Assembly (NCBI GenBank): GCA_964568665.1
Contig: CAZMPY010000005.1
Location: 128,742 to 192,741, forward strand
DNA from: an uncultured Thermoplasmata archaeon
GTDB lineage: Archaea > Thermoplasmatota > Thermoplasmata > UBA10834
Direction of reading: 5' to 3'
DNA: 64,000 nucleotides
Shown: piece after piece, positions 1 to 64,000 of the stretch
How the letters are laid out: every line of letters starts with the position of its first letter
How positions within the stretch are numbered: the first letter of the stretch is position 1
Position numbers and translations under genes: made by a program
Notes under the pieces: generated by a model
Told to the model about the DNA's origin: nothing
The model's database searches: none
What the model saw: the letters and a program-made list of their open reading frames with translations, nothing else

Positions 1-13
1 TAATATCCGGCCA

Positions 14-379
14 GTGAATCCGAAGGGCATGCGGTGCCCGCATTGCGGCAGGAGGGTCGGGTTCAACCAGCGCGGCAACATCTGCCCGAGGTGCGGAGCA
101 TGGCTTTTGCGCCATCAACCGTCCGAGCACGAGCTCGAACACATGAGGCGCGGGCCCGGCAGGGACGACTTCCTCAACGATTTCCCGTGGGTTGGAGGAG
201 CTCCCGGGAAAAGAGCGATCGCGTTCACCGCGATCTGGACATCGCTCCTGGTGGTCCTCGCCCTTGCCACAATCGCTTCATTCATCACGATGCACTTCGT
301 GCTCGCGGTCGTGCTGATATTCGTCACCGCGCTCGTGGGCGTCCTGCCGAAGCTGTTCCTCGTCGGGTCCCGCATCTGA
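14..379 (+). CDS. hypothetical zinc-ribbon membrane protein
   Basis: 121-aa ORF (GTG start). N-terminal CPHC...CPRC Cys4 ribbon followed by two long hydrophobic segments (AIAFTAIWTSLLVVLALATIASFI, VLAVVLIFVTALVGVL). Family not recognised. Confidence 0.5.
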   Translation: MNPKGMRCPHCGRRVGFNQRGNICPRCGAWLLRHQPSEHELEHMRRGPGRDDFLNDFPWVGGAPGKRAIAFTAIWTSLLVVLALATIASFITMHFVLAVVLIFVTALVGVLPKLFLVGSRI

Positions 380-472
380 TCTTCGCACGACATGCCCTCA
401 GGCAGGGAGAAGGTACATAATCGGCCCAGCGGATTCGCCCGCGCGAGGACTTCGCATACAGGGGACCTTTGG

Positions 473-1636
473 ATGAAGTACAGACCTTTCGGGAGGCTCG
501 GCTGGGATGTGTCCGCGCTCGGCTTCGGCTGCATGCGCCTGCCGACCACGGACGGCAACCCGCTCAGCGGACGGATCGACCAGAAGGAATCCATCCGGAT
601 GATCCGCCACGCCATCGACCAGGGCGTCAACTACATCGACACGGCCTACCCGTACCACGAGGGCAGGAGCGAGGTCCTGGTCGGGCGGGCCCTGAAGGCG
701 GGCTACGGGGACAGGGTCAAGGTCGCGACCAAGTGCCCGATCTGGCTCATCAAGAAGGGGAAGGACTTCGACACCTACCTCGACCAGCAGCTCGAGCGGC
801 TCCAGATGGACCATGTGGACTTCTACCTGCTCCACGGGCTCGGAAGGGACCGGTGGCGGGACACGGTCCTCAAGCACGGTCTCCTGAAGAGGGCCGAGGC
901 CGCCCTCGAGGACGGCAGGATACGGCACCTGGGGTTCTCGTTCCACGACAAGCTCGACGCGTTCAAGGAGATCGCCGACGGCTACGACCGCTGGGAATTC
1001 TGTCAGATACAGTATAACTATATGGACATCGAGAACCAGGCCGGAACCGCGGGGCTCAGGTACGCCGCGGCAAAGGGTCTCGCCGTCATCATAATGGAGC
1101 CCCTGCTCGGCGGGAGGCTGTCCGACCCGCCCGCATCCATAAGGAAGGTCGTCAGGGGAGGCGGATGGAAGCGCACGCCCTCGGACCTGGCGCTCCAGTG
1201 GCTCTGGGACCAGCCCGAGGTATCGGTCGTCCTGAGCGGCATGAGCACGATGGCGCATGTGAAGGGAAACCTAGGGTCCGCGGGGCGCTCAGGCGTCGGG
1301 TCCATGAGCGCAAAGGAGCAGCGGCTCGTCGCAAAGGTCCGGAAGGCCTACAGGGGCAGGATGCCCATCCCGTGCACCAAGTGCGGCTACTGCATGCCCT
1401 GCCCGAACGGCGTGGACATCCCATCGAACTTCGAGCTCTACAACGACGCGTACGCGCACGAGGACCCGAAGGGTTCCCGGACGAGCTACTCCCGGTTCAT
1501 GGGCGCGAAGGAGCGCGCGAGCGCGTGCGTGCGCTGCAGGAAGTGCGAGAAGAAGTGCCCGCAGGGAATCAAGGTCAGCGAGTGGATGCCGAAGGTGCAC
1601 AGGGTCCTCGGAGAGGGCAAGCCGTTCGATGCGTGA
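473..1636 (+). CDS. aldo/keto reductase fused to a C-terminal 4Fe-4S ferredoxin-type domain
   Basis: Start moved to ATG 473 inside ORF 392..1636 (MKYRPFGRLGWDVSALGFGCMRLP is a typical AKR N-terminus). AKR-like IDTAYPYHEGRSE and GFSFH motifs. C-terminal CTKCGYCMPCP and CVRCRKCEKKCP cysteine motifs. Confidence 0.85.
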   Translation: MKYRPFGRLGWDVSALGFGCMRLPTTDGNPLSGRIDQKESIRMIRHAIDQGVNYIDTAYPYHEGRSEVLVGRALKAGYGDRVKVATKCPIWLIKKGKDFDTYLDQQLERLQMDHVDFYLLHGLGRDRWRDTVLKHGLLKRAEAALEDGRIRHLGFSFHDKLDAFKEIADGYDRWEFCQIQYNYMDIENQAGTAGLRYAAAKGLAVIIMEPLLGGRLSDPPASIRKVVRGGGWKRTPSDLALQWLWDQPEVSVVLSGMSTMAHVKGNLGSAGRSGVGSMSAKEQRLVAKVRKAYRGRMPIPCTKCGYCMPCPNGVDIPSNFELYNDAYAHEDPKGSRTSYSRFMGAKERASACVRCRKCEKKCPQGIKVSEWMPKVHRVLGEGKPFDA

Positions 1637-1645
1637 GCCCCCGGG

Positions 1646-2953
1646 TCACAGCAGCTTCTTGAACCTCATCACCGTCACAGTCGCCACACCCGCAGCAGCT
1701 GCGACGCCAGCCACGATGAGCCAGTCGATCAACCGATCATCTTCCACATGCACGATGACGGTCACCACGACCACATCGATGTCGGATTCGCCCAGATCAT
1801 CCCTCACCGTGAGCGTGATGTAGAATGTCCCCGGCTCCGCAAATGTGAATGTCGGCTCAGGGCCCATCAGGATCTCATAAGCCCCACCATACCTGAAATT
1901 CCAGACGAAGCTCGGCTCCGAACCAGCTGCCGACGAACCGGTACCATTGAACCGACACCCCTCCCCGACCTCGATGACCATATCCGCACCTGCATCGGCT
2001 ACAGGAGGTGGCCTGGTCACGGTGACGGTGGCTAGATCCGTGGCGGAGTTGCCCATATCGTCGACCACTGTCAGCACAACCGCGAATGTTCCCGCTTGGT
2101 CGAACACATAGCTCACAACGGGGCCGACCAACCACACATGGTCCGTGCCGTTGAAGAACTTCCACTCGTATTCCCGGATCTCACTGTCGTCAGTCGAGGC
2201 CGACCCGTTCAGTGTGACCTCTGTCCCTTCGAGGACGGTCTGGTTCGGCCCCGCCTCTGCGATCGGCGGATTGTCGACCGCGTATGTCATCACCCAGGTC
2301 CAGCTTGAACCATGGTTCCCGTTAGTATCCGTCACCTCAAGACATATGTCATAGGTGCCTTCGTCCTCGAAAGTGTAGTCGCAGACCGGACCGACGAGCA
2401 TATGAGTAACCCCGTCGTCGAACGTCCACACATACTCCGTGATCCCCCAGTCATCGAACGACCCGCGTCCGTCAAGCGTGACGGTCGAGTTCGTAGGGAC
2501 GACCCAGTAGCGGCCCGCATCCGCGACAGGAGGGTTGTCCTCCGCATCGGGGGAGACGGTCACCGTGACCGACGCGTTATCCGACTCGTCATACATGCCC
2601 AAGACAGTCAGGAAAGCCGTGCAGTTCCCCTCTGCGACCGTCGTGAAATCCGTCACCGCCGTGTACCTGTTGACGACCTCGGGGCCGTTGGTTATCGTCC
2701 AGGTGTAGTTCAACATGTCACTATCCCACCAGGACGCGCTCCCATCGAACCGCACCGTCCCTCCTGGCTGGACGAGCATCGGATAGGCTTCTACGATAGC
2801 ATCCAAGGGGGTGGCGGACAAGCGCACGGGACACTGGGGACAAGACTCCGCAGGTTGACTGCGACCGGTCGTATCGAACGCTCCTGCCATGGCGACCAGA
2901 CCCGAAAGCGACAGGAGCAGAGCAAGAGCCACTGTCAGGGTCATCCGGTTCAT
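1646..2953 (-). CDS. secreted PKD-repeat protein with C-terminal membrane anchor
   Basis: ORF 1646..3064; start placed at ATG 2953 (MNRMTLTVALALLLSLSGLVAMAGA signal-like N-terminus, GAGGGAG just upstream). Four PKD-type repeats (e.g. VTLDGRGSFDDWGITEYVWTFDDG, VTLNGSASTDDSEIREYEWKFFNG). C-terminal hydrophobic helix plus RFKKLL. Confidence 0.8.
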   Translation of the reverse strand: MNRMTLTVALALLLSLSGLVAMAGAFDTTGRSQPAESCPQCPVRLSATPLDAIVEAYPMLVQPGGTVRFDGSASWWDSDMLNYTWTITNGPEVVNRYTAVTDFTTVAEGNCTAFLTVLGMYDESDNASVTVTVSPDAEDNPPVADAGRYWVVPTNSTVTLDGRGSFDDWGITEYVWTFDDGVTHMLVGPVCDYTFEDEGTYDICLEVTDTNGNHGSSWTWVMTYAVDNPPIAEAGPNQTVLEGTEVTLNGSASTDDSEIREYEWKFFNGTDHVWLVGPVVSYVFDQAGTFAVVLTVVDDMGNSATDLATVTVTRPPPVADAGADMVIEVGEGCRFNGTGSSAAGSEPSFVWNFRYGGAYEILMGPEPTFTFAEPGTFYITLTVRDDLGESDIDVVVVTVIVHVEDDRLIDWLIVAGVAAAAGVATVTVMRFKKLL

Positions 2954-3241
2954 TCGATCTCCCTCAGCCATCCCAACGACGGAGAGACTGACATTCCGGG
3001 CTAATGAACATGGCGGTTCCTTCACCGGTGGTCCCTGAAGCGGGGACAGGCTTCCGCGGGTCATTCACCCGAGCATATGCATTCCGCGAACGGCGAGCGG
3101 CGATTAACGGCGCGATGCCAGAGCCAGGCATCGCCGGAGACGGTTCTAACATTGTACCAGGCCTTGAGAAATCCGAACAAAGGCTAAATATCCCTTCCTA
3201 GTCGGATTGGTCAGCACACATCCCCAAACGAGGGAAACCTA

Positions 3242-5458
3242 ATGAACAAGAGAACAGCGATATTCATGTCCGCCCTGCTTGCGGTGAACATAGCCCTGTC
3301 CGGCATATACGTCTTCGGAGCCGGCACCGCGGCAGAGACCGAGAACGAGATCCCCGCGGCCGTAATGGCCGCCGACCCGCCCCACAACATAACGCACTTC
3401 CTGCACACCGGGACCACTGCGAGGTACTTCTCCCCGCAGCTGAGCGTGCTGAACTACTTCGACACGCTCGTGCCGACCGACACGGTCGGCAGGAACTACA
3501 CCGGCCAGGAGCAGTTCGCGATGCAGTGGTACATGTACCCCGCGACCGGGTCTGAACTGAACGTGTCCGGCGTCGACGCCGTCCTGTGGATCACGGGCGA
3601 GATCGGCACTGGCCAGCCGAACATGGCTGGCAGCGTCGAGATCTACGAGGTCACGGAGCAGGACATCCTGAGCCTCAACTTCAACGGGACGCAGGCGGGC
3701 CTGTACAACATACCGAGCAGCACCCCGATCTACACCTACCCGCCGTCCGCCCCGATGGTCTTCTCGATGAACTTCACACATGTCTTCGCGGCCAACTCGA
3801 CCCTCAGGTTCGTGCTCACCATCAACCCGGGCACGTCCGGGGGCGGTGTCGGGTCGCAGTACACCAACGTCACGGTCTTCTGGGACAGCTACCACCTGTT
3901 CGACTCCAGGCTCATACTCAAGACCGAGAACCCGATGACCATAGACACGGCCAGGACCCTAGACTCCGAGAAGGCCGAAGTCAGCGGGTTCATAGACGAG
4001 GACGACACCACGATGTACTTCTCGGCGAACGTCTCCGACCCGTACGGCGGCTACGACATCCGCTGGGTCAACCTGACGGTCTACGACCCTGACGGCGTCG
4101 CCGTCGCGGGCCTCGACGACCTGCCCATGGAGCACGTGTCCGGGACCGATGTGTCCGCATACCAGGTCTACGAGGTCGACTTCAACTACAGCGGCCTGGC
4201 CGTTGGCGAGTACACCTTCGTCGTCTGGGCCGTCGACAACTCCGGGTGGACTTACTTCTACTACTTCGCCCAGTACGACTTCCAGCCGTACGACGAGACC
4301 TTCACCGGCACGTTCGTGATAGGCGTCATGTACGAGCTGTCGGCCCATCTCATCGACACGATGGGCGCGGACCTCGTCGGCGCCCTCGTCTCCTACGAGG
4401 GCATAGACGCCTACTCCAACGAGACGGGCTACGCGGACCTGACGGTGTTCGGCAACGGCACGCTCACGATCTACTGGCACGCGGTCGCGGTCAACGAGTC
4501 CTGGGTGGACGTCACCGTGACAGCCGAGCTCGAGGTCGAGTGCGCCGTGTACTACCCGGAGCTGACGATCCTCGACTCCATGGGAGAGTCCCTGCCATCG
4601 GCGGCGGTGTTCTTCACCTACCCTGACGGCATGACGCTTCCCGCGATGGTCTCCGACCTGAACGGCTCCGTGGGCGAGATCCCCCAGGTGCCTGTCGGCG
4701 AGAGCGCCGTCAGCGTCTGGTGGCGCGGATCAATGGTGTTCAACGGCACGGTAACGGTGGACCACAACGGCGCCACGGGCGTCACCTGCGAGGTGTACTA
4801 CCTCGGCGTCCTCGTGACCGACTTCGACGGTAACATCATCCCGATGGCGACCGTCGCGTGGATCGATGCCGAGTCGCACATACTCATCGACGCCAGGTTC
4901 GTCAACGACACCGGCTGGGCGGTCGCGAGGCTGCCCGCAGGCACCTACGACATCGAGACCTACTGGTTCGGAGCGACGGTGAACACGACCTCCGCGGTGC
5001 TGACGGCCAACGACAACATAACCGTCCTGTGCGCCGTGTCCTACCTGACCGTCTATGCGGTCGATTCCGACGGCACGGCCCTCGACGGCGTCGAGGTCGT
5101 CGTCTATGACTCCAGCGGGGACGCGCTCGCCTACGGCGTCACGGTCGACGGCAAGGTCGGCTTCTGGCTACCTGACCAGTCGGTCACGGTCCAGGGCCGC
5201 CTGGTCGACGAGTACATGATGACCCATGTCGACATGTACGTCGAGACCGATGTGGATGTGTCCTACGGGGCCGAGGCGACGCTGACGTTCGGAGACTACC
5301 CGCCGTCCGTGCTCTCGACCACGATGTTCGCGTTCGCCATGCTCGGAGTGCTCGTCGCGCTCCTGGCCGCGGCCCTCGCCTACATCGTCGTGATCAAGCC
5401 GCGCAGGAAGGGCAAGGCCGGCGCCGAGCAGGTGCAGGACCAGGGCAAGAGCGCCTGA
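3242..5458 (+). CDS. large secreted, probably N-glycosylated surface protein with C-terminal membrane anchor
   Basis: 738-aa ORF with GAGGG shortly upstream of the ATG. Signal-like N-terminus (AIFMSALLAVNIALSGIYVFGAG). 18 N-x-S/T sequons by my count. C-terminal half contains about four tandem beta-sandwich repeats of the carboxypeptidase-regulatory/transthyretin-like pattern (e.g. VYAVDSDGTALDGVEVVVYD). Ends with a TM helix plus KPRRKGK. Confidence 0.75.
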   Translation: MNKRTAIFMSALLAVNIALSGIYVFGAGTAAETENEIPAAVMAADPPHNITHFLHTGTTARYFSPQLSVLNYFDTLVPTDTVGRNYTGQEQFAMQWYMYPATGSELNVSGVDAVLWITGEIGTGQPNMAGSVEIYEVTEQDILSLNFNGTQAGLYNIPSSTPIYTYPPSAPMVFSMNFTHVFAANSTLRFVLTINPGTSGGGVGSQYTNVTVFWDSYHLFDSRLILKTENPMTIDTARTLDSEKAEVSGFIDEDDTTMYFSANVSDPYGGYDIRWVNLTVYDPDGVAVAGLDDLPMEHVSGTDVSAYQVYEVDFNYSGLAVGEYTFVVWAVDNSGWTYFYYFAQYDFQPYDETFTGTFVIGVMYELSAHLIDTMGADLVGALVSYEGIDAYSNETGYADLTVFGNGTLTIYWHAVAVNESWVDVTVTAELEVECAVYYPELTILDSMGESLPSAAVFFTYPDGMTLPAMVSDLNGSVGEIPQVPVGESAVSVWWRGSMVFNGTVTVDHNGATGVTCEVYYLGVLVTDFDGNIIPMATVAWIDAESHILIDARFVNDTGWAVARLPAGTYDIETYWFGATVNTTSAVLTANDNITVLCAVSYLTVYAVDSDGTALDGVEVVVYDSSGDALAYGVTVDGKVGFWLPDQSVTVQGRLVDEYMMTHVDMYVETDVDVSYGAEATLTFGDYPPSVLSTTMFAFAMLGVLVALLAAALAYIVVIKPRRKGKAGAEQVQDQGKSA

Positions 5459-5469
5459 AAAACGACTTC

Positions 5470-5514
5470 CGGGGCATCAGGCCCCGTCGGCTCCGCCGGG
5501 CGACTGCCCGGCGG
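5470..5514. terminator. two GC-rich hairpins between convergent genes (possible bidirectional terminator or RNA-stability element)
   Basis: CGGGGC-atcag-GCCCCG (5470-5486) and CCGCCGGGC-gact-GCCCGGCGG (5493-5514), in the 59-bp gap between stops at 5458 (+) and 5518 (-). Archaeal termination normally uses T-tracts, so function is uncertain. Confidence 0.3.
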
Positions 5515-5517
5515 GGC

Positions 5518-6546
5518 TCATGTTTCTTCCCATCGATGACATGCGACGAGATGCCCGTTCCCTATGTCCACCAGCGGCGGCTCCTTCATCCGGCACAGGT
5601 CGACCGCGAGACGGCACCGGGGGTTGAACCTGCACCCCTTCGGCGGGTCGATGGGGCTCGGGACCTCGCCCTCGATCCCCTTTCGGTCCTTCTTCATCTT
5701 CGGGTCCGGGATCGGTATCGACGCTATGAGCGCCTGCGTGTACGGGTGGCGCGCGTTCGTGAGGAACTCGCCCCTGGGGGCAAGCTCGATGACCTTCCCG
5801 AGGTACATGACCGCGATCCTGTCGCTCATGTGCTCCACGACCGACAGGTCGTGGGATATGAACAGGTAGGTGAGGCCGAACTTGTGCTGGAGCTTCCTGA
5901 GCAGGTTCAGGACCTGCGCCTGCACCGACACATCGAGGGCCGACGTGGGCTCGTCGAGCACGACGAACTCCGGCTCTACCGCGAGCGCCCGCGCGAGCGC
6001 GATGCGCTGCTTCTGCCCGCCGCTGAACTCGTGCGGGAGCCGGGACAGGTGGTCGTGCGACAGCCCCACCTGCTCGATCAGCTGGTGGATCCTCTCGCGC
6101 TCCGCGAACCTGATGTCCTTCCCGACCGAGGGCGGCGGTCCGTGTATCGCGAAGCCCTCGCCGACGATCCTCTCAACGGTCATCCTCGGGTCGAGGCTCG
6201 AGTAGGGGTCCTGGAAGACGATCTGCATCTTCTTCCGCAGGGACCGCAGCTGACCCGTGGGCAGCCTCGTGATGTCCTTCCCGTTGAACAGTATCTTCCC
6301 GCCCGTGGGCTCCACGAGCCTCAGGACGGTCCGCCCGTAGGTGGTCTTGCCGCAGCCCGACTCCCCGACGAGGCCGAGGGTTTCGCCGCGCAAGATGCCT
6401 AGGCTGACGCCGTCGACGGCGTGCACATGCCCGACGGTCTTCCCGAACACGCCCTTCTTGACCGGGTAGAGCTTCTTGAGCCCGACGGTCTCGATGAGCG
6501 GCCTCCGGCCCCTGGCAGGCTCTGGCTCCGCCGCCTTGCCGGCCAT
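5518..6546 (-). CDS. peptide/nickel-type ABC transporter ATP-binding protein (OppF/DppF-like)
   Basis: 342 aa. Walker [10 protein letters not shown], signature [15 protein letters not shown], Walker [13 protein letters not shown]-terminal oligopeptide-ABC extension (CRFNPRC). Last gene of a five-gene minus-strand operon. Confidence 0.9.
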
Positions 6547-7539
6547 CTAAGCCTCGACCCCCGGATGGTAGAGATGGCACGATACGAAATGCCCGGGCCT
6601 GACCTCGACCCGCGGGGGCCGGACGGACTTGCACGCGTCCATGGCCTTGTCGCACCTCTCGACGAACGGGCAGCCCTTGAACGGCACCATGAGGTTGGGC
6701 ACGGTCCCCCTGATGACCTCGAGCTCCTCCTTCTGCTCCCCGAGCTTCGGGAAGGCCCTGAGCAGCCCCCAGGCGTACGGATGGAGCGGCCGCTCGAACA
6801 ACTCGCCGGTCGGGGCCTCCTCGACCACCCTGCCGGCGTACATGATGCATACCCGGTCGCAGGTCTCGGCGACGACGCCCAGGTTGTGGGTGATGAGGAT
6901 CATCGTGCTCCCGACGCTCCGGACGACATCCTTTAGCAGGTTGAGGACCTGCGCCTGGATCGTGACATCGAGGGCGGTCGTCGGCTCGTCCGCGAGCAGG
7001 AGCGAGGGCTTGCACGAAAGGGCCAGGGCGATCATCACGCGCTGCTTCATCCCGCCACTGAGCTCGTGCGGGTACTGCTTCATGACGCTCTTGGGCGCGG
7101 CGATCCTGACGAGCTTGAGCACGTCGACGATCTTCCCCTCGAGGGCGGCATGGTCGTAGATGTTCTGGTGGAGCGATATGACCTCCCCGAGCTGTGATTC
7201 GATCGTGAACACTGGGTCCAGCGAGGTCGAGGGGTCCTGGAATATCATCGAGATCCGGCTGCCCCTGATCCCGCGCATCTGCTCATCCGTGAGCTTGGTG
7301 AGCTCTATGCCCTTGAACTTGATGGAGCCGGCGGTGATCCTGCCCGGATAGGGCACGAGCCGCAGGATCGAGAAGGCAGTCATGCTCTTCCCGCAGCCGG
7401 TCTCGCCCACGATCCCGACGCTCTCGTTCTCGTAGACGGTCAGGTCAACGCCATCCAGGGCGGTCACCGTCCCCTCCCGCAGGAAGAACTGCGTCCGGAG
7501 ACCGGTGATCTCGATGACTGGCAGCCTATCGTCCGTCAC
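6547..7539 (-). CDS. peptide/nickel-type ABC transporter ATP-binding protein (OppD/DppD-like)
   Basis: Real start taken as GTG 7539 (VTDDRLPVIEITGLRTQF), overlapping the upstream permease stop (GTGA). Walker A GETGCGKS, signature LSGGMKQRVMIALAL, Walker B LLADEPTTALD. The longer ORF to 8286 is an out-of-frame overlap with the permease gene. Confidence 0.9.
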   Translation of the reverse strand: MTDDRLPVIEITGLRTQFFLREGTVTALDGVDLTVYENESVGIVGETGCGKSMTAFSILRLVPYPGRITAGSIKFKGIELTKLTDEQMRGIRGSRISMIFQDPSTSLDPVFTIESQLGEVISLHQNIYDHAALEGKIVDVLKLVRIAAPKSVMKQYPHELSGGMKQRVMIALALSCKPSLLLADEPTTALDVTIQAQVLNLLKDVVRSVGSTMILITHNLGVVAETCDRVCIMYAGRVVEEAPTGELFERPLHPYAWGLLRAFPKLGEQKEELEVIRGTVPNLMVPFKGCPFVERCDKAMDACKSVRPPRVEVRPGHFVSCHLYHPGVEA

Positions 7540-8450
7540 GGCCTCAGCCCCTTCATGCGCGGGTCGAGCACATCCCTGAGGCCGTCCCCGAGCAGGTTGA
7601 ACCCGAGGATCGTGATGAGAAGCACCATTCCCGGGAAGGTCGCCATCCAGGGCGCCTCCTCCAGGTACGGTATGCCGCGGTAGAGCATGTACCCCCAGCT
7701 GGGGGTCGGGGGCTGCGTGCCGACCCCGAGGAAGCTCAGGCTGCTCTCGATGGTGATGGCGTCCGCAACTCCGATCGACGCCCAGACGATGAGCGGCGCG
7801 AGGCAGTTCGGGAGCACGTGCGTGAACATGATCCGACTGTTCTTGGCGCCCAGGGCGCGCGACGCCTCGACGAACTGTCGCTCGCGGACGGTCAGCGCCT
7901 GGCCGCGCATCAGCCGGGCGAACCCGGCCCAGTAGGATATCGATATCGCCAGGATCACGTTCATCAGACTGGGGCCCAGCGCCGCGGCGAACGCCAGCGC
8001 CAGCAGGAACGCGGGGAAGGTCCAGAAGAGGTCGATGGTCCCGGAGATGATGTAGTCGACGGCCCCGCCGAAGTACCCCGCGGTCAGGCCGAGTATGACA
8101 CCGACCATCAGCGAGAGCACCACGGCCGTCGTGGCCACGGTGAGGGACACGCGCGTGCCCCAGATGACCCTGCTGAACACGTCCCGGCCGAGCTCGTCCG
8201 TCCCGAACCAGTGGCTGGGAGAGGGCGAGAGCAGGACATCGTCCTGGACGATGGTCCTCGGAGTCGGGTCGGCCATCGGCAGCCACGGCGCCAGGAGCGC
8301 GAGGGCCACCATGATGGCTATGATGGTGAACCCCACCACGACCATGGAGTTCCTCCGGCCGTTGTCGAGGATCTCCACGATGGTCTGCCTGACGCCGCCC
8401 GCCATCTTCCAGGCGAGCAGCCGGTCGTTCAGCCCCTTCCTGAGCCTCAT
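7536..8450 (-). CDS. ABC transporter permease (OppC/DppC-like)
   Basis: 304 aa, multiple TM helices. BPD-transporter EAA-like region (EASRALGAKNSRIMFTHVLPNCLAPLIV). 4-nt overlaps with both neighbours. Confidence 0.9.
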   Translation of the reverse strand: MRLRKGLNDRLLAWKMAGGVRQTIVEILDNGRRNSMVVVGFTIIAIMVALALLAPWLPMADPTPRTIVQDDVLLSPSPSHWFGTDELGRDVFSRVIWGTRVSLTVATTAVVLSLMVGVILGLTAGYFGGAVDYIISGTIDLFWTFPAFLLALAFAAALGPSLMNVILAISISYWAGFARLMRGQALTVRERQFVEASRALGAKNSRIMFTHVLPNCLAPLIVWASIGVADAITIESSLSFLGVGTQPPTPSWGYMLYRGIPYLEEAPWMATFPGMVLLITILGFNLLGDGLRDVLDPRMKGLRP

Positions 8451-9388
8451 CCCAGCCTCACCCTCGGGTCAGCATATGCATAGAGCATGTCCGCGATGAG
8501 GTTTCCCAGGATCACGAATATCGCGAGCACCAGGATGCACCCCTGGACTACGGGGAAGTCATGGTTCTGTATCGAGGTCGTCATGAGCATGCCGAGCCCA
8601 GGCCACGAGAACACCGTCTCGACTACGACCGCCCCGCCGACGAACCAGCCTATGTCCAGACCTATGACGGTTATGACTGGCAGGATGGCGTTCCTGAGGG
8701 CGTGCTTGAAGATGACCTCGCGCTCGGGCAGGCCTCGGGACCGCAGCTGGGTGACGAAGTCCTGGCGCTTGACCTCGAGCATGCTCGACCGCATCATCCT
8801 CGTGGTCAGCGCGGCGTTCCCCAGGCCGAGCGTGAGGGCGGGCAGGATGATGCTGCCGAAGCCGCCGATCGTGCCCTCGGCGGGCAGTATGTGCGTGTAG
8901 ACGGACAGCGCCATCATCAGCAGGATGCCCAGCCAGAACGAAGGCATCGCATAAGCGACCAGCGTGAACACCATCACGCCTCTGTCGCCCCAGGAATTCT
9001 GCCTGAGGGCGGCGTACACTCCGAGCGGGATGCCCATCGAGTACGATATCGTCAGGCCGATCGCCATGAGCTCGAGCGTCCTGGGCAGCTTCTGGATGAG
9101 CAGATCCCCGACGCTCACGTGCAGCGTCCCGACGCTAACCGATTGACCCAGGTCCCCGTGCAGGAGCCTCCAGAGGAAGGAACCGTACTGCACCGGGAGC
9201 GGGTCGTTGAACCCGTACTTGTCCCTGAGCGCATCGAGATCCTCGGCAGAGGCGTGCGGAGGCGCGATTGCGATCACCGGGTCCCCGGGCGTCAGATAGA
9301 GCATCAGGAACACGATGAAGGTCGCGAGTATGATGACGGGGACAGCCAGCATCATCTTCCGGATGATATAGGAGACTAGGTCCGCCAA
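8447..9388 (-). CDS. ABC transporter permease (OppB/DppB-like)
   Basis: 313 aa, TTG start preceded by GGAGG. Typical OppB N-terminus (YIIRKMMLAVPVIILATFIVFLMLYLTPGDP) and C-terminus (ADMLYAYADPRVR). Confidence 0.9.
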   Translation of the reverse strand: MADLVSYIIRKMMLAVPVIILATFIVFLMLYLTPGDPVIAIAPPHASAEDLDALRDKYGFNDPLPVQYGSFLWRLLHGDLGQSVSVGTLHVSVGDLLIQKLPRTLELMAIGLTISYSMGIPLGVYAALRQNSWGDRGVMVFTLVAYAMPSFWLGILLMMALSVYTHILPAEGTIGGFGSIILPALTLGLGNAALTTRMMRSSMLEVKRQDFVTQLRSRGLPEREVIFKHALRNAILPVITVIGLDIGWFVGGAVVVETVFSWPGLGMLMTTSIQNHDFPVVQGCILVLAIFVILGNLIADMLYAYADPRVRLG

Positions 9389-9509
9389 ATGCTTCCTCCT
9401 GGATTGGTCCTGGTGTTCGGTCCGGACATGACTCTCATCGGGCCCCGTCGGAGCGGTCGGTCAAGACGCCTGGATGAAACCGTAAAGGGTTTGGTGGCGT
9501 TTGTTCACA

Positions 9510-11246
9510 TCACTTCGTGATGTCCACATCGACTATGTCGATGACCTGTTCCTGTCCGAGCGGGTTGACAGACCAGCCAGTCACATAGTTGTGCACGGCG
9601 AAGATCTGGTGCCAGAACAGGATAGGCGCCCACGCACCCTGAGTCAGGAGCCTGATGTGCGCAGCGGTCGCGTTATCGGAGAACTGCTTCTCCGTCGTCG
9701 CGTAGGTCCAGTTGGTGACGTAGTTGTCGAAGACGACATCCTCGTACCACCCTGTGTTGGACCCGCCCGCGGCCCATGTCCCGAAGTGCCAGTCGAGGAT
9801 CTCCGCCCTCGGCCACGAGTACCAGAACAGGATGGCGTCCTGGGCCCCGTCGGCTGCGTTCGACCTCAGCTGGTTCTCGGAGTACTGCGTCAGCTCGACA
9901 TGGACCCCGACCGTCTCGAACTGGGAGAGGAGTATCTCTGACATGGAGACATCCTCGCCCTTGCTCGTGGTCCACAGAGGCAACGTTAGCTCCTCGCCCG
10001 CGCTGTCCTCGAGCCAGTCGTCGGCATCGGTGTCAGTGTAGCCCGCGATCGCGAACAGCTCTAGCGCCTTGTCGACATCGTAGGAGTAGTTGTACTCCGC
10101 CGGCACGTTCGTCGACTCGGGCTCGATCGGCGAGAGGTAGTTGACCCCCTCCTCGCCGAAGCCGTGCCACACAGTCTCAAGGATTACGGACCTGTCGATG
10201 GCGTACCCGAACGCCCGCCTGAGGGAGGCGTTCGTCCACGGGTCCTTCTGGCAGTTGAACTCGACATGGTACGTGCCCTGCCCGGGCCCGGTGATGACCG
10301 TGTACTCGCTCGGGTTGTCTATGTAGGTCTGGACCTTGTTCGGAGGCACCTGCTGGAGCACATCGATCGCACCGCTCTCGAACCCTGCGAACCTGGCCGC
10401 CTGGTCCGGGATGATCCTGTAGATGATCTTGTCGATCTTAGCGGCTCCCTGGTTCTCGTACCAGGGCGCACCCCAGCTGTAGTCCGGGTTCTTAACGAGC
10501 GTGACATGGTCGTTCGCCACCCACTCATCGAGCATGAACGGCCCCGTCCCGACGACCTTGTGGTCGACGGTGCCGTAGTTCTCGAGGCCGTCGGACTCGA
10601 GCGCGTCCGGGCCCATCATCGAGCCGTACAGGTGCGACAGGTTGAACTGCAGGGCGACATCCGCCCATGTCAGGTTCAGGACCATGTTGTAGGCGTCCTT
10701 GCACCAGATGCCCGCGTCAGGCCAGCCCGTCTTGTTCTCGCAGCCGTAGACGGCCCAGAACTCGTACTGGACCCAGCTGTCTTCGTTCGAGTAGTAGTTG
10801 ATGATCCTCTTCACGGCGTCCGTGTCGAACGGGAGCCCGTCATGGAAGGTCACGCCCTGCTGGAGCCGGATCTCGAATGTCGGGTGGTCCGGATCGGTCG
10901 TGTTCAGGTTCCACCATTCCGCGAGCCCGGGTCGGAACGCGCCCGTCAGGTCCCTGGTGATCAGTGTCTCGTAGATCATCCCCGGAGGGCCGTACATGGC
11001 GCTGGTCTTAGCAGGGTCCATGGTCTCGACGTTCGAGCTCATGGCGATCACGAGGACCTTCTCGTCGCTCGTCCCCCCTATGAGTCCCGCTGCCCATGCG
11101 CCGGCAATCCCGGCGACGATCAGTACAACCACTATGACTGCGACCCACACCATCGTGCCCTTAGGCCTCGATGACGCGCGCGCAGGAGCCACTATCTCGG
11201 TCTTCTGCTGTTCTGAAGAAGTCCCCACTACGATCCCCCTGATCAA
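9510..11246 (-). CDS. ABC transporter substrate-binding protein, family 5 (peptide/nickel type), membrane-anchored
   Basis: 578-aa ORF. Family-5 SBP-like core (GTGPFMLDEWVANDHVTLVKNPDYSWG). N-terminal anchor MVWVAVIVVVLIVAGIAGAWAAG, so the real start may be ATG 11153 rather than TTG 11246. Confidence 0.85.
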   Translation of the reverse strand: MIRGIVVGTSSEQQKTEIVAPARASSRPKGTMVWVAVIVVVLIVAGIAGAWAAGLIGGTSDEKVLVIAMSSNVETMDPAKTSAMYGPPGMIYETLITRDLTGAFRPGLAEWWNLNTTDPDHPTFEIRLQQGVTFHDGLPFDTDAVKRIINYYSNEDSWVQYEFWAVYGCENKTGWPDAGIWCKDAYNMVLNLTWADVALQFNLSHLYGSMMGPDALESDGLENYGTVDHKVVGTGPFMLDEWVANDHVTLVKNPDYSWGAPWYENQGAAKIDKIIYRIIPDQAARFAGFESGAIDVLQQVPPNKVQTYIDNPSEYTVITGPGQGTYHVEFNCQKDPWTNASLRRAFGYAIDRSVILETVWHGFGEEGVNYLSPIEPESTNVPAEYNYSYDVDKALELFAIAGYTDTDADDWLEDSAGEELTLPLWTTSKGEDVSMSEILLSQFETVGVHVELTQYSENQLRSNAADGAQDAILFWYSWPRAEILDWHFGTWAAGGSNTGWYEDVVFDNYVTNWTYATTEKQFSDNATAAHIRLLTQGAWAPILFWHQIFAVHNYVTGWSVNPLGQEQVIDIVDVDITK

Positions 11247-11531
11247 TGGAGAAACAGTCCGTGGGATGCGGCCAAACGGCCATGCTCACACTCACATCCC
11301 CCGGCGGCTCCCCCTAAGCTGTTCCGAAATCAACTACTCGGTATAAAGGAGTTCCCCCTTAGTCTGACCACAAGACATCTGGCTCCTGGATGGGCGTCTT
11401 GCCTGGACCGCCACTGGCGGCGGTCGAGAACCCGATCAGCGGCCCGGCCTCACCCGCCAGTACACACTCACATCGGAAGAAAGAATCATACGCGCGCAAA
11501 GCCTCCGCCACCTCCGAGGTGTGTCTCGGGC

Positions 11532-12920
11532 ATGGACTCGGAAGACCAGAAACGGTACGCGCTCACACTCGCCCTCCTCAGCGCGTTCCTGACCCCGTTC
11601 ATGTCGTCCTCGATCAACGTCGCCCTCCCGGCGATCTCGGACGAGTTCGGCATGACAGCGGTGAGGCTCAGCTGGGTCGCGACATCGTACCTGCTCGCGG
11701 CCGCGGCGTTCCTCCTGCCCTTCGGGAGGGTGGCGGACATCAGGGGCAGGAAGAGGGTCTTCCTCATGGGCATGTGGGTCTTCATGATCGCATCGGCCCT
11801 GTGCGCCCTCGCGCCATCGGCGGACCTGCTGATAGCGGCGCGCTACGTGCAGGGGCTGGGCGCCGCCATGATGTTCGGCACGTCCATCGCGATCATCAGC
11901 TCGGTCTATCCACCGAACGAGAGAGGGAAGGCGTTCGGGCTCAGCGTCTCCGTCACGTACATAGGGTTGTCGGCCGGGCCGGTCCTGGGTGGCTTCCTGA
12001 CATCGTTCCTGGGCTGGAGGAGCATATTCCTCGTACCGATCCCGCTCATGGCAGCTGTCATCTGGCTCGGCTCGACGAAGCTGAAGGGCGAGTGGTCCGA
12101 GGCGAAGGGCGAGAGATACGACCCGCAGGGTTCCACACTCTACATACTATCCATAACCGCGGTGATCGTAGGTTTCTCGCTGCTCCCCGACATCGCAGGC
12201 ATCGTGCTGACCGTCGCAGGCGTGGTGGTCCTCACGACATTCGTCCTCTGGGAGCTCAGGCAGGCGAGCCCCGTCCTCGACATGCGCCTGTTCAGGCACA
12301 ACCGGGCGTTCGCGTTCTCGAACATGGCCGCGCTCATCAACTACATGGCGACCTTCGCCGTGGGCTTCATGATGAGCCTATACCTGCAGTTCGTGAAGGG
12401 CTTCAGCCCCGAAGAGACCGGGCTCATGCTCATGTCGCAGACCGTGGTCATGGCTGTGTTCTCGCCCGTGGCTGGCAAGCTCTCGGACCGGGTCGAGCCG
12501 CAGTTCATCGCGTCAGCGGGGATGGCCGTGGCCGCCGCTGGCCTCGTCGGCATCGCGTTCTTCGGTTCCGGGACCCCGGCGTGGACGATCATCGCGGTGC
12601 TGGCGGTCCTCGGGTTCGGGTTCGCGCTGTTCTCGTCGCCGAACACGAACGCCATCATGAGCGCCGTCGAGAAGAGGCACTATGGGACCGCGGCCGCATC
12701 GGTCGGCACGATGCGCCTCATCGGGCAGGTCATGAGCATGGGCATAGCGAGCATGTTCCTGGCCATATATGTCGGCAGGGTGGAGATCACGGCCGACCTC
12801 GCGCCAGAGTTCCTGAGCGCGTTCAAGCCGGCGTTCATCGTGTTCGCGGCGCTGTGCTCCATCGGCGTGCTGGCATCCCTGGCCAGAGGGAAGGTCCGGA
12901 ACGGTGCAGGGGTGCAGTGA
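11532..12920 (+). CDS. MFS transporter, DHA2/EmrB-like (about 14 TM segments)
   Basis: 462 aa, hydrophobic throughout. MFS loop motif FGRVADIRGRKRVF between TM2 and TM3. Length and TM count fit drug:H+ antiporter-2 type. Confidence 0.75.
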   Translation: MDSEDQKRYALTLALLSAFLTPFMSSSINVALPAISDEFGMTAVRLSWVATSYLLAAAAFLLPFGRVADIRGRKRVFLMGMWVFMIASALCALAPSADLLIAARYVQGLGAAMMFGTSIAIISSVYPPNERGKAFGLSVSVTYIGLSAGPVLGGFLTSFLGWRSIFLVPIPLMAAVIWLGSTKLKGEWSEAKGERYDPQGSTLYILSITAVIVGFSLLPDIAGIVLTVAGVVVLTTFVLWELRQASPVLDMRLFRHNRAFAFSNMAALINYMATFAVGFMMSLYLQFVKGFSPEETGLMLMSQTVVMAVFSPVAGKLSDRVEPQFIASAGMAVAAAGLVGIAFFGSGTPAWTIIAVLAVLGFGFALFSSPNTNAIMSAVEKRHYGTAAASVGTMRLIGQVMSMGIASMFLAIYVGRVEITADLAPEFLSAFKPAFIVFAALCSIGVLASLARGKVRNGAGVQ

Positions 12921-12930
12921 GGACAGCGTT

Positions 12931-12958
12931 GATATAGTTATGAATTATTATCCATAAC
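12931..12958 (+). promoter_or_regulatory. TATA-like box plus inverted repeat (candidate operator) directly upstream of the DUF134 gene; spacing implies a leaderless mRNA
   Basis: GATATAG at 12931-12937 is centred about 26 nt before GTG 12960. GTTATG (12937-12942) and CATAAC (12953-12958) are a perfect 6-bp inverted repeat around an AT-only 10-bp spacer, in the only AT-rich patch of the 39-bp gap. Confidence 0.45.
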
Positions 12959-12959
12959 C

Positions 12960-13313
12960 GTGCCGAGGCCGAAACGGTGCAGGAGGGTGTGCCTCGACCC
13001 CGCCTGCTGCTACTTCAAGCCACAGGGCGTCCCCATGGACCGGCTGGAATCGGTCAGCCTGGGGCTCGACGAGCTCGAGGCGCTCAACCTGGCGGACCTG
13101 ATTGGGCTCACCCAGACAGATGCGGCCAAGAGGATGGACATCTCCCAGGCGACCTTCAACCGGGTGCTCTCAGGCGCCCGGGGGAAGGTGGCCAGGAGCC
13201 TCGTCGAGGGGCTCGCGCTCAGGATCGAGGCGACAACCGAGCCGGCAGCGGCACCCCGCGGCGTGGGATGCGCACGCAAGTGCGGCAGAAGGACGGAGGG
13301 AATGGCGAGATGA
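12960..13313 (+). CDS. DUF134 (UPF0251) family putative DNA-binding protein
   Basis: 117 aa, GTG start. MPRPKRCRRV...CYFKPQGVP N-terminus and LTQTDAAKRMDISQATFNRVL HTH match the DUF134 pattern as I remember it. Stop overlaps the next start (ATGA). Confidence 0.75.
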   Translation: MPRPKRCRRVCLDPACCYFKPQGVPMDRLESVSLGLDELEALNLADLIGLTQTDAAKRMDISQATFNRVLSGARGKVARSLVEGLALRIEATTEPAAAPRGVGCARKCGRRTEGMAR

Positions 13314-13945
13314 GGTCCGCGACGCTCCGCGTACACATCCCAGGCAACTGGATCGGGTGCCTGTCCAGCACATGCGACCTGTCCGTGCGGGTCCTCAAAT
13401 GCTCCACGCGGAACAGCGAGGGGGGGCAGAGCATCCTGCAGATAGACGCGCCGGCGGAGCTCACGCAGGAGGAGCTGGTCAGGCGCATCAAGGAGCTAGA
13501 GCCCAGGTGCGTCGTCCAGCTGGACAACCTCGGGCCTGGCAGACACCTCGCCACCGTCCAGCTGGAGACCTGCAAGGCCTGCCAGCTAGTGAGCGAGACA
13601 GGGTGCTTCATGGATTCCGCCACGACGACAGGCGACGGGGATATCCAGTGGAACATAGTCGCCCCCAACGCCGCTGCTCTGAACACGCTCGTTGACAAGA
13701 TCAAGGCCCTGGGATGCACGGTCACCGTCGACAGGGTCTCCTTGCTCAGGACCGGGTCCGAGCTGACGAAGGCCCAGGAACACGTTCTGGCGATGGCCTA
13801 CGAGCTAGGCTACTACGAGATACCCAGGAAGGTCACCCTCGCGATCCTGGCGAAGCGGCTGGAGGTCTCAAAGGCCACGCTCGACGTGATACTCAGGCGA
13901 GCCGAGAGGAAGCTCGTCGCGGACAAGCTCGGGCGCATGGCCTGA
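13310..13945 (+). CDS. HTH_10 (Bat-type) transcriptional regulator with Cys-containing N-terminal domain
   Basis: Start ATG 13310 inside ORF 12977..13945. C-terminal LTKAQEHVLAMAYELGYYEIPRKVTLAILAKRLEVSKATLDVILRRAERKL is the archaeal HTH_10 signature. N-terminal half carries CLSSTC, LKC and ETCKACQLVSETGC. Confidence 0.7.
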   Translation: MRSATLRVHIPGNWIGCLSSTCDLSVRVLKCSTRNSEGGQSILQIDAPAELTQEELVRRIKELEPRCVVQLDNLGPGRHLATVQLETCKACQLVSETGCFMDSATTTGDGDIQWNIVAPNAAALNTLVDKIKALGCTVTVDRVSLLRTGSELTKAQEHVLAMAYELGYYEIPRKVTLAILAKRLEVSKATLDVILRRAERKLVADKLGRMA

Positions 13946-14021
13946 GGACGCTAGGCTGACATGTTCGCCGCATCTGGCTTCCCCTAGATACGACCTGGTG
14001 CCTTACAGAGGAGATCACATC

Positions 14022-14408
14022 ATGCCGAAGAAGACCGGTTACTCCGAGAAATCACTGATAGTCGTAGGGACGCATGCGGATGACGACATCGAGAGGGCCA
14101 CCATGACCTTCGCCTGCGCAGGCGCGGCCGCCGCGCTGGGCGTCAAGACGACCGTGTTCCTCACGGTCGACGGTGTGAAGCTCGCACAGAAGGGCTTCGC
14201 CGCGAAGATGCGCAAGGTCGAGGGTATGGCCTCGATAAGCGACCTCATAGACGCCTTCGTCGGGGCCGGAGGGAGGATCCAGGCCTGCGTGCCCTGCGCG
14301 GACTCCCGCGGGATCGACAGGAAGAGCTTCCTGCCAGGCGTCGAACTCGTCAACCTCATGGACTTCGCCTCCGCGATGATCGAGGCGGACAAGGTCTACA
14401 GCTGCTGA
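14022..14408 (+). CDS. DsrE/DsrF-like family protein
   Basis: Start ATG 14022 (GAGGAG upstream). SLIVVGTHADDDIERATMTFACAGAAAALG...TVFLTVDGV...ACVPCADSRGI resembles the DsrE/DrsE sulfur-relay fold with a conserved Cys. Confidence 0.6.
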   Translation: MPKKTGYSEKSLIVVGTHADDDIERATMTFACAGAAAALGVKTTVFLTVDGVKLAQKGFAAKMRKVEGMASISDLIDAFVGAGGRIQACVPCADSRGIDRKSFLPGVELVNLMDFASAMIEADKVYSC

Positions 14409-14422
14409 GGGGAGCTGGACCG

Positions 14423-15289
14423 ATGACGGGGCAGTGTGGGAGCGGAAAGAGCGGGAAATGCCAGACGGACATCGGCCGGGTACCGGCGGTGTCCGCGGCG
14501 GAGAACCTGGCGAAGACCAGGCACAAGATCATAGTCATGAGCGGCAAGGGAGGTGTCGGCAAGTCCACGGTCGCTGTGAACCTCGCGACCGCGCTCTCCA
14601 GGAGAGGGTTCGTGGTCGGGCTGCTGGACGCGGACATGCACGGCCCGAGCGTGCCGAAGCTGCTCGGGCTGCCGGACCTGCCGCTGGCGGTCGATGAGAA
14701 GGGCAGGATACAGCCTGTGCACGTGCCCCCATCGATGAAGGTCGTGTCGATAGCGTTCCTGCTCCATGACCGGGACGCCCCGGTCATATGGCGCGGGCCG
14801 CTGAAGATGGGCGCAATCAAGCAGTTCCTAGAAGAGGTCGAGTGGGGCGCCCTCGACTACCTGATAATCGACCTGCCCCCGGGGACCGGGGACGAGCCGC
14901 TGAGCGTGGCCCAGCTGGTCCCGGCCCCCGACGGGGCGCTGATCGTGACGACGCCGCAGGATGTGGCGCTCCTGAGCGTGAGGAAGTCCATCAACTTCGC
15001 GAAGGCCATGGGCCTGCCCGTGATCGGACTCGTGGAGAACATGGACGGCTTCCTCTGCCCCCATTGCGGCAAGGAGGTCGAGCTGTTCGTCGGAGGAGGC
15101 GCGAAGACCGCCTCCGAGGATTTCTCCGTGCCCCTGCTGGGGAAGATACCGTTCGACCCTGCGGTCTCGAAGAGCGGGGACGATGGCAAGCCATTCGTCC
15201 TCTCGTCCGGGAGCCGGCCCGCGAAGGCGTTCGACGCCATCGCGGATAAGGTCGTCTCGCTGACTGAGAAGGCAAAGGGGGGGCATTGA
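14423..15289 (+). CDS. Mrp/NBP35/ApbC-family iron-sulfur cluster carrier ATPase
   Basis: 288 aa. Deviant Walker A SGKGGVGKST. Mrp signature WGALDYLIIDLPPGTGDE. Cluster-bridging CPHCG motif. N-terminal extra cysteines (CGSGKSGKC), NBP35-like. Confidence 0.85.
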   Translation: MTGQCGSGKSGKCQTDIGRVPAVSAAENLAKTRHKIIVMSGKGGVGKSTVAVNLATALSRRGFVVGLLDADMHGPSVPKLLGLPDLPLAVDEKGRIQPVHVPPSMKVVSIAFLLHDRDAPVIWRGPLKMGAIKQFLEEVEWGALDYLIIDLPPGTGDEPLSVAQLVPAPDGALIVTTPQDVALLSVRKSINFAKAMGLPVIGLVENMDGFLCPHCGKEVELFVGGGAKTASEDFSVPLLGKIPFDPAVSKSGDDGKPFVLSSGSRPAKAFDAIADKVVSLTEKAKGGH

Positions 15290-15430
15290 GGCAACCGGCT
15301 GGCTGGACACCATGCCAGCCCATCGGGACGGCCCGCCCGTGCCCTCGGTCAGCATACGGATTACCAGGACTTGCGGGGAGACGGTCGACATGATCAAGAA
15401 TCCGACCGAGAGCAAGGGGTGAGAAGAGAT

Positions 15431-15766
15431 ATGCCAAGAGGATTCGGAAGGGGAGACAACTGGAGGCGCAACGAACGCGGCATGTTCTGGGCAGGACATC
15501 CCCAGGGATACGCGTCGGTCGCCGGAGCACCGAAGGGCGCGGCCTACGTGGGCCCATGCCGCTGCGGGCGCGGACCTCGCGCCTACTACAGGCTCGCGGA
15601 CGGCGAGGTCGTGCATGCTGCAAGCCTGCCATACGCTAAGGAGACGGAAGAGTCACGGCCCGAACCGACGCACGACAGATCGGAGACCGAGGTCGAGCGC
15701 CTCAAGGACCGCGTTCGTGAGCTCGAGAAGAGGCTGAAGGAGTCGAGGGGGACCACCGAGCGGTGA
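15431..15766 (+). CDS. DUF5320 family protein
   Basis: Start ATG 15431 inside ORF 15371..15766. MPRGFGRGDNW... Gly/Arg-rich N-terminus with a CRCG motif, then a C-terminal coiled coil (EVERLKDRVRELEKRLKE), the DUF5320 pattern that typically accompanies DUF134/NifX-like clusters. Confidence 0.6.
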   Translation: MPRGFGRGDNWRRNERGMFWAGHPQGYASVAGAPKGAAYVGPCRCGRGPRAYYRLADGEVVHAASLPYAKETEESRPEPTHDRSETEVERLKDRVRELEKRLKESRGTTER

Positions 15767-15784
15767 ACCGGAGATGAGATTCCA

Positions 15785-16015
15785 ATGGCTCCGATGAGAT
15801 CGTTCAAATGCCACGCCTGCGGGCACGAATGGGAGGTCCCTTACGGGACTGGCAGGCCTTCGACCTGCCCCAAGTGCCGCAGCGCCGACATCCACAGGTC
15901 CGGCGCGGACCGGGGACCCAGGGCTGCGTCCGGCGGACGGTGCGGCCCAGGAGGGCCGTCGAGCGATGGGAGAGGGCGAGGGGGAGCGGGACGAGCCCAC
16001 AGAGGTGGAGCATGA
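15785..16015 (+). CDS. FmdB-like Cys4 zinc-ribbon mini-protein with Gly/Arg-rich tail
   Basis: 76 aa. FKCHACGHEWEVPYGTGRPSTCPKCRS ribbon, then a GGRCGPGGPSSDGRGRGGAGRAHRGGA tail. GGAG upstream. Stop overlaps next start (ATGA). Confidence 0.55.
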   Translation: MAPMRSFKCHACGHEWEVPYGTGRPSTCPKCRSADIHRSGADRGPRAASGGRCGPGGPSSDGRGRGGAGRAHRGGA

Positions 16016-16179
16016 CCATCGACCTCGATGACGTGGACTTCGGCTCGAACAGGTGCGTGTGCCCCGAATGCGGGAAGGAGGTCCCACACGCAAAGCGAGG
16101 CGTGCCCTGTTCGGAGACGAGATGCCCGAGCTGCGGAAGCATGATGAAAGGCAGGAAGTGCACGGAAGACAAGGAGTGA
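16012..16179 (+). CDS. Cys-rich zinc-ribbon mini-protein
   Basis: 55-aa reading frame from ATG 16012 inside ORF 15808..16179: MTIDLDDVDFGSNRCVCPECGKEVPHAKRGVPCSETRCPSCGSMMKGRKC. Coupled to both neighbours by overlapping stop/start codons. Confidence 0.5.
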   Translation: MTIDLDDVDFGSNRCVCPECGKEVPHAKRGVPCSETRCPSCGSMMKGRKCTEDKE

Positions 16180-16598
16180 TGTCATTGAATGGAGGCACTA
16201 CACAGGAAACCAAGCACGAGAGGATCTGCATCACGTCCACCGGGCGCACAGCGCTGGACCCGGTCGACCCGAGATTCGGAAGGTGCTCGTTCTTTCTCAT
16301 AGTCGATGGACGCAAGGACGGCTTCGAGGCTGTAGAGAACCACGCGAGGTCCCTCGGGAACGGCGCGGGCATCCAGGCGGCCCAGGAGGTCGCCAACCTG
16401 AGAGTCACAGCGGTCATAACGGGAGACCTCGGACCGAACGCCTTCCGTGTGCTCTTCGCGGCGGGGATCAGGATGTTCCACGCATCTGGCTGTGACGCCA
16501 ACCGGGCACTCTCAGAATACCGGGAGGGCAAGCTCTCCGAGATCACAGCGCCCACCGGGCAGGGACACCACGGGATGGGAGGACACGGGCCCAGGTGA
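16179..16598 (+). CDS. NifX/NifB-C-terminal-like (dinitrogenase FeMo-cofactor-binding fold) protein, copy 1
   Basis: Start ATG 16179 (TGATG overlap). ERICITSTG...PRFGRCSFFLIVD...AVITGDLGPNAFRVLFAAGIRMF fits the small NifX-like family. Gly/His-rich tail GQGHHGMGGHG. Confidence 0.7.
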   Translation: MSLNGGTTQETKHERICITSTGRTALDPVDPRFGRCSFFLIVDGRKDGFEAVENHARSLGNGAGIQAAQEVANLRVTAVITGDLGPNAFRVLFAAGIRMFHASGCDANRALSEYREGKLSEITAPTGQGHHGMGGHGPR

Positions 16599-16623
16599 AT
16601 GGACCGGGGGCAGGAGAGCGGTG

Positions 16624-17100
16624 ATGGGTTTGGACCACGAGAAGAGGAACCGCGAGGAACTGGACACGCTGGTGGAGAACATCTCCAGGATCCTCGGAGG
16701 GGAGGATGAGAAGCTCTACTCGCGGGAGGTCGTAGCGGAGTTCAGGGACGCATCCCATGCCGGGCGGATGCCAGACGCCGACGGCAGCGGCATCGCGGAT
16801 GGGCTCTGCGGCGACACGATGGAGTTCTACATCAAGGTCGCATCGGACAAGATTGCAACATGCACGTTCTACACGGACGGTTGTGGGACCACGATCGCCT
16901 GCGGCAACAGGCTGGCGCGTTTCGTCACAGGCATGGACCCAGACACCGCAAAGGTGGTCACGCCGAACGACCTGATCTCGCTGCTGAACGGGCTCCCACC
17001 AGACCACGAGCACTGTGCGTCTCTCGCGGTGATCGCGCTCCGGAACGCCCTCCGGGACTTCGACGCGCGTGTCCGGGGAGGAGGGGGAGGCGCGCGATGA
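16624..17100 (+). CDS. IscU/NifU-N-terminal-like Fe-S cluster scaffold protein
   Basis: Start ATG 16624 inside ORF 16447..17100. Three scaffold cysteines in the expected context (GLCGDTMEFY, TDGCGTTIACG, HEHCASLAV). Confidence 0.75.
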   Translation: MGLDHEKRNREELDTLVENISRILGGEDEKLYSREVVAEFRDASHAGRMPDADGSGIADGLCGDTMEFYIKVASDKIATCTFYTDGCGTTIACGNRLARFVTGMDPDTAKVVTPNDLISLLNGLPPDHEHCASLAVIALRNALRDFDARVRGGGGGAR

Positions 17101-17258
17101 GGCTCGTCAGGTACAGGTGCAAGGGGTGCGGTCTGGAGCTGCTGGTGGAGGCACGTCCTGAGAAATGCTTCTGCTGCGGTTCAACGGACATGGTCCGCGA
17201 AGGATGGAAGGAGAGGTACAGGAGAATCAAAGCCGAATCGTCGACAGAAGGGAGATGA
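17097..17258 (+). CDS. Cys4 zinc-ribbon mini-protein
   Basis: 53 aa from ATG 17097 (ATGA overlap with the IscU-like stop): MRLVRYRCKGCGLELLVEARPEKCFCCGSTDMVREGW. Confidence 0.5.
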   Translation: MRLVRYRCKGCGLELLVEARPEKCFCCGSTDMVREGWKERYRRIKAESSTEGR

Positions 17259-17262
17259 TATC

Positions 17263-17622
17263 TTGAAAATCTGTGTGCCCACGGGCGGGAAAGGCGGATA
17301 CGATGACATGGTGAGCGAGCACTTCGGAAGGGCTCCGACGTTCACCGTCGTCGACACCGAGAGCGAGAAAGTGAACGTCGTCGCGAACACGAGCGAGCAC
17401 ATGGGCGGCTCGGGCAAGCCTCCGGAGCACATAGCCCGGACGGGCGCGCAGGTGCTCGTGTGCTCTGGGCTGGGCCCCAAGGCCATCGAGATGTTCGAAT
17501 CATTCGGGATAGAGGTCTATGTCGGGGCCCAAGGGAGCACGCGACAGGCCATCGAGATGTGGCGCGCGGGCAAGCTCCAGAAGGCCTCCGACCAGAACGC
17601 CTGCAAAGAGCACAGTCACTAA
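17263..17622 (+). CDS. NifX/NifB-C-terminal-like protein, copy 2
   Basis: 119 aa (TTG start, 4 nt after previous stop). MKICVPTGGKGGYDDMVSEHFGRAPTFTVVD...VLVCSGLGPKAIEMFESFGIEVY. Confidence 0.75.
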   Translation: MKICVPTGGKGGYDDMVSEHFGRAPTFTVVDTESEKVNVVANTSEHMGGSGKPPEHIARTGAQVLVCSGLGPKAIEMFESFGIEVYVGAQGSTRQAIEMWRAGKLQKASDQNACKEHSH

Positions 17623-17693
17623 TTGCGGATCACTCAGCCAGGAGCGATTCTTCGCCGTTTAGAGAAGACAGCCTACGGACCAGCGTGAGAACC

Positions 17694-18536
17694 ATGGTAC
17701 GGATTTCAATCGCCAGCGGCAAGGGAGGGACCGGGAAGACACTAGTGGCAACGAACCTCGCAGCGGTCGCGGGGAGCGCGCTCCTCGTCGACCTCGATGT
17801 CGAGGAACCCAACTCACATCTCTTCTTCAGGTGCACGGGGGAGGAAGGAGAAGTGGTGAACCGGAAGGTGCCGTTCATAGACAAAGCGAAGTGCACGGCC
17901 TGCGGCATCTGCGCTAAGGTGTGCGAATTCCACGCCATCGCGTCCCTTCCGAAGGACATCCTCGTGTTCGACGAGCTTTGTCACAGCTGTGGCGCATGCT
18001 CTAGGTTCTGCCCCGAGGAGGCGATTGAGGAGCGGGACCACCAGATTGGAGAGGTCGTCCGCGCAAGCGCCGAGGGGCTACGGGGGCTGGTCTACGGGAG
18101 GCTGAGGATCGGCGAGGCGTCGGCCTCGGCCCTGATCAAGCGCGTCAAGAAGGAGATCCCTGACGACGGGCTCACAATCATCGACTGCCCGCCAGGGACC
18201 GCCTGCCCAGCGGTCGAGAGCATGCGAGGCTCCGACCTGTGCGTCCTGGTGACGGAGCCCACGCCTTTCGGGTTCCACGATCTCAAACTGGCATTGGCGG
18301 TCACCGAGAAACTCAATCTACCGCGTGTCGTCTTCCTGAACAAGAAGGGCCTCCCCGGCCCGGATGTCTGCGCGTTCTGCAGAGAGAACGGGATACCCAT
18401 AGTGGGCGAGGTCCGACACGAGAGAAGGATCGCCGAGATCTACTCGGAGGGAGGGCTGCTGTTGTCAGACCCCGAGTACGAACGCGTCTTCAGGTCTGCC
18501 TTGGCGAGGATCCTCGAGGAGGTGAGGGGGCCATGA
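17694..18536 (+). CDS. MinD/ParA-type P-loop ATPase with inserted 2x[4Fe-4S] ferredoxin domain, copy 1
   Basis: Start ATG 17694 inside ORF 17460..18536. Deviant Walker A SGKGGTGKT. CTACGICAKVC and CHSCGACSRFCP cluster motifs. IIDCPPGTACP. Confidence 0.8.
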   Translation: MVRISIASGKGGTGKTLVATNLAAVAGSALLVDLDVEEPNSHLFFRCTGEEGEVVNRKVPFIDKAKCTACGICAKVCEFHAIASLPKDILVFDELCHSCGACSRFCPEEAIEERDHQIGEVVRASAEGLRGLVYGRLRIGEASASALIKRVKKEIPDDGLTIIDCPPGTACPAVESMRGSDLCVLVTEPTPFGFHDLKLALAVTEKLNLPRVVFLNKKGLPGPDVCAFCRENGIPIVGEVRHERRIAEIYSEGGLLLSDPEYERVFRSALARILEEVRGP

Positions 18537-19408
18537 AGGAGATAGTCGTGCTCAGCGGCAAGGGAGGGACGGGCAAGACGGTCATGCTCGCGAGTTTCGT
18601 GTCGTTAGCCGACCACCCAGTGATTGCCGACTGCGACGTGGACGCGCCCAACCTGCACCTCCTCCTGAACCCTCAGGTCAGGGAACGTGGGAGGTTCACC
18701 TCGAGCAAGGTGGCCGTCATCGATGGAAGGAAATGTAGCAGCTGCATGGAGTGCCTGCCAGCGTGCAGATTCGACGCACTGAAGGCCATCGGGAGCGGCT
18801 GCGTGCAGAAGGTCACGGTGGACGACGATGCGTGCGAAGGGTGTGGCGTGTGCGTGCGCATGTGCCCGTCGCGGGCCGTCAGGCTCGTGGAGCGGGATTC
18901 GGGCGAGTGGTTCGTCTCGGACACGCGCTTCGGGCCCATGGTGCATGCGCTCCTGGCGCCGGGAGGCGAGAACTCCGGCAAGCTCGTGGCCCTGGTGAAA
19001 CAGAAGGCGAAGGTCATAGCGAACAAGTCGGGGGCACAGACCATCCTGGTCGACGGCCCGCCCGGACTGAGCTGTTCCGCCATCTCGGCGGCCGCGGGGG
19101 CCGATCTGCTCGTCCTCGTCGCGGAACCCACCGTTTCGGGTCTGAGCGACTTCGCCAGGATAGCGGACCTCTGCGCCCATCTGAAGTCGGATGCGGCGTT
19201 GGTCGTGAACCGATGGGACATCAACAGGAAGGTCACGGACGCGATCGAGCGCATGGCGAAACTGAGAGGGATTGAGCCGCTTGGACGCGTCCCCTACGAC
19301 GAGGGCATCCCAGCATCCATGGCCGTCTCCAAGACACTCATAGAGGCGCAGGAGAGCCGGGCGAGGACATCCGTCATCGAGATCTGGGAAAGGCTCAAGA
19401 AGTGCTGA
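18533..19408 (+). CDS. MinD/ParA-type P-loop ATPase with inserted 2x[4Fe-4S] ferredoxin domain, copy 2
   Basis: Start ATG 18533 (ATGA overlap). SGKGGTGKT. CSSCMECLPAC and CEGCGVCVRMCP. LVDGPPGLSCS. Confidence 0.8.
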   Translation: MKEIVVLSGKGGTGKTVMLASFVSLADHPVIADCDVDAPNLHLLLNPQVRERGRFTSSKVAVIDGRKCSSCMECLPACRFDALKAIGSGCVQKVTVDDDACEGCGVCVRMCPSRAVRLVERDSGEWFVSDTRFGPMVHALLAPGGENSGKLVALVKQKAKVIANKSGAQTILVDGPPGLSCSAISAAAGADLLVLVAEPTVSGLSDFARIADLCAHLKSDAALVVNRWDINRKVTDAIERMAKLRGIEPLGRVPYDEGIPASMAVSKTLIEAQESRARTSVIEIWERLKKC

Positions 19409-19566
19409 CGGCTTCATCAAGAGAGCGCGGGGTGCGGCCTCGCGATGGCCCTCAAGGATAGGCCTGACAGGTGATTCTGCTGCGACTCATCGGACATCAT
19501 CAGGGAAGGCTGGAGACAGCATTTCAAGGACAGGATCAGAGCGAAGGGTACGAAGGATGTGAAGAA

Positions 19567-19968
19567 ATGAAGGTATGCGTGCCGACAATGGAGAAGGGCG
19601 GATTGGATGACTCGGTCAGCGGACACTTCGGGAGGGCCCCGACGTTCACGATCGTCGACATCGAGACGAACGAAGTGAAGGTCCTCAAGAACGACGGAGA
19701 GCACTTCGGAGGCCACGGCGGGGCTACCTCGAACGTGGTCCAGTCAGGGGCCACGGTGGTCGTCTGCGGAGGGATCGGACCCGGGGCGATACGCCTGCTG
19801 ACGACCTCTGGCATCAAGGTCTATTCCGGAGCCACGGGGACGGCCAGGGACACGATCAAGATGTGGAAGGAGGGTGCGCTCCCGGTCGCCGACGCCGACA
19901 ACGCCTGCAAGGACCACAGACACGAGCACGGTCACGAAGGAGAACACGACTGCAACTGCCATCACTGA
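19567..19968 (+). CDS. NifX/NifB-C-terminal-like protein, copy 3, with His/Cys-rich C-terminal tail
   Basis: Start ATG 19567 inside ORF 19471..19968. MKVCVPTMEKGGLDDSVSGHFGRAPTFTIVD, close paralog of copy 2. Tail DHRHEHGHEGEHDCNCHH. Confidence 0.75.
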   Translation: MKVCVPTMEKGGLDDSVSGHFGRAPTFTIVDIETNEVKVLKNDGEHFGGHGGATSNVVQSGATVVVCGGIGPGAIRLLTTSGIKVYSGATGTARDTIKMWKEGALPVADADNACKDHRHEHGHEGEHDCNCHH

Positions 19969-20040
19969 CCGGCGTGGCCCATGCCCGTGAGCGGATGCAC
20001 GGGGCAACCATTAACGGGCACGGGCGCCTAGACAGGACAC

Positions 20041-20469
20041 GTGGCGGCGAAGAGGCTCAAGGTCCGCAGGTCCGATGACGAGTGGAAGAGACGGCTCACG
20101 GACGAGCAGTACCGGGTCCTTAGGCAGAAGAGGACCGAGCGACCGTTCACCGGCAAGCACCTGACCGAGACGCGCGAAGGCATGTACAGATGCGCCGGGT
20201 GCGGGCAGGAGCTGTTCCCGTCCGATGCGAAATTCGACACGGACTGCGGGTGGCCGAGCTTCACTGGACCAGCGGAGCGTGAAGCGGTCGAGGAGCACGA
20301 AGACCTGTCCCAAGGCATGCGCAGGACGGAGGTGCTCTGCCGCAGATGCGCGGGACACCTGGGGCACGTGTTCGGCGACGGCCCCGGCCCGGCAGGCCTG
20401 AGGTACTGCATCAACTCGGCGGCCCTGGACTTCTCCGAGCGGAAGAGCGCACGAGGGGAAGACAGGTGA
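20041..20469 (+). CDS. msrB: peptide-methionine (R)-S-oxide reductase
   Basis: 142 aa (GTG start). Two CxxC pairs (CAGCG, CRRCAGHLGHVF) and RYCINS catalytic region typical of MsrB. Confidence 0.9.
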   Translation: MAAKRLKVRRSDDEWKRRLTDEQYRVLRQKRTERPFTGKHLTETREGMYRCAGCGQELFPSDAKFDTDCGWPSFTGPAEREAVEEHEDLSQGMRRTEVLCRRCAGHLGHVFGDGPGPAGLRYCINSAALDFSERKSARGEDR

Positions 20470-20714
20470 CCCTGATGGAAGGTCTGGAAAAGGATGTGTT
20501 AAGGGGTTTTCAACGCTCCGGATGCTCCGGTCAGACGCCCCAGGACTCAAGCAGGAACGGCCACCAGGCGATTCCCGGGAACTCGAACCCGATGTAGTCC
20601 TCCAGCGGATGTAGTTCTCGCAGGCAACGACGTCTCCGCGAAGGTCAGGGGCGTACCTGTTCGGGCATCAACCGATGTGTCCGTGCGCGAATCAGCCCCG
20701 GGAGGACTATCACG

Positions 20715-21191
20715 ATGGCGACAGCTACCTTCGCGGCTGGATGCTTCTGGGGCATCGAGGCCGCGTTCAGGGAGATCGGGGGAGTGACCGACACGACGGT
20801 CGGCTACACCGGGGGCACGACGGAGCATCCGACCTACGAGCAGGTCTGCACCGACAGGACGGGGCACGCGGAGGCGGTCCGGGTCGAATACGACCCGGGG
20901 GTCGTGAGCTACGACCGGTTGCTGGATGCGTTCTGGCGCATGCATGACCCGACAACGAGGGACAGGCAGGGCCCGGACGTGGGACGCCAGTACAGGTCGG
21001 CCATATTCTACCACGACGATGACCAGCGCGCACGCGCGCAGGCGTCAGTGGGAAGACTGCAGAGCACGGGCGGGTCCGGGGGGCGCAGGATAGTCACAGA
21101 GATCGCGCACGCGGGCGCGTTCTACAAGGCAGAGGAGTACCACCAGAGGTACCGCGAGAAGCACGGGATGGCGGCGTGCCGGTCGCGGTGA
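20715..21191 (+). CDS. msrA: peptide-methionine (S)-S-oxide reductase
   Basis: 158 aa. [13 protein letters not shown] active-site motif, [24 protein letters not shown]. Confidence 0.9.
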
Positions 21192-21206
21192 ACGCCCGCG
21201 CGCGAC

Positions 21207-23375
21207 TCACGGTCCGTTGCGCCCGCGCCTGGACCTGGCGAACAGGAAGATGGCGAGCACGGCCAGCACAGGCAGCAGCAGGGACCCGAACTCGGGGATG
21301 GCCTGCGGCTCCACGGTCACAATGACCATGTCGGTGTCGTAGTTCCCGTAGGAATCCGACACATTGAGCGTGACCGTGTACGTCCCGGGCGTCCAGAACA
21401 CGAACTGCGCCGCTGGGCCCGTCAGGACGACCTCCGAGCCGTTGTAGACGAAAGTCCAAATGTAGTCCTCAACGCCGACATCGTCCGTCGAGCCCGCGCC
21501 GTCGAAGGTGACCGTCATGCCCGTCAGGACCGTCATGTCGACCCCGGCGTCCGCGACCGGCGGGACGATGTCAGGGATGACGACCCTCACCAAGACCGCG
21601 TCCAGGTCGTAGAGCCCGGACGCGTCCGTCACGTTGAGCGTGACGGTGTAGACCCCCGGAACCGTGAACGTGTAGGACGGGGAGACCCCGTAGAGCGTGA
21701 CGATCGAACCGTCCGCCTCGAAGCTCCATGTGTAGTTGACGATCCCCAGGTCGTCGTACGAACCGAACCCGTCGAACGCGAACGGGACATCCACCTCGAC
21801 CTGGACGTCGCCGCCGGCATCGGCCACCGGCGCGGCGTTGACCTCGACGGTCCATGAATGGGACACGCTGTACTCGCCGTCCCAGACCTCGACTGTCACG
21901 GTGTGCGCTCCGGACGAGTAATCCGTGGCGTTGAACAGGAACGATTGGGCGTCCGAGTACCCGACCACTTGACCGTCGACCGACCAGTAGCATCCGAGTA
22001 CATTCCCATCGGGATCGGACGCCTCTACCGAGAAGGTCACCTGGTCCCCCTGATCGACATAGGTGTCGCCGGCCGGCGAGAACGAATCGATGGCCGGGGC
22101 GCTGTTGGAGGGCGAATAGGCGTAGTAGGCCTCGAGGAACTCGTCCCACGATGTCGCCCCCGTGAACGCCAGTGTTCCTGAGTCACCGTAGACGGAGTAG
22201 TAATCCGCCAGAATGGCCGGGAAGTATATGGTCAGCCCGTGAGCGTCGACCGTGCTCAGGCCCCCGGTCCGGTTCCAGTGGTCCTCGTAGACAACAGCGC
22301 TGGTGAGCGCGGTCATGACATCGTCCGCCAAGGTCACACCCGTAGGCGTGGGTATCACGGAAGAGAGCTCGTAGGCGAAGTCGTACAGGTCCATGTTGGC
22401 ATTTAGGCCATCGTCATATGTCTCGGCCAACGCACGTGCGCCCGCGATGTAGTTGATGTACCCCGGGATATCCGCGAGGAGCTCGGTCGCGAGGGCGTCC
22501 GCGGCCGATTCGAGAGGCGCCGAGCGGGAGAGGTTCGTGACCGACATCGTGACATCGAGCTGCGGGTAGGGGTCGATCGGCAGCGAGTATGATGAGATGT
22601 AGCTGTCAACGACCTCCGCCCCGAGCATTTCAGGGGTCATCGACGGGTCGGCTGTGAGGGCGTCGAGGAGCAGCCCGTAGTTCCACCCCTGCCACGGGAT
22701 GGTGACCTCGGACGCGACCATGTATTCCCCGTATCTTGCGACCTCGGCGGACACCTCGATGGCACCCATCAGGCAGGCGTCGAAGCCGATCAGGTCCAGT
22801 TTCATGCCGCCGTTGTCGGCGCTCGCCTGGGCGAGCGCGTCCCCCAGCTGGGCCACGCTCATCACGGTCGAGGAGTAATCGTCGACGAGCAGCCCCCTCC
22901 ACCCGCCACCGTGGTCCCAGAGCACGAGCGCGTACCTGTCGGCGGGATAACTAGAGATGGACCAGTTGATGAAATCCGTGAGGACCGCCGGACTGGCCAT
23001 GTCAACCTCGCCGAGCGACTCGACGGCCGCGATATCGTAGGGTTCCATGCCCGGGGTCACGAGGAAGCGCTCGCAGTCCTCCCACTCGCCGTACCGCGTG
23101 TCGTCATCGGGCTTTGGGAACCCGTCCCACCGGTCCATCTGCACCACTATGTTAACATCCGCCGTCGAACCGACGGATGACAACTCGAGGAAGTCATCCA
23201 CCGCCGCGGGCTCGAGGTTGTTGTCCCCGTCGAGGTAGACCATGAATGTCCAGGACGCGGATGCGCCGCGGACCTCCGTCGGCGTGACGAGGACAGCGGC
23301 GGCGGAGAATGCAAGCAGTGTGACGAAGACGACGGTCAGAGACGGCGCGCCCGAAGTACGGTCGAGAGAACCCAT
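21207..23375 (-). CDS. secreted clostripain-like (C11) cysteine peptidase with Ig/PKD domains and PEF-CTERM-like sorting signal
   Basis: 722 aa. Signal-like N-terminus. WTFMVYLDGDNNLE, LVLWDHGGGW and IGFDACLMG (His/Cys dyad context of the clostripain family). Two PKD repeats (FAFDGFGSYDDLGIVNYTWSF, VTFDGAGSTDDVGVEDYIWTF). Terminal PEFGSLLLPVLAVLAIFLFARSRRGRNGP (21210-21296). Confidence 0.75.
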   Translation of the reverse strand: MGSLDRTSGAPSLTVVFVTLLAFSAAAVLVTPTEVRGASASWTFMVYLDGDNNLEPAAVDDFLELSSVGSTADVNIVVQMDRWDGFPKPDDDTRYGEWEDCERFLVTPGMEPYDIAAVESLGEVDMASPAVLTDFINWSISSYPADRYALVLWDHGGGWRGLLVDDYSSTVMSVAQLGDALAQASADNGGMKLDLIGFDACLMGAIEVSAEVARYGEYMVASEVTIPWQGWNYGLLLDALTADPSMTPEMLGAEVVDSYISSYSLPIDPYPQLDVTMSVTNLSRSAPLESAADALATELLADIPGYINYIAGARALAETYDDGLNANMDLYDFAYELSSVIPTPTGVTLADDVMTALTSAVVYEDHWNRTGGLSTVDAHGLTIYFPAILADYYSVYGDSGTLAFTGATSWDEFLEAYYAYSPSNSAPAIDSFSPAGDTYVDQGDQVTFSVEASDPDGNVLGCYWSVDGQVVGYSDAQSFLFNATDYSSGAHTVTVEVWDGEYSVSHSWTVEVNAAPVADAGGDVQVEVDVPFAFDGFGSYDDLGIVNYTWSFEADGSIVTLYGVSPSYTFTVPGVYTVTLNVTDASGLYDLDAVLVRVVIPDIVPPVADAGVDMTVLTGMTVTFDGAGSTDDVGVEDYIWTFVYNGSEVVLTGPAAQFVFWTPGTYTVTLNVSDSYGNYDTDMVIVTVEPQAIPEFGSLLLPVLAVLAIFLFARSRRGRNGP

Positions 23376-23600
23376 GTGGATCTACCCGTGCGGCAAAGCA
23401 ACGGCCGTGCATATATCGCTGGATGTATTCAACTTTGGCCCTGTTGCTTGTCCGAATGTTGCGGTCGACGAGGCTCGAGAAAGACAACGGGGAAGAATGA
23501 TGAAATAACGGTACAACCATTGAGAGAGTGATCGAGGAACCACTTTTAGCATGCCATCAACAGAACCAACTTTATCACCGCGGTCCCGAGGGCGGGGCTG

Positions 23601-23705
23601 ATGACCTACATCAGGAACGTGCCCCGGACCCACGAGCGTGAAGAGAAGCTCACGGACTTCGAGGCAAAGCTGGAGCGCGCGATCTCCCAAGACAGCACGC
23701 TCTAA
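23601..23705 (+). CDS. tentative 34-aa small ORF in otherwise non-coding island
   Basis: ATG 23601 preceded by GAGGGCGGGG. MTYIRNVPRTHEREEKLTDFEAKLERAISQDSTL. About 30 of 33 third positions are G/C, like real genes here and unlike the flanks. No family recognised. Confidence 0.3.
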   Translation: MTYIRNVPRTHEREEKLTDFEAKLERAISQDSTL

Positions 23706-24275
23706 TCGGGCGCGTGCATCCGGCCCATGAGCAATCTGTGCATTTATCATCGTGTCATTGCATTTTGTGCGACAGGATTCCCGATTATAATAGCACAAAT
23801 GGATTCAGTTCAAATTTGATAGCGGTTGCCCATCATCCCACTTATATAGCAAACCACCGATATGCTGCCCTTGGCACCGTTGTCAGGCGCGGCTTGACGA
23901 CGGAAACGGGGGGAAATGGTGCCACGAACGGTGATGCCTCTAGGGTAGCTAGGTTGCGTGCCGTTTCAATCCTTGCTGCATTCAATCTCCAGGCAACGTC
24001 GTGGACCGTATCACAGGATGATGGTGCGAACTCCGCTGAGATTGCCACCACGGGCGACCTTGTTGTGAGGATTGGATACGCCTGAGGGAAAGCGACCGCG
24101 AACCCCCTGCTTGTAGAGATGGAAAGGACCGCGTAGCATACAGACCGATTCTCAGCTTGCGGTTCACATACGACCAGAACCTACTGGAAACTGTTCTAAA
24201 ACCGGCCGCGGCCGACGCCTGGCTGCTGCCCGTAGCCCCGGTCAAGGTCTGCACCGAGGGACGGTCGCCTAGGGT

Positions 24276-25349
24276 CTAACCCAGCTCGAAGGGGACGAAC
24301 ATCCCCTTGCACGGGTTGTCCAGGCAGAGTTCCATCCTCAGCCCCTTCGGGTCCAACAGCACAGCGTAGTTCGTCTGGCTCTGGTCGTGCGGGGGCGACT
24401 GCGGGTCCGGGTGCCGGCAGATCGAACCCGGCCGATCCACATGGTCCCTCAGGATGGATTTCAGCGTCTCGGAGGTGACCTCCCCGTGCTGCGAACGTAT
24501 CAGCTTCAGTGCCCGGTCGTACCTCACGATCGTGCTCGTCGCTGCCCAGGTGGTCCTCGAGCCCACGGGACCGAACACGTTCTCGAACCTGGCCATCTTC
24601 GGGTGGAGGTAGTGGTTGGTATGCACGAGGTACCCGTCGATGCCGTAGATGATGGCAAAGTCCGTCGCTGAGCCCTCGATGCTGAAGATCTCCCCGCTCG
24701 AGTGGCATATGTTGAAGTTGTAGGTGGAACCGCGCCCCGGGTCCGTGGCGGCAGCAAGGGCCTCGCTCGTGGTCTTGGACGCAAGTATCTTGGGCGCCAT
24801 GAACATCTTCGGGAAGCCAACGCGCGCGTCGTTCATGTAGAGCGAGTTGCCCGTCACGCTCAGGCCCGCGGAGTTGACGCCGGAGATCCACTCCAGTCCC
24901 GCGTGGGTCGCAGCCAGGAACGAAGGCCCCGTCTTCGGCCGCGCCCTGAGCACCATGACACGCGCCCTGTCTGCAGGTCTCCAATCCTCCGTGTGGGCCG
25001 ACAGGACCGAGCCATCGGCCGTCGCGAGCCCGTTGACGGCGACATCGGTGCACAGCCCTTTCTCGTCCTCGGAGATGAGCAGGTACAGGTCCGCGAAAGG
25101 TACGCCCGAGCCCTCGGCATACCCCTGGAGATAATCGAAGTAATCGGGGGAGTAATCCTGCGCGTGATGCACGTGCACGCGCGCTGACTTGACCATGCGG
25201 TCCCATCCTGGCCCGCTCGCATTGAGCCTGGCCTTCGCGTCCACGACGTAGGACCTCACGACCGCCTTTGCCTTCTCGCCCGCCTTGGCGCCCATGTCGT
25301 TGAACGAGCCCGAGACCACGATCTCAGGGACGATTGCCTTCTTCGGCAA
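24276..25349 (-). CDS. C45-family (acyl-CoA:6-APA acyltransferase-like) Ntn-hydrolase
   Basis: 357 aa (TTG start). GSFNDMGAKAGEKAK N-terminal pattern and an internal Gly-x-Cys-Thr (EKGLCTDVAV) at the position of the autoproteolytic nucleophile. Overall resemblance to the C45 family from memory. Confidence 0.55.
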   Translation of the reverse strand: MPKKAIVPEIVVSGSFNDMGAKAGEKAKAVVRSYVVDAKARLNASGPGWDRMVKSARVHVHHAQDYSPDYFDYLQGYAEGSGVPFADLYLLISEDEKGLCTDVAVNGLATADGSVLSAHTEDWRPADRARVMVLRARPKTGPSFLAATHAGLEWISGVNSAGLSVTGNSLYMNDARVGFPKMFMAPKILASKTTSEALAAATDPGRGSTYNFNICHSSGEIFSIEGSATDFAIIYGIDGYLVHTNHYLHPKMARFENVFGPVGSRTTWAATSTIVRYDRALKLIRSQHGEVTSETLKSILRDHVDRPGSICRHPDPQSPPHDQSQTNYAVLLDPKGLRMELCLDNPCKGMFVPFELG

Positions 25350-25492
25350 GAGATGACACCGGGCACGGATATGCCACTAGGGGTGATAAACCCTGTCCGT
25401 GAAGGCGTCGTCCGTCAGACGACACCTGTCCGACACACCCTGCAAGGCCCCAAAGGGCGCATACTGGCGAAAACTGTATCTACCCAGCATAA

Positions 25493-25506
25493 CCATGTTA
25501 ACATGG
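25493..25506. promoter_or_regulatory. perfect 14-bp palindrome immediately upstream of the ATP-cone gene
   Basis: CCATGTTAACATGG at 25493-25506, ending 4 nt before GTG 25511. Confidence 0.35.
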
Positions 25507-25510
25507 GGAG

Positions 25511-25987
25511 GTGAACTGGACGGCAAGGATACAGAAAAGCTCTGGAGCCATGGAGGAGTTCGACAGGCACAAGCTCGAGGAGTCCCTGATAAGGGCCGGT
25601 GCCACGACCGACGTCGCGAAGAGGGTGTCCTCGCGGATCACGCCGATGGACGGACAGTCCTCGCGCGAGCTAAGAAAGGCCGTCGCCGAGGAGCTGCGCA
25701 GGGAGAACCAAGCAGTGTCCGCTGCGTACGTCGCGACGAAGCGCCTGAACGTCAGGGCGAGCGCAGCCACGAGCGCGGGGGTCATCCGCGCGCACGACGA
25801 GCTGCTGAAGTCCCTTGGCCTGGAGTCGGGAAAGACCGTGCGTCTCTCGCTCGAGGGCAAGGAGGCCAGACTACGCATCGAGAAGGCCTCCGAAGGACGG
25901 GCCAACGAGATCCACCTGAGCAAGGAGGACTTCGAGCGGCTCGGGGCGAGAGAGGATGCGAGGCTCAGCGTCAGGTTCGAGAGATGA
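25511..25987 (+). CDS. ATP-cone domain protein with C-terminal beta-barrel (AbrB/VatN-N-like) domain, paralog 1
   Basis: 158 aa (GTG start). RIQKSSGAMEEFDRHKLEESLIRAG is an ATP-cone start. The C-terminal half has two LG-x3-G/E-type half-repeats (LKSLGLESGKTVRL, FERLGAREDARLSV). Collinear paralog at 39932..40402. Confidence 0.65.
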   Translation: MNWTARIQKSSGAMEEFDRHKLEESLIRAGATTDVAKRVSSRITPMDGQSSRELRKAVAEELRRENQAVSAAYVATKRLNVRASAATSAGVIRAHDELLKSLGLESGKTVRLSLEGKEARLRIEKASEGRANEIHLSKEDFERLGAREDARLSVRFER

Positions 25988-26085
25988 GACTGGCCTCGGA
26001 CGCGTAAACCCCACGAAACGAGTTACCTGGACTGTCTGGGATGGGGGGCAGCCCACATTTTGGCCTCGGACCCCGAGGAGGGTGC

Positions 26086-26961
26086 TCACTGCGTCAGCAG
26101 GCTGTATACCATCACGAAGGCGGCCAGGTAGACGCCCAGCGTGAATATCGTCCGGACGGACCTCGTCTTGAGTCTCGCGAGGCCCCAGGTCGATCCGATG
26201 AGCGCAAGCACGAAGACGACCGGGGTGAGCACGAGCGCGAGGTCGTAGTGGATCGTTATGCCCTCCTTGAAGGCGTAGGCGAGCACGGCCGCTGGAGTCA
26301 GGACCGCGCCCATGAGCGCGGATGTCCCGATGGCCTTCCGCGTGTCGAACTTGAACACATAGACTATGAGCGGGACGCTGACGACGCCTCCTCCGATTCC
26401 GAAGCTCCCGACGAGCACACCCGTGAGGACGCTCACACCGATGCCAGCGAGTCTCCTCTTGAACGTGAGTTCGCACTCAGAGACACACCCCTCATTCTTC
26501 GTCTTGTACTGGTCGTACAGCATCCTAGTGGCGACGATTACCAGAAACGCAGCGAAAGCGGCCTTGACGAACTGCTCGTCGGTCGATGCGGTGAACGTCA
26601 CGCCGATCACGACCCCGACAAGACCTCCAGCCGCGAGCAAGAGCCCGAGTCTGAAGTCTACGAGGCCTTTCCTGTTGTGACTGTAGACCGCGCTGAGCAT
26701 CGTGAAGAACGCGAAGCACAGGGATAGGGGGACGATCTCCTTCATGGCCAGGCTCCCCCCAAAGAAGAGAACCATTATCGGCACGTAGAGCTGTCCGCCT
26801 CCAAGCCCGAGGTTGGAGTAGAGGAACGCGACAACACCCGTGAGCATCATCACGACCAGGATCGTGTCGAAACCGATTCCCGCGAAGTCCATCGGGGTGT
26901 GGAAAGCCCGCGGGATATTAAATCCGTGGGAGAGTACAATCGTTCGAACATCCGACCTCAT
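26086..26961 (-). CDS. TauE/SafE-family anion exporter membrane protein
   Basis: 291 aa, about 8 TM helices. Duplicated GLGGGQLYVP / GIGGGVVSVP motifs typical of TauE/SafE. TATA-like ATATTAT at 26988-26998 fits a near-leaderless start at 26961. Confidence 0.65.
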   Translation of the reverse strand: MRSDVRTIVLSHGFNIPRAFHTPMDFAGIGFDTILVVMMLTGVVAFLYSNLGLGGGQLYVPIMVLFFGGSLAMKEIVPLSLCFAFFTMLSAVYSHNRKGLVDFRLGLLLAAGGLVGVVIGVTFTASTDEQFVKAAFAAFLVIVATRMLYDQYKTKNEGCVSECELTFKRRLAGIGVSVLTGVLVGSFGIGGGVVSVPLIVYVFKFDTRKAIGTSALMGAVLTPAAVLAYAFKEGITIHYDLALVLTPVVFVLALIGSTWGLARLKTRSVRTIFTLGVYLAAFVMVYSLLTQ

Positions 26962-27012
26962 TTATGAACGTGCTGCGAACAATCCCCGCATAATATCGAA
27001 AAGGACCAAATC

Positions 27013-27020
27013 TTTTTATA
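27013..27020 (+). promoter_or_regulatory. TATA box for the AOR gene (near-leaderless transcript)
   Basis: TTTTTATA at 27013-27020, centred about 28 nt upstream of ATG 27045. No Shine-Dalgarno-like sequence in between. Confidence 0.5.
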
Positions 27021-27044
27021 GACAGTAGCATTTCATTCGGACGT

Positions 27045-28859
27045 ATGCCAGAGGCGGGCCGCATGAGACTCCTGAGGGTGGACCTCAGGTCCGCGAGGTT
27101 CGATGACCAGGACATCCCGAGGGAGGACCAGGTCAAGTACCTCGGTGGGCGGGGGCTCGCGGCGAGGCTGCTGTACGTCGAGAACAAACCGAAGGTCGGC
27201 CCCCTCGACCCCGAGAACAGGCTCATAATCATGACGGGGCCATACACAGGCACCCTGGGCTCGTTCACTGGGTTCTACAACATCACCACGAAGTCGCCCC
27301 TGACAGGCGCGATACTCTCGGCCCACTCGGGCGGCCACTGGGGACCGATGCTGAGGAAGACGGGCTACGACGGCATCGTGTTCAAGGGGCGCGCCCCTGC
27401 GCCCACCTATCTCAGCATCACGGACGCCGGTCCAGAGCTCAAGGACGCATCCGACCTCTGGGGCAAGGACGTCTTCGAGACCACGGGGGCCCTCGAGGAG
27501 AGACACAAGGCTGCGAAGGCGCTGGTGATCGGACCAGGAGGGGAGAACAAGGTCAGGTTCGCCGCCATCATGAACGACAAGCACAGGGCTGCCGGCAGAG
27601 GGGGCGCCGGTGCGGTCATGGGCTCCAAGAACCTCAAGGCCGTCGTCGTTCACGGGACCAGGGATGTGCCCCAGGCCGACCCGGAGAAGCTCAGGGAGAG
27701 CTTCAAGGCCGCGACGGCCACGGTCAAGGAGAAGAGCCAGGCATTCATGAAGTACGGCACGTCGATGGTGGTCGGGATCACCGGCAAGGCGGGGACCATC
27801 CCCACCAGGAACCTCCAGACGGGCTACTTCCCCGAGTTCGAGAAGATTGGCGGGGACGCGCTCGTGAACGGTCATGTCAACAGGAGCATCGCATGCGCCA
27901 GGTGTCCCCTGCACTGTGGCAAGGAGACCAGGGCCGAGAAGGACTACAGTGTCGTCACCGAGGGGCCCGAATACGAGACGCTCGCGATGTTCGGCTCGAA
28001 CCTCGGCAACCCTAACCTCGAATCGATCATCATGGCGAACGATCTGTGCAACAAGTACGGCATAGACACGATATCGTGCGCGGACACGATCGCGTGCGCG
28101 TTCGAGCTGTACGAGAAGGGCATCATCGGCGAGAAGGACACGGATGGCCTCAAGCTCGACTGGGGGAACCATCAGGCGATGGTGCAGCTCGTCGAGAGGA
28201 CTGGCAGGGGAGAGGGCTTCGGGAGACTCATAGGCGAGGGCTCGAGGAGGCTTGCGGCCAAGTACGGGCCCGGGGCGCACATGTACGCCATGAACGTCAA
28301 GGGCATGGAGTTCCCGGGCTACGACCCGAGGGGCATCCAGGGGATGTCCCTGGCGTACGCCACCTCCACGAGGGGCGCATGCCATCTCAGGGCGACCATG
28401 TACGTGCCCGAGCTGTTCCAGGGTGTGCTCGACAGGTTCACGGTCAAGGGGAAGGCGGAGACGCTCAAGGGCATGCAGGAGATGTTCACCGTGCTCGACT
28501 CGATGATCCTCTGCAAGTTCGGCGCCAGGAACGCCTTCGCGAACAGCTGGGACAACTTCGTCATGCTCGCCAACGCCGCCACCGGGTTCGGCTACACGGT
28601 CGACGACCTGAGGACGGTGGGCGTGCGTGGCTGGACCATGGAGCGGCTGTTCAACCTCAGGGAGGGGCTGTCCAGGAAGGACGACACGCTCCCGGAGAGG
28701 CTCTTCACGACGCCGATCCACGACGGCCCGTCGAAGGGCGCGGTCGTCAACAAGGCGGACTTCGAGGCCGAGCTCGACTCGTACTACGCGCTGTGGGGCT
28801 GGACCAGGGAGGGCGTCCCGACCAGGGACTGTCTGGACAGGCTGGGCATCAGCATCTGA
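27045..28859 (+). CDS. aor: aldehyde:ferredoxin oxidoreductase family (tungstopterin enzyme)
   Basis: 604 aa. MRLLRVDLRS...YLGGRGLAARLLY N-terminus, GRGGAGAVMGSKNLKAVVV, CARCPLHCGK [4Fe-4S] ligand region, KGMEFPGYDPRG, TSTRGACHLR. Confidence 0.9.
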   Translation: MPEAGRMRLLRVDLRSARFDDQDIPREDQVKYLGGRGLAARLLYVENKPKVGPLDPENRLIIMTGPYTGTLGSFTGFYNITTKSPLTGAILSAHSGGHWGPMLRKTGYDGIVFKGRAPAPTYLSITDAGPELKDASDLWGKDVFETTGALEERHKAAKALVIGPGGENKVRFAAIMNDKHRAAGRGGAGAVMGSKNLKAVVVHGTRDVPQADPEKLRESFKAATATVKEKSQAFMKYGTSMVVGITGKAGTIPTRNLQTGYFPEFEKIGGDALVNGHVNRSIACARCPLHCGKETRAEKDYSVVTEGPEYETLAMFGSNLGNPNLESIIMANDLCNKYGIDTISCADTIACAFELYEKGIIGEKDTDGLKLDWGNHQAMVQLVERTGRGEGFGRLIGEGSRRLAAKYGPGAHMYAMNVKGMEFPGYDPRGIQGMSLAYATSTRGACHLRATMYVPELFQGVLDRFTVKGKAETLKGMQEMFTVLDSMILCKFGARNAFANSWDNFVMLANAATGFGYTVDDLRTVGVRGWTMERLFNLREGLSRKDDTLPERLFTTPIHDGPSKGAVVNKADFEAELDSYYALWGWTREGVPTRDCLDRLGISI

Positions 28860-28935
28860 GGCCGCGCCCGCCGCTCATATAGCCAGTGAGCATTATCAAG
28901 TACGATAACCGCTCGGTGCGCCTTTATTACCGGAG

Positions 28936-29877
28936 ATGGGCCTAGCACGAGGTGGTGTCCGTTTGATCGAAGCCGAAGGCCTAGTCAAGGACTATAAGTC
29001 TGTGAGAGCGCTCGACGACATCAGCCTGAAGGTCGGTCGGGGCGAGATATTCGGGTTCTTCGGGCCGAACGGCGCCGGCAAGACCACCTGCATCAAGGTC
29101 CTCTGCGGCCTGACCGGGGTCTCCGACGGCCATGCGACCGTGCTCGGGATCGATGTCAAGAAGCACCCTGTCCACGTCAGGGACAACATCGCGATCCTGT
29201 CCGAGGAGACGAGGTTCTACGAGGAGATGACGGCGCGCAGGTACCTCAACATGTTCGGCAAGTTCATGCTGATGGGCAGGTCCGATAGGCTGGCGGCGAT
29301 CAACAAGACGGCCGACCTGGCCGACCTGCGCAAGTTCATGGACCAGAGGATCGGGACCCTGTCCCAGGGACAGAGGCAGAGGGTCTCGCTGGCAAGGGTC
29401 CTGATGGCCGACAAGCCCCTGGTGTTCCTGGACGAGCCCTTCGAGGGCGTGGACATCACGCACAGGCGCGCGCTCAGGGAACATCTGAGAAAGCACGTGG
29501 CCGGGGGCAACACGATCTTCTTCACTTCGCACAACCTGATCGAGGCGGAACACATCGTCGACAGGTTCGCATTCATACACCGCGGCAAGCTCATAGCTGT
29601 GGGCACGGCCGAGGAGCTCAAGGAGAAGTACCTGGCCCCGTCGTACCTGCTCCATGTCTCGGACCCCCAGAAGGCCAAGGAGATGCTCGACCGCGGCTTG
29701 AAACTCCAGGACCTCAGGATAGTCGAGGGCGACGTCGCGCTGACACTGCGGACGCGGTCCGATGCCGCCCAGATAGCGAAGATCCTGGTCCAGGAGAACA
29801 TCGAGCTCTATGAGATGCGCAGCACGGGCACGATGGAAGAGGTCTTCGAGCGCACATCCAGGGGTGGTGCGGCATGA
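28936..29877 (+). CDS. ABC-2-type transporter ATP-binding protein
   Basis: 313 aa. Walker A GPNGAGKTT, signature LSQGQRQRVSLARVL, Walker B LVFLDEPFEGVD. Stop overlaps the permease start (ATGA). Confidence 0.9.
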   Translation: MGLARGGVRLIEAEGLVKDYKSVRALDDISLKVGRGEIFGFFGPNGAGKTTCIKVLCGLTGVSDGHATVLGIDVKKHPVHVRDNIAILSEETRFYEEMTARRYLNMFGKFMLMGRSDRLAAINKTADLADLRKFMDQRIGTLSQGQRQRVSLARVLMADKPLVFLDEPFEGVDITHRRALREHLRKHVAGGNTIFFTSHNLIEAEHIVDRFAFIHRGKLIAVGTAEELKEKYLAPSYLLHVSDPQKAKEMLDRGLKLQDLRIVEGDVALTLRTRSDAAQIAKILVQENIELYEMRSTGTMEEVFERTSRGGAA

Positions 29878-31721
29878 TGCAGCAGACCCCACCGCCAGAC
29901 GATGAGCTGCCCCCGCCCCCGAGCGACATCGCGGATCAGACCAACAACTTCCCGGAGATCAAGGTCGTGAGGTCAGGTGCCCTCGCGACCGTCAGGCGCG
30001 CCTTCACCATATTCGAGAAGGACCTCAGGACGATGGCGAAGCACGGCCTGGTCAGCTCGGTCATACTCGTGGTCTTCCTCACTCTCGTGTTCTACATCAT
30101 GAGCTACTCCATGAACACGGTGATGAATACGGACATGTTCGGTGAAGGGGACGGCGAAGGCATGACCCTGCCTGGTGCGACCGAGAGCGTGCCGCCCGTG
30201 GCGGACGCTGGCAACGATGTCAGCATAGACGCGGGCGCCGAGGTCCATCTCGACGGCTCAGGGTCCACCGACAACGCTGCAATCGTTTACTGGTCATGGC
30301 ATCTCAGCGAGCTGGGCATCGACACCGAGCTCTATGGCGAGGGCGCCCACCACACCTTCGAATACGCTGGTGACTTCAACGTCACCCTCACCGTCGTCGA
30401 CTCCTCGTGGAACTTCGCGGAGGACAGCATGATGGTCCATGTGTCCCAGTCATCATCGGACACCGAGAACCCGTCCACGAGCTACATGCCCGACCAGAAC
30501 ATTCAGGTCGGGTCGACGGTCACATTCGACGGCTCCTCGGCGACCGACAACATCGGGATCGTGAACTGGACCTGGAGCTTCGACGATATCATCCCGAGGC
30601 TGTTGTACGGGGAGAGCGCGCAGTACACATTCGAGAACTCAGGGAACTACTGGGTGAAGCTCATCGCCAGGGACGCAGCCGGGAACGCGGCCGAGGGAAA
30701 CACCAATGTCAACGTCCAGCCCATGGGCGATGACTGGAGCCAGCCCTACGCAGACCCCGGGAACGGCGGGATAGCCACCGTCGGCGAGACGGTCAACCTG
30801 GATGCATCCAACTCACGGGACGACAACGGCACAATAGTGGCGTACACGTGGTACATCAGCCACAACGCGACGCTCTACACGCTCTCGGGCATGACCGCCC
30901 ACTTCACCCCGAACGAATGGGGCCCGTACGAGATCACGCTCGCAGTCAGGGACAATTCGGGCAACGCAGGCTCGAACCAGATGACGATCATCGCCCTGCC
31001 GGTCGGCATGGAGGTCGCCGGTCTGCCCTGGACATCCACGCCCCTCGGCGCGGACATATCGTTCAACCTCCTGACATACGTCTACGGCATAGCACTGCTG
31101 GCATCGGTGATCTTCATCGGCGGGCTGTTCGCCAAGGGCTTCGCCCACGAGATCCAGAAGGGCACGATCAAGGTGCTGTTCTTCGGACCGATATCCGTGA
31201 CAACGATGGTCTTCTCGAAGATACTGTACCCGATCATAATCGGTCCGGTATTCATAATCCCCCTGACCATGATAGCGCTCTCGCCGTTCGGCCAGCCGGT
31301 CAGCGACCTGCTGATCGTCACCCTCGTCGCCTACGCGCTCGCGGTGCTGACCATGGTCTCCGCGGCCTACGGCTCGTGCCTCATCTACCTGGGCGCCAAG
31401 AGGATGGTCCTCAAGCCGACGGTCGTCTCGAGGATCTTCATGTACCTCTCGCTCCTGGCCACGATGACGGTGTTCGAGTGGATGTCTTTCCTGTTCGACA
31501 TGTGGTTCGACACGGACAGCTACGGTGGCATGTACGCGGACTACGGCTCCGCGGTGGCGTTCCTGTCGCCGTTCCACCAGGGAGGGGTGTTCCTGTCCAA
31601 CATGATAATAGGGACAGCCCAGACGCCCGACTGGATAGTCTTCGCCATCCCGGTGTCGCTGATCGTCCTCGGAGTGATGGCATCGCACCGGCTATACCCG
31701 GACATGTTCTCGAGGGAGTGA
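29874..31721 (+). CDS. ABC-2-type permease with three extracytoplasmic PKD domains inserted after TM1
   Basis: 615 aa. TM1 (LVSSVILVVFLTLVFYIMSY), then about 270 aa with three PKD repeats (VHLDGSGSTDNAAIVYWSWHL, VTFDGSSATDNIGIVNWTWSF, VNLDASNSRDDNGTIVAYTWYI; nt about 30192-31005), then five or six TM helices. Confidence 0.8.
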   Translation: MMQQTPPPDDELPPPPSDIADQTNNFPEIKVVRSGALATVRRAFTIFEKDLRTMAKHGLVSSVILVVFLTLVFYIMSYSMNTVMNTDMFGEGDGEGMTLPGATESVPPVADAGNDVSIDAGAEVHLDGSGSTDNAAIVYWSWHLSELGIDTELYGEGAHHTFEYAGDFNVTLTVVDSSWNFAEDSMMVHVSQSSSDTENPSTSYMPDQNIQVGSTVTFDGSSATDNIGIVNWTWSFDDIIPRLLYGESAQYTFENSGNYWVKLIARDAAGNAAEGNTNVNVQPMGDDWSQPYADPGNGGIATVGETVNLDASNSRDDNGTIVAYTWYISHNATLYTLSGMTAHFTPNEWGPYEITLAVRDNSGNAGSNQMTIIALPVGMEVAGLPWTSTPLGADISFNLLTYVYGIALLASVIFIGGLFAKGFAHEIQKGTIKVLFFGPISVTTMVFSKILYPIIIGPVFIIPLTMIALSPFGQPVSDLLIVTLVAYALAVLTMVSAAYGSCLIYLGAKRMVLKPTVVSRIFMYLSLLATMTVFEWMSFLFDMWFDTDSYGGMYADYGSAVAFLSPFHQGGVFLSNMIIGTAQTPDWIVFAIPVSLIVLGVMASHRLYPDMFSRE

Positions 31722-31764
31722 CCAGCGAAAGGCTGAACTGGGAGACCGACGCTAGCGGACCGCC

Positions 31765-32136
31765 ATGAAGGTCTGCGTTCCGTGCAACTCGCCGGGAGGG
31801 CCAGATGCGGTCATCGCGTCGCCGTTCGAGGAGACCGACCTGCTGGACTACTACGAGCTCCTGCCGGATGGCAGGTTCGAGCACACGGCCCAGATGAGGA
31901 ACTGCGGGGACGCGGCATGCGTCAACCCCGTCGACGCCATCGCGAGCAGGGGAGTCGCGAAGATCGTGGTCACGGGACTCACCCCGACATCCCTGATGCG
32001 GCTCCACAACGCCGGCGTAAAGGTGTATCTCGCCAGCGACCCGCTCGCGCGCGCGGCCCTGGACGACCTCGCGAAGGGCGGGCTCACAGAAGTCACAATC
32101 GACCGGTTCGCGACCCTCGAAAGGACAAGGAAATGA
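31765..32136 (+). CDS. NifX/NifB-C-terminal-like protein, copy 4 (divergent)
   Basis: 123 aa. MKVCVPCNSPGGPDAVIASPFEETDLLDYYEL...KIVVTGLTPTSLMRLHNAGVKVY is collinear with copies 2 and 3 but lacks their HFGRAP motif. Confidence 0.6.
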   Translation: MKVCVPCNSPGGPDAVIASPFEETDLLDYYELLPDGRFEHTAQMRNCGDAACVNPVDAIASRGVAKIVVTGLTPTSLMRLHNAGVKVYLASDPLARAALDDLAKGGLTEVTIDRFATLERTRK

Positions 32137-32163
32137 GTTTAGCGAAAGGGTTTGCGTTCGGGC

Positions 32164-32613
32164 CTAGAGCGCTTCGAGCTTGGCCTTGTTCACCAGGTTC
32201 TCCTTGGCCATGCGCTCCATGATCCTGGCGGCCTCCGACAGCAGGTGCTTCGCGATCTTCGCCGAGTCGTTGTAGAACCTGGCTGAGGTCTCCTCGATCA
32301 TCGCCGCATGCCTGGCCGCCGCCTTGAGGTCGGCGTCCTTGGACAGGTCGAGCTGCATCAGATAGTCCTCGCGCACGATGTCCGAGATCGGCTCGAGCAC
32401 CATCTCGTTGAGCTTCTCCCGCCTCGTGTTCTCAAGCAAGTTCCCGCGCTTCCTGTGGTTCTCCACGAGCGACCGGAAGGTCTCAGCGCCCTCGGCCAGC
32501 CGCGGGTCGGCGGCAAGCTCCGAGTTGACCACGACGGCGACCCTCTCGAGCTCCAGGGCGAACCTCATGACCGTCCCGAAGGACGTGCATTCCGGGAACT
32601 CGCTCTCCACCAT
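32164..32613 (-). CDS. hypothetical all-helical protein (four-helix-bundle-like)
   Basis: Start ATG 32613 (MVESEFPE), 1-nt overlap with the upstream dehydrogenase stop. 149 aa rich in E/A/L/R heptad-like segments. Family not recognised. Confidence 0.5.
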   Translation of the reverse strand: MVESEFPECTSFGTVMRFALELERVAVVVNSELAADPRLAEGAETFRSLVENHRKRGNLLENTRREKLNEMVLEPISDIVREDYLMQLDLSKDADLKAAARHAAMIEETSARFYNDSAKIAKHLLSEAARIMERMAKENLVNKAKLEAL

Positions 32614-34094
32614 CAGTACCACCTGGTGATCACTACCTTCCTGTCCGTGAAGAAGTTTATCGCGTCCTTGCCCTGCCCGTGCATGTCGCCGAAGAACGAC
32701 CCCTTGGCCCCCGCGAACGGGAAGTATGCCATCGCCGCGACTATGCCGACATTGATGCCGATGTTGCCGCACTGGACCCTGTACCTGAAGTCCCTGGCCC
32801 ACTTGCCGTTCTGCGTGTATATCGATGCGGCGTTGCCGTACGGGCTCTTGTGGATGAACTCGATGGCCTCGTCCATCGTGCCCATGCGCATGAACGACAC
32901 GACCGGCCCGAATATCTCCTCCTTCGCGATGGTCATGTCAGGCGTCACGCCGTCGAAGACCGTCGGCCCGATGAAGTAGCCCTTCTCGTACCCAGGCACC
33001 TTGATGTTCCGCCCGTCGAGGAGGAGCTTCGCGCCCTCGTCCACGCCCTTCTGGATGTATCCGAGGACCCTCGCCTTGGCGGCCGCGGAGATGACGGGGC
33101 CCATGTTCGAGCTCTCGTCGAGACCGTAGCCGACCTTGATCCTCTTCGATTCATCGAGCCACTTCTTGAGGAGCGGCTCCGCGATGTCGCCGATCGCGAG
33201 CATGTTCGAGCCTGCGAGGCACCTCTGGCCCGCGCAGCCGTAGAACGATGCGAGCATGTTCTTGACACTCGCGTCGAGCTTCGCGTCCGGCATGATCACG
33301 AGCGAGTTCTTGGCGCCGCCCTGGGCCTGGACCCGCTTGCCGGTCTCGCCGCACTTCTTGTAGATGTACTTCGCGACCGGCGTGGACCCGACGAACGATA
33401 TGCCCTTGATGCTCGGGTGCTCGAGCATCGTGTTGACAGCGTCCTCCCTTCCGTTCACCAGGTTCACGACGCCCGGCGGGAAGCCAGCCTCCTCGATGAG
33501 CTTGACCATGTGCATCGTCGTCAGCGGGACCTGCTCCGATGGCTTGATGACATAGGTGTTGCCTGCCGCGACCGCATACGGCCAGAACCAGAACGGCACC
33601 ATGCCCGGGAAGTTGAACGGGCATATCGCGCCGAACACGCCGAGCGGAGAGATTATGACCTCCTCGTCGATGTTGGCGGCTGCACCGTCCTCCAGGTTGT
33701 AGCCCATCATCAGCGATGTGACACCTGCTGCGACCTCGACGTTCTCGATCGCGCGCCTGGTCTCGCCCCTGGCATCGTCGATCGTCTTGCCCTGCTCCTG
33801 GGAGATGATCCTGGCGATGTCCTCGAAGTCGCGCTCCATTATGGTCTTGAGGTTGAACATCAGCCGCCCCCTGGAGATCGGTGGCGTCTCCCTCCACGAC
33901 CACCATGCCTCCTGGGCCGCCTCTATCGCCGCGGAAGTCTCGTCGCGCGTGGACATCGGCACCTTCGCGATGACATCCGTCGTCGCCGGGTTCACCACGT
34001 CCATGAACTTCGAGGTCTTCGAATCGATCCACTCGCCGTTCACGAAGTTCTTGATCTTCCCGTAGTCCTTCTTGACCTCAGCCAGTACTGCCAT
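32613..34094 (-). CDS. mmsA: CoA-acylating methylmalonate/malonate-semialdehyde dehydrogenase (ALDH family)
   Basis: Start ATG 34094 (MAVLAEVKKDYGKIKNFVNGEWID; AAGGAG 10 nt upstream) inside ORF 32613..34190. FNFPGMVPFWFWPYAVAAGNTYVIKPSE, catalytic FYGCAGQRCLA, EEIFGPV. Confidence 0.8.
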   Translation of the reverse strand: MAVLAEVKKDYGKIKNFVNGEWIDSKTSKFMDVVNPATTDVIAKVPMSTRDETSAAIEAAQEAWWSWRETPPISRGRLMFNLKTIMERDFEDIARIISQEQGKTIDDARGETRRAIENVEVAAGVTSLMMGYNLEDGAAANIDEEVIISPLGVFGAICPFNFPGMVPFWFWPYAVAAGNTYVIKPSEQVPLTTMHMVKLIEEAGFPPGVVNLVNGREDAVNTMLEHPSIKGISFVGSTPVAKYIYKKCGETGKRVQAQGGAKNSLVIMPDAKLDASVKNMLASFYGCAGQRCLAGSNMLAIGDIAEPLLKKWLDESKRIKVGYGLDESSNMGPVISAAAKARVLGYIQKGVDEGAKLLLDGRNIKVPGYEKGYFIGPTVFDGVTPDMTIAKEEIFGPVVSFMRMGTMDEAIEFIHKSPYGNAASIYTQNGKWARDFRYRVQCGNIGINVGIVAAMAYFPFAGAKGSFFGDMHGQGKDAINFFTDRKVVITRWY

Positions 34095-34504
34095 TCTATC
34101 CATTCTCCTTGAATCGCTACGCGGACCTGCCACTCGGCCAGGACGACTGCCACGAGCTGCGACCTGGTCCCCCAAACGGAAGCTGAACACACTCCGCAGG
34201 CTCCGTCAGAACAATCGCCCAGTCCCCGGGCACGCGCCTGCGAGCAAAGGTGCAGTGTTCCATCATATCGGTCCATTTTGGAATACGTTCAGCTTTTCGG
34301 GCCCAAACCTGCAGATATGTCAGTAATTTGTGGCCTCGTTCGCCGGAATGTGCTGCATATCTATTAACGTTGTGGTTCCGGGGGTCCCCAGAAGGCCGTG
34401 CCACACGGCCCGGATTCGGATTGCTGGCATAGGTGCCGCAAGCGCGCTCCTTCAACGGATCGGACGCCCTGCGGGAAAAGATACACGTTTGCGGGGCGGG
34501 AGGC

Positions 34505-35056
34505 TCAGACGATGCCCCTTCTGTGCTCCCACCCCTCTATGTTGGATTCGAACTGCCGGCGGAAGGCCCCGCCTCCGAAGGACTCATCAAGCTGTGTGAA
34601 GCCCCGGGAGACCGCATCCTGGTCCGCCTGGGAGAGGATGTCGTTCGCGAGGGGGAACAGGACGCTGTCCTCCTTCTGGATGTGCGGAACGAGGACGTTC
34701 ACATACTCCCTCGACAGGCGGACGATGTCCGCCTTCACCTTGTCCGTGAAGGGCTGCTTCGCGAGCGACGCGATCGCGACTGATCGGGACCGGCCCTCGC
34801 GGTGCTCGAAAATCATGATCTTCAGCGGTCCGGACGCCTCGGGCACCCCGCGCTCCGCCATCTTGGCGAACAGGTACGTCTCCTCCTTGATGTGGTGACA
34901 TCCCTCGATGAACGCCGTGGCGAAATCCGCCGCATCCGCGAAGAACTCCGGCGACACTGGCTCGCCGCGTTCGAGGCTGTTGCACCCGGTCCACATGAGC
35001 TTGAACATCCGCTCGATCAGCCTGTGCTCTCGCATCAGTTCATCGGTCGGGAGCAT
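34505..35056 (-). CDS. hemerythrin-domain protein
   Basis: 183 aa. LMREHRLIERM start, CHHIKEETYLF and IFEHREGR His/Glu ligand motifs of hemerythrin-like domains. TATA-like CTTTTATC about 30 nt upstream. Confidence 0.65.
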   Translation of the reverse strand: MLPTDELMREHRLIERMFKLMWTGCNSLERGEPVSPEFFADAADFATAFIEGCHHIKEETYLFAKMAERGVPEASGPLKIMIFEHREGRSRSVAIASLAKQPFTDKVKADIVRLSREYVNVLVPHIQKEDSVLFPLANDILSQADQDAVSRGFTQLDESFGGGAFRRQFESNIEGWEHRRGIV

Positions 35057-35163
35057 GGTACCTCATGGTCGAATATCGGGCTGTGAAGAGATAAAAGTTG
35101 CCCGGGGCGCTCTGCGGAATGTAAAAGAACAAGTGGTTTGGTGGAACGGGTTTGGAGCGTCGC

Positions 35164-36531
35164 CTAGCCGAGCCCTGCCTTCTTGATCTCCTCGACGATG
35201 GCCTTCTCGAATATGTCCAGGCCCGTCTCCAGGAGGTCCTGCTTTATGTTCAGCGGCGGGTGCAGCCTCACGACGTTGTTGTGCTGACCGGCCGTCAGGA
35301 TGTACAGGCCCTTCTTGAAGCAGTTGAGCTGGATGTTCCTGGCCAGCTCCGGGACCGGCTCCTTGCCCCGCTTAGTCTTGACGAACTCGCAGCCCATCAT
35401 CGCCCCGAGTCCGCGGACGTCCCCGACGACCTCGAACCGCTCCTTCCACCCCTCAAGCCGCTTCGTCTCTACGCGGTGGATCATCTTCGTGTTGGGGAGC
35501 AGCTTCTTGGTCATCTTAATCGCCTCGAGCGCTCCTGCGCAGCACACGGGGTTCCCGCCGAACGTGCCTCCGAGGCTCGCCGGCGGCGCGGAGGACATGA
35601 TCGCCTCCGTCCCGGTGACGCCGCCCAGGGGCATGCCCAGGGACAGGCCCTTGCCCGACACGATCATGTCGGGGTCCGCCTTCCAGTGCTCGATCGCGAA
35701 CATCTTGCCGGTCCTGCCGAACCCGGTCTGGACCTCGTCGTCTATGAACACGACGCCGTTGTCGTCACAGATCTTCCTGACCTTCTCCCAGTAGCCCGGC
35801 GGCGGGTTGACGAACCCACCCTCGCCCTGGACCGGCTCAACGACCAGCGCGGTGACGTCGCCCTCGAGGGGCTTCGTCTCCATCACGGTCCTGATCGAGT
35901 CGGCACAGGCCAGCCCGCAGGACGGGTACTCGAGGCTCAGCGGGCACCTGTAGCAGTAGGCGTAGTCCAGGTGCTGGACATACGGCACGAGCGGGTGGAA
36001 GCCCTCCCTGTATGGCTTCTCCTTGCCGGTCAGCGATATGTCCATGAAGGTCCTGCCGTGGAACGACGTCTTGTAGGACAGGATCCACTTCTTCTTGTTG
36101 TAGTTCCTCGCGATCTTGAGCGCGTTCTCGATCGCCTCGGACCCGCTGTTCAAGAACAAGCTCTTGGTCATCTTGCCGGGGCATATCTTGGCCATCTCCT
36201 CGGCGAGCTTGATGTACGACTCGTACGGCGAGACCATCACGCATATGTGTATGAACTTGTCGAGCTGGTCCTTGCAGGCCTTGACCATCTCCGGGGCCCT
36301 GTGCCCGCAGTTGTGGACACCGATCCCGACAGTGAAGTCCAGGAATACGTTGCCGTCGACGTCCCTGAGGAACGGTCCCTCGGCGACCTCGAGCGCCGTC
36401 GGAAGGCCGATCCTTATGCCGGTCGTGACGCACTTCTCCTTGCGAGCCAGTATCTTCCTCGACTTGGGCCCTGGCGGCTCCACCACTATCTTCGGACCCT
36501 TCAGGTTCCATTTCTTCGATGTGTTTGCCAA
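35164..36531 (-). CDS. class-III PLP aminotransferase (GABA/beta-alanine/omega-amino acid type), paralog A
   Basis: 455 aa (TTG start after GGAGTGAGG). LVVEPVQGEGGF, DDEVQTGFGRTGKMFA, SGKGLS (Lys site), GGTFGGNP. Confidence 0.85.
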   Translation of the reverse strand: MANTSKKWNLKGPKIVVEPPGPKSRKILARKEKCVTTGIRIGLPTALEVAEGPFLRDVDGNVFLDFTVGIGVHNCGHRAPEMVKACKDQLDKFIHICVMVSPYESYIKLAEEMAKICPGKMTKSLFLNSGSEAIENALKIARNYNKKKWILSYKTSFHGRTFMDISLTGKEKPYREGFHPLVPYVQHLDYAYCYRCPLSLEYPSCGLACADSIRTVMETKPLEGDVTALVVEPVQGEGGFVNPPPGYWEKVRKICDDNGVVFIDDEVQTGFGRTGKMFAIEHWKADPDMIVSGKGLSLGMPLGGVTGTEAIMSSAPPASLGGTFGGNPVCCAGALEAIKMTKKLLPNTKMIHRVETKRLEGWKERFEVVGDVRGLGAMMGCEFVKTKRGKEPVPELARNIQLNCFKKGLYILTAGQHNNVVRLHPPLNIKQDLLETGLDIFEKAIVEEIKKAGLG

Positions 36532-36580
36532 CCTACCTCACTCCTGTCCGTTGATGAATATGATTGAAAGGGGTTTCGGG

Positions 36581-36602
36581 GCCGCCTCCGACCGGAGGCG
36601 GC
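36581..36602 (-). terminator. perfect 9-bp GC hairpin between the two aminotransferase paralogs
   Basis: GCCGCCTCC-gacc-GGAGGCGGC at 36581-36602, abutting the stop codon at 36603-36605 of the upstream paralog. Confidence 0.35.
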
Positions 36603-37961
36603 TCACATGTCCTTCTCTACCTCCGTGATCGATTCCTCGAGCGCATCCAGCCCGAAGTCGACCTGGTCCCTGCTGATGCACAGGGGCGGGGCGATCCTGA
36701 AGGAGCTGGGGCCTGCGCCTATGGCGACGACGCCCTTCTTCCACGCGTGGTGGATGATGTCGTGGGCCATGTCCCCGCCAGGCTTCTTCGTCTCCTTGTC
36801 CTGGACTATCTCGACGCCGATCATCAGCCCCTTGCCTCTGACGTCGCCGACGATCTTCGAGGTCCTCTGGAACTCCCTCATGCGCTTCATGATGTACTCG
36901 CCCTGCTTCGTCGCGTTCTCCATCAGCCGCTCCTTCTCGATCACGCGGATGGTAGCGAGGGACGCCTCGCACGCCACGGGCGTCCCCCCGAGGGTCGTGC
37001 AGTGCGAGCCCGGCTCCCAGTCGAAGATGTCCGCCCTGCCGATGGTCGCCCCGAGCGAGATGCCGCCCCCGAGCGCCTTAGAGCTGCAGATGATGTCCGG
37101 CACGACGCCGTAGTGCTCGATCGCCCACCACTTGCCGGTCCTGGCGAAGCCGCACTGGACCTCGTCGACGGCGTAGAGGATGCCGTACTTGTCGTACAGC
37201 TTCTTCAGCCGCTGGTGGTACTCCTTCGGAGGCACGACGTATCCGCCCTCTCCCTGGATCGGCTCGATCAGGCTGGCCGCGACCTCGTCCGGCGGCACGT
37301 ACTTCTTGAGGACATAGTCGTCGATGAAGTCGACGCACCAGTAGTTGCAGTCGGGGTAGGTCATCTTGTAGGCGCACCTGTAGCAGTAGGCGTAGGGCAC
37401 GTGGTACACGCCAGGCATGGTCGGGAAGTACCTCGCCTTCTGCACGATCGAGCTCGCCGTGAAACTGAGCGCGCCCATGGAACGCCCGTGGAACGCGCCC
37501 GTGTACGCCATGAACAGCGGGCGCTTGCTGTGCCACCTCGAGACCTTCGCGAAGGCCTCGATGCTCTCGGCGCCGCTGCCGCTGAAGAACACCTTCTTCT
37601 TGAAATCACCAGGCGTGATGCCACTGAGCTTCTCGGCCAGCTGCACAGCGTACCTGTAGTAGAAGTCCGTGTACGAATAGTGCAACAGACGTTCTGACTG
37701 GTCCTTGATGGCCTTCACCACCTCTGGATGGCAGTGCCCGACATTCATCGCGCCCAGGCCGCTGTTGAAGTCCACGTACTCGTTGCCATCGACGTCCTCG
37801 ATGATGCACCCCTTGCCCTTCTCCACCACCATCGGGTAGTAGTAGGGCCGGTTGTACGGCGACAAGACGGCCTTGTCCCTCTTGACCCAATCCTTAGCTT
37901 TCGGTCCTGGGGGATCACACACTCTTTTCAAAGAAACCTTCTTCTTTCGCTCAGTGTTCAA
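36603..37961 (-). CDS. class-III PLP aminotransferase, paralog B
   Basis: 452 aa. LIEPIQGEGGY, VDEVQCGFARTGKWWA, SSKALGGG, TTLGGTP. Collinear with paralog A. Confidence 0.85.
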   Translation of the reverse strand: MNTERKKKVSLKRVCDPPGPKAKDWVKRDKAVLSPYNRPYYYPMVVEKGKGCIIEDVDGNEYVDFNSGLGAMNVGHCHPEVVKAIKDQSERLLHYSYTDFYYRYAVQLAEKLSGITPGDFKKKVFFSGSGAESIEAFAKVSRWHSKRPLFMAYTGAFHGRSMGALSFTASSIVQKARYFPTMPGVYHVPYAYCYRCAYKMTYPDCNYWCVDFIDDYVLKKYVPPDEVAASLIEPIQGEGGYVVPPKEYHQRLKKLYDKYGILYAVDEVQCGFARTGKWWAIEHYGVVPDIICSSKALGGGISLGATIGRADIFDWEPGSHCTTLGGTPVACEASLATIRVIEKERLMENATKQGEYIMKRMREFQRTSKIVGDVRGKGLMIGVEIVQDKETKKPGGDMAHDIIHHAWKKGVVAIGAGPSSFRIAPPLCISRDQVDFGLDALEESITEVEKDM

Positions 37962-38038
37962 TATACCCCTCTCTCGGGCTCTGATTCACGTGAACGCGCA
38001 ACACGTAGTTTAGACTTTCTCTAGGTCGGGGGTCACGG

Positions 38039-38935
38039 ATGAAAAGCTTATTCGAGGACAGGCGCATGGCAGTCCGCATGCCAACCCTGCTTATCAGGTA
38101 CGGCGAGCTCGGCCTCAAGAGCGAGAGCGTGCGAAGGCGGTTCGAGCAGGCGCTGGTCCAGGACATACGCAGGAAACACCTCCTCGCGAAGGTGCCCTGC
38201 CTGATCTCATCCAAGCGCGGGAGGGTGTACGTGGACTCCGACGACTGGAAGAGGAGCTGCGAGCTGCTCTCCCACACCTTCGGCGTCGTGTCGTTCAGCC
38301 CTGTGACGAAAGCCTCCAGCGACCTCGCCACGCTCGAGAAGGCGGCAATCGAATACTCGGAGCCCCTGCTGTCGAAGGGAGCGACCTTCGCGGTCAGGAC
38401 GCGGAGGACGGGCACCCACCCGTACACGAGTCAGACGCTGGCCGCAAGGCTCGGCGAGGTCTTGCTCGAGAAGTTCGCGGACAGGGGCATAAGGGTGGCG
38501 CTCGATGAGCCGGACGTGGAGCTCTTCGTGGAGGTCCGCGAGCGGGAGGCGGCCCTGTACAGCACGGTGCTCCCGGGGCCAGGCGGGATGCCGAAGGGCA
38601 CCCAGGGAAGGCTGCTTTCGGTCGTGGACTCCGCAGACGGGGTCGCCTCCTCGTGGCTCCTGATGAAGAGAGGATGCTCCGTGATCGTGACCGGGCCCGA
38701 CCGTCGGCTCGTCGAGCCGCTCCTCCGCTGGGACCCCGACCTCAGGTTCGCCGAGCGCAACGGGGATCTGGTGTCCCAGGCGCGGACCAGCGACTGCATC
38801 GGGCTCACGCTCCAGCTCATGCTCGAGGATCTGACAGAGGGCCGGCCCCTGAAGGGAGACCTCCCGGTGTTCTATCCTCTGGTTGGAATGACCCGCGACG
38901 AAGTCGACAGGCTCCTGGGACGCATCGACGCCTAG
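38039..38935 (+). CDS. THUMP-domain ThiI-like protein with degenerate, shortened PP-loop domain
   Basis: 298 aa. [20 protein letters not shown] (ThiI N-terminus), THUMP-like middle. SVVDS at nt 38618-38632 where ThiI has [14 protein letters not shown] and [17 protein letters not shown] retained. Start could be ATG 38066 or 38078. Confidence 0.6.
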
Positions 38936-39663
38936 GTGCCCATCCTCTTGTGCGCACGCAGGGACGGCCTGACCTTCTCGGCGCCAATGCCCCTGGTCCT
39001 GACGAGACCCCTGCCCTTCTTGCCTGCGGGCGTGAGGCCCCTGATGGCCCTGTTCGTGTGCTTAGAGGAACATATCCAGCATAGCCTCGCGTCGGACTTG
39101 ATGACCGGGTGGTTCACGTCCACGAGTATGACCTCGTACCACTTGTGCCTGCCATCCTCTCCGACCCAGTAGGAAGCCAGGACCTCGAGGTTCGGGTACC
39201 GCTTGGACGTCCGCTCCTCGGCGATCCTCTGGATGTTCTTCTTCATGGTGATCTTCAGAATACCCTTCCTCTTGGGCTTGCGGCCCTTCCGGATCCTGTG
39301 CTTTCTGAGGCCGCCCTTCCGGACCTTCGCCCTGACGATGACGATGCCCTGCTTCGCCTTGTAGCCGAGGGCGCGTGCGCGGTCGAGCCTCGTCGGCCTT
39401 TCGACCCTGACGAAGGTCCCTTCCTTCCTCCAGTCGACGAGCCGCTGCCACATCAGCTGCTTCATCTCTGGGCTGGACGGGTTCTTCCAGGCCTCGCCCA
39501 TGAAATGATACATGCTCTTCGCTTTGACGCCTTTCTTCGCCTCTGGCACTGCCTCCGCGGGCGCGGTTGCAGGGACCGGGGTCTGGGCGGTCTCGGCTGG
39601 GGCCGCCTGCTTGACCTTGCGTTCCTTCTTGGGAGCGCTCTTCGCCTCTTCTGCCATGAACAA
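38932..39663 (-). CDS. rpl15e: 50S ribosomal protein L15e (ORF carries a 50-aa in-frame N-terminal extension)
   Basis: Canonical L15e begins at [12 protein letters not shown] (ATG 39513, giving 193 aa). ...[30 protein letters not shown]...[18 protein letters not shown]. The ORF continues upstream without a stop to TTG 39663 / ATG 39657. Confidence 0.85.
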
Positions 39664-39931
39664 TCACTCTTCAGCAGTTCGCGGGTTCACGCCCATGGGC
39701 GCACATCCCCTTACGAGACCGGCGTGTCTCGCCGCTGCGGCCGGAACAAAAGGATATGCCTATTTAAACGTGTTGGACAGGACGATCCGGTCCCCGCTCC
39801 GGCTATGGCCGGAGCCCGCATGCATCCAGCGGCATGGGCGCCTCACTATCATCGAGGATAATGACAGCACAGCCATTTATAATCCCTCGGGGAGCTGAGA
39901 GCTCAGAGCGTTCGGCTCGGAAGTTGGGCAA

Positions 39932-40402
39932 ATGGTACGGATACAGAAGGCAAACGGCAGCTTCGAGGAGTTCAGCAAGGGGAAACTTGAGTCGTCGATC
40001 GCAAAGACCGGGGCATCGGCGGACGTCGTGAAGAGGGTCGCGGCCAAGGTGCGGCCCCTGGAAGGAATGCAGAGCGGGGACCTCAGGCACACGGTGGCCC
40101 AGGAGCTCAGCAGGGAGAGCCCGGCACTTTCATCCGCGTACGCGTCGACCAAGAACCTCAGGGTACAGGCCGCAGAAGACATCAAGACGGGCGTCGCGAG
40201 GCTCCCGGACCAGATGCTGCAGTCGCTCGGTCTGAAGGCTGGCCAGAAGGCGCACCTAGCGTTCGGCGGCAAGAGCCTCGAGGTCAAGGTCGAACGCGCT
40301 CCAGGCATGGCGCAGAGGGAGATGCTTCTCAGCAGGTCCGACCTTCAGAAGCTGGGCGCATCGGAGGGCTCCCGCGTGGGGGTCATGTCCGAGAAGCGCT
40401 AA
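39932..40402 (+). CDS. ATP-cone domain protein with C-terminal beta-barrel (AbrB/VatN-N-like) domain, paralog 2
   Basis: 156 aa. MVRIQKANGSFEEFSKGKLESSIAKTG ATP-cone start. C-terminal LQSLGLKAGQKAHL and LQKLGASEGSRVGV half-repeats. Full-length collinear with 25511..25987. Confidence 0.65.
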   Translation: MVRIQKANGSFEEFSKGKLESSIAKTGASADVVKRVAAKVRPLEGMQSGDLRHTVAQELSRESPALSSAYASTKNLRVQAAEDIKTGVARLPDQMLQSLGLKAGQKAHLAFGGKSLEVKVERAPGMAQREMLLSRSDLQKLGASEGSRVGVMSEKR

Positions 40403-40425
40403 ACCACTAATGCTGGACTCGACGG

Positions 40426-42819
40426 CTACATGAAGTCGTCGAGCTTCAGCTTCTTATCAGTCTTCCTCGGCTGGGCCGCGGCCTTGGCCTCGCGCTTGAC
40501 CGCGTAGTCGTCGTCCTTGAAGGTCGCCTGTTGCACACCCGAGACCAGGGTCTTCTCATCCCATCCGAAGGAATCCGTTATGCGCGCGATGGTGCCCGCT
40601 AGCCTCGTGGCGTAGTATCTGAAGTCAGGCTTCGCGGTGAACGGCCTGCCCTCGACCCAGGGCTCGACCTCGGCGGGGGACCGCCGGCTGTTCGTCACGA
40701 CCCATGAGACCTTCATCCCGGGCATGATCTCGTACCCGAGCTCCTTGAGCTTGCGCGCGACGCGCACGTTGACCATGCTGTCGCTGGACTTGTACTCGCT
40801 CTCGTCCCTGACCGACCGGGAGATCACCAGCCTGGACGGGTCGACGGCGCCGGATATGAGGTTGTCGATCACCCCGCGCGTGTACGCGACCGCGCCCGCG
40901 TTGTCCCCGTCCAGGATCTTCTCGAACACCGCCTGCAGGGTCTCGCTCTGGAGGTCGAACGAGTCGGTCCTGCGCATCTCGTACCCGCGCACGACCATCT
41001 CCTTCCTCGGCCAGACCATGCGGCCGACATACCGCTTCTTCATGCCGTGGGAGAAGAACGGCTCCATGACCTTCTCGAACTCGAGCACGATGCCCTCCTT
41101 CGAGAAGCGCTCCGCGATCTGCTGGCCGAACGTCACGGTCTCCTCGACGGTCTGGTGGGGCGATATGAAGAAGACGGAGTCGGTGTCCGAGTAGATGACC
41201 TTGAGGCCCTCTGCCTCGAGCTTCCGGATCAGGTCCTTCGTGGCCTCCCTGGCGAAGGCAGTTATGCTCGCGCCGATCCGCGGGTCCGTGAACCGGTAGA
41301 ACGACGACGCGAGCACACCGTAGAACGAGTTCATGAGTATCTTGATGGCCTCCTGGAGGCCGTTGTAATAGTCCTTCTCATCCGGGGTCGCGGCCTCCTT
41401 CATGGCCTTCTTGGTCGCCGCCCGCTCCTGCATCAGGTCCGCCAGTATCTTCGGGAGCAGACCCTCCCTGACGGACCTGTCCAGGAACCTCGCGCCGGTG
41501 GGGGACACGGTCGACCCCGTCGGATGGAGCGTGGTGAAGCAGATGTTGTTCGATATGATCATGCTCGGGTACATGCTCCTGAAGTCGAGCGTCACCACCC
41601 AGTGGTACAGCCCCGGCTGCATCTCGTGGACGTACCCGCCCTCGATGGTCTCGGTCTCGTCCCCCGACCTCATGGTCATGGGGACGCCGACCTTGTTCCT
41701 GTCAGCCTGGCGTATGAGGATGGAGTCGATGAGCTGGGAGGTCGTGCCGCTCACGACATCGTCGAGCGGGAGCTTGGACACCGTCGCGAGGTCCATGCTC
41801 CTCTGCAGGATCGCGATCTTCTCCAGGATCTTGAGCGCGAGCGCGGCGTCCTGGACGCAGTACCGCATGACCCGCTCCTTGTCCGCGGCCCATTCGTCGT
41901 CCATCTTCTTCGGGTCCACGTCGTGCTTCTCCTCGCCCAGCAGGAGCTTTGCCACGGAGTTCAGGGTCTCCTGCTTCGGCTTCAGCACCTTCTTCACGGA
42001 CCACCAGGCGTCGACGATGATCCTGCCCTCGGCCCACCAGAACCTGTTGTTGTACTGCTCGAGAGCGCCCGGGTACCTCCCCCAGTGGAGCGGCCCCATC
42101 CTGAGCGCCTCGGCCCTCTTGACGATCTGCGGGATGTCGAACCCGTCTATGTTGTAGCCCGTGATGACATCCGGGTCCGTCTCCCCGATGTACTTCGTGA
42201 ACCCTGAGATGATCTCGCGCTCGTCTCCGAAGAAGTTCCTCGACTCCTCGATGCCGTCGCCACTGACGACGCAGCATATCGTGTAGATCTTGGGCGCCTT
42301 GAGGCTGGTCTCGATGTCGAAGCTGAGTATCCTCAGGCGGGGCCTGAAGGCCTTGATCTGCTCGTACCTCTCGGCCTTCACGACCAGGTCCGTCCTGTAT
42401 GTCTGGTCCTCGAACTCCTCGCCGAACACGCGCACGCAGGACCCCATGTCCAGATCGTACAAGAACCTGAAGTGGAACGGGATGTCAGCCGCGAGCACGG
42501 TGGCGCGCTCGATGATCGGCCGGCGTATCTCGGGGACGAGCCATGGACGCGTCACGACGACCTTCTTGGCCTTCCGCATGTCGCCCTTGACGAGCAGCTC
42601 GCAGTCCTCGAGTCGTTTGATCCGGTTGTCGTTCGCGAGCATCTCGAGGATGTCCGGAGGAGGCTCCACGACGTAGAAGTACGGCTCGAACCCGACATGC
42701 TTCACAGCTATGGATTTGCCGTCGGCGGTCTTCCCGTACATGTGGATCGCGAGCTCGCCCGCGACCTCCTTGTACGACACTCCGATGAGCCGGACGTCCC
42801 ACTGCCCCATCTGCATCAT
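40426..42819 (-). CDS. polB: family-B DNA polymerase
   Basis: 797 aa. Exo I SFDIETS, SMYPSMIISNNI (motif A region), KILMNSFYG (motif B), YSDTDSVF (motif C). No intein-sized insertion. Confidence 0.9.
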   Translation of the reverse strand: MMQMGQWDVRLIGVSYKEVAGELAIHMYGKTADGKSIAVKHVGFEPYFYVVEPPPDILEMLANDNRIKRLEDCELLVKGDMRKAKKVVVTRPWLVPEIRRPIIERATVLAADIPFHFRFLYDLDMGSCVRVFGEEFEDQTYRTDLVVKAERYEQIKAFRPRLRILSFDIETSLKAPKIYTICCVVSGDGIEESRNFFGDEREIISGFTKYIGETDPDVITGYNIDGFDIPQIVKRAEALRMGPLHWGRYPGALEQYNNRFWWAEGRIIVDAWWSVKKVLKPKQETLNSVAKLLLGEEKHDVDPKKMDDEWAADKERVMRYCVQDAALALKILEKIAILQRSMDLATVSKLPLDDVVSGTTSQLIDSILIRQADRNKVGVPMTMRSGDETETIEGGYVHEMQPGLYHWVVTLDFRSMYPSMIISNNICFTTLHPTGSTVSPTGARFLDRSVREGLLPKILADLMQERAATKKAMKEAATPDEKDYYNGLQEAIKILMNSFYGVLASSFYRFTDPRIGASITAFAREATKDLIRKLEAEGLKVIYSDTDSVFFISPHQTVEETVTFGQQIAERFSKEGIVLEFEKVMEPFFSHGMKKRYVGRMVWPRKEMVVRGYEMRRTDSFDLQSETLQAVFEKILDGDNAGAVAYTRGVIDNLISGAVDPSRLVISRSVRDESEYKSSDSMVNVRVARKLKELGYEIMPGMKVSWVVTNSRRSPAEVEPWVEGRPFTAKPDFRYYATRLAGTIARITDSFGWDEKTLVSGVQQATFKDDDYAVKREAKAAAQPRKTDKKLKLDDFM

Positions 42820-44003
42820 GCCCTTGCGACGATCTTGATCACGTCGCCGTCCTTGATCACATGGTCGTGACCGATCGTCATGTGGGTCTTCCCGTCGATC
42901 GCCCTGATGAAGTTCTCACCCAGGTCGGTGTGGACTTTGTACGCCATGTCCTTGGCGTTGGTCCCGCGGCGCATCAGGAAGGCGTCCGGGAGCACCCGTC
43001 CCTCCTTGTCCGTCCACCTGTGCTCGTCCTCCACGGGGTAGACCACGACCATGTCAAGGACCTTGTACACCACGTCCTCGAGGACGTTCTGGACGCCCGT
43101 GGTCCGGTTCTCCTTGAGCCAGGATCCCATCTTCTCGAGCGCGCCGATCTGGTTCGCGTTCAGCTTCGACCTGTCGACGAGCTCGAAGTGGTCGCTGCCA
43201 GGGATGTAGCTCACGAGGCCAGCCTTCGCGGCCCGCCGCATGGCCAGCTCGAACTCGGCGCTCGTCGGGACCATCGGGTGGCCCGTGGCCCTGAGCCGGT
43301 CCAGGTTCTCCTTGGGGGCGATGTCCGCCTTGTTGGCGGCTATGATCATCGGCTTGCTGATCTTCTGGAGCGACTGGCAGAACTTCAGCAGGTCCTGGTC
43401 GGTCCAGAGCGTCGCGTCCCCCGCGACCCCGGCGACCCTGAGCGCTGCGAGTATCTGGGGCTCCGTGATGGAGAGGCCCGTGAGCCTATCCGCCAGCTGC
43501 TTCTCGATCTTGATCCCGGCGAGCTTCGCCTGGCGGGCCATCTTGAGGAACTGTTTCTCGAGTATGCCGTTGATCCAGTAGGAGATCTCCTGCTCCAGGA
43601 ACGTGACGTCCTGGACCGGGTCGTGCGTGCCCACTCCGACGGGGTTCCCCTCGAAGTCCGTCCCCCCGCTGGCGTCGACCACGTGTATGAACGCATCCGC
43701 CTGCCTGAGGTCGTCCAGGAACTTGTTCCCCAGGCCCTTCCCCGTGTGCGCGTCGGGCACGAGCCCGGCGACATCGAGGACCTCGATCGGGACGAACCTG
43801 GTGCCGTTCTCGCATATGGAGTTGCGCGGGTTGCACGGCTTGCCGAACCCGGTGTGCGGGCACGGGCTCCGCACGTAGCCTACGCCCTTGTTCGGCTGGA
43901 TGGTCGTGAACGGATACGATGCGATCTGGGCCGTCGCTAGCGTGAGCGCCGAGAAGAATGTCGATTTGCCAACGTTTGGTTTCCCGACTATGCCGACAAG
44001 CAA
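42816..44003 (-). CDS. ychF: YchF/OLA1-family P-loop NTPase with C-terminal TGS domain
   Basis: Start TTG 44003 (GGGGGAG 4 nt upstream) inside ORF 42816..44852. GIVGKPNVGKSTFF (G1), DVAGLV (G3), C-terminal DGDVIKIV (TGS-like). Stop overlaps the polB start (ATGA). Confidence 0.8.
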   Translation of the reverse strand: MLVGIVGKPNVGKSTFFSALTLATAQIASYPFTTIQPNKGVGYVRSPCPHTGFGKPCNPRNSICENGTRFVPIEVLDVAGLVPDAHTGKGLGNKFLDDLRQADAFIHVVDASGGTDFEGNPVGVGTHDPVQDVTFLEQEISYWINGILEKQFLKMARQAKLAGIKIEKQLADRLTGLSITEPQILAALRVAGVAGDATLWTDQDLLKFCQSLQKISKPMIIAANKADIAPKENLDRLRATGHPMVPTSAEFELAMRRAAKAGLVSYIPGSDHFELVDRSKLNANQIGALEKMGSWLKENRTTGVQNVLEDVVYKVLDMVVVYPVEDEHRWTDKEGRVLPDAFLMRRGTNAKDMAYKVHTDLGENFIRAIDGKTHMTIGHDHVIKDGDVIKIVARA

Positions 44004-44114
44004 TCTGCTCCCCCGGCCTTGATGAGGGTATACATAGAAAAACCCTCGGTGTGGCGAGTGGCCGTCCGCACCTCTGGATGAACACCACGTTAACTGATTT
44101 ATACGAGGCTGACG

Positions 44115-45194
44115 ATGCCAGGAACCATGGAGACCGCCATCATTCTCTGCGAAGACGGGTTCGGGAGGGTCGGGGGGAAGACGGCAGCGGGGCTCGTGAG
44201 GCACTCGCTCAGGTTCAAGATCCTCGGAGTCGTGGACAGCACCAAGGCGGGCAAGGATGCGGGGGAGGTCCTGGACGGCAAGAAGAACGGGATCCCCATC
44301 TACGCGTCCGTGAAGGAGGCGGTCTCGAAGGCGAAGCCTGACTGGATCATCGTGGGCGTCGCCACGGTCGGCGGGATGCTCCCGCCGGAGTTCAGGCAGC
44401 CGCTGATGGATGCCATGTCCAGCGGCGTCAATGTCATCTCCGGGCTGCACGAGTGGCTCGGCCAGGACCCTGAGCTCAGGGCCTTCGCAGACAAGCACAG
44501 GGTACAGATCGTCGACATCCGCAAGGAGCCGCCTCTGCCGAAGATGCACTACTTCAAGAACCTCGCCAGCAAGATGGACTGCATCCGGATCCCGGTCCTG
44601 GGGACGGACGCGGCGAGCGGCAAGCGCACGACCGCGGTCATCCTGACGAAGGAGCTGAACGCGAGAGGGATCAGGACGACCTTCGTGGCGACCGGCCAGA
44701 CGGGTCTCCTTCAGGGGTCGAAGTACGGCATCCCCCTGGACGCCATCAGGGGGGACTACGTCGTCGGCGAGCTCGAGAACGCCATCAACGAGGCCTACGT
44801 GAACGAACACCCGGAGGTCATAATCATCGAAGGCCAGGGCGCGCTCAGCCATCCCGCGTATGTCACCGGCTCCCGGACGATAGTCAGCGCGTCGGCCCCC
44901 TCGGCGGTCGTCCTACAGCACGCGCCTGGCAGGAAGTACAGGAGCTTCCACCCGGACGAGCTGCACCTCCCCAACGGCACGATCGACAGGGAGATGGAGC
45001 TCATCAAGGTCTACGCCCACTCGGATGTGGTCGGCATCACCCTGAACCACGAACACCTGACACGGGCCGAGGTCGAGAAGCTCATCGTGGAATACGAGAA
45101 GGAGTACGGTGTCCCGGCCGCGGACATGCTCGTCGACGGGCCTGCCAAGATCGCGGACGCCATCATCAAACGCTTCTTCCCGGGCCGCGCCTGA
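44115..45194 (+). CDS. DUF1611-family protein
   Basis: 359 aa. LGTDAASGKRTTAVILTKELNARGIRTTFVATGQTG and IIEGQGALSHPAY fit my memory of DUF1611. TTTATA at 44097-44102 suggests the real start may be ATG 44127 (METAIILCEDG, leaderless). Confidence 0.55.
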   Translation: MPGTMETAIILCEDGFGRVGGKTAAGLVRHSLRFKILGVVDSTKAGKDAGEVLDGKKNGIPIYASVKEAVSKAKPDWIIVGVATVGGMLPPEFRQPLMDAMSSGVNVISGLHEWLGQDPELRAFADKHRVQIVDIRKEPPLPKMHYFKNLASKMDCIRIPVLGTDAASGKRTTAVILTKELNARGIRTTFVATGQTGLLQGSKYGIPLDAIRGDYVVGELENAINEAYVNEHPEVIIIEGQGALSHPAYVTGSRTIVSASAPSAVVLQHAPGRKYRSFHPDELHLPNGTIDREMELIKVYAHSDVVGITLNHEHLTRAEVEKLIVEYEKEYGVPAADMLVDGPAKIADAIIKRFFPGRA

Positions 45195-45999
45195 GCGCCA
45201 GGAGCGCGTCTGCGAGCTCGCCGATCATCGCAGGGGTGAGGGTCTCCGGCCTCTCGGACGCATAGGGCAGCGTGACCAGCTGGTCCGCGACTTCTGGCGT
45301 CACGAGGTCCGACACCGCCGGGTCCTTCGCCAGCGAGTTCGATATCTTCTTCCGCCTGTGCGAGAAGATGGCCTGCGTCACCTTGTAGAACACCTGCTCG
45401 TCCACCACCTTGAACGGCGGCTCCCTGGGCACGAGCCTCACGACGCACGAGTCGACCCCTGGCTGCGGCCAGAAGGCGTGCCTCGGCACACCGAACATGA
45501 TCTCGCAGTCGGCCCTGTACGCCACGCCGACGGAGAGCCTCCCGTACTCGCCCGTCCCCGGCTTCGCGACCATCCTCTCCGCGAACTCCCGCTGGAGCAT
45601 CACGACCGCCACCTTGAAGCCGGTCCCGAGGAGCTTGAAGATGATCGGCGAGGATATCTGATACGGCAGGTTCGAAACGACCTTGTCGAAGGACGGCAGG
45701 AAGGCCTTGACGGCATCCGCCTGTATGACCTTCACGCGGTCCCCGAACCTGCGCTCGAGGAACCTGCAGAACGCGGCGTCCTGCTCCACGGCCACGACTT
45801 TCGCCCCGGACCTCAGTATCTCCTCGGTCAGGTTGCCTATCCCAGGGCCGATCTCGAGGACGGTGTCGCCGCCGCGGAGATGGGCGTACTCCACCTGCCT
45901 CCGGATGACCGATTCGTCCAGCAGGAAGTTCTGGCCGAGCCTCTTGGACGGGCGCTTGCCGATGGACTCGAGTACGGTCTTGACCTCTTCGGCCCTCAT
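45166..45999 (-). CDS. rsmA: 16S rRNA (adenine-N6,N6)-dimethyltransferase (KsgA/Dim1)
   Basis: 277 aa. LGQNFLLDESVIRRQV, SAM motif VLEIGPGIGNLT, VSNLPYQISSP. Confidence 0.9.
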   Translation of the reverse strand: MRAEEVKTVLESIGKRPSKRLGQNFLLDESVIRRQVEYAHLRGGDTVLEIGPGIGNLTEEILRSGAKVVAVEQDAAFCRFLERRFGDRVKVIQADAVKAFLPSFDKVVSNLPYQISSPIIFKLLGTGFKVAVVMLQREFAERMVAKPGTGEYGRLSVGVAYRADCEIMFGVPRHAFWPQPGVDSCVVRLVPREPPFKVVDEQVFYKVTQAIFSHRRKKISNSLAKDPAVSDLVTPEVADQLVTLPYASERPETLTPAMIGELADALLALRRGPGRSV

Positions 46000-46020
46000 C
46001 GGAACAGCGACCTTGGGCCC

Positions 46021-46575
46021 TCACCTGGCCACGAAGAGCCGGTACTTCTCGTCCGGGTTCGCCAGCTCCGCCTCGATCCTCTTAGCCACGAGCTTCTCGA
46101 TCTGGTGCGCCATGGGCACGCGCTTCGATATGTCCTCGAACGACTTGAACGGGCCCTTCTTGCGCTCCTCGATGATGCCCCACATGGTCTTCTTGCCCAG
46201 CCCCGGGAGGAGCTCGAGCATATGGAACCGCGTGGTGATGGCCTGTGCCTCGTTGAAGAACTTCACGAACCGCTCCTCATGGGCCCTGATGATACCCGTG
46301 ATGACGATCTGGAGCTCGCTCTGCGAACCGTGCGTGAGCTCGTTGAACCCTATGCGCCTCTTGACATGCAGAATCTCCTGCCTGAGGTCGAGGTCCTTGC
46401 CTATGTATATCTTGTCCCCGACCGCGAGGTTGACATTGTCCTTCGGGACGAGCTCGAAGAGCTTGAACTGGTCCTCCCCCAGGGCATAGGCCACCGGCTC
46501 GCGCCTGAACATGTTATCGTCCGGCTTGCCATGGGGCAAGTAATCTAGTATCCTTGCGTAGTCCTCCAACGACAA
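46021..46575 (-). CDS. DUF655-family protein (archaeal, HhH-containing)
   Basis: 184 aa. EDYARILDYLPHGKPDD start and LELLPGLGKKTMWGIIEERKKGPF helix-hairpin-helix region. Sits in the Rpo4-L21e-DUF655-KsgA gene string, which as I recall is conserved among archaea. Confidence 0.7.
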   Translation of the reverse strand: MSLEDYARILDYLPHGKPDDNMFRREPVAYALGEDQFKLFELVPKDNVNLAVGDKIYIGKDLDLRQEILHVKRRIGFNELTHGSQSELQIVITGIIRAHEERFVKFFNEAQAITTRFHMLELLPGLGKKTMWGIIEERKKGPFKSFEDISKRVPMAHQIEKLVAKRIEAELANPDEKYRLFVAR

Positions 46576-46592
46576 TCCCCCGCCAAAGCCCG

Positions 46593-46922
46593 TCAGAGAT
46601 ACTTCTCTACTACGCTAAGTATCTTTTCGATGTCCTTCTTCTCGACGGTCGAACGTTCCTTCGCGAATATGGCCCTCACATCGTCCGAATGGTTGGGCAT
46701 GATGTCGGCGATCTTCACCGCATTGATCTCCGACACGAAACCGAGTTCGGACAGCTCCTTGACCAGCTTCCTTGCCTTCTTGGCGTCGATTCGGGAGAAC
46801 CTCTGGGAGTGCTCGAGGGCGAGCTTCTGCTCCATCGTGAGCTCCCCGCCCTGCTGGCGCAGCTCGATGATCTCCTTCACCTCCGCAAGCGTGGCTATCT
46901 TCTTGTCTTCCATATAGAACAC
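46593..46922 (-). CDS. rpoF: DNA-directed RNA polymerase subunit Rpo4 (F)
   Basis: 109 aa. LAEVKEIIELRQQ...EQKLALEHSQRF...KARKLVKELSELGFVSEINAVKIADIMP, typical Rpo4/F. Confidence 0.8.
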   Translation of the reverse strand: MFYMEDKKIATLAEVKEIIELRQQGGELTMEQKLALEHSQRFSRIDAKKARKLVKELSELGFVSEINAVKIADIMPNHSDDVRAIFAKERSTVEKKDIEKILSVVEKYL

Positions 46923-46930
46923 CAGCCGGT

Positions 46931-47338
46931 CTAAGGCTTCGTGGCCTGCTTCGTGGCCTGCTTCGCAATCTGCTTCGCGGCCTGCTTCGCAATCTGCTTC
47001 GTGGCCTGCTCCGTGCCCTGCTTATTGACCCGCTTCGCACCCTGCTTATTGACCTTCCTGAGGTGCTCAGGCCTGGCGATGACCTGCTTCTTCTTGCCGC
47101 CGTCCATGAAGTCTACCCTGTAGGCTTTGCCCGACTGGCTGACGACGGTGCCTGTGTTACCCTGGAACTTCACATGCGGCATTCCCTTGTGAACGCTCGG
47201 GTCGATGGCGATGTTCGCCATCTCGCCGATCTCGAACTTCTGGAATTGATGGGTGATCGGGGAGAGACCTCTCTCTCTCGCGCGCTTCTGCAACACGTTC
47301 CGCGTCCTGCGCCTGTAACCTTTGGAGGATTTAACCAT
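46931..47338 (-). CDS. rpl21e: 50S ribosomal protein L21e with 40-aa repetitive C-terminal extension
   Basis: 135 aa. MVKSSKGYRRRTRNVLQK...VHKGMPHVKFQGNTGTVV...VIARPEHLRK is full-length L21e. It is followed by VNKQGAKR VNKQGTEQ ATKQ IAKQ AAKQ IAKQ ATKQ ATKP. Confidence 0.9.
   Translation of the reverse strand: MVKSSKGYRRRTRNVLQKRARERGLSPITHQFQKFEIGEMANIAIDPSVHKGMPHVKFQGNTGTVVSQSGKAYRVDFMDGGKKKQVIARPEHLRKVNKQGAKRVNKQGTEQATKQIAKQAAKQIAKQATKQATKP
46934..47053 (-). repeat. in-frame tandem repeats (2 x 24 nt, then 6 x 12 nt) encoding the L21e tail
   Basis: Plus strand reads aggcttcgtggc ctgcttcgtggc ctgcttcgcaat ctgcttcgcggc ctgcttcgcaat ctgcttcgtggc, then ...ctgcttattgacccgcttcgcacc ctgcttattgaccttcctgaggtg. 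Confidence 0.85.
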
Positions 47339-47341
47339 GAC

Positions 47342-48649
47342 TTACGCCCCCTTGTCTCCGATCCCGATGACATCGAGCTCGACAACCTGACAGGGCACGC
47401 CTACGACCTCGGCGACATTGGGCTGAGTGCGCCCGTTGTCCCCGTGCATCAGTTCCTTGATGTATGTGCCGCTATCCGCCTCGATGACGAACACAACCTC
47501 AAGGCCTTCGATGGCCTCCAAGTCTATCCGTCTTACGGTCCTCTGACGCTCTATGTCCGCCCGTCGATGGACAACCCTGTTCGGAGTGAGCTGAGCTATG
47601 GGTTTTTCAACCCATAACCTAACTATGTCTTTAAGTTTTCTGTCGTCGAATTCGTGCTGGAAGCGCACCCTCACACGGTAGGTCTTGGGGCTGGCAGCCG
47701 CCTTGATGGCCTGCACCTCGGACTTCTTCGACGGCCTGAGGCCCTCCACCTCGACCTCCCCCTTGGCACCTTCGTTGACCTCGCGCTCGATGGCCCCGAG
47801 GTCGAGGAACCGCATCCGGGGGCGTCTGACCTCGACCACGAACGGGCGGCCGTTCCCGAGCATGCGCGCGTCTATGTCCTCGCGGCCCATCCCGTGGAAG
47901 AAATCGTCCTCACCGCCTGCGTGACGCATGACGACCGGCCCGACCTTGTCCTGGACGCTCGTCTCGTACATCCGCCCCTTCCCCCCACAGTGGGGACACC
48001 CCTTGCCCCTGCACTCCCTGCATGGCCATCTGGTCTGTGGAATCCCGCGGGAGAACTTCCTGTACCGCCCGTACACGAACAGGGGAGCGACATCGATGAC
48101 CACGCGGTCGAACATCGTGTCGACCAGGAAGACCATATCTGGGTTCGTGAAGTCCACCTTCTTCCCCAGCCGCGCCTCGACCAGCTTGCCGATCTCCCTG
48201 TTGAGCTCGGTCTTGACCGACTCAGTCTCCTTGGCACCCAGGTCCGTCCAGAGCTGCTCCTCCTTCTCGATCAGCTCGGCATCCACCTTGGTGCCCACCA
48301 GGAACGTCGCGTACTCGAACCCCTCTGCGGACTTGACGGCCAGGTCAGCGAACTTGCCCAACTCGGAGAACAGACCCCTGCACACGGGGCAGTCGTCGGC
48401 CTTCGACTCCACTGGCGCATCCGGGCCCATCGCCACCCTGACGAGCCTGCCCCGCTGGTCGTTCGAGAGACCTCTGGACACGGTTGCGAAAAGTCTGCCG
48501 AGGCAGTGGTTGCACAGGGGGCGCTCAAGCGCTCGTCCTGCGATCTCAAGTCGTGCGGACATCGACACCGTCTCGGAGGTCGTGCCGATATATATTGGTT
48601 CCCTGGCAACCGGGCCGTCCAGAACATGCGGGCGCACACAGACGGGCAC
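47342..48649 (-). CDS. pus10: tRNA pseudouridine(54/55) synthase Pus10
   Basis: 435-aa ORF (GTG 48649; alternative ATG 48562 = MSARLEIAGRALERPLCNHCLGRLF). N-terminal Zn motifs CNHC/CPVC, CRECRGKGCPHCGG. C-terminal ADSGTYIKELMHGDNGRTQPN. Confidence 0.8.
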   Translation of the reverse strand: MPVCVRPHVLDGPVAREPIYIGTTSETVSMSARLEIAGRALERPLCNHCLGRLFATVSRGLSNDQRGRLVRVAMGPDAPVESKADDCPVCRGLFSELGKFADLAVKSAEGFEYATFLVGTKVDAELIEKEEQLWTDLGAKETESVKTELNREIGKLVEARLGKKVDFTNPDMVFLVDTMFDRVVIDVAPLFVYGRYRKFSRGIPQTRWPCRECRGKGCPHCGGKGRMYETSVQDKVGPVVMRHAGGEDDFFHGMGREDIDARMLGNGRPFVVEVRRPRMRFLDLGAIEREVNEGAKGEVEVEGLRPSKKSEVQAIKAAASPKTYRVRVRFQHEFDDRKLKDIVRLWVEKPIAQLTPNRVVHRRADIERQRTVRRIDLEAIEGLEVVFVIEADSGTYIKELMHGDNGRTQPNVAEVVGVPCQVVELDVIGIGDKGA

Positions 48650-48668
48650 GTCGGATACCCTCCGGAAA

Positions 48669-48678
48669 GGCTATAGCC
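48669..48678. promoter_or_regulatory. palindromic TATA element in a 58-bp divergent intergenic region
   Basis: GGCTATAGCC at 48669-48678. Centre is about 25 nt from GTG 48649 (minus) and about 35 nt from ATG 48708 (plus, which has GAGGGA in front). Confidence 0.4.
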
Positions 48679-48707
48679 CCCGGCCCATGTTCGGATGAGC
48701 TGAGGGA

Positions 48708-49121
48708 ATGATAGGCGGAGGGACATATCAGCCGCGAGGCGCTGGATGGATCGGCCTTACGGTCATCGGGATCATATTCGTCTTCTCAGGGTGCGCCACG
48801 CTCGCGATGTCATCGGTCATGTTTGACCAGAGCAGCGACCCATTCTTCGAGGACACCACCGACGGGTTCTCCACGGTGGCGACGGTCATGGGCGTCGGAA
48901 CCATCCTGGTCGGCGCCATCCTCCTGCTGCTGAGCTGGAAGGTGAAGGGGCGGGAGGAGGCGCAGGAGGATTATCAGAGAGACCTTGTCAGCGCCCAGTT
49001 CCAGGCCGCGCAGCCCGTGCCCGAGAGGACCGTCGAAGTCATCAAGGTAAGGTGCAGGTACTGCGGCTCGCTCAACGACACGGGAGCCTCAAAGTGCGTA
49101 TCCTGCGGCGCGACCCTCTGA
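48708..49121 (+). CDS. hypothetical membrane protein with C-terminal zinc ribbon
   Basis: 137 aa. Two TM helices (WIGLTVIGIIFVFSGCATLAM, VATVMGVGTILVGAILLLLSW) and a terminal CRYCGSLNDTGASKCVSCG. Confidence 0.55.
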   Translation: MIGGGTYQPRGAGWIGLTVIGIIFVFSGCATLAMSSVMFDQSSDPFFEDTTDGFSTVATVMGVGTILVGAILLLLSWKVKGREEAQEDYQRDLVSAQFQAAQPVPERTVEVIKVRCRYCGSLNDTGASKCVSCGATL

Positions 49122-49127
49122 CCGGGC

Positions 49128-49673
49128 TCACACGCCGACGCATTCCAGCTTCTCAGAACAGTAGCCCCAGAGCGGGGCGTCCGACGCCGTGACGATGGTC
49201 TCGAACCAGCTCTTCAGCGCGGGTCTCAGGGCGTGCACCGCCTTCTCGACACTGAACTCCGCGAGCGGGGCGTCGTACACATGATAGTTGACGAACACTG
49301 GCTTGCCCCTCACCTCATCCTCCTCCAAGGAGAAGACCAGCCTGATGCGGTCGTCCCCCCTCTGCGAGTAGACCTCGGAGACCAGGGCGTGCCTCCTGCC
49401 GAAGCTGCCGCCGAGCTCGACCCGGTCCATGGTCCGGTAGTTGGCCGTCTCGTTCAGGGCCCAGTTCATCTTGCCCTCGTACATCCCCAGCGCGTGTGGC
49501 GATGGTGCCATGTCCAGCTTCCGCCCCGTCTCGAGGGCGAACCTCGTCCAGAGCCTCAGGAGCATGTGGGCCGCCAGCTTCATGGCCTTCTCCCGCTCGC
49601 TGGAGGCGGGCACATCGTCGTACGGGATGTGCTGCATGTCCTGCTCGACCGACTTGACCAAATCCTCGGGCAT
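49128..49673 (-). CDS. hypothetical protein
   Basis: 181-aa ORF with normal amino-acid composition and G/C-rich third positions. No motif recognised. Confidence 0.5.
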   Translation of the reverse strand: MPEDLVKSVEQDMQHIPYDDVPASSEREKAMKLAAHMLLRLWTRFALETGRKLDMAPSPHALGMYEGKMNWALNETANYRTMDRVELGGSFGRRHALVSEVYSQRGDDRIRLVFSLEEDEVRGKPVFVNYHVYDAPLAEFSVEKAVHALRPALKSWFETIVTASDAPLWGYCSEKLECVGV

Positions 49674-49726
49674 ATCCGCTCGGATAATCAGGTTGTACCT
49701 ATTTCAATCGTGCCCAGGATGTGGTC

Positions 49727-50269
49727 CTAGAAGCCCATCCCGTCGACCTTGATCTGCATCCTGCGCCCTTCAAGGAACTTGTACACGGCCGCGTGCTCGC
49801 TCCCTGACAGGAGCATGTCAAGCGCGCGCGCTGCGACGTTGATCTGGACCGCATCCCCTATCGCCGCAACGGTGTTGCCGTAGACCGATATGAAAGCGCC
49901 TGTGAGCTCCTCGATGATCTCCCGGGTACGCCCATTGGTGCCGATCACCCTCGCGCGCATGCGCCCCACGTGTTCCACCTTCTTCCCCACGTAGTCCCTG
50001 ATGTCCATGACCTCCAGGAAGTAGCCGTCCTCCAGGAGCTTCACGGCCTTCTCGGCCGAGAACCCGCGTCCTATGGCCGTGACGACATCCGTGACCGCGA
50101 GCGCCATCGACGGGTCCTTGGCGTGGGTGTGATCGATCCCCACATCCCCCTCCTCGGAGTCTATGGTGAGCTTCACCCCTGAACGCTTCTCGATCAGGGA
50201 CCTCGTCTCGCCCCCCGTGCCTATGAGGACGCCAATCCTGTCCGTCGGTATCCTGACGAGCTGCGTCAT
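49727..50269 (-). CDS. KH-domain RNA-binding protein (archaeal Dim2/Pno1-like)
   Basis: 180 aa. Two KH modules (IGVLIGTGGETRSLIEKRSGVKL, RVIGTNGRTREIIEELTGA). 4-nt overlap with the RIO kinase gene. aIF-1A/Rio/KH gene string, conserved among archaea as I recall. Confidence 0.75.
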   Translation of the reverse strand: MTQLVRIPTDRIGVLIGTGGETRSLIEKRSGVKLTIDSEEGDVGIDHTHAKDPSMALAVTDVVTAIGRGFSAEKAVKLLEDGYFLEVMDIRDYVGKKVEHVGRMRARVIGTNGRTREIIEELTGAFISVYGNTVAAIGDAVQINVAARALDMLLSGSEHAAVYKFLEGRRMQIKVDGMGF

Positions 50270-51042
50270 TTGCCTATGACCTCCTTCATCTCACTGGCTG
50301 CATCGATGGAAACGCCTAACCTTTTGAAATACCTTGCTATGTTCCTCAGATCCCGCTCCAGGAACTCCCTGGCCATGGGATGGCCGGTCAGGACGGCCTG
50401 TCCGACATCTATGAACACGAGCTCGTCGCCCTTGACGAGGACGTTGTACTCGCTCAGGTCCGCGTGCACGAGCTGGGCCTTCTGGAAACCCTGTCTCACG
50501 AACTCCAGCATCTGGTGCGCCACGTCCGCGGGGTCCTCCAGCTTCACGTTCCTCAGCTCCAGGGCAGGGGCGACCTCGTCGCCGATGTACTCCATGACTA
50601 TGATGTTCTGGTTGCGCGCGACGGCCTTCGGGACCCGCAGGCCGGCCTCGGTGTACCGCTGGAGGTTCCTGAACTCCTTCGAGGCCCATGCGAGTATGAG
50701 CTTCCTCCTGTTAGTCATGATGCCTTTGAACCTCGGGTCCCCGTTGATGTACTTGGCCATGTCCATGAAGGTGGCGTTGGATGTGCGATATATCTTGACC
50801 GCCAGGAGCTTCCCGTCCTCTGTGGACGCCCTGAAGACGTTGCCCTCCTTGCCCGTCGATATCGGGAAGTCGAGCCTGTCTATCACGCCGTCCGTGAACA
50901 GCTTGTAGACCCTGAGGAGGTTCTCCTTGTTGAACACCTCGTCATAGGTCTTCCTGTCATCGTCGTCCCTGCGGCGCATGCGCCAGGAATCACGCTGGCG
51001 CTCAAGCATGTGTTCGAATTCCTGCAGCTTTTTCGCGCCCAA
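50266..51042 (-). CDS. RIO-type serine protein kinase (Rio1-like)
   Basis: 258 aa. ISTGKEGNVF nucleotide loop, AVKIYR, LVHADLSEYNVLV catalytic loop, IDVGQAV. Confidence 0.85.
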   Translation of the reverse strand: MGAKKLQEFEHMLERQRDSWRMRRRDDDDRKTYDEVFNKENLLRVYKLFTDGVIDRLDFPISTGKEGNVFRASTEDGKLLAVKIYRTSNATFMDMAKYINGDPRFKGIMTNRRKLILAWASKEFRNLQRYTEAGLRVPKAVARNQNIIVMEYIGDEVAPALELRNVKLEDPADVAHQMLEFVRQGFQKAQLVHADLSEYNVLVKGDELVFIDVGQAVLTGHPMAREFLERDLRNIARYFKRLGVSIDAASEMKEVIGK

Positions 51043-51060
51043 GGGTCCTCCCCGAAAGGC

Positions 51061-51375
51061 TCAGAATACGTCGATCGACTTGGGGATCATCTTCTTCCTG
51101 CTCAGGTACATCGCCTGCGTCTTCGTGTACCTGTAGACGATGTTGGCCTTCTCGTCCTGGAACTCCCACGGCTGGACGATGACGAGGTCGCCCTCACGGA
51201 TCCACATACGCTTCTTGATCTTGCCAGGGATGCGACCCATCCTGGCCACGCCGTCGGCGCACTGTATCCGGATCCTCGACGCGCCCATGAGCTGGTCCGC
51301 TATGCCGAAGATCTCGTTCTCCTTCTTCCTCGGGAGGCGCACCCTGACGAACTCAGGCATGCCGTCTGGGCCCAT
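51061..51375 (-). CDS. eif1a: translation initiation factor aIF-1A
   Basis: Start ATG 51375 ([24 protein letters not shown]) inside ORF 51061..51423. S1/OB core [37 protein letters not shown]. Confidence 0.85.
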
Positions 51376-51624
51376 CACCGCCGCTTCTTCTTGCTGATTT
51401 CTCCTGAACCGCAAAGGTCTCAACCAGTGCTTGAAGTAACATTCTGCCCATACTTAAGGGTGCTGGGCCCGGCCGAGCCACATGAATCTGTCCAGTTGGA
51501 CAACGGGAACCTCCCTGGAATGAGACCGTGTCTCAAACCGGACATCGCGTCCGCGCAATGTTGCTCGCTTGTCGCCACACACTAATACGCTCTTGAGAAT
51601 CGACGGGGACGGAAGCGAAGCACG

Positions 51625-52905
51625 ATGAAGGACCCTGTCAAAGGACCGGACATGCAGACCATCCTGCTGGCGTACTCGGGAGGCCTCGACACATCAGTGG
51701 CGATCCACTGGCTCAAGGAGAGATACGGCTGTGATGTCGTCGCCGCGACCGTCGATGTCGGTCAGTCGGACGACCTCAAGGACGCAATGAGGAGGGCGAC
51801 GGCGATCGGCGCTTCGCGGGCATGGATCGTGGACGCGAGACAGGAGTTCGTCGAGAAGTACCTGCTCCCGGCGATCAAGGCGAACGCGCTGTACGAGGGC
51901 AACTATCCCCTCGGGACGGCGCTCGCGCGACCGCTGATGGCGGCGAAGCTCGTCGACCTGGCGAAGAGGCTGGGTGCGGACGCCATCGCCCACGGATGCA
52001 CTGGCAAGGGGAACGACCAGGTCAGGTTCGAGGTCTCGATCGCAGCCCTCGCGCCCGAGATGAACGTGATCGCACCGGCGAGGGACTGGGCGATGTCGCG
52101 GGACGAGGAGATCGCGTACGCGGAGGACAGGGGGATCCAGGTCCCCGTGACATCGTCATCCCCGTACAGCATAGACGAGAGCATCTGGGGCAGGGCGATC
52201 GAGTGCGGAGTGATCGAGGACGCGTGGGCCGAACCCCCGGAAGACGCATACGCCTGGACCAAGGGAGCGAGCGCGGCACCGGAACAGGCAGAGAGCATCG
52301 AGATCGGGTTCGAATGCGGCAGGCCTGCCAGCCTGAACGGCGAGGAGCTCGACCTCCAGACCATCATTCTCAGACTCAACGAGACCGCGGGGAAGCACGG
52401 CGTGGGTAGGATCGACCACATCGAGAGCAGACTCGTGGGCATCAAGTCGAGGGAGGTCTACGAAGCCCCCGCGGCGACTGTCCTCATCAAGGCCCACCAG
52501 GACCTCGAGAGCATGGTGATGACCAAGGACATGCTGCACTCCAAGAGAGAGCTGGAGATGCAGTATGCGGACCTGGTCTACAACGGTCTCTGGTTCTCGC
52601 AGCTGAGGGAGGCGCTCGATGCGTTCATGGAGAAGACCCAGGAGAACGTCACTGGAAAGGTCAGGCTCAGGCTGTTCAAGGGAAGCGTGGCGGTGACCGG
52701 GAGGGCTTCGCCGTTCTCGCTCTACAGGACGGCGTTGTCGACCTACGATAAGAGGGACGAGTTCGACCAGTCGGCAGCGAAAGGGTTCGTATACGTCTGG
52801 GGGCTGCCAGTCAGGACTTGCAGCATCGTGAAGGCGATGGCTGAGAAGGCAGGTTTGGCGGATGAAGGAGCGGTCAAAGAGGGAATCGTCGACATCTGCA
52901 AATGA
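51625..52905 (+). CDS. argG: argininosuccinate synthase
   Basis: 426-aa ORF. AYSGGLDTS PP-loop, AHGCTGKGNDQVRFE, SIDESIWGRA. Start may be ATG 51652 (MQTILLAYSGG). Confidence 0.9.
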   Translation: MKDPVKGPDMQTILLAYSGGLDTSVAIHWLKERYGCDVVAATVDVGQSDDLKDAMRRATAIGASRAWIVDARQEFVEKYLLPAIKANALYEGNYPLGTALARPLMAAKLVDLAKRLGADAIAHGCTGKGNDQVRFEVSIAALAPEMNVIAPARDWAMSRDEEIAYAEDRGIQVPVTSSSPYSIDESIWGRAIECGVIEDAWAEPPEDAYAWTKGASAAPEQAESIEIGFECGRPASLNGEELDLQTIILRLNETAGKHGVGRIDHIESRLVGIKSREVYEAPAATVLIKAHQDLESMVMTKDMLHSKRELEMQYADLVYNGLWFSQLREALDAFMEKTQENVTGKVRLRLFKGSVAVTGRASPFSLYRTALSTYDKRDEFDQSAAKGFVYVWGLPVRTCSIVKAMAEKAGLADEGAVKEGIVDICK

Positions 52906-54301
52906 CGAGTTCCTCGCATTCACGGGCTCCGTCGGATTCGACAGGAGACTCTGGAAGTACGATATAGCTGGAAGCATCGCCCATGCATACGCGCTGGAGA
53001 AGGCGGGCATCCTCTCGGAGAAGGAACGACGCCTTGTGGTCGGCGGGCTGCGGGCGGTCGCAGCGGACATCGGCGACGGCGTGGCAGAGTTCCGGCCGGA
53101 ACTCGAAGACATCCACATGAACGTCGAGCGCATGCTCACAGAGAAGGTAGGGCGAGCAGGCGAGAAGATCCACACGGGACGGAGCAGGAACGACCAGGTC
53201 GCCCTCGACATGCGCCTGCTGGTGCGGGAAGCCATCACGGACATCCTGGCTGAGACGCTCGCAATCCAGACGGTGATCGTCAGAAGGTCCGACGAGGCGA
53301 TGACCACAGTGATGCCGGGGTACACGCACCTCCAGCGGGCGCAGCCCGTGCTCCTGGCCCATCATCTGATGGCACACTTCTGGAGGCTGCAGAGGGACGC
53401 CGACAGGCTGACCGAGTGCTACTCGCGCACGAACCGGTCCCCGCTCGGATCGGGAGCGCTCGCGGGCACATCCTTCGGCATCGACCGGCGGGTCCCGGCG
53501 GACATGCTGCGCATGGAAGGACTGACGGAGAACTCCCTCGATGCGGTCTCGGACAGGGACTTCGTCGCGGAGACCGCCTTCGACCTCTCACTGATCATGA
53601 TCCATCTCTCCTCGCTCTGCGAGGAGCTCATACTCTGGTCCTCCCACGAGTTCGGCTTCGTGAAGCTGCCCGAGAGCATGTCGAGCGGCTCGAGCATGAT
53701 GCCACAGAAGAGGAACCCGGACCTGCCCGAGCTGATAAGGGGGAAGTCCGGGAGAGCCGTAGGAGACCTGATCGCGATCCTCACCGTGCTAAAATCTCTT
53801 CCCCTCGCGTATAACCGCGACCTTCAGGAAGACAAGGAGACCCTCTTCGATGTCTTGGACACCACAGGGGCGTCGCTCCATGCCCTCACGCACTTCCTGA
53901 GAGAGATCGAGTTCGACACGGTGAGGATGGGGAAGTCGGCCGAGGCCGGGTTGATGACCGCGACCGACCTCGCCGACTTCCTCTCTAAAGCCGGAGTGCC
54001 GTTCAGGACCGCTCACTCGATCGTGAGGGACATCGTCGGCCGCTCGGGCGGGGACAACGACAGGTTCATGAAGCTGGCCGAGGGGACGTTGAGGGCGCAT
54101 GTCAAGGGGTTCAAGCCGTCGGATCTTGACCTCCACTCTGCATCGGCCGCCGTCGAACGAAGGGGGTCCAGAGGCGGTACCTCGACGAAGGCGGTCAAGG
54201 CCCAGAAGAAGCTCGCCGAAGCGGCGATGACCCGGACCGAACACGACCTCGGAAGGATGAGGGCAGAGACCTCATCGGTGAACGCGATAATCTGGCCTTG
54301 A
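52862..54301 (+). CDS. argH: argininosuccinate lyase
   Basis: 479 aa. GYTHLQRAQP, GSGALAGTSF, SSMMPQKRNPD signature. The only start codon upstream of the conserved FDRRL...AH block is ATG 52862, giving a 44-nt out-of-frame overlap with argG. Confidence 0.9.
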   Translation: MKERSKRESSTSANDEFLAFTGSVGFDRRLWKYDIAGSIAHAYALEKAGILSEKERRLVVGGLRAVAADIGDGVAEFRPELEDIHMNVERMLTEKVGRAGEKIHTGRSRNDQVALDMRLLVREAITDILAETLAIQTVIVRRSDEAMTTVMPGYTHLQRAQPVLLAHHLMAHFWRLQRDADRLTECYSRTNRSPLGSGALAGTSFGIDRRVPADMLRMEGLTENSLDAVSDRDFVAETAFDLSLIMIHLSSLCEELILWSSHEFGFVKLPESMSSGSSMMPQKRNPDLPELIRGKSGRAVGDLIAILTVLKSLPLAYNRDLQEDKETLFDVLDTTGASLHALTHFLREIEFDTVRMGKSAEAGLMTATDLADFLSKAGVPFRTAHSIVRDIVGRSGGDNDRFMKLAEGTLRAHVKGFKPSDLDLHSASAAVERRGSRGGTSTKAVKAQKKLAEAAMTRTEHDLGRMRAETSSVNAIIWP

Positions 54302-54985
54302 TCACTTGCCGTTCACCGACGAGACGCGGTTCTCGATTATCCCGGATAGGATCTCGAACGCCCGCATCATGTCGTCACGGGTGACTATGACTATCGTGTC
54401 CGTGTAGCAACTGACGGCCTCGAGCAGGTTGATGTTCTGCTCCGACAGCATCGACGTGATGTATGCGAACGCGCCCATCGTGACCTCTATCCTGGGCGGG
54501 CTCTTGACCGTGATCTCGGCAAGGTTCTGCTTGACCGTCATGATGTGATCCTGGCCGATCGCCTTGATGATCGCCGGGAGGTGCTTGTCCTCGGAGATGA
54601 CCGTGATGCCGTTGGCGCTCTGGAGGATCTGCATCGTCGCCTTCTCCGCGAGCAGCTTCTTGACGACCTCCTCGAGGTTCCTCAGCACCACCCATTCGTT
54701 CTTCGCGACGACTATGCAGATGCGCGTCTTGAGCTCGAGTCTGCTCTCCTCGAACACGCGCATGATGTCACCCTCGAAATTGCTCTTGGCGAGCTTGGCC
54801 GCATATCTCCTGCTCGCCGCCAGGACGGCCTCCTCGTGCTTGACCCCCGTCTCCTTCATGATCAGCCTGGAGAGGGACGAGAAGTTGACCAGGTCCTTGC
54901 TGATGCAGTCCCTCACGCTTGGGTGCCTGTCGATGTACTGCCTCGTGAGTTCGGCGATTGTGAGCTTCTCCTTCGGCTCATCCAT
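54302..54985 (-). CDS. ACT-domain putative regulator of amino-acid metabolism (COG2150-like)
   Basis: 227 aa. N-terminal helical/HTH-like part, then two ACT-like beta-alpha-beta-beta-alpha-beta units (ICIVVAKNEWVVL..., MGAFAYITSMLSEQNINLLEAVSCYTDTIVIV). Convergent with and abutting argH. Confidence 0.5.
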   Translation of the reverse strand: MDEPKEKLTIAELTRQYIDRHPSVRDCISKDLVNFSSLSRLIMKETGVKHEEAVLAASRRYAAKLAKSNFEGDIMRVFEESRLELKTRICIVVAKNEWVVLRNLEEVVKKLLAEKATMQILQSANGITVISEDKHLPAIIKAIGQDHIMTVKQNLAEITVKSPPRIEVTMGAFAYITSMLSEQNINLLEAVSCYTDTIVIVTRDDMMRAFEILSGIIENRVSSVNGK

Positions 54986-55117
54986 CGGCGGGCGCGATTC
55001 ACTATGTGGCCCTTAAACTTTGGCCTCGGGATTCAAATGACCTCTCAGAAAGTGGAGCGCCCAAGGATTAAATATCGACAACCCATAGGCCGGACTGGCG
55101 CCGGCGATGCACCTGAC

Positions 55118-55192
55118 GCTCCCGTAGTGTAGTCCGGCCAATCATTCCAGCCTTTCGAGCTGGATACCCGGGTTCGAATCCCGGCGGGAGCA
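55118..55192 (+). tRNA. tRNA-Glu (anticodon UUC)
   Basis: Manual cloverleaf: acceptor GCTCCCG/CGGGAGC, D-arm GTGTAGTCCGGCCAATCAT (typical archaeal Glu/Asp type), anticodon stem CCAGC/GCTGG with loop CTTTCGA (TTC), T-arm CCGGG-TTCGAAT-CCCGG, discriminator A. CCA not encoded. No intron. Confidence 0.9.
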
Positions 55193-55369
55193 CTCTCCTC
55201 GATTTCCTGACCAGCCATCCCCTCGACGGCGCCCCTAGCCGGTTCACATTTCTCGAGGGACGACCCGGCCACATTGGTGCGGTCGGCGCTGGCCGGCGAG
55301 TCCATGCTCAGCAGAGGCTGACTCATCCACTCTGTCGAGCCGAGCCACGAAGACCAGTCGCAGGAGCGG

Positions 55370-55388
55370 GGGACGGTTCTCCCGTCCC
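55370..55388 (-). terminator. GC hairpin immediately after the peroxiredoxin stop codon
   Basis: GGGACGG-ttctc-CCGTCCC at 55370-55388; stop codon at 55390-55392. Confidence 0.3.
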
Positions 55389-55389
55389 G

Positions 55390-56049
55390 CTACAGCTTCC
55401 TGTGGCAGAACCACCAGTCGTAGCAGTCGTAGTTCTTCAGGCGCTCGCGGGCGGTCTTCTCATCGGTTGCAGGCGGTATGATGACCCTGTCCTTCAGAAG
55501 GTCGCTCTCCGGCCAGTTGGCCGGCGTGGCGACCTTGTTCTCGTCGCATGTCTTGAGCGCCTTCACGATGCGCAGGATCTCGTTCATGTTCCTGCCTACC
55601 TCCTGTGGATAGTACAGCATCAGCCGGATGGTCCCGTTCGGGTCCACGAAGAACACTGCTCTGACAGTGTTCGTGCCCTTGCCAGGGTGGATCATCCCGA
55701 GCCTCGTTGCAACGGTGGCGGCCCCGTCAGCGATGACTGGGAACTTGATTTCCACGCCCATCTTCTCCTTGATCCATTCGATCCACTTGATGTGCGAGAA
55801 CACCTGGTCGATCGAAAGACCGATGAGCTCACAGTTCAGCGCCTTGAACTGGTCGTGCATATTGGCGAACGCGATGAACTCCGTCGTGCAGACCGGCGTG
55901 AAATCGCCGGGGTGGCTGAAGAGCACGAACCACTTTCCATCATAGGCGTTCGGCAGCGCGACCTTGCCGTGGGTCGTCTGAACTTCCATCTCAGGGAACT
56001 TCTCTCCGAGCAACGGGATGCCTCTTCCAGATACTTCTCCGCAAGCCAT
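55390..56049 (-). CDS. peroxiredoxin (Prx6/1-Cys-like archaeal type)
   Basis: 219 aa. [14 protein letters not shown] peroxidatic-Cys motif, [22 protein letters not shown] 6 nt upstream of the ATG. Confidence 0.9.
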
Positions 56050-56276
56050 TTCACAGCCTCCTCTTTCGGCTCCGAATCATGCGTGGCGATATTTGTTCAT
56101 TGTCCCGGACAGGGACCGCGGTCGCATCACCCGCCGCGAGAGAGGTCTACGATGCCAAACAGACTAACGAAGGACACTTGCGGCGTGAAGATGATCGACA
56201 CGCCCACCAGGGATGGAGAGCACGATGGCGGGCGCACGAGCGCCAGCCTGCAGAACCCCTTACGCCCCAGCCCTCG

Positions 56277-57020
56277 TCACAGGACCTTGCTCATCTCCCT
56301 CTCGATGAGGGAGAAATCCTTCAGATCCATCGTCGCAGCGTCCACTGGCACGATGAGGTAACCCTTGTCCAGGATCACCTGCTCGTTGATCAACTGCACG
56401 AACTTGAGCACGCTCTTGAAGTCGTTCTGCGTGTTCAGATACTCGAGGCCCTCGACGATGACGGCGCCCTTCTCGCCCTGGTGGAGGAACTCCTTTATCG
56501 CGGAGGCGAGGTGCGCGAGGTTGTTGGGGGACACGTACTCAGGCTCCCCTGGGGGTGCCTGGCTGGACTGAAGCTCGGTCTTGGTGAGCCAGAGGGACTC
56601 GGCATCGAACCCGTACCTCTGCTTCAGCACAGACGGGTGCGTGCGCGAGATGCACAGGCCGCGGCTTCCCTGCGAGAGCAGGCCGGCGAACAGCGCGAAG
56701 CCCTTCTCAGGGCGGTCCTCCTTGATGACGTAGCTCCAGCCAGGAAGCAGTGCGGTGGGAGGCGCGCCGCTGGAGGGTGTTAGGACATCCTCGACGACGA
56801 CCTTCCTCCCGGTCGCCTTCCCAATCTCGTCCGCCTTCAACTGGACTCGCTGGTATAGCATGGACTTCTTGGTCTTGGCCATTATCTGGAGTTCGCGGGA
56901 GGTGTAGCCCTTCGTGGTCAGCTTGATGATCTCGTCCCAGGCGTCCTGAAGGCCGTCCTGGAAACCTTTGATAAAACCCTTGACGTAGTCGTCGTCCTGA
57001 GGCATCTGACCCATCCGCAT
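56277..57020 (-). CDS. DUF835-family protein
   Basis: 247 aa. C-terminal GLCISRTHPSVLKQRYG...LWLTK...VIVEGLEYLNTQNDFKSVLKFVQLINE matches the DUF835 pattern as I remember it. Confidence 0.5.
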   Translation of the reverse strand: MRMGQMPQDDDYVKGFIKGFQDGLQDAWDEIIKLTTKGYTSRELQIMAKTKKSMLYQRVQLKADEIGKATGRKVVVEDVLTPSSGAPPTALLPGWSYVIKEDRPEKGFALFAGLLSQGSRGLCISRTHPSVLKQRYGFDAESLWLTKTELQSSQAPPGEPEYVSPNNLAHLASAIKEFLHQGEKGAVIVEGLEYLNTQNDFKSVLKFVQLINEQVILDKGYLIVPVDAATMDLKDFSLIEREMSKVL

Positions 57021-57073
57021 CCTGCAGGGCTCCCTATGGTCAGGCCAGACTAATAACCTTTTGCGATTTCACC

Positions 57074-57096
57074 CAATCCAGGTGTCGCCTGGATTG
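57074..57096. promoter_or_regulatory. perfect 9-bp inverted repeat in a divergent promoter region
   Basis: CAATCCAGG-tgtcg-CCTGGATTG at 57074-57096, between the DUF835 gene (start 57020, minus) and the 521-aa ORF (start 57148, plus). TATA-like CCTATTATCC follows at about 57108-57118. Confidence 0.4.
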
Positions 57097-57147
57097 TCGA
57101 CGGACAAAACCTATTATCCTAGCTGAACATCGGAGGGGCGTCCCGAA

Positions 57148-58713
57148 ATGCCCATCACGAAGAAGAGCTTCAAACAGTTCCGAATTAGGGCGAGGATCGC
57201 CTCGAAGGTGAGGGAGAAGGACCTCATCGACAAGGCCAAGGCTCTCAAGGACGACTACGAGCTGATCCTGCCCGACTGCCCGCAGGAGTGCGGCTCGTGC
57301 CCCCTCAAGAAGACGCGCGCGCGGCTGGAGAAGATCACCAAGTACAAGGACGATCCCTACAAGCTCGCGAAGTTCGCGAACCGCGGGGACAGGCTCGCGC
57401 GGGCGTACGCGGCGACGATCGGACTGGTCCATGAGGAGAAGACGCCCTATCTCGCATCCGCGACATACCCCGCGGGCACTATCACCTTCGCCCTCAGGGG
57501 GAAGACCGACAGGGAGAAGCTGATAGCCGTCCAGAACTACGACTCGCCCAAGTGGAGGGTGCTCGGTGTGGCGAACCTCGTGAAGAAGAAGGGGCTCCAC
57601 ATCTACTCGTTCGGGGACTCGTTCATCTGCACGGGGAGAGAGGCTGCTCCGCCAGAGGAGTACGTGAGGTCAGCCGCTGAATCGGTCGGCGCTTCCCGGC
57701 TGGACGGCGATGTCTACTCCTGCCCGCACAGCCCGTCGTCAGTGAACCACATCGAGTTCGACTGGGTCAGTGCCGGCAAGAAGATACTGCTCTGCGAATC
57801 CTGTTCATCGAAGTCGAAGAACTCCCTCGCGAAGCTGGCCGAAGGGATGGCAGTCCCGAGGGTCCTGAACGAGTTCGACATCTCGGTCAGGAGGCCGCTG
57901 AAGGTCGTGTCGGGGAACGGGGGATGCAAGGGCGCCCTGGACCGCCAAATCGACGAGGACCTCCTGGAGGACTACACCGCCGGGAAGATAGGGGACAGGG
58001 AACTCGCCGAGAAGCACATGCAGGCGGTGCTGGAACACCTCGAAGGGGAGAAGAAGCGGCTGTACATCAGGGGCGACCGGTGCTTCGGCGATGACATGGA
58101 GGCATTCGTGAAGGACCTCACATCCGACGAGGTCGAGGTGAAGGTCATCATAGGGTTGCTGGCAGATGTCGAGAATCCAGTCGTCCTCGACTCCTCGGAT
58201 TCCGTGAACAAGCTCCTCTCGAGATACTGGTCGACCAATGGCGAGCGGGCCCTCGGGGCGGTCGTGCCCGAGGAAGTGGCTAAGAAGCACTTCAAGGACG
58301 ACGACGAATCGAAGAGATCGCCGATGAAGGTCGTGAGGCAGGCCATCAAGGAATCCGACCACAGGACCGTGACCTCGAAGATACCGAAGTACTCCAACCT
58401 GTCCCTACACGGCATGTTCGCCGAGGATGTTACGAAGGCGTACAAGACCAGAGGCCAGGCAGGAGCGGTCTCGGTGCTCGACGGGAACAAATCGAACGAT
58501 CACAGGGTCAGGGCGATGACGCACGCGTTCTACCTCGCCCTGGACATATCCACGAAATCATGGAAGTTCACCGACGAGGAGAAGGAGTTCGGAAAGCACC
58601 TGCAGCCGCTGGCGAAGGACCTGCTCAACAGCGAGACGGCCGAGGAGCACCATGCGGCCTTCGCCGCGCTCCTCAGGGATGCCGGGAGCACAGAGGAACT
58701 CAAGAGGGTCTGA
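57148..58713 (+). CDS. hypothetical 521-aa protein with N-terminal and central Cys clusters
   Basis: GGAGGGG upstream of the ATG. CPQECGSCP near the N-terminus, CPHS...LLCESCSSK centrally. Charged helical C-terminal half. No family recognised. Confidence 0.55.
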   Translation: MPITKKSFKQFRIRARIASKVREKDLIDKAKALKDDYELILPDCPQECGSCPLKKTRARLEKITKYKDDPYKLAKFANRGDRLARAYAATIGLVHEEKTPYLASATYPAGTITFALRGKTDREKLIAVQNYDSPKWRVLGVANLVKKKGLHIYSFGDSFICTGREAAPPEEYVRSAAESVGASRLDGDVYSCPHSPSSVNHIEFDWVSAGKKILLCESCSSKSKNSLAKLAEGMAVPRVLNEFDISVRRPLKVVSGNGGCKGALDRQIDEDLLEDYTAGKIGDRELAEKHMQAVLEHLEGEKKRLYIRGDRCFGDDMEAFVKDLTSDEVEVKVIIGLLADVENPVVLDSSDSVNKLLSRYWSTNGERALGAVVPEEVAKKHFKDDDESKRSPMKVVRQAIKESDHRTVTSKIPKYSNLSLHGMFAEDVTKAYKTRGQAGAVSVLDGNKSNDHRVRAMTHAFYLALDISTKSWKFTDEEKEFGKHLQPLAKDLLNSETAEEHHAAFAALLRDAGSTEELKRV

Positions 58714-59728
58714 CGATCTTCGCATCGACGACCACATGGCTGACGCCTGGCGCGTAGGATTTTATCTCCTTCATCCGGACCACCTCCACATTCCGCCCAC
58801 CGGCCGACTCGGTCAGCCGCTTGAGCGGCCTCGAAGGGAGGAGTTCGTTCGGGCAGGTCTCGTGATAATGGATGATCCCGCCGTCCTTGACGAGCCTCAT
58901 GGCGGTCGGCAGGAACTCGTGGGTGGTCTTCACATAGCCCATGATGACGCGGTCCGCGAACGCCTCGCCCTGCAGGCCCCGGTTGTCGCCAAGAACGGGC
59001 TCGACGATGCCGGAGACCTTGTTGAGCGAGATGTTCTCGACGAGGTACGAGTGCGCGACCGGGTTGAGCTCGCAGGCCACGATCTTCCTCGGCCTCTGGT
59101 AGACCGCGAGCGGGACCGAGAAGTACCCGATGCCCGCGAACATGTCCACGACGGTCTCGCCGTCACATATGACGGTGGCCATGTGCATGCGCTCATCGAT
59201 GTTCCCCGATGAGAACATTATCCTCTCGGCATCGAACCTGAACAAGACGCCGTTCTCCTTGTGGAGCGCGACGGTGTCCGTGCCGAACAGCCTCCGGGTG
59301 ACGGGCATCCTGAGGTCGCCTGATATGCCCCCGGCGTCCCTGAGAACCGCCTTCATCCCGAGGACGGATGCGTACACGCGACCTATCTCGGCCTCGTGCT
59401 CGTCGAGCTCGCTGCCGAATCTGATCACCGCGACATCGCCGAACAGCTCCCACTTATCTGGCAGATGCTCCTTGAGCGACTCCGGGATGGCCGCTGCGGC
59501 CCTGATCGCGTCGATGGGGCCGATCCGCGCGTCCCTGGATGGGAACGCCCTGTCGACCAGCACCGCCCCGAACGCCCTGAGCAGGGAAGGCTCGGGCCTC
59601 CCGACGAGGGGGATGACGACATCGCCCCCCTCCTCGACTATGCCAACATGCCGGTCGACCAGGTGCATGGACCAGAGCGCCGTCCTGCACTGCTCGGCCA
59701 GCACCCTTGGGACCTTGACCCCGAGCAC
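58700..59728 (-). CDS. trm5: tRNA (guanine37-N1)-methyltransferase Trm5 / Taw2-like SAM methyltransferase
   Basis: 342 aa (GTG start). VVDMFAGIGYFSVPLAV SAM-binding motif and NPVAHSYLVENISLN of the Met-10+/Trm5 family. Confidence 0.75.
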   Translation of the reverse strand: MLGVKVPRVLAEQCRTALWSMHLVDRHVGIVEEGGDVVIPLVGRPEPSLLRAFGAVLVDRAFPSRDARIGPIDAIRAAAAIPESLKEHLPDKWELFGDVAVIRFGSELDEHEAEIGRVYASVLGMKAVLRDAGGISGDLRMPVTRRLFGTDTVALHKENGVLFRFDAERIMFSSGNIDERMHMATVICDGETVVDMFAGIGYFSVPLAVYQRPRKIVACELNPVAHSYLVENISLNKVSGIVEPVLGDNRGLQGEAFADRVIMGYVKTTHEFLPTAMRLVKDGGIIHYHETCPNELLPSRPLKRLTESAGGRNVEVVRMKEIKSYAPGVSHVVVDAKIVRPS

Positions 59729-59828
59729 ACTCCGGTTTATGGCCCACAGGACTAAAAACCCTTGTCCGAGTGGCCGATGGCCTATTGACCGAAAACCATA
59801 TAGTCGGTATCCGGGTTCTACGGACCCG

Positions 59829-60641
59829 ATGAGGAGGACTCACGAGACGCTGATCGCAGCACTGGCAATCGTCCTCATCATCTCAGGGACGGCTTCTGCG
59901 GACGTGGCGGATCCGGGGGCGCCGAAGTACACCAACAACATGACAGGAGGGTTCATCACCCCGACCGTGAGGCCCGGGGACGATTTCGAGTTCTCGTTCA
60001 ACCTGACGAACCCCTACTCGGACCCCGACGCGGTCATGACTGGACTCGACCTGACGTTCGGCGTGTACAGGTACGCGACCCAGGAGGAGGTCAGGGACGT
60101 CAACGAGAGCTTCCCGCACGCACCTGTGGTGAACGGTGAGGGGATCCAGGTCCTCCTGCACTACGACTCGCTCGGGCCGGACGAGGCGCTGAGGGTCGAA
60201 CTACAGATAGAGACCGACAGGGACACGCCCCACGGGTCGTACTTCTCGCAGAGCACATACTTCGTCAGACTCAGGCTCGAGTTCCGGTTCGAGGGCAACG
60301 ACACGCCGGTAACGCTCCAGTCGCGCGGCTTCTTCACTGCGGAGGAGTGGGATACGATGGTGTCCTTCAACGCGTACGAGAGCATCGTGAACACCACCTA
60401 CATGAACTCGCTGGGCGTCGACGGCCTCCTCCCCGACTCCTCGTTCGGGATCAAGGTCCAGATCCCGCGTTGGCCCCTGGCGCTGCTCATCGGGGCGTGC
60501 GGGCTCGCGGCGTTCGGCGCGCTCTACTACTTCGTGCTAGACAACCCCGGGCGGTACCCCAGGCTAGAAAAGAGATTCTATAAGCTGAGGGGAAAACTGT
60601 GCCAGCTTAGGAGCCAACTTGAGCACGGAAGAGGAAAGTGA
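59829..60641 (+). CDS. hypothetical secreted protein with C-terminal TM helix and basic cytoplasmic tail
   Basis: Start ATG 59829 inside ORF 59130..60641 (the upstream part is antisense to trm5). Signal-like MRRTHETLIAALAIVLIISGTASA. TM WPLALLIGACGLAAFGALYYFVL. TATA-like CATATAG about 27 nt upstream (leaderless spacing). Confidence 0.6.
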   Translation: MRRTHETLIAALAIVLIISGTASADVADPGAPKYTNNMTGGFITPTVRPGDDFEFSFNLTNPYSDPDAVMTGLDLTFGVYRYATQEEVRDVNESFPHAPVVNGEGIQVLLHYDSLGPDEALRVELQIETDRDTPHGSYFSQSTYFVRLRLEFRFEGNDTPVTLQSRGFFTAEEWDTMVSFNAYESIVNTTYMNSLGVDGLLPDSSFGIKVQIPRWPLALLIGACGLAAFGALYYFVLDNPGRYPRLEKRFYKLRGKLCQLRSQLEHGRGK

Positions 60642-61721
60642 GGCCGGATAGTCGATATCGGCATTCTCCTCGATGAAGCGCTTCACCGACGGGTCGTCGA
60701 ACATCCTCAGGGCCTTGTCCATCTTCTTGTCCGTCAGCGTGAGGAAGACCTTCCTCAGCCTGAACGCCCTGGATAGCTCCCGGCCGAACCCCTCGCGCCA
60801 GAGACCGTCGTAGCCCGCGAGCGAAGAAGGCTTGCCGGTCTCCTTGAACGACAGTACCGACTGGGCGCAGAGCTCGGCGCCCCGCACGCCCATGAAGACG
60901 CCCCCTCCCGACAGCGGCTTCGCGTGGCATGCGGCGTCCCCCACGAGCATGATCCTGCCCGCCTGCGCGCTCCTCCCCGAACCTAGCGGGATCTTCCCCG
61001 AAGAGGAGCCGACCTTCCTGCCGCCGGCGAACTCCTGGCGCCGGAGCAGGGACCTCAGGTAGATCGAAGGCGTGTGCTCCGACCGCCAGGTGCAGAGGCC
61101 GACCCTGACGACATCGCCGGCAGGGATGGCCCACGCGAAGAAACCCGGTGCCACCTTCGCGCCGATGTAGAGGTCCACGGTGTCAGGGTCTGGCTTCAGA
61201 CCGGCGAGGTCGACTTGGATGCCTGTGAGCATGTGCTTGGCAGGCGGCAGGCCGGCCGCCTCGCGGCAGATGGACTTGAACCCCTCTGCTCCGATCGCGA
61301 CCGCGGCCTGCACAGTCTCTTCGGCCCCCTGCCGTGAGACCACCGCATCCACCGCGTCGCCTCCGTCCCGGACCGATGTGACCTTCGCGTCTGTCAGCGT
61401 GGTCGCTCCTGCGGAAACAGCCTCGTCGAACAGGGCCTGGTCGAACGCCCCGCGGTCGATCACGCACGCACGCGTCTCCTTGGCCTCCAGCGCCAGCGTG
61501 AACCCGAGCGGGGAGTGTATCCGCGCACCTCTCACCCTCCCGATGATGCTCTTCCTGGCCGACGGCGGGATGCCGCGAGGGGTGACCAGGCCGGCGCACT
61601 GGACCGGCCTGCCGGGGCAGTGGTGCTCCTCCACGAGCAGCACATCGAGCTCCTTGGAGAGCATCCTGGCGACCGTCGAGCCGGCAGGTCCGCCCCCTAC
61701 GACCAAGACATCGGTCCGCAC
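60564..61721 (-). CDS. geranylgeranyl reductase-family FAD-dependent oxidoreductase
   Basis: 385 aa. DVLVVGGGPAGS dinucleotide fold, CAGLV, MLVGDAACHAKPLSGGG. Confidence 0.75.
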   Translation of the reverse strand: MRTDVLVVGGGPAGSTVARMLSKELDVLLVEEHHCPGRPVQCAGLVTPRGIPPSARKSIIGRVRGARIHSPLGFTLALEAKETRACVIDRGAFDQALFDEAVSAGATTLTDAKVTSVRDGGDAVDAVVSRQGAEETVQAAVAIGAEGFKSICREAAGLPPAKHMLTGIQVDLAGLKPDPDTVDLYIGAKVAPGFFAWAIPAGDVVRVGLCTWRSEHTPSIYLRSLLRRQEFAGGRKVGSSSGKIPLGSGRSAQAGRIMLVGDAACHAKPLSGGGVFMGVRGAELCAQSVLSFKETGKPSSLAGYDGLWREGFGRELSRAFRLRKVFLTLTDKKMDKALRMFDDPSVKRFIEENADIDYPASLSSSVLKLAPKLAQFSPQLIESLF

Positions 61722-61939
61722 GCCTCTCAGAGAGCGATGGTGCCTATTTCAGGGTTGCCCAGGGCGATGACTGATGTCAGGCGATCCGCCAGTATCGCGC
61801 CGGCGACGATCATGTCGCCGTGAGGGCGGAAGGGGACCACGCCGGTCTGCTCGTTCCGAGCAGGGGGTTCGCTGACATCCTCGAGCCCGTGAAGAAAGGC
61901 TTCGACAGGTCCAGCACGGACGCCTACATGGGCTGAGGT

Positions 61940-62590
61940 CTAGAGCCCCTTCGGGACCTTCTCCCAGTCCTTCAGGAATTTCTGGATGCCCTCGTCCGTG
62001 AGGTTGTGCTTCAGCATCTTCTTCAGCACATCGTAGGGGATGGTCGCGACGTGCGCCCCCGCCAGGGCCGCCTCGGTGACATGCACCGGATGCCTGATGC
62101 TTGCGGCGATGACCTGCGTCTTGAACCCGTACGTGCGGTAGATCGTCACTATGTCCCTGACCAGGTCCATGCCGTTGTGGCTGATGTCGTCAAGGCGGCC
62201 GATGAACGGCGAGGCGTATGTCGCTCCGGCCTTGGCCGCAAGCAGCGCCTGGTTCGGCGAGAACACGAGCGTGACGTTGGTCTTGACGCCCTCGGCCGAC
62301 AGGACCTTGACCGCCTTGAGCCCCTCGGATGTCATCGGGATCTTGACGACCACGTTCCTGTGGAGCTTGGCCAGCTCCCTGGCCTCGCGGACCATGCCGG
62401 CGGAGTCCATCGAAACGGCCTCCGCACTGATCGGGCCGTCCACGATCGCGCATATCTCGTTGATCCTGGTCTTGAAGTCGCAGCCCTCCTTCGCGACGAG
62501 GGTCGGGTTGGTCGTGACGCCGTCAAGGATCCCCCAGCTGTTGACCTCCCTGATCTGCTCGACATTGGCCGTGTCTATGAATATCCTCAT
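61940..62590 (-). CDS. tal: transaldolase / fructose-6-phosphate aldolase (short type)
   Basis: 216 aa. [15 protein letters not shown]...[15 protein letters not shown] (Schiff-base Lys), [10 protein letters not shown]. Confidence 0.9.
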
Positions 62591-62605
62591 GCCATGACCT
62601 CCCGT

Positions 62606-63550
62606 TCACTTCTTCCTGCGGAGCACATCGTGCGCCGCCTCCACGATGTTGTCACTCGTCAGACCGTACTTGGCCATCAGCTCGTCGCAGCAACCGGATT
62701 CGCCGAACACATCCGGTATGCCCACGCGCTTCATCGGCACATGGAAGTTCTCGACCAGACACATGGCGACCGCGCTGCCCATGCCCATCATGACCGAGTG
62801 CTCCTCGGCGGTCACGACGCCCCCGGTCTCCCGCGCGGCCTTGACCAGGGTCTTCTCGTCCAGGGGTTTTATCGTGTGCAGGTTGACCACCCTGGCGTCC
62901 ACCCCGTGCTTGGCCAGCTCCTCGGCCGCCTCGAGGCACTTCGACACCATGATCCCGCATCCTATGAGCGTGACGTCATTCCCGTCGCGCATGACCTGGG
63001 CGTTGTTGAGCTCGAACTGGTCCGTCTCCTTCGTGACCGTCGGCACATCCGCCCGGCCTACGCGCACATAGACCGGCCCAGGCATCTTCGACACGGCCTT
63101 GACTACCCTGTAAGTCTCGGGGGCGTCGACCGGCACGATGACGGTCATGTTGGGCAGCACCCGCATGAGCGCGATGTCCTCGATGATCTGGTGCGACGCG
63201 CCGTCCCCGCCGACGGTGATGCCCGCATGCGTCGCGACGATCTTGATGTTGAGCTTGGGATAGGCGATCGACTGCCGTATCTGGTCGTAGCACCTGCCGG
63301 TCCCGAAGACCGCGAAGGTGGACGCGAAGACCGTCTTCCCCGATGCCGCCAACCCTGCGGCCGTGTCCATCATGTTCTGCTCCGCGATGCCCACGTTGAA
63401 GAACCGTTCAGGGAACGCGGCGGCGAAGTCCGCGGTCCTGGTGGAGGTCGACAGGTCCGCGTCGAGCACGACGATGTCTCCGCGCTCCTTCCCGAGCTCG
63501 ACCAGCGCGCGCCCGTACTGCTTCCTCTGGCTCTCGATCTTCCACTTCAT
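62606..63550 (-). CDS. transketolase, C-terminal subunit
   Basis: 314 aa. GRALVELGKERGDIVVLDADLSTST, FFNVGIAEQNM, THAGITVGGDGASHQ. Confidence 0.9.
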   Translation of the reverse strand: MKWKIESQRKQYGRALVELGKERGDIVVLDADLSTSTRTADFAAAFPERFFNVGIAEQNMMDTAAGLAASGKTVFASTFAVFGTGRCYDQIRQSIAYPKLNIKIVATHAGITVGGDGASHQIIEDIALMRVLPNMTVIVPVDAPETYRVVKAVSKMPGPVYVRVGRADVPTVTKETDQFELNNAQVMRDGNDVTLIGCGIMVSKCLEAAEELAKHGVDARVVNLHTIKPLDEKTLVKAARETGGVVTAEEHSVMMGMGSAVAMCLVENFHVPMKRVGIPDVFGESGCCDELMAKYGLTSDNIVEAAHDVLRRKK

Positions 63551-63551
63551 C

Positions 63552-64000
63552 TCAGGGACCCCCCAGCTCCTTCATGGCCTGGACGTACTCTTCATCGCTC
63601 GGGGCCTTGCCGTGGAAGTGCAGGCTCCCCTCCATGTAGCTGACGCCCTTGCCCTTGATCGTGTGACATATGATGATGGTCGGGCGGCCCTTGACACCCT
63701 TCGCCTCGTTCGTCGCCTGGATGATCTCCTTCATGTTGTGCCCGTTGATCTCGATCACGTGCCACCCGAAGGCCTTCCACTTGTCGGCGAGGGGCTCGAG
63801 CGACATGATTTTCTCCGTTGGACCGTCCAGCTGCAGCTTGTTCCGGTCGATGTAGGCCGTGACGTTGTCCAGCTTGAAGTGCGATGCCAGCATCGCGGCC
63901 TCCCAGGTCTCGCCGACGTCCATCTCGCCGTCCCCGCACAGGACATAGATCCTGTGCAGCTTCCGGTCGAGCTTCGCGGCGAGGGCCATCCCGTTCCCGG
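63552..64000 (-). CDS. transketolase, N-terminal subunit (partial, continues beyond the window)
   Basis: Frame is open to the window edge. GNGMALAAKLD..., YVLCGDGEMDVGETWEA TPP motif, IDRNKLQLDGPT, HTIKGKGVSYMEG. Confidence 0.85.
   Translation of the reverse strand, partial: GNGMALAAKLDRKLHRIYVLCGDGEMDVGETWEAAMLASHFKLDNVTAYIDRNKLQLDGPTEKIMSLEPLADKWKAFGWHVIEINGHNMKEIIQATNEAKGVKGRPTIIICHTIKGKGVSYMEGSLHFHGKAPSDEEYVQAMKELGGP

Follow-up and report, generated by a model that had tools for sequence, protein, structure and literature searches.

Desulfovibrio vulgaris has an ORP (orange protein) system, DVU2103-2109, whose components include two MinD-type ATPases with ferredoxin domains, NifX-like proteins, the carrier MrpORP and a small Fe-S protein rich in Cys (PMC6345978, PMC8359166). 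Orp3, Orp4 and Orp8 co-purify as a physical complex, to which MrpORP passes [4Fe-4S] in vitro, and the Desulfovibrio system is under redox control through the Fe-S redox sensor OrpR; an archaeal origin was proposed earlier in the same literature (PMC6345978, PMC8359166). The sole published phenotype in Desulfovibrio is a morphological defect upon inactivation of the activator OrpR, which was ascribed to lowered levels of the Orp proteins and interpreted as a role in cell division. Orange protein holds a Mo-Cu-S cluster non-covalently, and IssA uses a PF02579 domain together with a cationic tail to bind thioferrate.

Gene content and relationship to the ORP system

The window (the whole 64-kb stretch of DNA analysed) carries 14 consecutive plus-strand genes in the same direction from 12960 to 19968. 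This confirmed the gene number and orientation given in an earlier note, but the cluster does not start at 12931 as claimed there, since g01 begins with GTG at 12960. The features identified were:

12929-12936, +, TATA-like box TTGATATA, 24-31 nt upstream of the g01 GTG start, read from the sequence
12937-12958, +, palindromic operator GTTATGAAT-N4-ATCCATAAC, immediately 5' of the g01 start; putative DUF134 binding site
12960-13313, +, g01, DUF134 (UPF0251) HTH protein of 117 aa with Cys-rich N-terminus, GTG start (PF02001, 72 bits)
13310-13945, +, g02, HTH_10 regulator (PF04967, 65 bits)
14022-14408, +, g03, DsrE-superfamily protein of 128 aa (PF02635, 60 bits)
14423-15289, +, g04, Mrp/NBP35 Fe-S carrier of MrpORP type, P-loop domain only, CPHC motif (PF10609, ParA/NUBPL, 319 bits)
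15297-15320, +, GC hairpin GGCTGGC...GCCAGCC, directly 3' of the g04 stop codon, confirmed in the sequence
15431-15766, +, g05, divergent DUF5320-like protein (PF17253, 19.5 bits, below the cutoff of 27)
15785-16015, +, g06, FmdB/Zn_ribbon_8-type CxxC...CxxC mini-protein (PF09723, 26.5 bits, and TIGR02605, 25 bits, both sub-threshold)
16012-16179, +, g07, mini-protein with motif CxCxxC-x5-H-x6-C-x4-CxxC, homologues in 28 of 80 loci
16179-16598, +, g08, NifX-like, Gly/His-rich tail (PF02579, Nitro_FeMo-Co, 64 bits)
16624-17100, +, g09, U-type (IscU/NifU_N) scaffold (PF01592, 78 bits)
17097-17258, +, g10, CxxC...CxxC mini-protein, Thermoplasmata-specific, homologues only in L005 and L006
17263-17622, +, g11, NifX-like, related to orange protein, TTG start (PF02579, 78 bits)
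17694-18536, +, g12, MinD-type ATPase with deviant Walker A and an inserted 2x[4Fe-4S] ferredoxin domain (Pfam CbiA and two Fer4)
18533-19408, +, g13, paralogous MinD-ferredoxin ATPase (Pfam CbiA and two Fer4)
19567-19968, +, g14, NifX-like, His/Cys-rich tail of 29% His and 12% Cys (PF02579, 83 bits)

The five overlapping stop/start junctions reported previously (ATGA at 13310, 16012, 17097 and 18533; TGATG at 16177) were all verified by reading the sequence, and three gaps of less than 20 nt were found (14, 18 and 4 nt) rather than two. A further gap is 25 nt and the larger ones are 76, 141, 71 and 158 nt. The predicted hairpin after g04 is present, with no T run behind it and no Rfam match, and over its full length the g04-g05 gap has only a modest folding advantage over shuffled sequences (z = -2.2). 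The same cluster occurs without change in four independent metagenome assemblies.

HMM searches recovered the expected DUF134, HTH_10, DsrE, Mrp/NBP35, NifX-like (three), NifU_N and CbiA plus Fer4 (two) families, whereas the DUF5320 match was weak (19.5 against 27 bits). Orthology to the D. vulgaris Orp proteins was judged from family models, PDB entry 2wfb and the descriptions in the papers, and by description the domain make-up agrees with that of Orp3/4/5/8/9. As a pair, the ATPases g12 and g13 correspond to Orp4 and Orp3. MrpORP (Orp9) has its P-loop domain represented by g04, its Di-Nase domain, like Orp8, corresponds to g08, g11 and g14, and the Cys-rich mini-proteins are probably the counterparts of Orp5. 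The top NCBIfam match of g04 is MrpORP (NF041136, 360 bits, model positions 2-256 of 365; ApbC, 227), g11 and g14 match the Di-Nase part of this model (g11 at positions 272-361), and the PDB sequence matches of g11 include TM1816 (2e-15), D. gigas ORP 2wfb (5e-10) and MTH1175 (9e-10). These matches indicate, at the sequence level, that the 14-gene cluster is an enlarged Thermoplasmata version of the ORP system.

As ORP-type systems are widespread among anaerobes and already known from sulfate-reducing bacteria, the cluster is not undescribed. The earlier term 'uncharacterised' thus does not survive the Desulfovibrio ORP work (PMC6345978, PMC8359166), but 'no assigned function' stands in that the cellular role of ORP is still called unclear. 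The best explanation of the cluster as a whole, with a probability of roughly 0.55, is a Thermoplasmata ORP system, a conserved anaerobe module that handles Fe-S or other inorganic metal-sulfide species. Neither nifHDKEN nor radical-SAM NifB was found in the 64-kb window, consistent with the earlier view that this is not a nitrogenase maturation set, and the window also contains no cysteine desulfurase and no metal transporter.

Recurrence of the cluster in other genomes

The comparison set consisted of 80 loci/genomes from many anaerobic phyla, chosen as most similar to g12; many of these loci are truncated, hence the frequencies are approximate. Tandem ATPase genes were found in 75 of the 80 loci, with g12-like followed by g13-like in 75 of 75 cases, and full 5-kb flanks were available for 36 of these loci. 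Among the fully flanked loci, NifX was present in 35, Mrp in 22, ZnA in 18, DUF5320 in 15, IscU in 13, ZnB in 12 and DUF134 in 9. Up to 5 kb from the ATPase pair the cluster families are 6-15 times denser than beyond; for NifX, hits per 10 kb drop from 2.58 to 0.17 further out. The 75 ordered tandem pairs and the family counts in the flanked loci show that the cluster is a system and not a chance neighbourhood, and the gene-neighbourhood comparison across the 80 loci bears out the prediction that DUF134, NifX-like and MinD-ferredoxin genes recur together in anaerobes. Contrary to the earlier note, this version is not distinguished by its scaffold and carrier genes, since Mrp (22/36) and IscU-like (13/36) genes occur in fully flanked loci from many phyla.

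Two Thermoplasmata loci, L005 and L006, are colinear with the cluster. The g14 gene is absent from both, and g14-like His-rich tails were also found in Bathyarchaeia and Thermodesulfobacteriota homologues. Synteny gave no support for the earlier suggestion of the AOR and AKR-ferredoxin proteins as clients; neither these genes nor MsrA/B were present in the 10-kb flanks of any of the 80 related loci, L005 and L006 among them.

The ATPase pair and its proposed cargo

In both g12 and g13 the Walker A motif KGGxGK[ST] and the Asp residues of switch I and Walker B are conserved, together with eight ferredoxin Cys and exactly one more invariant Cys, in D-x-P-P-G-x-x-C. The eight ferredoxin Cys of g12 and C171, which follows Walker B, are 100% conserved in 80 homologues, and Cys181 of g13 is invariant after Walker B in 78; this extra invariant Cys just behind Walker B in each ATPase is a new point. 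Natural g12-like/g13-like fusions in the order of the genes account for 31 of 32 long homologues (~600 aa). The fixed gene order and the fusions suggest that g12 and g13 pair as a heterodimer, which would be ATP-dependent and carry four [4Fe-4S] clusters, with one invariant Cys per subunit probably located at the nucleotide-controlled interface. The AF2 model of g12 has a pLDDT of 94.9, there is no solved structure with a g12-type inserted ferredoxin domain, and hhalign against NifH yielded no reliable register for placing the invariant Cys. Coupling of redox chemistry to ATP is suggested by the conserved Walker and switch residues, the eight ferredoxin Cys and the extra Cys in both paralogues.

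Metal-cluster handling is the most plausible theme of the cluster. In the scaffold g09 the three Cys, the Asp of the CGD motif and the His preceding Cys3 are all intact, with C62, C87 and C131 at least 94% conserved in 34 cluster-linked homologues; g09 falls under the cutoff of every NCBIfam equivalog. The CxxC motif is kept in 87% of cluster-linked Mrp proteins. With the published transfer from MrpORP to Orp3/4/8, these intact ligands point to Fe-S chemistry. Fe-S clusters would be assembled on g09, with sulfur possibly supplied via DsrE-like g03 or straight from sulfide, and [4Fe-4S] clusters would be handed by g04 to the ATPases, as D. vulgaris MrpORP does in vitro. Homologues of the g03 type occur in 4 of 80 loci, and g03 reaches only 30 bits against the DsrE2 equivalog model (cutoff 210).

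The NifX-like proteins may dock on the heterodimer, a proposal modelled on D. vulgaris, where NifX-like proteins co-purify with the ATPases. Loading, reduction or release of an anionic inorganic metal-sulfide unit would be driven by the heterodimer at the cost of ATP and electrons. The NifX-like domain and cationic Gly/Arg/aromatic partners (g05 and the g06 tail) would hold this unit through non-covalent contacts, much as in orange protein and IssA. Such a cargo is suggested by the non-covalent ORP cluster, by thioferrate binding in IssA and by tail composition: pooled DUF5320 disordered regions (G 0.31, R+K 0.11, FWY 0.16, pI 11.0) resemble the thioferrate-binding tail of IssA (G 0.21, R+K 0.10, FWY 0.20, pI 10.7), which is also a new point. 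The cargo could be Fe-S, Mo/W/Cu-S or thioferrate, and the labels 'ATP-driven insertase' for the MinD-ferredoxins and 'cofactor chaperone' for the NifX-like proteins denote putative roles.

The N-terminal half of g05 is cationic and Gly/aromatic (pI 10.2), its C-terminal part is a coiled coil, and L006 has an orthologue; g06 has a Gly/Arg tail (pI 11.9). Homologues of g06 were found in 33 of 80 loci with the four Cys 98-100% conserved, and the six Cys and one His of g07 homologues are 93% conserved. In bacteria, the g07-type domain and a DUF5320-like Gly/Arg N-terminus are joined in one fusion protein. Pfam zinc-ribbon matches were sub-threshold for all three mini-proteins (g06, g07 and g10).

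Regulators and promoter region

The palindrome upstream of g01 occurs once in the window and is kept in L005 and L006. With at most one mismatch allowed, its core TTATGA-N8-TCATAA gave 21 hits spread over 18 of the 80 loci, versus 3.75 in shuffles. A site with at most two mismatches lies in the 150 nt upstream of 10 of 16 DUF134 genes (background, 1.1%); homologues of DUF134 are present in 26 of 80 related loci. A conserved 20-bp palindrome upstream of DUF134 in both Bacteria and Archaea has thus been identified, and is a new point. AT-rich boxes lie at the position of the TATA-like box in L005 (TTTTAGTA) and L006 (CTTAAATA), and the box at 12929-12936 is a candidate promoter element. The g01 protein would bind the palindrome between this box and the start codon.

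The second regulator, g02, is predicted to be a Cys-rich sensor with an HTH_10 domain, and together g01 and g02 may gate one long operon by redox or Fe-S status, in parallel with the Fe-S redox sensor OrpR of Desulfovibrio. The N-terminal sensor domain of g02 (150 aa) has five invariant Cys (C31, C67, C88, C91 and C99), and its family numbers just 41 clusters, each of Thermoplasmata type. That the cluster has its own dedicated HTH_10 regulator, with these five invariant Cys, is again a new point. The most distant family member lies directly upstream of a minimal NifX-NifX-ATPase-ATPase core, indicating that the link between g02 and the core persists where the core is minimal.

Gene content and relationship to the ORP system

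The series of fourteen plus-strand genes (g01 to g14) reported in the earlier note was confirmed at 12960–19968 by ORF listing and direct reading. The genes encode DUF134 and HTH_10 DNA-binding proteins (g01 and g02), a DsrE-like protein (g03), an Mrp-type carrier (g04), a DUF5320-like protein (g05), three mini-proteins (g06, g07 and g10), three NifX-like proteins (g08, g11 and g14), a U-type scaffold (g09) and two ATPases (g12 and g13). Overlapping stop and start codons are seen in the sequence at five junctions (ATGA at 13310, 16012, 17097 and 18533, and TGATG at 16177), and the remaining intergenic gaps are of 76, 14, 141, 18, 25, 4, 71 and 158 nt, three of which, not two as first counted, are under 20 nt. 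Some of the gene starts first read were corrected (to GTG at 12960 for g01, 14022 for g03, 16179 for g08, 16624 for g09 and TTG at 17263 for g11), and the corrected starts agree with Pfam match boundaries and with homologues. In the JGI gene calls g01, g02 and g11 are shortened, contrary to the homology-supported models (12960–13945 and 17263–17622), g06 is uncalled in JGI or Logan gene calls, and g07 is missed or extended in another frame (15785–16179). Pfam recovered each of the predicted families, except that DUF5320 scored 19.5 bits against a cutoff of 27, and the zinc-ribbon scores of the three mini-proteins were all sub-threshold.

The cluster is identical across four metagenome assemblies. 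It lies in a chromosomal stretch, the window also encoding PolB, archaeal Pus10 and ArgG/ArgH, and the closest relatives of g12 and g02 carry Thermoplasmata or Methanomassiliicoccus labels. The GC hairpin noticed at 15297–15320 is present, opening the g04–g05 gap right behind the g04 stop codon, and has no Rfam match. The fold of this 141-nt gap (15288–15432) has an energy of –55.6 kcal/mol (z = –2.2 relative to shuffles), a modest excess, and the g13–g14 gap showed no RNA structure relative to shuffles (z = +0.6). Neither a riboswitch nor another element was found by an Rfam scan of 12000–21000, and a scan for sigma-70 promoters and terminators returned nothing exceeding background.

The locus is very probably a cluster of the type of the orange protein (ORP) system of Desulfovibrio vulgaris (DVU2103–2109), a literature overlooked when the system was taken to be uncharacterised. 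The orange-protein complex was first described in 2011, and the system includes the MinD-like ATPases Orp3 and Orp4, with two [4Fe-4S] ferredoxin motifs apiece, the PF02579 'orange protein' Orp8, homologues of which hold a non-covalent S2MoS2CuS2MoS2 cluster, the Mrp/NBP35 protein Orp9 (MrpORP), which has a fused PF02579 ('Di-Nase') domain, and Orp5, a homologue of a small [2Fe-2S] protein (PMC6345978, PMC8359166). Orp3, Orp4 and Orp8 purify together, and a [4Fe-4S] cluster passes from MrpORP to Orp3-Orp4-Orp8 in vitro (PMC6345978, PMC8359166). With rising redox potential the operons are turned off by the sigma-54 activator OrpR, the sensor being an Fe-S cluster in its PAS domain, and the authors proposed a cell-division hypothesis and a possible archaeal origin of the system (PMC6345978, PMC8359166).

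As in the Orp3/Orp4 ATPases, g12 and g13 each encode a CbiA domain plus two Fer4 domains (Pfam). Three genes of the cluster encode PF02579 proteins, and the product of g11, which has this domain alone, matched the D. gigas orange protein (2wfb_A; E = 5.4e-10) as well as the TM1816, PH0822, TM1290 and MTH1175 structures. The top NCBIfam model for g04 was MrpORP (NF041136; 360 bits, positions 2–256 of 365), followed by ApbC at 227, and, as g04 lacks the Di-Nase domain, the score falls short of the NF041136 cutoff (450). As g11 and g14 align to positions 272–361 of that model, which form its Di-Nase part, and g04 to its P-loop part, MrpORP is split into separate genes here.

Features in common with the ORP system are an adjacent pair of MinD-type ATPases with two [4Fe-4S] ferredoxin motifs each, single-domain PF02579 proteins, an Mrp/NBP35 carrier whose P-loop domain matches MrpORP best, one or more small Cys-rich, putative Fe-S proteins, a Cys-rich dedicated regulator and occurrence in anaerobes only. 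However, the window cluster is one co-directional operon whereas the ORP genes form two divergent sigma-54 operons, and Mrp and Di-Nase are separate in the window but fused in ORP. The window also has three NifX-like paralogues, one bearing a His/Cys tail, and adds a U-type scaffold, DsrE-like and DUF5320-like proteins and three zinc-ribbon mini-proteins. No sigma-54 activator was found in the cluster using Pfam, and in place of OrpR, sigma-54 and IHF, regulation appears to be by DUF134 and the HTH_10 sensor regulator. Candidates for the counterpart of Orp5 are g06, g07 and g10, and for that of Orp7, g01. An ORP-type system was already known, and the locus differs from it in the archaeal single operon, the split MrpORP, the DUF134 and HTH_10 regulators and the extra scaffold, DsrE-like and mini-protein genes.

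Distribution, conserved core and putative operator

A profile of g12 homologues was used to collect 80 loci, many of them incomplete, from species-representative genomes, and at least 521 of 600 matched stretches were confirmed, placing the MinD-ferredoxin/NifX-like module in at least 521 GTDB species. The archaeal loci include Thermoplasmata, Bathyarchaeia, Thorarchaeota, Methanothrix, Methanocellaceae and Methanohalophilus, and the bacterial loci include Desulfobacterales, Syntrophales, Dehalococcoidia, Planctomycetota, Ignavibacteria, Zixiibacteriota, Omnitrophota and Acidobacteriota. The comparison bears out the claim that the neighbourhood recurs in anaerobes, and the module is among the most widespread anaerobe gene clusters still without an assigned function.

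When the six-frame ORFs of the 80 loci were searched using iterated profiles from the 14 window proteins, a tandem ATPase pair was found in 75, and the g12-like gene preceded the g13-like gene in all 75. Families on the same strand were counted for the 36 loci whose 5-kb flanks are complete.

Table. Loci with a same-strand member of each cluster family, among 36 loci with full 5-kb flanks
NifX-like: 35/36
Mrp: 22/36
g06-type zinc ribbon: 18/36
DUF5320: 15/36
IscU-like: 13/36
g07-type Cys6His protein: 12/36
DUF134: 9/36
DsrE-like: 3/36
HTH_10: 1/36

The density of cluster families within 5 kb of the ATPase pair is 6 to 15 times that further out, and together with the counts for the pair and for NifX this indicates that the ATPase pair and the NifX-like proteins are the invariant core. 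Across phyla this core is often accompanied by accessory members (Mrp, the U-type scaffold, the Cys-rich mini-proteins, DUF5320 and DUF134), and the scaffold and carrier genes are thus not peculiar to this version of the cluster, contrary to what had been supposed. Specific to Thermoplasmata are g02 (HTH_10), g10 and the overall gene order. Two colinear Thermoplasmata loci (L005 and L006) share the gene order of the window at a protein identity of 56–59%, and both lack g14. Elsewhere (L005–L084), same-strand neighbours within 7 kb of the ATPase pair include genes for radical-SAM (21 loci), MBL-fold (18 loci) and ARMT1/DUF89 (15 loci) proteins, REC-type sigma-54 activators (16 loci, bacterial) and DUF1847 (8 loci), none of which types is present in the window.

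The following elements precede g01 in the window:

12929–12936: TATA-like box, upstream of the palindrome
12937–12958: 9-4-9 palindrome, GTTATGAAT-N4-ATCCATAAC, between the TATA-like box and the g01 start codon

No further copies of the palindrome were found in the window, internal gaps included. It is kept in the same position in L005 (5203–5224) and L006 (3763–3784), and sites were also found in other loci:

L016, 1857–1876
L019, 2720–2763
L024, 5180–5199
L037, 9008–9052
L043, 5106–5151
L045, 5309–5328
L058, 5859–5878
L082, 3835–3854

In distant lineages of Bacteria and Archaea the cluster has a 20-bp core, TTATGA-N8-TCATAA, at its 5' end. This core directly precedes either DUF134 or the first gene of the cluster, usually lying 0–31 nt ahead of the DUF134 start codon (bacterial consensus, TTATGArCATATGyTCATAA). 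The 80 loci contain 21 core sites, in 18 of the loci, compared with 3.75 in block shuffles, and a site with up to 2 mismatches lies within 150 nt upstream of 10 of 16 DUF134 genes (background 1.1%). As DUF134 is the sole regulator common to these lineages, the palindrome is probably the operator of the DUF134 family, and the position of the site suggests that DUF134 probably acts as an autoregulating repressor. No functional study of COG1149, DUF134/UPF0251 or DUF5320 was found in the literature. Residues 7–17 of g01 (12978–13010) include a C-x3-C-x4-CC motif (CRRVCLDPACC) that is partly alike in L005 and L006 (CRRVCC), with a family-wide conservation of 3–28%, and these N-terminal Cys residues may form a lineage-specific metal or redox site.

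The g02 family comprises 41 clusters, all of Thermoplasmata type, and its N-terminal domain has five invariant Cys residues. The matches suggest that several members are on the same contigs as the ATPases, and the most distant relative lies directly upstream of a minimal NifX-NifX-ATPase-ATPase core, with Mrp convergent. By analogy, g02 is a plausible functional counterpart of OrpR. For the g02 sensor domain, the AF2 model has a pLDDT of 72, and a Foldseek search against the PDB gave nothing informative, the best partial match being Ta1207 (TM 0.45).

The ATPase pair and its partner proteins

In the two ATPases, the eight ferredoxin Cys residues are 100% conserved in 80 (g12) and 78 (g13) homologues, as are the deviant Walker A motif, the switch I Asp residues and the Walker B Asp in both paralogue families. 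Each family has exactly one extra invariant Cys, at +7 from the Walker B Asp (D164-C-P-P-G-T-A-C171 in g12 and D-G-P-P-G-L-S-C181 in g13), the same spacing as that of D125 and C132 in NifH. In the SIMIBI ATPases NifH, Nbp35/Cfd1, Get3, CooC and HypB, the dimer interface is under nucleotide control and has Cys residues that bind a bridging cluster or metal, and by comparison g12 and g13 may have a similar interface site. When the g12 and g13 family alignments were compared with A. vinelandii NifH using hhalign, to see whether the invariant Cys falls on C97 or C132 of NifH, local mode left the Cys segment uncovered, and global mode placed it on GPEPGVGC97 with a confidence near zero.

An exhaustive HMMER search with g12 returned 712 cluster representatives at E ≤ 1e-30, and the top-scoring matches were proteins of ~600 aa, of which 31 of 32 (P0162–P0194) consist of a g12-like N-terminal half and a g13-like C-terminal half, the gene order being kept. 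These natural (Rosetta-stone) fusions and the fixed gene order support the prediction that g12 and g13 form a heterodimer, the fusions speaking for pairing of the ATPases only. The AF2 model of g12 (pLDDT 94.9) is about equally similar (TM 0.5–0.6) to MinD, FleN, BchL, NifH, ApbC, ATPase-type HypB and Cfd1. With the SIMIBI ATPases (Nbp35/Cfd1/ApbC, NifH/BchL, CooC, ATPase-type HypB and Get3) g12 and g13 share, besides this level of structural similarity, the deviant Walker A motif, a predicted nucleotide-dependent dimer and a Cys at or near switch II. However, unlike those proteins, they carry a complete 2x[4Fe-4S] ferredoxin domain directly behind switch I and are an obligate paralogue pair. 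Neither a curated family model for MinD-ferredoxin proteins nor a solved structure with the inserted ferredoxin domain was found.

The carrier g04 belongs to the Mrp/NBP35 family (PF10609, 319 bits) and includes CPHC, the CxxC of which is kept in 87% of linked homologues. In the U-type scaffold g09 (PF01592, 78 bits), conservation is at least 94% for C62, C87 and C131 and 88% for H130, and the Asp of CGD is present. The best equivalog model, NifU_clost, scored 78 bits, below its cutoff of 188. Although g09 has the three Cys ligands, the CGD Asp and the His before Cys3 of IscU and clostridial NifU, it has LPPDHEH in place of the LPPVK chaperone motif and a 30-aa N-terminal extension. Unlike in ISC and NIF clusters, no cysteine desulfurase gene adjoins g09, and none was found among the annotated ORFs of the window. 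The DsrE-like protein g03 matched PF02635 at 60 bits and DsrE2 at 30 bits (cutoff 210), and its C89 seems to align with what is presumably the active-site Cys of DsrE.

After the PF02579 domain, g08 has a tail of 24 aa (pI 7.1), g11 a tail of 15 aa and g14 a His/Cys-rich tail (29% His, pI 5.9). The long cationic Gly/aromatic tail of IssA type (~70 aa, pI ~10.7) was found on none of the three. Instead, residues 1–62 of g05 (pI 10.2), the g06 tail (pI 11.9) and DUF5320 proteins are IssA-like in composition. The pooled disordered regions of 28 DUF5320 proteins (G 0.31, R+K 0.11, FWY 0.16, D+E 0.03, pI 11.0) come close to the IssA tail (G 0.21, cationic 0.10, aromatic 0.20, pI 10.7; PMC5524996), to which anionic thioferrate binds. 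The canonical DUF5320 motif GPxGxGPxTGRG is absent from g05, but the build is kept, a coiled coil coming after the cationic Gly/aromatic half. Bacterial g07-type domains occur as fusions to a segment of this cationic Gly/aromatic type.

IssA (Pyrococcus furiosus PF2025) has in common with the cluster a PF02579/IPR003731 domain with cationic Gly/aromatic disordered sequence nearby and an archaeal, anaerobic, sulfidic setting. However, the IssA tail (70 aa) is fused to the domain, whereas the NifX-like proteins of the window have short or His-rich tails and the cationic composition is on separate proteins (g05 and the g06 tail, and elsewhere DUF5320). IssA is a thioferrate storage protein. The Mo-Cu-S cluster of the orange protein, the thioferrate of IssA and the NifB-co of NifX are all anionic, inorganic and bound non-covalently on a PF02579 domain (PMC6345978, PMC8359166, PMC5524996), which suggests, by analogy, one common cargo class for the cluster. 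With the nitrogenase cofactor carriers NifB, NifX and NafY the window proteins likewise share the PF02579 fold, a fold that takes up anionic, complex metal-sulfur clusters without covalent bonds, but they are nearer to the TM1816, PH0822, ORP and MTH1175 structures. The window contains neither a nif nor a radical-SAM gene and no nitrogenase, in agreement with the earlier view that this is not a nitrogenase maturation set. Best matches in jackhmmer did not divide the NifX-like proteins informatively into orthologue groups of g08, g11 and g14 type, as the profiles merge.

Proposed role and neighbouring genes

That a single operon unites the core with genes for a scaffold, a carrier and a sulfur-relay-like protein and with two regulators favours a role in handling Fe-S or metal-sulfide species over one in cell division. 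The mechanism as a whole, with the locus as an ORP-type module for such species, is given a probability slightly better than even (about 0.55). The g09 scaffold would build clusters, with sulfur possibly supplied via g03, and the g04 carrier would mature the g12/g13 heterodimer, a step with an in vitro counterpart known from the D. vulgaris homologues. The NifX-like and cationic partner proteins would hold the cargo, on which the heterodimer would then act with ATP and electrons.

A more far-reaching reading, tentative and as a whole rather unlikely, is that ORP-type clusters are a distinct, ancient ATP- and electron-driven machinery of anaerobes by which Fe-S is mobilised and assembled from inorganic iron-sulfide, not from cysteine. 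An anionic FeS polymer or cluster would be bound by the NifX-like domains and in-trans IssA-like Gly/Arg/aromatic proteins, and the heterodimer would use reduction to take out or insert units at an interface site formed by the invariant Cys pair. The product would be handed to client proteins by U-type scaffolds and MrpORP, and DUF134 would be a pan-prokaryotic repressor acting through TTATGA-N8-TCATAA.

In the cell-division hypothesis published for ORP, the ATPases and Mrp position the division site or chromosome and the Fe-S centres are redox switches only. Inactivation of OrpR, with Orp levels down, leads to morphology defects in D. vulgaris and MrpORP is found at one cell pole, but the ORP authors themselves grade the role 'unclear' (PMC6345978, PMC8359166). 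In structure, the g12 model comes closest to MinD, FleN and McdA, but it is equally similar to NifH, BchL, ApbC, HypB and Cfd1, and the MinD models of NCBIfam scored 36–55 bits against cutoffs of >200 (minD_arch, 36.5 and 55.2 bits, cutoff 201.75). In place of MinC/MinE or ParB, the invariant partners are the NifX-like metal-cluster binders (35/36 loci), Mrp and U-type scaffolds, and MinC/MinE were not found among the recurrent neighbours of the ATPase pair. The hypothesis also leaves the conserved scaffold, carrier and NifX partners unexplained, and it is considered quite improbable. A NifH/BchL-type reductase is also unlikely. The heterodimer would feed low-potential electrons to a NifX-bound precursor in a split NifB-like pathway, with radical-SAM in many genomes, leading to a new metallocofactor. 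Four [4Fe-4S] sites per heterodimer, the invariant Cys past Walker B at the NifH-like +7 spacing, BchL and NifH among the top structural matches, PF02579 as the cofactor-binding domain of NifB/NifX and the same-strand radical-SAM gene in 21 loci are all consistent with this. However, the radical-SAM gene is absent from the cluster and the window and is therefore not core, hhalign gave no confirmed NifH register, and no NifDK- or BchNB-like catalytic partner is conserved nearby.

There is little likelihood that the cluster serves thiometallate or soft-metal homeostasis, either sequestering or detoxifying Mo, W, Cu or other sulfides or routing W/Mo to AOR-type enzymes. Although the founding member of the family holds the S2MoS2CuS2MoS2 cluster, the g14 His/Cys tail resembles those of metal chaperones, with such tails also on homologues, and a tungsten-type AOR gene lies 7 kb off in the window, AOR is syntenic with the cluster in 0 of 80 loci and no Mo/W/Cu transporter, Moco gene or Moco riboswitch is nearby. 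Furthermore, g14 is not conserved even in the colinear L005 and L006, and the conserved U-type scaffolds and Mrp carriers indicate Fe-S. That unrelated genes with Fe-S links came to lie side by side by chance in this one archaeon might be proposed from the internal gaps of 71–158 nt and the disagreement of gene callers on several small genes, but in dozens of phyla these families are again found together on one strand and reach, close to the ATPase pair, 6 to 15 times their density further out, stop and start codons overlap at five junctions, and L005 and L006 keep the gene order at only 56–59% protein identity. Chance juxtaposition is refuted by these synteny data and its probability is close to nil.

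For Fe-S or metal-sulfide handling by an ORP-type module, experimental handles are provided by a predicted, obligate ATPase heterodimer with one invariant Cys per subunit past Walker B, a conserved putative operator for DUF134, the compositional link between DUF5320 and the IssA tail and the frequent linkage to IscU and Mrp. Should they hold true, these findings would bear on Fe-S supply in strict anaerobes and archaea, many of which are without a full ISC or SUF system and have a very high Fe-S demand.

Some neighbouring genes were also considered. The AOR and the AKR-ferredoxin, put forward as clients in the earlier note, were rejected together with MsrA and MsrB, as none is syntenic with the cluster in the 80 loci. 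The MsrB (SelR; 20041–20469, plus strand) and MsrA (PMSR; 20715–21191, plus strand) genes lie downstream of g14 after a 72-nt gap and may be co-transcribed with it; neither was found beside the cluster in the 80 related loci. In the closely related locus L002, a match to Cas12f1-like_TNB (PF07282) at 15241–15717, located between a C11 peptidase and an AAT-family gene, is probably a TnpB-like gene, and it is missing from the window (equivalent region ~23400–24200) and from L001, representing strain-level variation. A fourth, divergent NifX-like ORF (31765–32133, plus strand), which starts MKVCVPCNSPGG, is located 12 kb downstream of the cluster behind the gene for a PKD-domain protein, and profile searches with g08, g11 and g14 picked it up at 1e-5 to 1e-7.

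Follow-up and report, generated by a model that had tools for sequence, protein, structure and literature searches.

The 64,000-nucleotide stretch of DNA analyzed here (the window) comes from a Thermoplasmata MAG and bears on its plus strand four consecutive genes, which respectively encode an aldehyde:ferredoxin oxidoreductase (AOR; 27045..28859), an ABC ATPase (28936..29877), a probable ABC-2-type membrane subunit (29874..31721) and a NifX-like protein, NifX4 (31765..32136), with gaps of 76, -4 (an ATGA overlap) and 43 nucleotides between them. Divergently from the AOR gene, across an intergenic region of 83 bp, lies a gene for a TauE/SafE (TSUP) family membrane protein (26086..26961, minus strand; Pfam PF01925, E=3.1e-41), which may actually begin at a more internal codon, given that the ortholog alignments set in at residues 17-32. 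This divergent pair is retained in all the loci of the family that were examined. The same-strand string of the original prediction, with its coordinates, its gaps and the divergent region, was reproduced exactly, and the gene identities that it proposed are supported by matches in Pfam, TIGR and PDB, in the case of the NifX-like protein by the fold. The comparisons reported below draw on a set of about 30 related archaeal genomes; a related-locus search seeded with a single protein recovered 3 loci only, and a scan for sigma-70 promoters and intrinsic terminators was disregarded as inapplicable to archaea.

The first gene of the string encodes a member of the AOR clade, which matches both Pfam domains over their full profile length (AFOR_N, E=4.3e-75, 252 bits; AFOR_C, E=3.1e-137, 458 bits). 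In PDB its matches include 9mqx (1.6e-146), 9g7j, the Pyrococcus furiosus AOR 1aor (7.6e-142) and 8c0z, and it is closest to characterized AORs (1e-132 to 1e-146) as against FOR (1e-90), WOR5 (1e-71) and BamB (3e-56), while the GAPOR model yields 24 bits only. With these known AORs it shares a full-length match, both Pfam domains and the CxxCxxxC...C ligands of the [4Fe-4S] cluster, readable in the translation as the motifs ACARCPLHC and RGACH, whose four cysteines we take to be equivalent to Cys288/291/295/494 of the P. furiosus enzyme. It differs from them in being one of three paralogs in its genome, in having no genes for AorA/AorC-type partner subunits adjoining it, and in that its metal and substrate are putative. 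The start codon is probably ATG 27063 (M7), going by the covariation of start codons among orthologs. Comparison of the orthologs further delineates a TATA box, TTTTTATA (27013..27020, plus strand), and downstream of it a conserved GTAGCAATTCRTTCGG element; a search of the genome for this downstream motif and for the TGCGAACAAT motif gave nothing informative. We picture the AOR as a cytoplasmic enzyme with tungstopterin and a [4Fe-4S] cluster, which would be expressed from its own TATA box with a short Shine-Dalgarno leader and would convert aldehydes to acids with the reduction of ferredoxin. Tungstate would reach it by way of a WtpABC importer whose genes are on a different contig, with WtpA (371.7 bits; cut-off 355) and WtpC encoded at C26:139184-142147.

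The ABC ATPase (PF00005, ABC_tran, E=1.4e-28) appears to be of the DrrA/NatA-like class, with TIGR01188 DrrA as the best match at 215.5 bits, which is below the cut-off of 312.45. It probably begins at TTG 28963, giving a protein of 304 aa, as suggested by the start codons of the orthologs at this position (TTG 15 times, GTG and ATG 2 times each). The membrane subunit, as delineated from Pfam PKD matches, AF2 secondary structure, alignment and relatives of its TM domain, comprises a first helix (TM1), three PKD domains (approximately residues 107-375) and five or six further TM helices, with AF2 helices at 36-85 and 399-607 and an invariant SPFHQGG motif in the C-terminal TM part. The window protein itself has no ABC2_membrane match in Pfam at E<0.01; one ortholog matches ABC2_membrane_4 at E=0.0027, and the link to ABC2_membrane_2/3/4 is made via distant relatives only, as 15, 7 and 6 of the 27 distant TM-domain relatives match ABC2_membrane_4, _2 and _3 respectively (best E=3.7e-9). 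This membrane-domain family is tiny, with 38 representative clusters among 1.84 billion proteins, and a profile search of the window's own genome with the TM domain returned no paralog. Foldseek with the full-length model recovered only Ig/FN3/cadherin-type matches, which stem from the PKD domains and are uninformative on the membrane fold. A NosFY-like or CcmAB-like cofactor exporter was considered and rejected, the sole match being to CcmB at a non-significant E of 0.12. A literature search found nothing relevant on PKD-bearing ABC-2 permeases.

No gene for a substrate-binding protein adjoins the pair among the ORFs of the locus and their Pfam matches, and the 4-nt overlap between the ATPase and permease genes recurs in the distant relatives. 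The exporter architecture that had been proposed for this pair is supported by both of these features. In DrrAB/NatAB-type exporters (TIGR01188, COG1668 NatB) one ATPase gene is likewise accompanied by one translationally coupled membrane gene with no adjacent binding protein, and the membrane protein has the same order of TM1, outside loop and five or six TM helices. Unlike in those systems, the ATPase here does not reach the DrrA cut-off, the membrane domain is without a Pfam ABC-2 match, the outside loop is formed by three PKD domains and the substrate is putative only. The two genes would make up an ABC-2-type exporter that is complete in itself, presumably a (NBD)2(TMD)2 complex, in which the three PKD domains form the first outside loop of the membrane subunit.

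Upstream of the predicted ABC promoter we identified a palindromic operator, TTATCAAGTACGATAAC (28893..28909, plus strand; consensus TTATCA-N4-YGATAWC), that is exact in 13 of the 21 ortholog loci and has one mismatch in 7 more, always 53-56 nt ahead of the start codon. It is followed by a conserved TATA-like box, TTTATTA (28923..28929, plus strand), ~34 nt before TTG 28963. A second copy of the operator is present at C26:147547-147563, ahead of a gene (C26:147615-147989) for a protein with a weak HTH_20 match (E=1.4e-4), and this copy is conserved in the orthologs of both the family and its sister family. The pattern was found in 37 of 37 family genomes, as compared to a single match in total for the reversed control. 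The C26 gene resembles those of ArsR/TrmB-like wHTH autoregulators in encoding a small HTH_20 protein and in having a perfect 6-N4-6 palindrome at its own promoter; here the palindrome is kept across two families and is common to a transporter promoter. Accepting this resemblance, the C26 gene would be an autoregulated ArsR/TrmB-like wHTH protein, predicted to bind the operator in response to a putative effector and to act by repression or activation, and the ABC-permease pair would be transcribed from its own promoter under the control of this operator. Sister genera additionally have a gene for a GyrI-like small-molecule-binding protein ahead of the exporter. Most likely, the exporter serves to expel, in a regulated manner, a small candidate substrate of toxic or hydrophobic nature, rather than to act in partnership with AOR.

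The latter alternative, in which the ABC-PKD system is tied to AOR, for example in the removal of toxic aldehydes or acids, and NifX4 is unrelated to both, draws on the adjacency of AOR, ABC ATPase and permease in each of the family's four genera, which could reflect a functional tie. However, both units lie within a block of ~15 kb that is equally conserved throughout. Moreover, the ABC-permease pair was lost twice with AOR retained (in G028 and in G011, the latter with a deletion scar in which the N-terminus of the GyrI-like protein is fused to the C-terminus of the permease), the operator is common to the distant regulator gene and not to the AOR promoter, and no AOR is found near the distant relatives of the permease, whose genes are coupled to one for ABC_tran. 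We consider this tie very unlikely.

NifX4 (plus strand, 123 aa) is a divergent protein with the Nitro_FeMo-Co (PF02579) fold. It scores 20.8 bits (E=4.8e-4) against PF02579, a model with a gathering score of 26.3, and 15 of 16 orthologs match the model at E<=0.1 (best E=7.2e-9). A profile of the orthologs recovered 1rdu (1e-9), 1t3v/1o13 and 1eo1 from PDB, with TM1290, TM1816 and MTH1175 among the matches. Consistent with this, the top 15 PDB matches of its AF2 model (pLDDT 88.5, pTM 0.81) in Foldseek all have the Nitro_FeMo-Co fold, including ORP (2wfb), NifX (9ian_F) and NafY (1p90), and with TM-scores of 0.66-0.85 they confirm the RNase-H-like alpha/beta fold of the family. The NifX-like assignment is thereby borne out by profile and structure alike, as is its designation as a fourth copy, given that the genome has four PF02579 matches, all inside the window. 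NifX4 would be a stand-alone small protein of the NifX/NafY-type fold, comparable in fold and size to TM1290, TM1816, MTH1175, MJ0327, PH0822, Ta1041 and the Desulfovibrio ORP, and distantly to NifX and NafY. In contrast to the small stand-alone PF02579 proteins it falls below the Pfam gathering threshold and lacks both FGRAP and the His-Gly loop; relative to the three canonical copies of its genome it has FEETD for FGRAP and C-x(1-4)-C (C47, C52) for H-x-GG. Its orthologs are invariant at C4, P10-G11-G12, C47 and C52, and the subfamily comprises 37 clusters, all from Thermoplasmata MAGs. Together, C4, C47 and C52 probably act as thiolate ligands of a metal or of an Fe-S-type cluster, a binding predicted from the invariance of these three cysteines. 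A more specific proposal, that NifX4 typifies a novel Cys3 group within the NifX/ORP fold, which binds Fe-S or thiometallate (W/Mo-S) through these residues and has as its client in aldehyde metabolism either the ferritin-like/semialdehyde dehydrogenase pair described below, its constant neighbor, or, in this family, AOR, is to our mind speculative and rather improbable.

The original prediction had also connected NifX4 to the cluster at 12.9-20 kb of the window. This cluster is ORP-like, ORP clusters being marked by genes for MinD-like Fe-S ATPases, for Mrp and for DUF134. NifX4 is outside it, at a distance of 11.8 kb, and in the sister family it occurs in an unrelated neighborhood; the connection has a common fold as its only basis.

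Immediately downstream, and convergent with NifX4, is a gene for a 149-aa divergent ferritin-like or rubrerythrin-like helical protein (32164..32613, minus strand), an assignment that comes from weak profile matches (PDB 2fzf, 1.2e-4; Ferritin_2, 3.6e-5, and Rubrerythrin, 1.4e-3, for the orthologs). At its start it overlaps with the stop of the preceding gene (32613..34190, minus strand), which is for a CoA-acylating methylmalonate/malonate-semialdehyde dehydrogenase (MMSDH; TIGR01722, 561 bits against a cut-off of 448.5), which is the last large gene of an aminotransferase operon. A hemerythrin gene lies within the dehydrogenase/ferritin-like operon in the window. AOR has as a neighbor an operon for the catabolism of omega-amino acids and semialdehydes. 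The NifX4 genes of the sister family and of metagenome contigs lie between a divergent Oxidored_FMN gene and a convergent pair of a 139-aa ORF and Aldedh; no AOR is present near NifX4 in the sister family and the metagenomic relatives, and the AOR ortholog of the sister family sits on another contig. The ancestral and most stable neighbor of NifX4 would be the semialdehyde dehydrogenase/ferritin-like pair and not AOR.

In another reading NifX4 partners the convergent pair, for example as a source or buffer of iron, or of a small cluster, on which the ferritin-like four-helix protein would draw, and its position behind the permease is incidental. The grouping of NifX4, the ferritin-like ORF and Aldedh is the only association kept in both families and the metagenomic relatives, and the ferritin-like profile signal, the second Ferritin/Rubrerythrin gene on the other side of NifX4 in the sister family and the hemerythrin gene of the dehydrogenase operon point in the same direction. 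However, the convergent orientation means that NifX4 and the ferritin-like gene are not co-transcribed, the signal for a ferritin-like protein is weak (best E=1.2e-4), and the dehydrogenase/ferritin-like pair is unchanged in at least eight loci that have no NifX4 (L033-L037, L040-L042), where TauE, AOR, ABC ATPase, permease and the ferritin-like ORF all stay, as does MMSDH where the contig extends. A partnership of this kind seems to us unlikely.

The same loci bear on the reading with which the original prediction had linked the string, namely that the four genes are a functional operon, with NifX4 as the carrier or inserter of a metal cofactor (tungstopterin or Fe-S) for AOR and the ABC-2 system as the exporter of the acids that AOR forms. 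The short gaps and single strand, the order AOR-ABC-permease-NifX4 kept in about 17 genomes from three genera, and the cofactor-carrier fold of NifX4 with its invariant cysteines are all compatible with it. Against this, AOR orthologs are full-length with 75-81% identity in at least eight NifX4-less loci, and AOR is likewise intact in the two loci without ABC-permease; the NifX4 of the sister family has no neighboring AOR; and a search of 8.4 million papers found none linking NifX-like proteins to AOR or tungsten. The promoter and operator elements are also separate and conserved: besides the operator and TATA-like box of the ABC gene, a BRE/TATA-like element, GCGAAAG(C/G)ATAAT, is conserved upstream of NifX4 in most orthologs, and in one genome (G034) AOR and ABC are split by 4.5 kb that includes opposite-strand genes. 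These observations argue against obligate co-transcription as well as against the functional link between NifX4 and AOR, and we regard the one-operon reading as highly improbable. The expected synteny holds across four genera of one family, but its members were lost separately.

We propose instead that the string is probably a gene-order block inherited within one uncultured Thermoplasmata family and composed of three independent units, namely AOR, the ABC-2-type exporter and NifX4. As these predicted transcription units have promoter-like elements of their own and were lost separately, nothing ties NifX4 to the maturation of the tungsten enzyme, and the locus is best described as modules that happen to be neighbors, an ordinary arrangement with modest lineage-specific variation. 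This halts the spread of the unsupported labels "AOR maturation factor" and "AOR-linked exporter". Three modest leads emerge, namely a cysteine-containing branch of the NifX/ORP-like carrier fold, which is itself poorly understood, a very small ABC-2 family whose ectodomains are of the PKD type, and a conserved operator-regulator pair predicting exporter control. They leave the current view of tungsten enzyme biogenesis unchanged.

Within the block, no oligo-T terminators follow AOR or the permease, so that transcription could continue through all four genes. In this particular genome the element before NifX4, GCGAAAGGCTGAAC (31725..31738, plus strand), is a degenerate copy of the conserved one, and with the 43-nt gap this suggests that NifX4 may depend here on transcription of the permease. 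Finally, the genomes without NifX4 still carry canonical NifX-like paralogs, which could substitute for it.

The four plus-strand ORFs around the aldehyde:ferredoxin oxidoreductase (AOR) are good gene calls in the arrangement originally predicted. They encode AOR (27045-28859; Pfam AFOR_N, 4.3e-75, and AFOR_C, 3.1e-137), an ABC ATPase (28936-29877; ABC_tran, 1.4e-28), a 615-aa permease with three Pfam PKD domains (29874-31721) and a 123-aa NifX-like protein, NifX4 (31765-32136), with gaps of 76, -4 and 43 nt; on the minus strand, a divergent gene for a TauE/SafE membrane protein (26086-26961) is separated from the AOR ORF by 83 bp. With a GC3 of 0.80-0.91, all these ORFs show the signature of coding sequence in this genome (a 1.95 Mb MAG with 62% GC, 89.75% complete), and their homologs carry annotations from Thermoplasmata/Thermoplasmatota MAGs. 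Three AOR paralogs occur in the genome, as do four matches to PF02579, all of the latter inside the window.

The closest PDB matches of AOR are true AORs (9mqx, 9g7j, 1aor and 8c0z, 1e-132 to 1e-146), and its translation carries the cluster-ligand motifs. Another contig of the genome, C26, encodes a WtpABC tungstate importer (C26:139184-142147), in which WtpA scores 371.7 bits against a curated cut-off of 355 and the WtpC-like ATPase, at 417.9 bits, falls just under its cut-off of 440; these two genes are consistent with tungsten use. Convergent to NifX4 is an operon that combines a hemerythrin gene and two genes for class-III aminotransferases with one for a CoA-acylating semialdehyde dehydrogenase (TIGR01722, 561 bits); it also contains a 149-aa ORF (32164-32613, minus strand), whose start overlaps the dehydrogenase stop. 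This ORF encodes a divergent helical protein of the ferritin-like/rubrerythrin-like type (PDB 2fzf, 1.2e-4; Ferritin_2, 3.6e-5 in orthologs) with invariant residues including F6, F12, G13, R17, E23, H53, R56, E70, E74, P75 and E107, and its pairing with the dehydrogenase is conserved across two families. The theme of the neighborhood is aldehyde and amino-acid catabolism, an ordinary setting for an AOR.

NifX4 itself matches PF02579 weakly (20.8 bits against a gathering score of 26.3), but its assignment to the NifX-like fold is well supported. The domain is matched by 15 of 16 orthologs from related genomes (best 7.2e-9), and a profile of their alignment recovers stand-alone family members with solved structures: TM1290 (1e-9), TM1816, MTH1175, MJ0327 and PH0822. 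The 15 best PDB fold matches of its AlphaFold2 model (pLDDT 88.5, pTM 0.81) all have this fold, including the Desulfovibrio orange protein, NifX and NafY. Residues C4, P10-G11-G12, C47 and C52 are invariant in the orthologs. NifX4 shares the strand-1 cysteine C4 with the three canonical copies in the window, but their FGRAP motif and His-x-Gly-Gly loop are replaced, with C47-x(1-4)-C52 occupying the place of the loop. Only 37 clusters among 5.8 billion proteins belong to this subfamily, and those that are named all come from Thermoplasmata or Euryarchaeota MAGs. NifX4 is nevertheless a distinct subfamily within the NifX/ORP fold, a small Cys3 offshoot that retains interest. The canonical copies (17263-17622, 19471-19968 and 16053-16598), which belong to the ORP-like cluster, carry their strand-1 cysteine in a K-I/V-C-V/I context, and two of the three have Cys/His-rich C-terminal tails (NACKEHSH; NACKDHRHEHGHEGEHDCNCHH).

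The original prediction was that NifX4 may take part in AOR maturation and that the ABC-2 system might serve AOR, for instance by exporting its products; neither proposal is supported by presence/absence, wider synteny or promoter architecture. We compared ortholog regions from some 30 genomes, which represent four genera (g1-g4) of the window's own family as well as the sister family. Gene order is indeed kept within the family, in a block of about 15 kb comprising TauE on the minus strand, then a plus-strand run of AOR, the ABC ATPase, the permease and, in the genomes that have it, NifX4, followed convergently by the ferritin-like ORF, the dehydrogenase, hemerythrin in some genomes and the two aminotransferases. 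Because this whole block is conserved, adjacency inside it is weak evidence for a common function. NifX4 is cleanly missing from all five g4 and three g3 loci examined (L033-L037, L040-L042), yet these eight retain full-length AOR (75-81% identity), the ABC ATPase, the permease and the ferritin-like ORF, and also the dehydrogenase wherever the contig reaches that far. Conversely, in the sister family and three further metagenomic contigs a NifX4 homolog (23-31% identity, invariant residues unchanged) is flanked by a divergent Oxidored_FMN gene on one side and by a convergent 139-aa ORF with an Aldedh gene on the other, and the sister-family AOR ortholog is on another contig. The dehydrogenase/ferritin-like pair is hence the sole NifX4 association surviving across families, and the simplest history suggested by these loci is that NifX4 ancestrally lay beside this pair and was lost at least two times. 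In one same-genus locus (L023, G001:C1:1-18200), AOR, the permease, the ferritin-like ORF and hemerythrin appear as split tblastn matches in different frames, likely reflecting indel errors or pseudogenes; the assembly concerned has very long contigs.

The exporter genes are likewise separable from AOR, which is kept in two genomes (G028 and G011) that lack both the ABC ATPase and the permease. In G011 a deletion scar (L038 8642-9117), an ORF remnant in which the N-terminal fragment of a GyrI-like protein is fused to the last ~50 permease residues (SPFHQGG...LYPELFS), shows that the ATPase and most of the permease were lost recently. Distant permease relatives with two PKD domains (476-478 aa) overlap an ABC_tran gene by 4 nt with no AOR nearby; therefore, the ATPase and PKD-permease form a self-contained module. 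The ATPase is DrrA/NatA-like: its best NCBIfam match, DrrA (TIGR01188), scores 215.5 bits, below the cut-off of 312. The ABC-2 assignment of the permease is supported transitively and not directly: a Pfam/NCBIfam scan of the protein gave no ABC-2 membrane family match, but among 27 distant relatives of its TM domain ABC2_membrane_4 was found in 15, _2 in 7 and _3 in 6, and PKD domains in 10. A phmmer scan with this domain recovered only 38 clusters in 1.84 billion representative proteins. In the AlphaFold2 prediction TM1 is a long helix (36-85), residues 116-375 form three beta-sandwich domains, and further helices cover 399-607, among which two short ones lie around the invariant SPFHQGG (565-571), ahead of the final TM helix; fold comparison was dominated by the PKD domains. 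Nothing found points to export of AOR products, and a GyrI-like partner gene in sister genera together with an ArsR-like regulator weakly suggests small-molecule efflux. This small-molecule-binding GyrI-like gene (156 aa; Pfam 1.8e-24) lies between AOR and the ABC operator in genera g3 and g4 (L024 5672-6142; L027 5621-6103; L036 8002-8472; L040 11295-11768; L041 1669-2139; L042 6370-6840; L026 9440-9934) and is absent from the window's genus and g2.

Transcription and start signals, all predicted from conservation, would also divide the string. AOR has a strong TATA box (27013-27020) followed by a conserved element, and the start conserved among orthologs corresponds to M7 (27063), a codon at which ATG, GTG and TTG alternate, 8-12 nt downstream of a GGAGG-like element; AOR would therefore have a short leader and not be leaderless. 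The ABC ATPase start (28963, L10; TTG in 15, GTG in 2 and ATG in 2 orthologs) is preceded by a GGTG-like element, and the longest-ORF starts at 27045 and 28936 are probably too far upstream. Before NifX4, a BRE-plus-TATA-like GCGAAAG(C/G)ATAAT occurs in 9 of 13 family orthologs; its end lies some 24 nt upstream of the start codon, the spacing expected for a leaderless transcript, and AT-rich TATA-like sequences take its place in the sister-family genes. The window copy (31725-31738, GCGAAAGGCTGAAC) is degenerate, and NifX4 here may be transcribed by read-through from the permease gene, which is possible because no oligo-T terminators were seen in the gaps between the four genes.

Upstream of the ABC gene every ortholog carries a palindrome, TTATCA-N4-YGATAWC (28893-28909 in the window), which matches exactly in 13 of 21 loci and with one mismatch in 7 more and is followed by a TATA box (28923-28929), a CCTAG element and the GGTG motif. 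Its distance to the ABC start codon is fixed at 53-56 nt, and it remains directly before ABC despite the GyrI-like gene inserted after AOR and, in one genome (G034), despite a 4.5 kb insertion including opposite-strand genes. In the window's genome the palindrome recurs with the same surrounding layout at one other site only (C26:147547-147563), directly upstream of a gene for a 125-aa HTH_20-type/TrmB-like wHTH protein (C26:147615-147989), and this site is conserved before wHTH orthologs in both families. The pattern is present in 37/37 family genomes (1-5 sites each), against one match in total for a reversed control pattern. We infer that the predicted autoregulated wHTH protein would control the exporter operon independently of AOR. 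The rare ABC-2 family with a PKD ectodomain and this shared operator-regulator pair retain interest; like the NifX4 offshoot, they represent known kinds in lineage-specific form. Immediately before the operator, many orthologs have another conserved TATA-like element, with GCCAG after it (28874-28888; CTCATATAGCCAGTG), which could be a second promoter with its start site inside the operator. Some genera show extra recurrent palindrome sites, such as TTATCAATCCCGATAAC, suggesting a small regulon.
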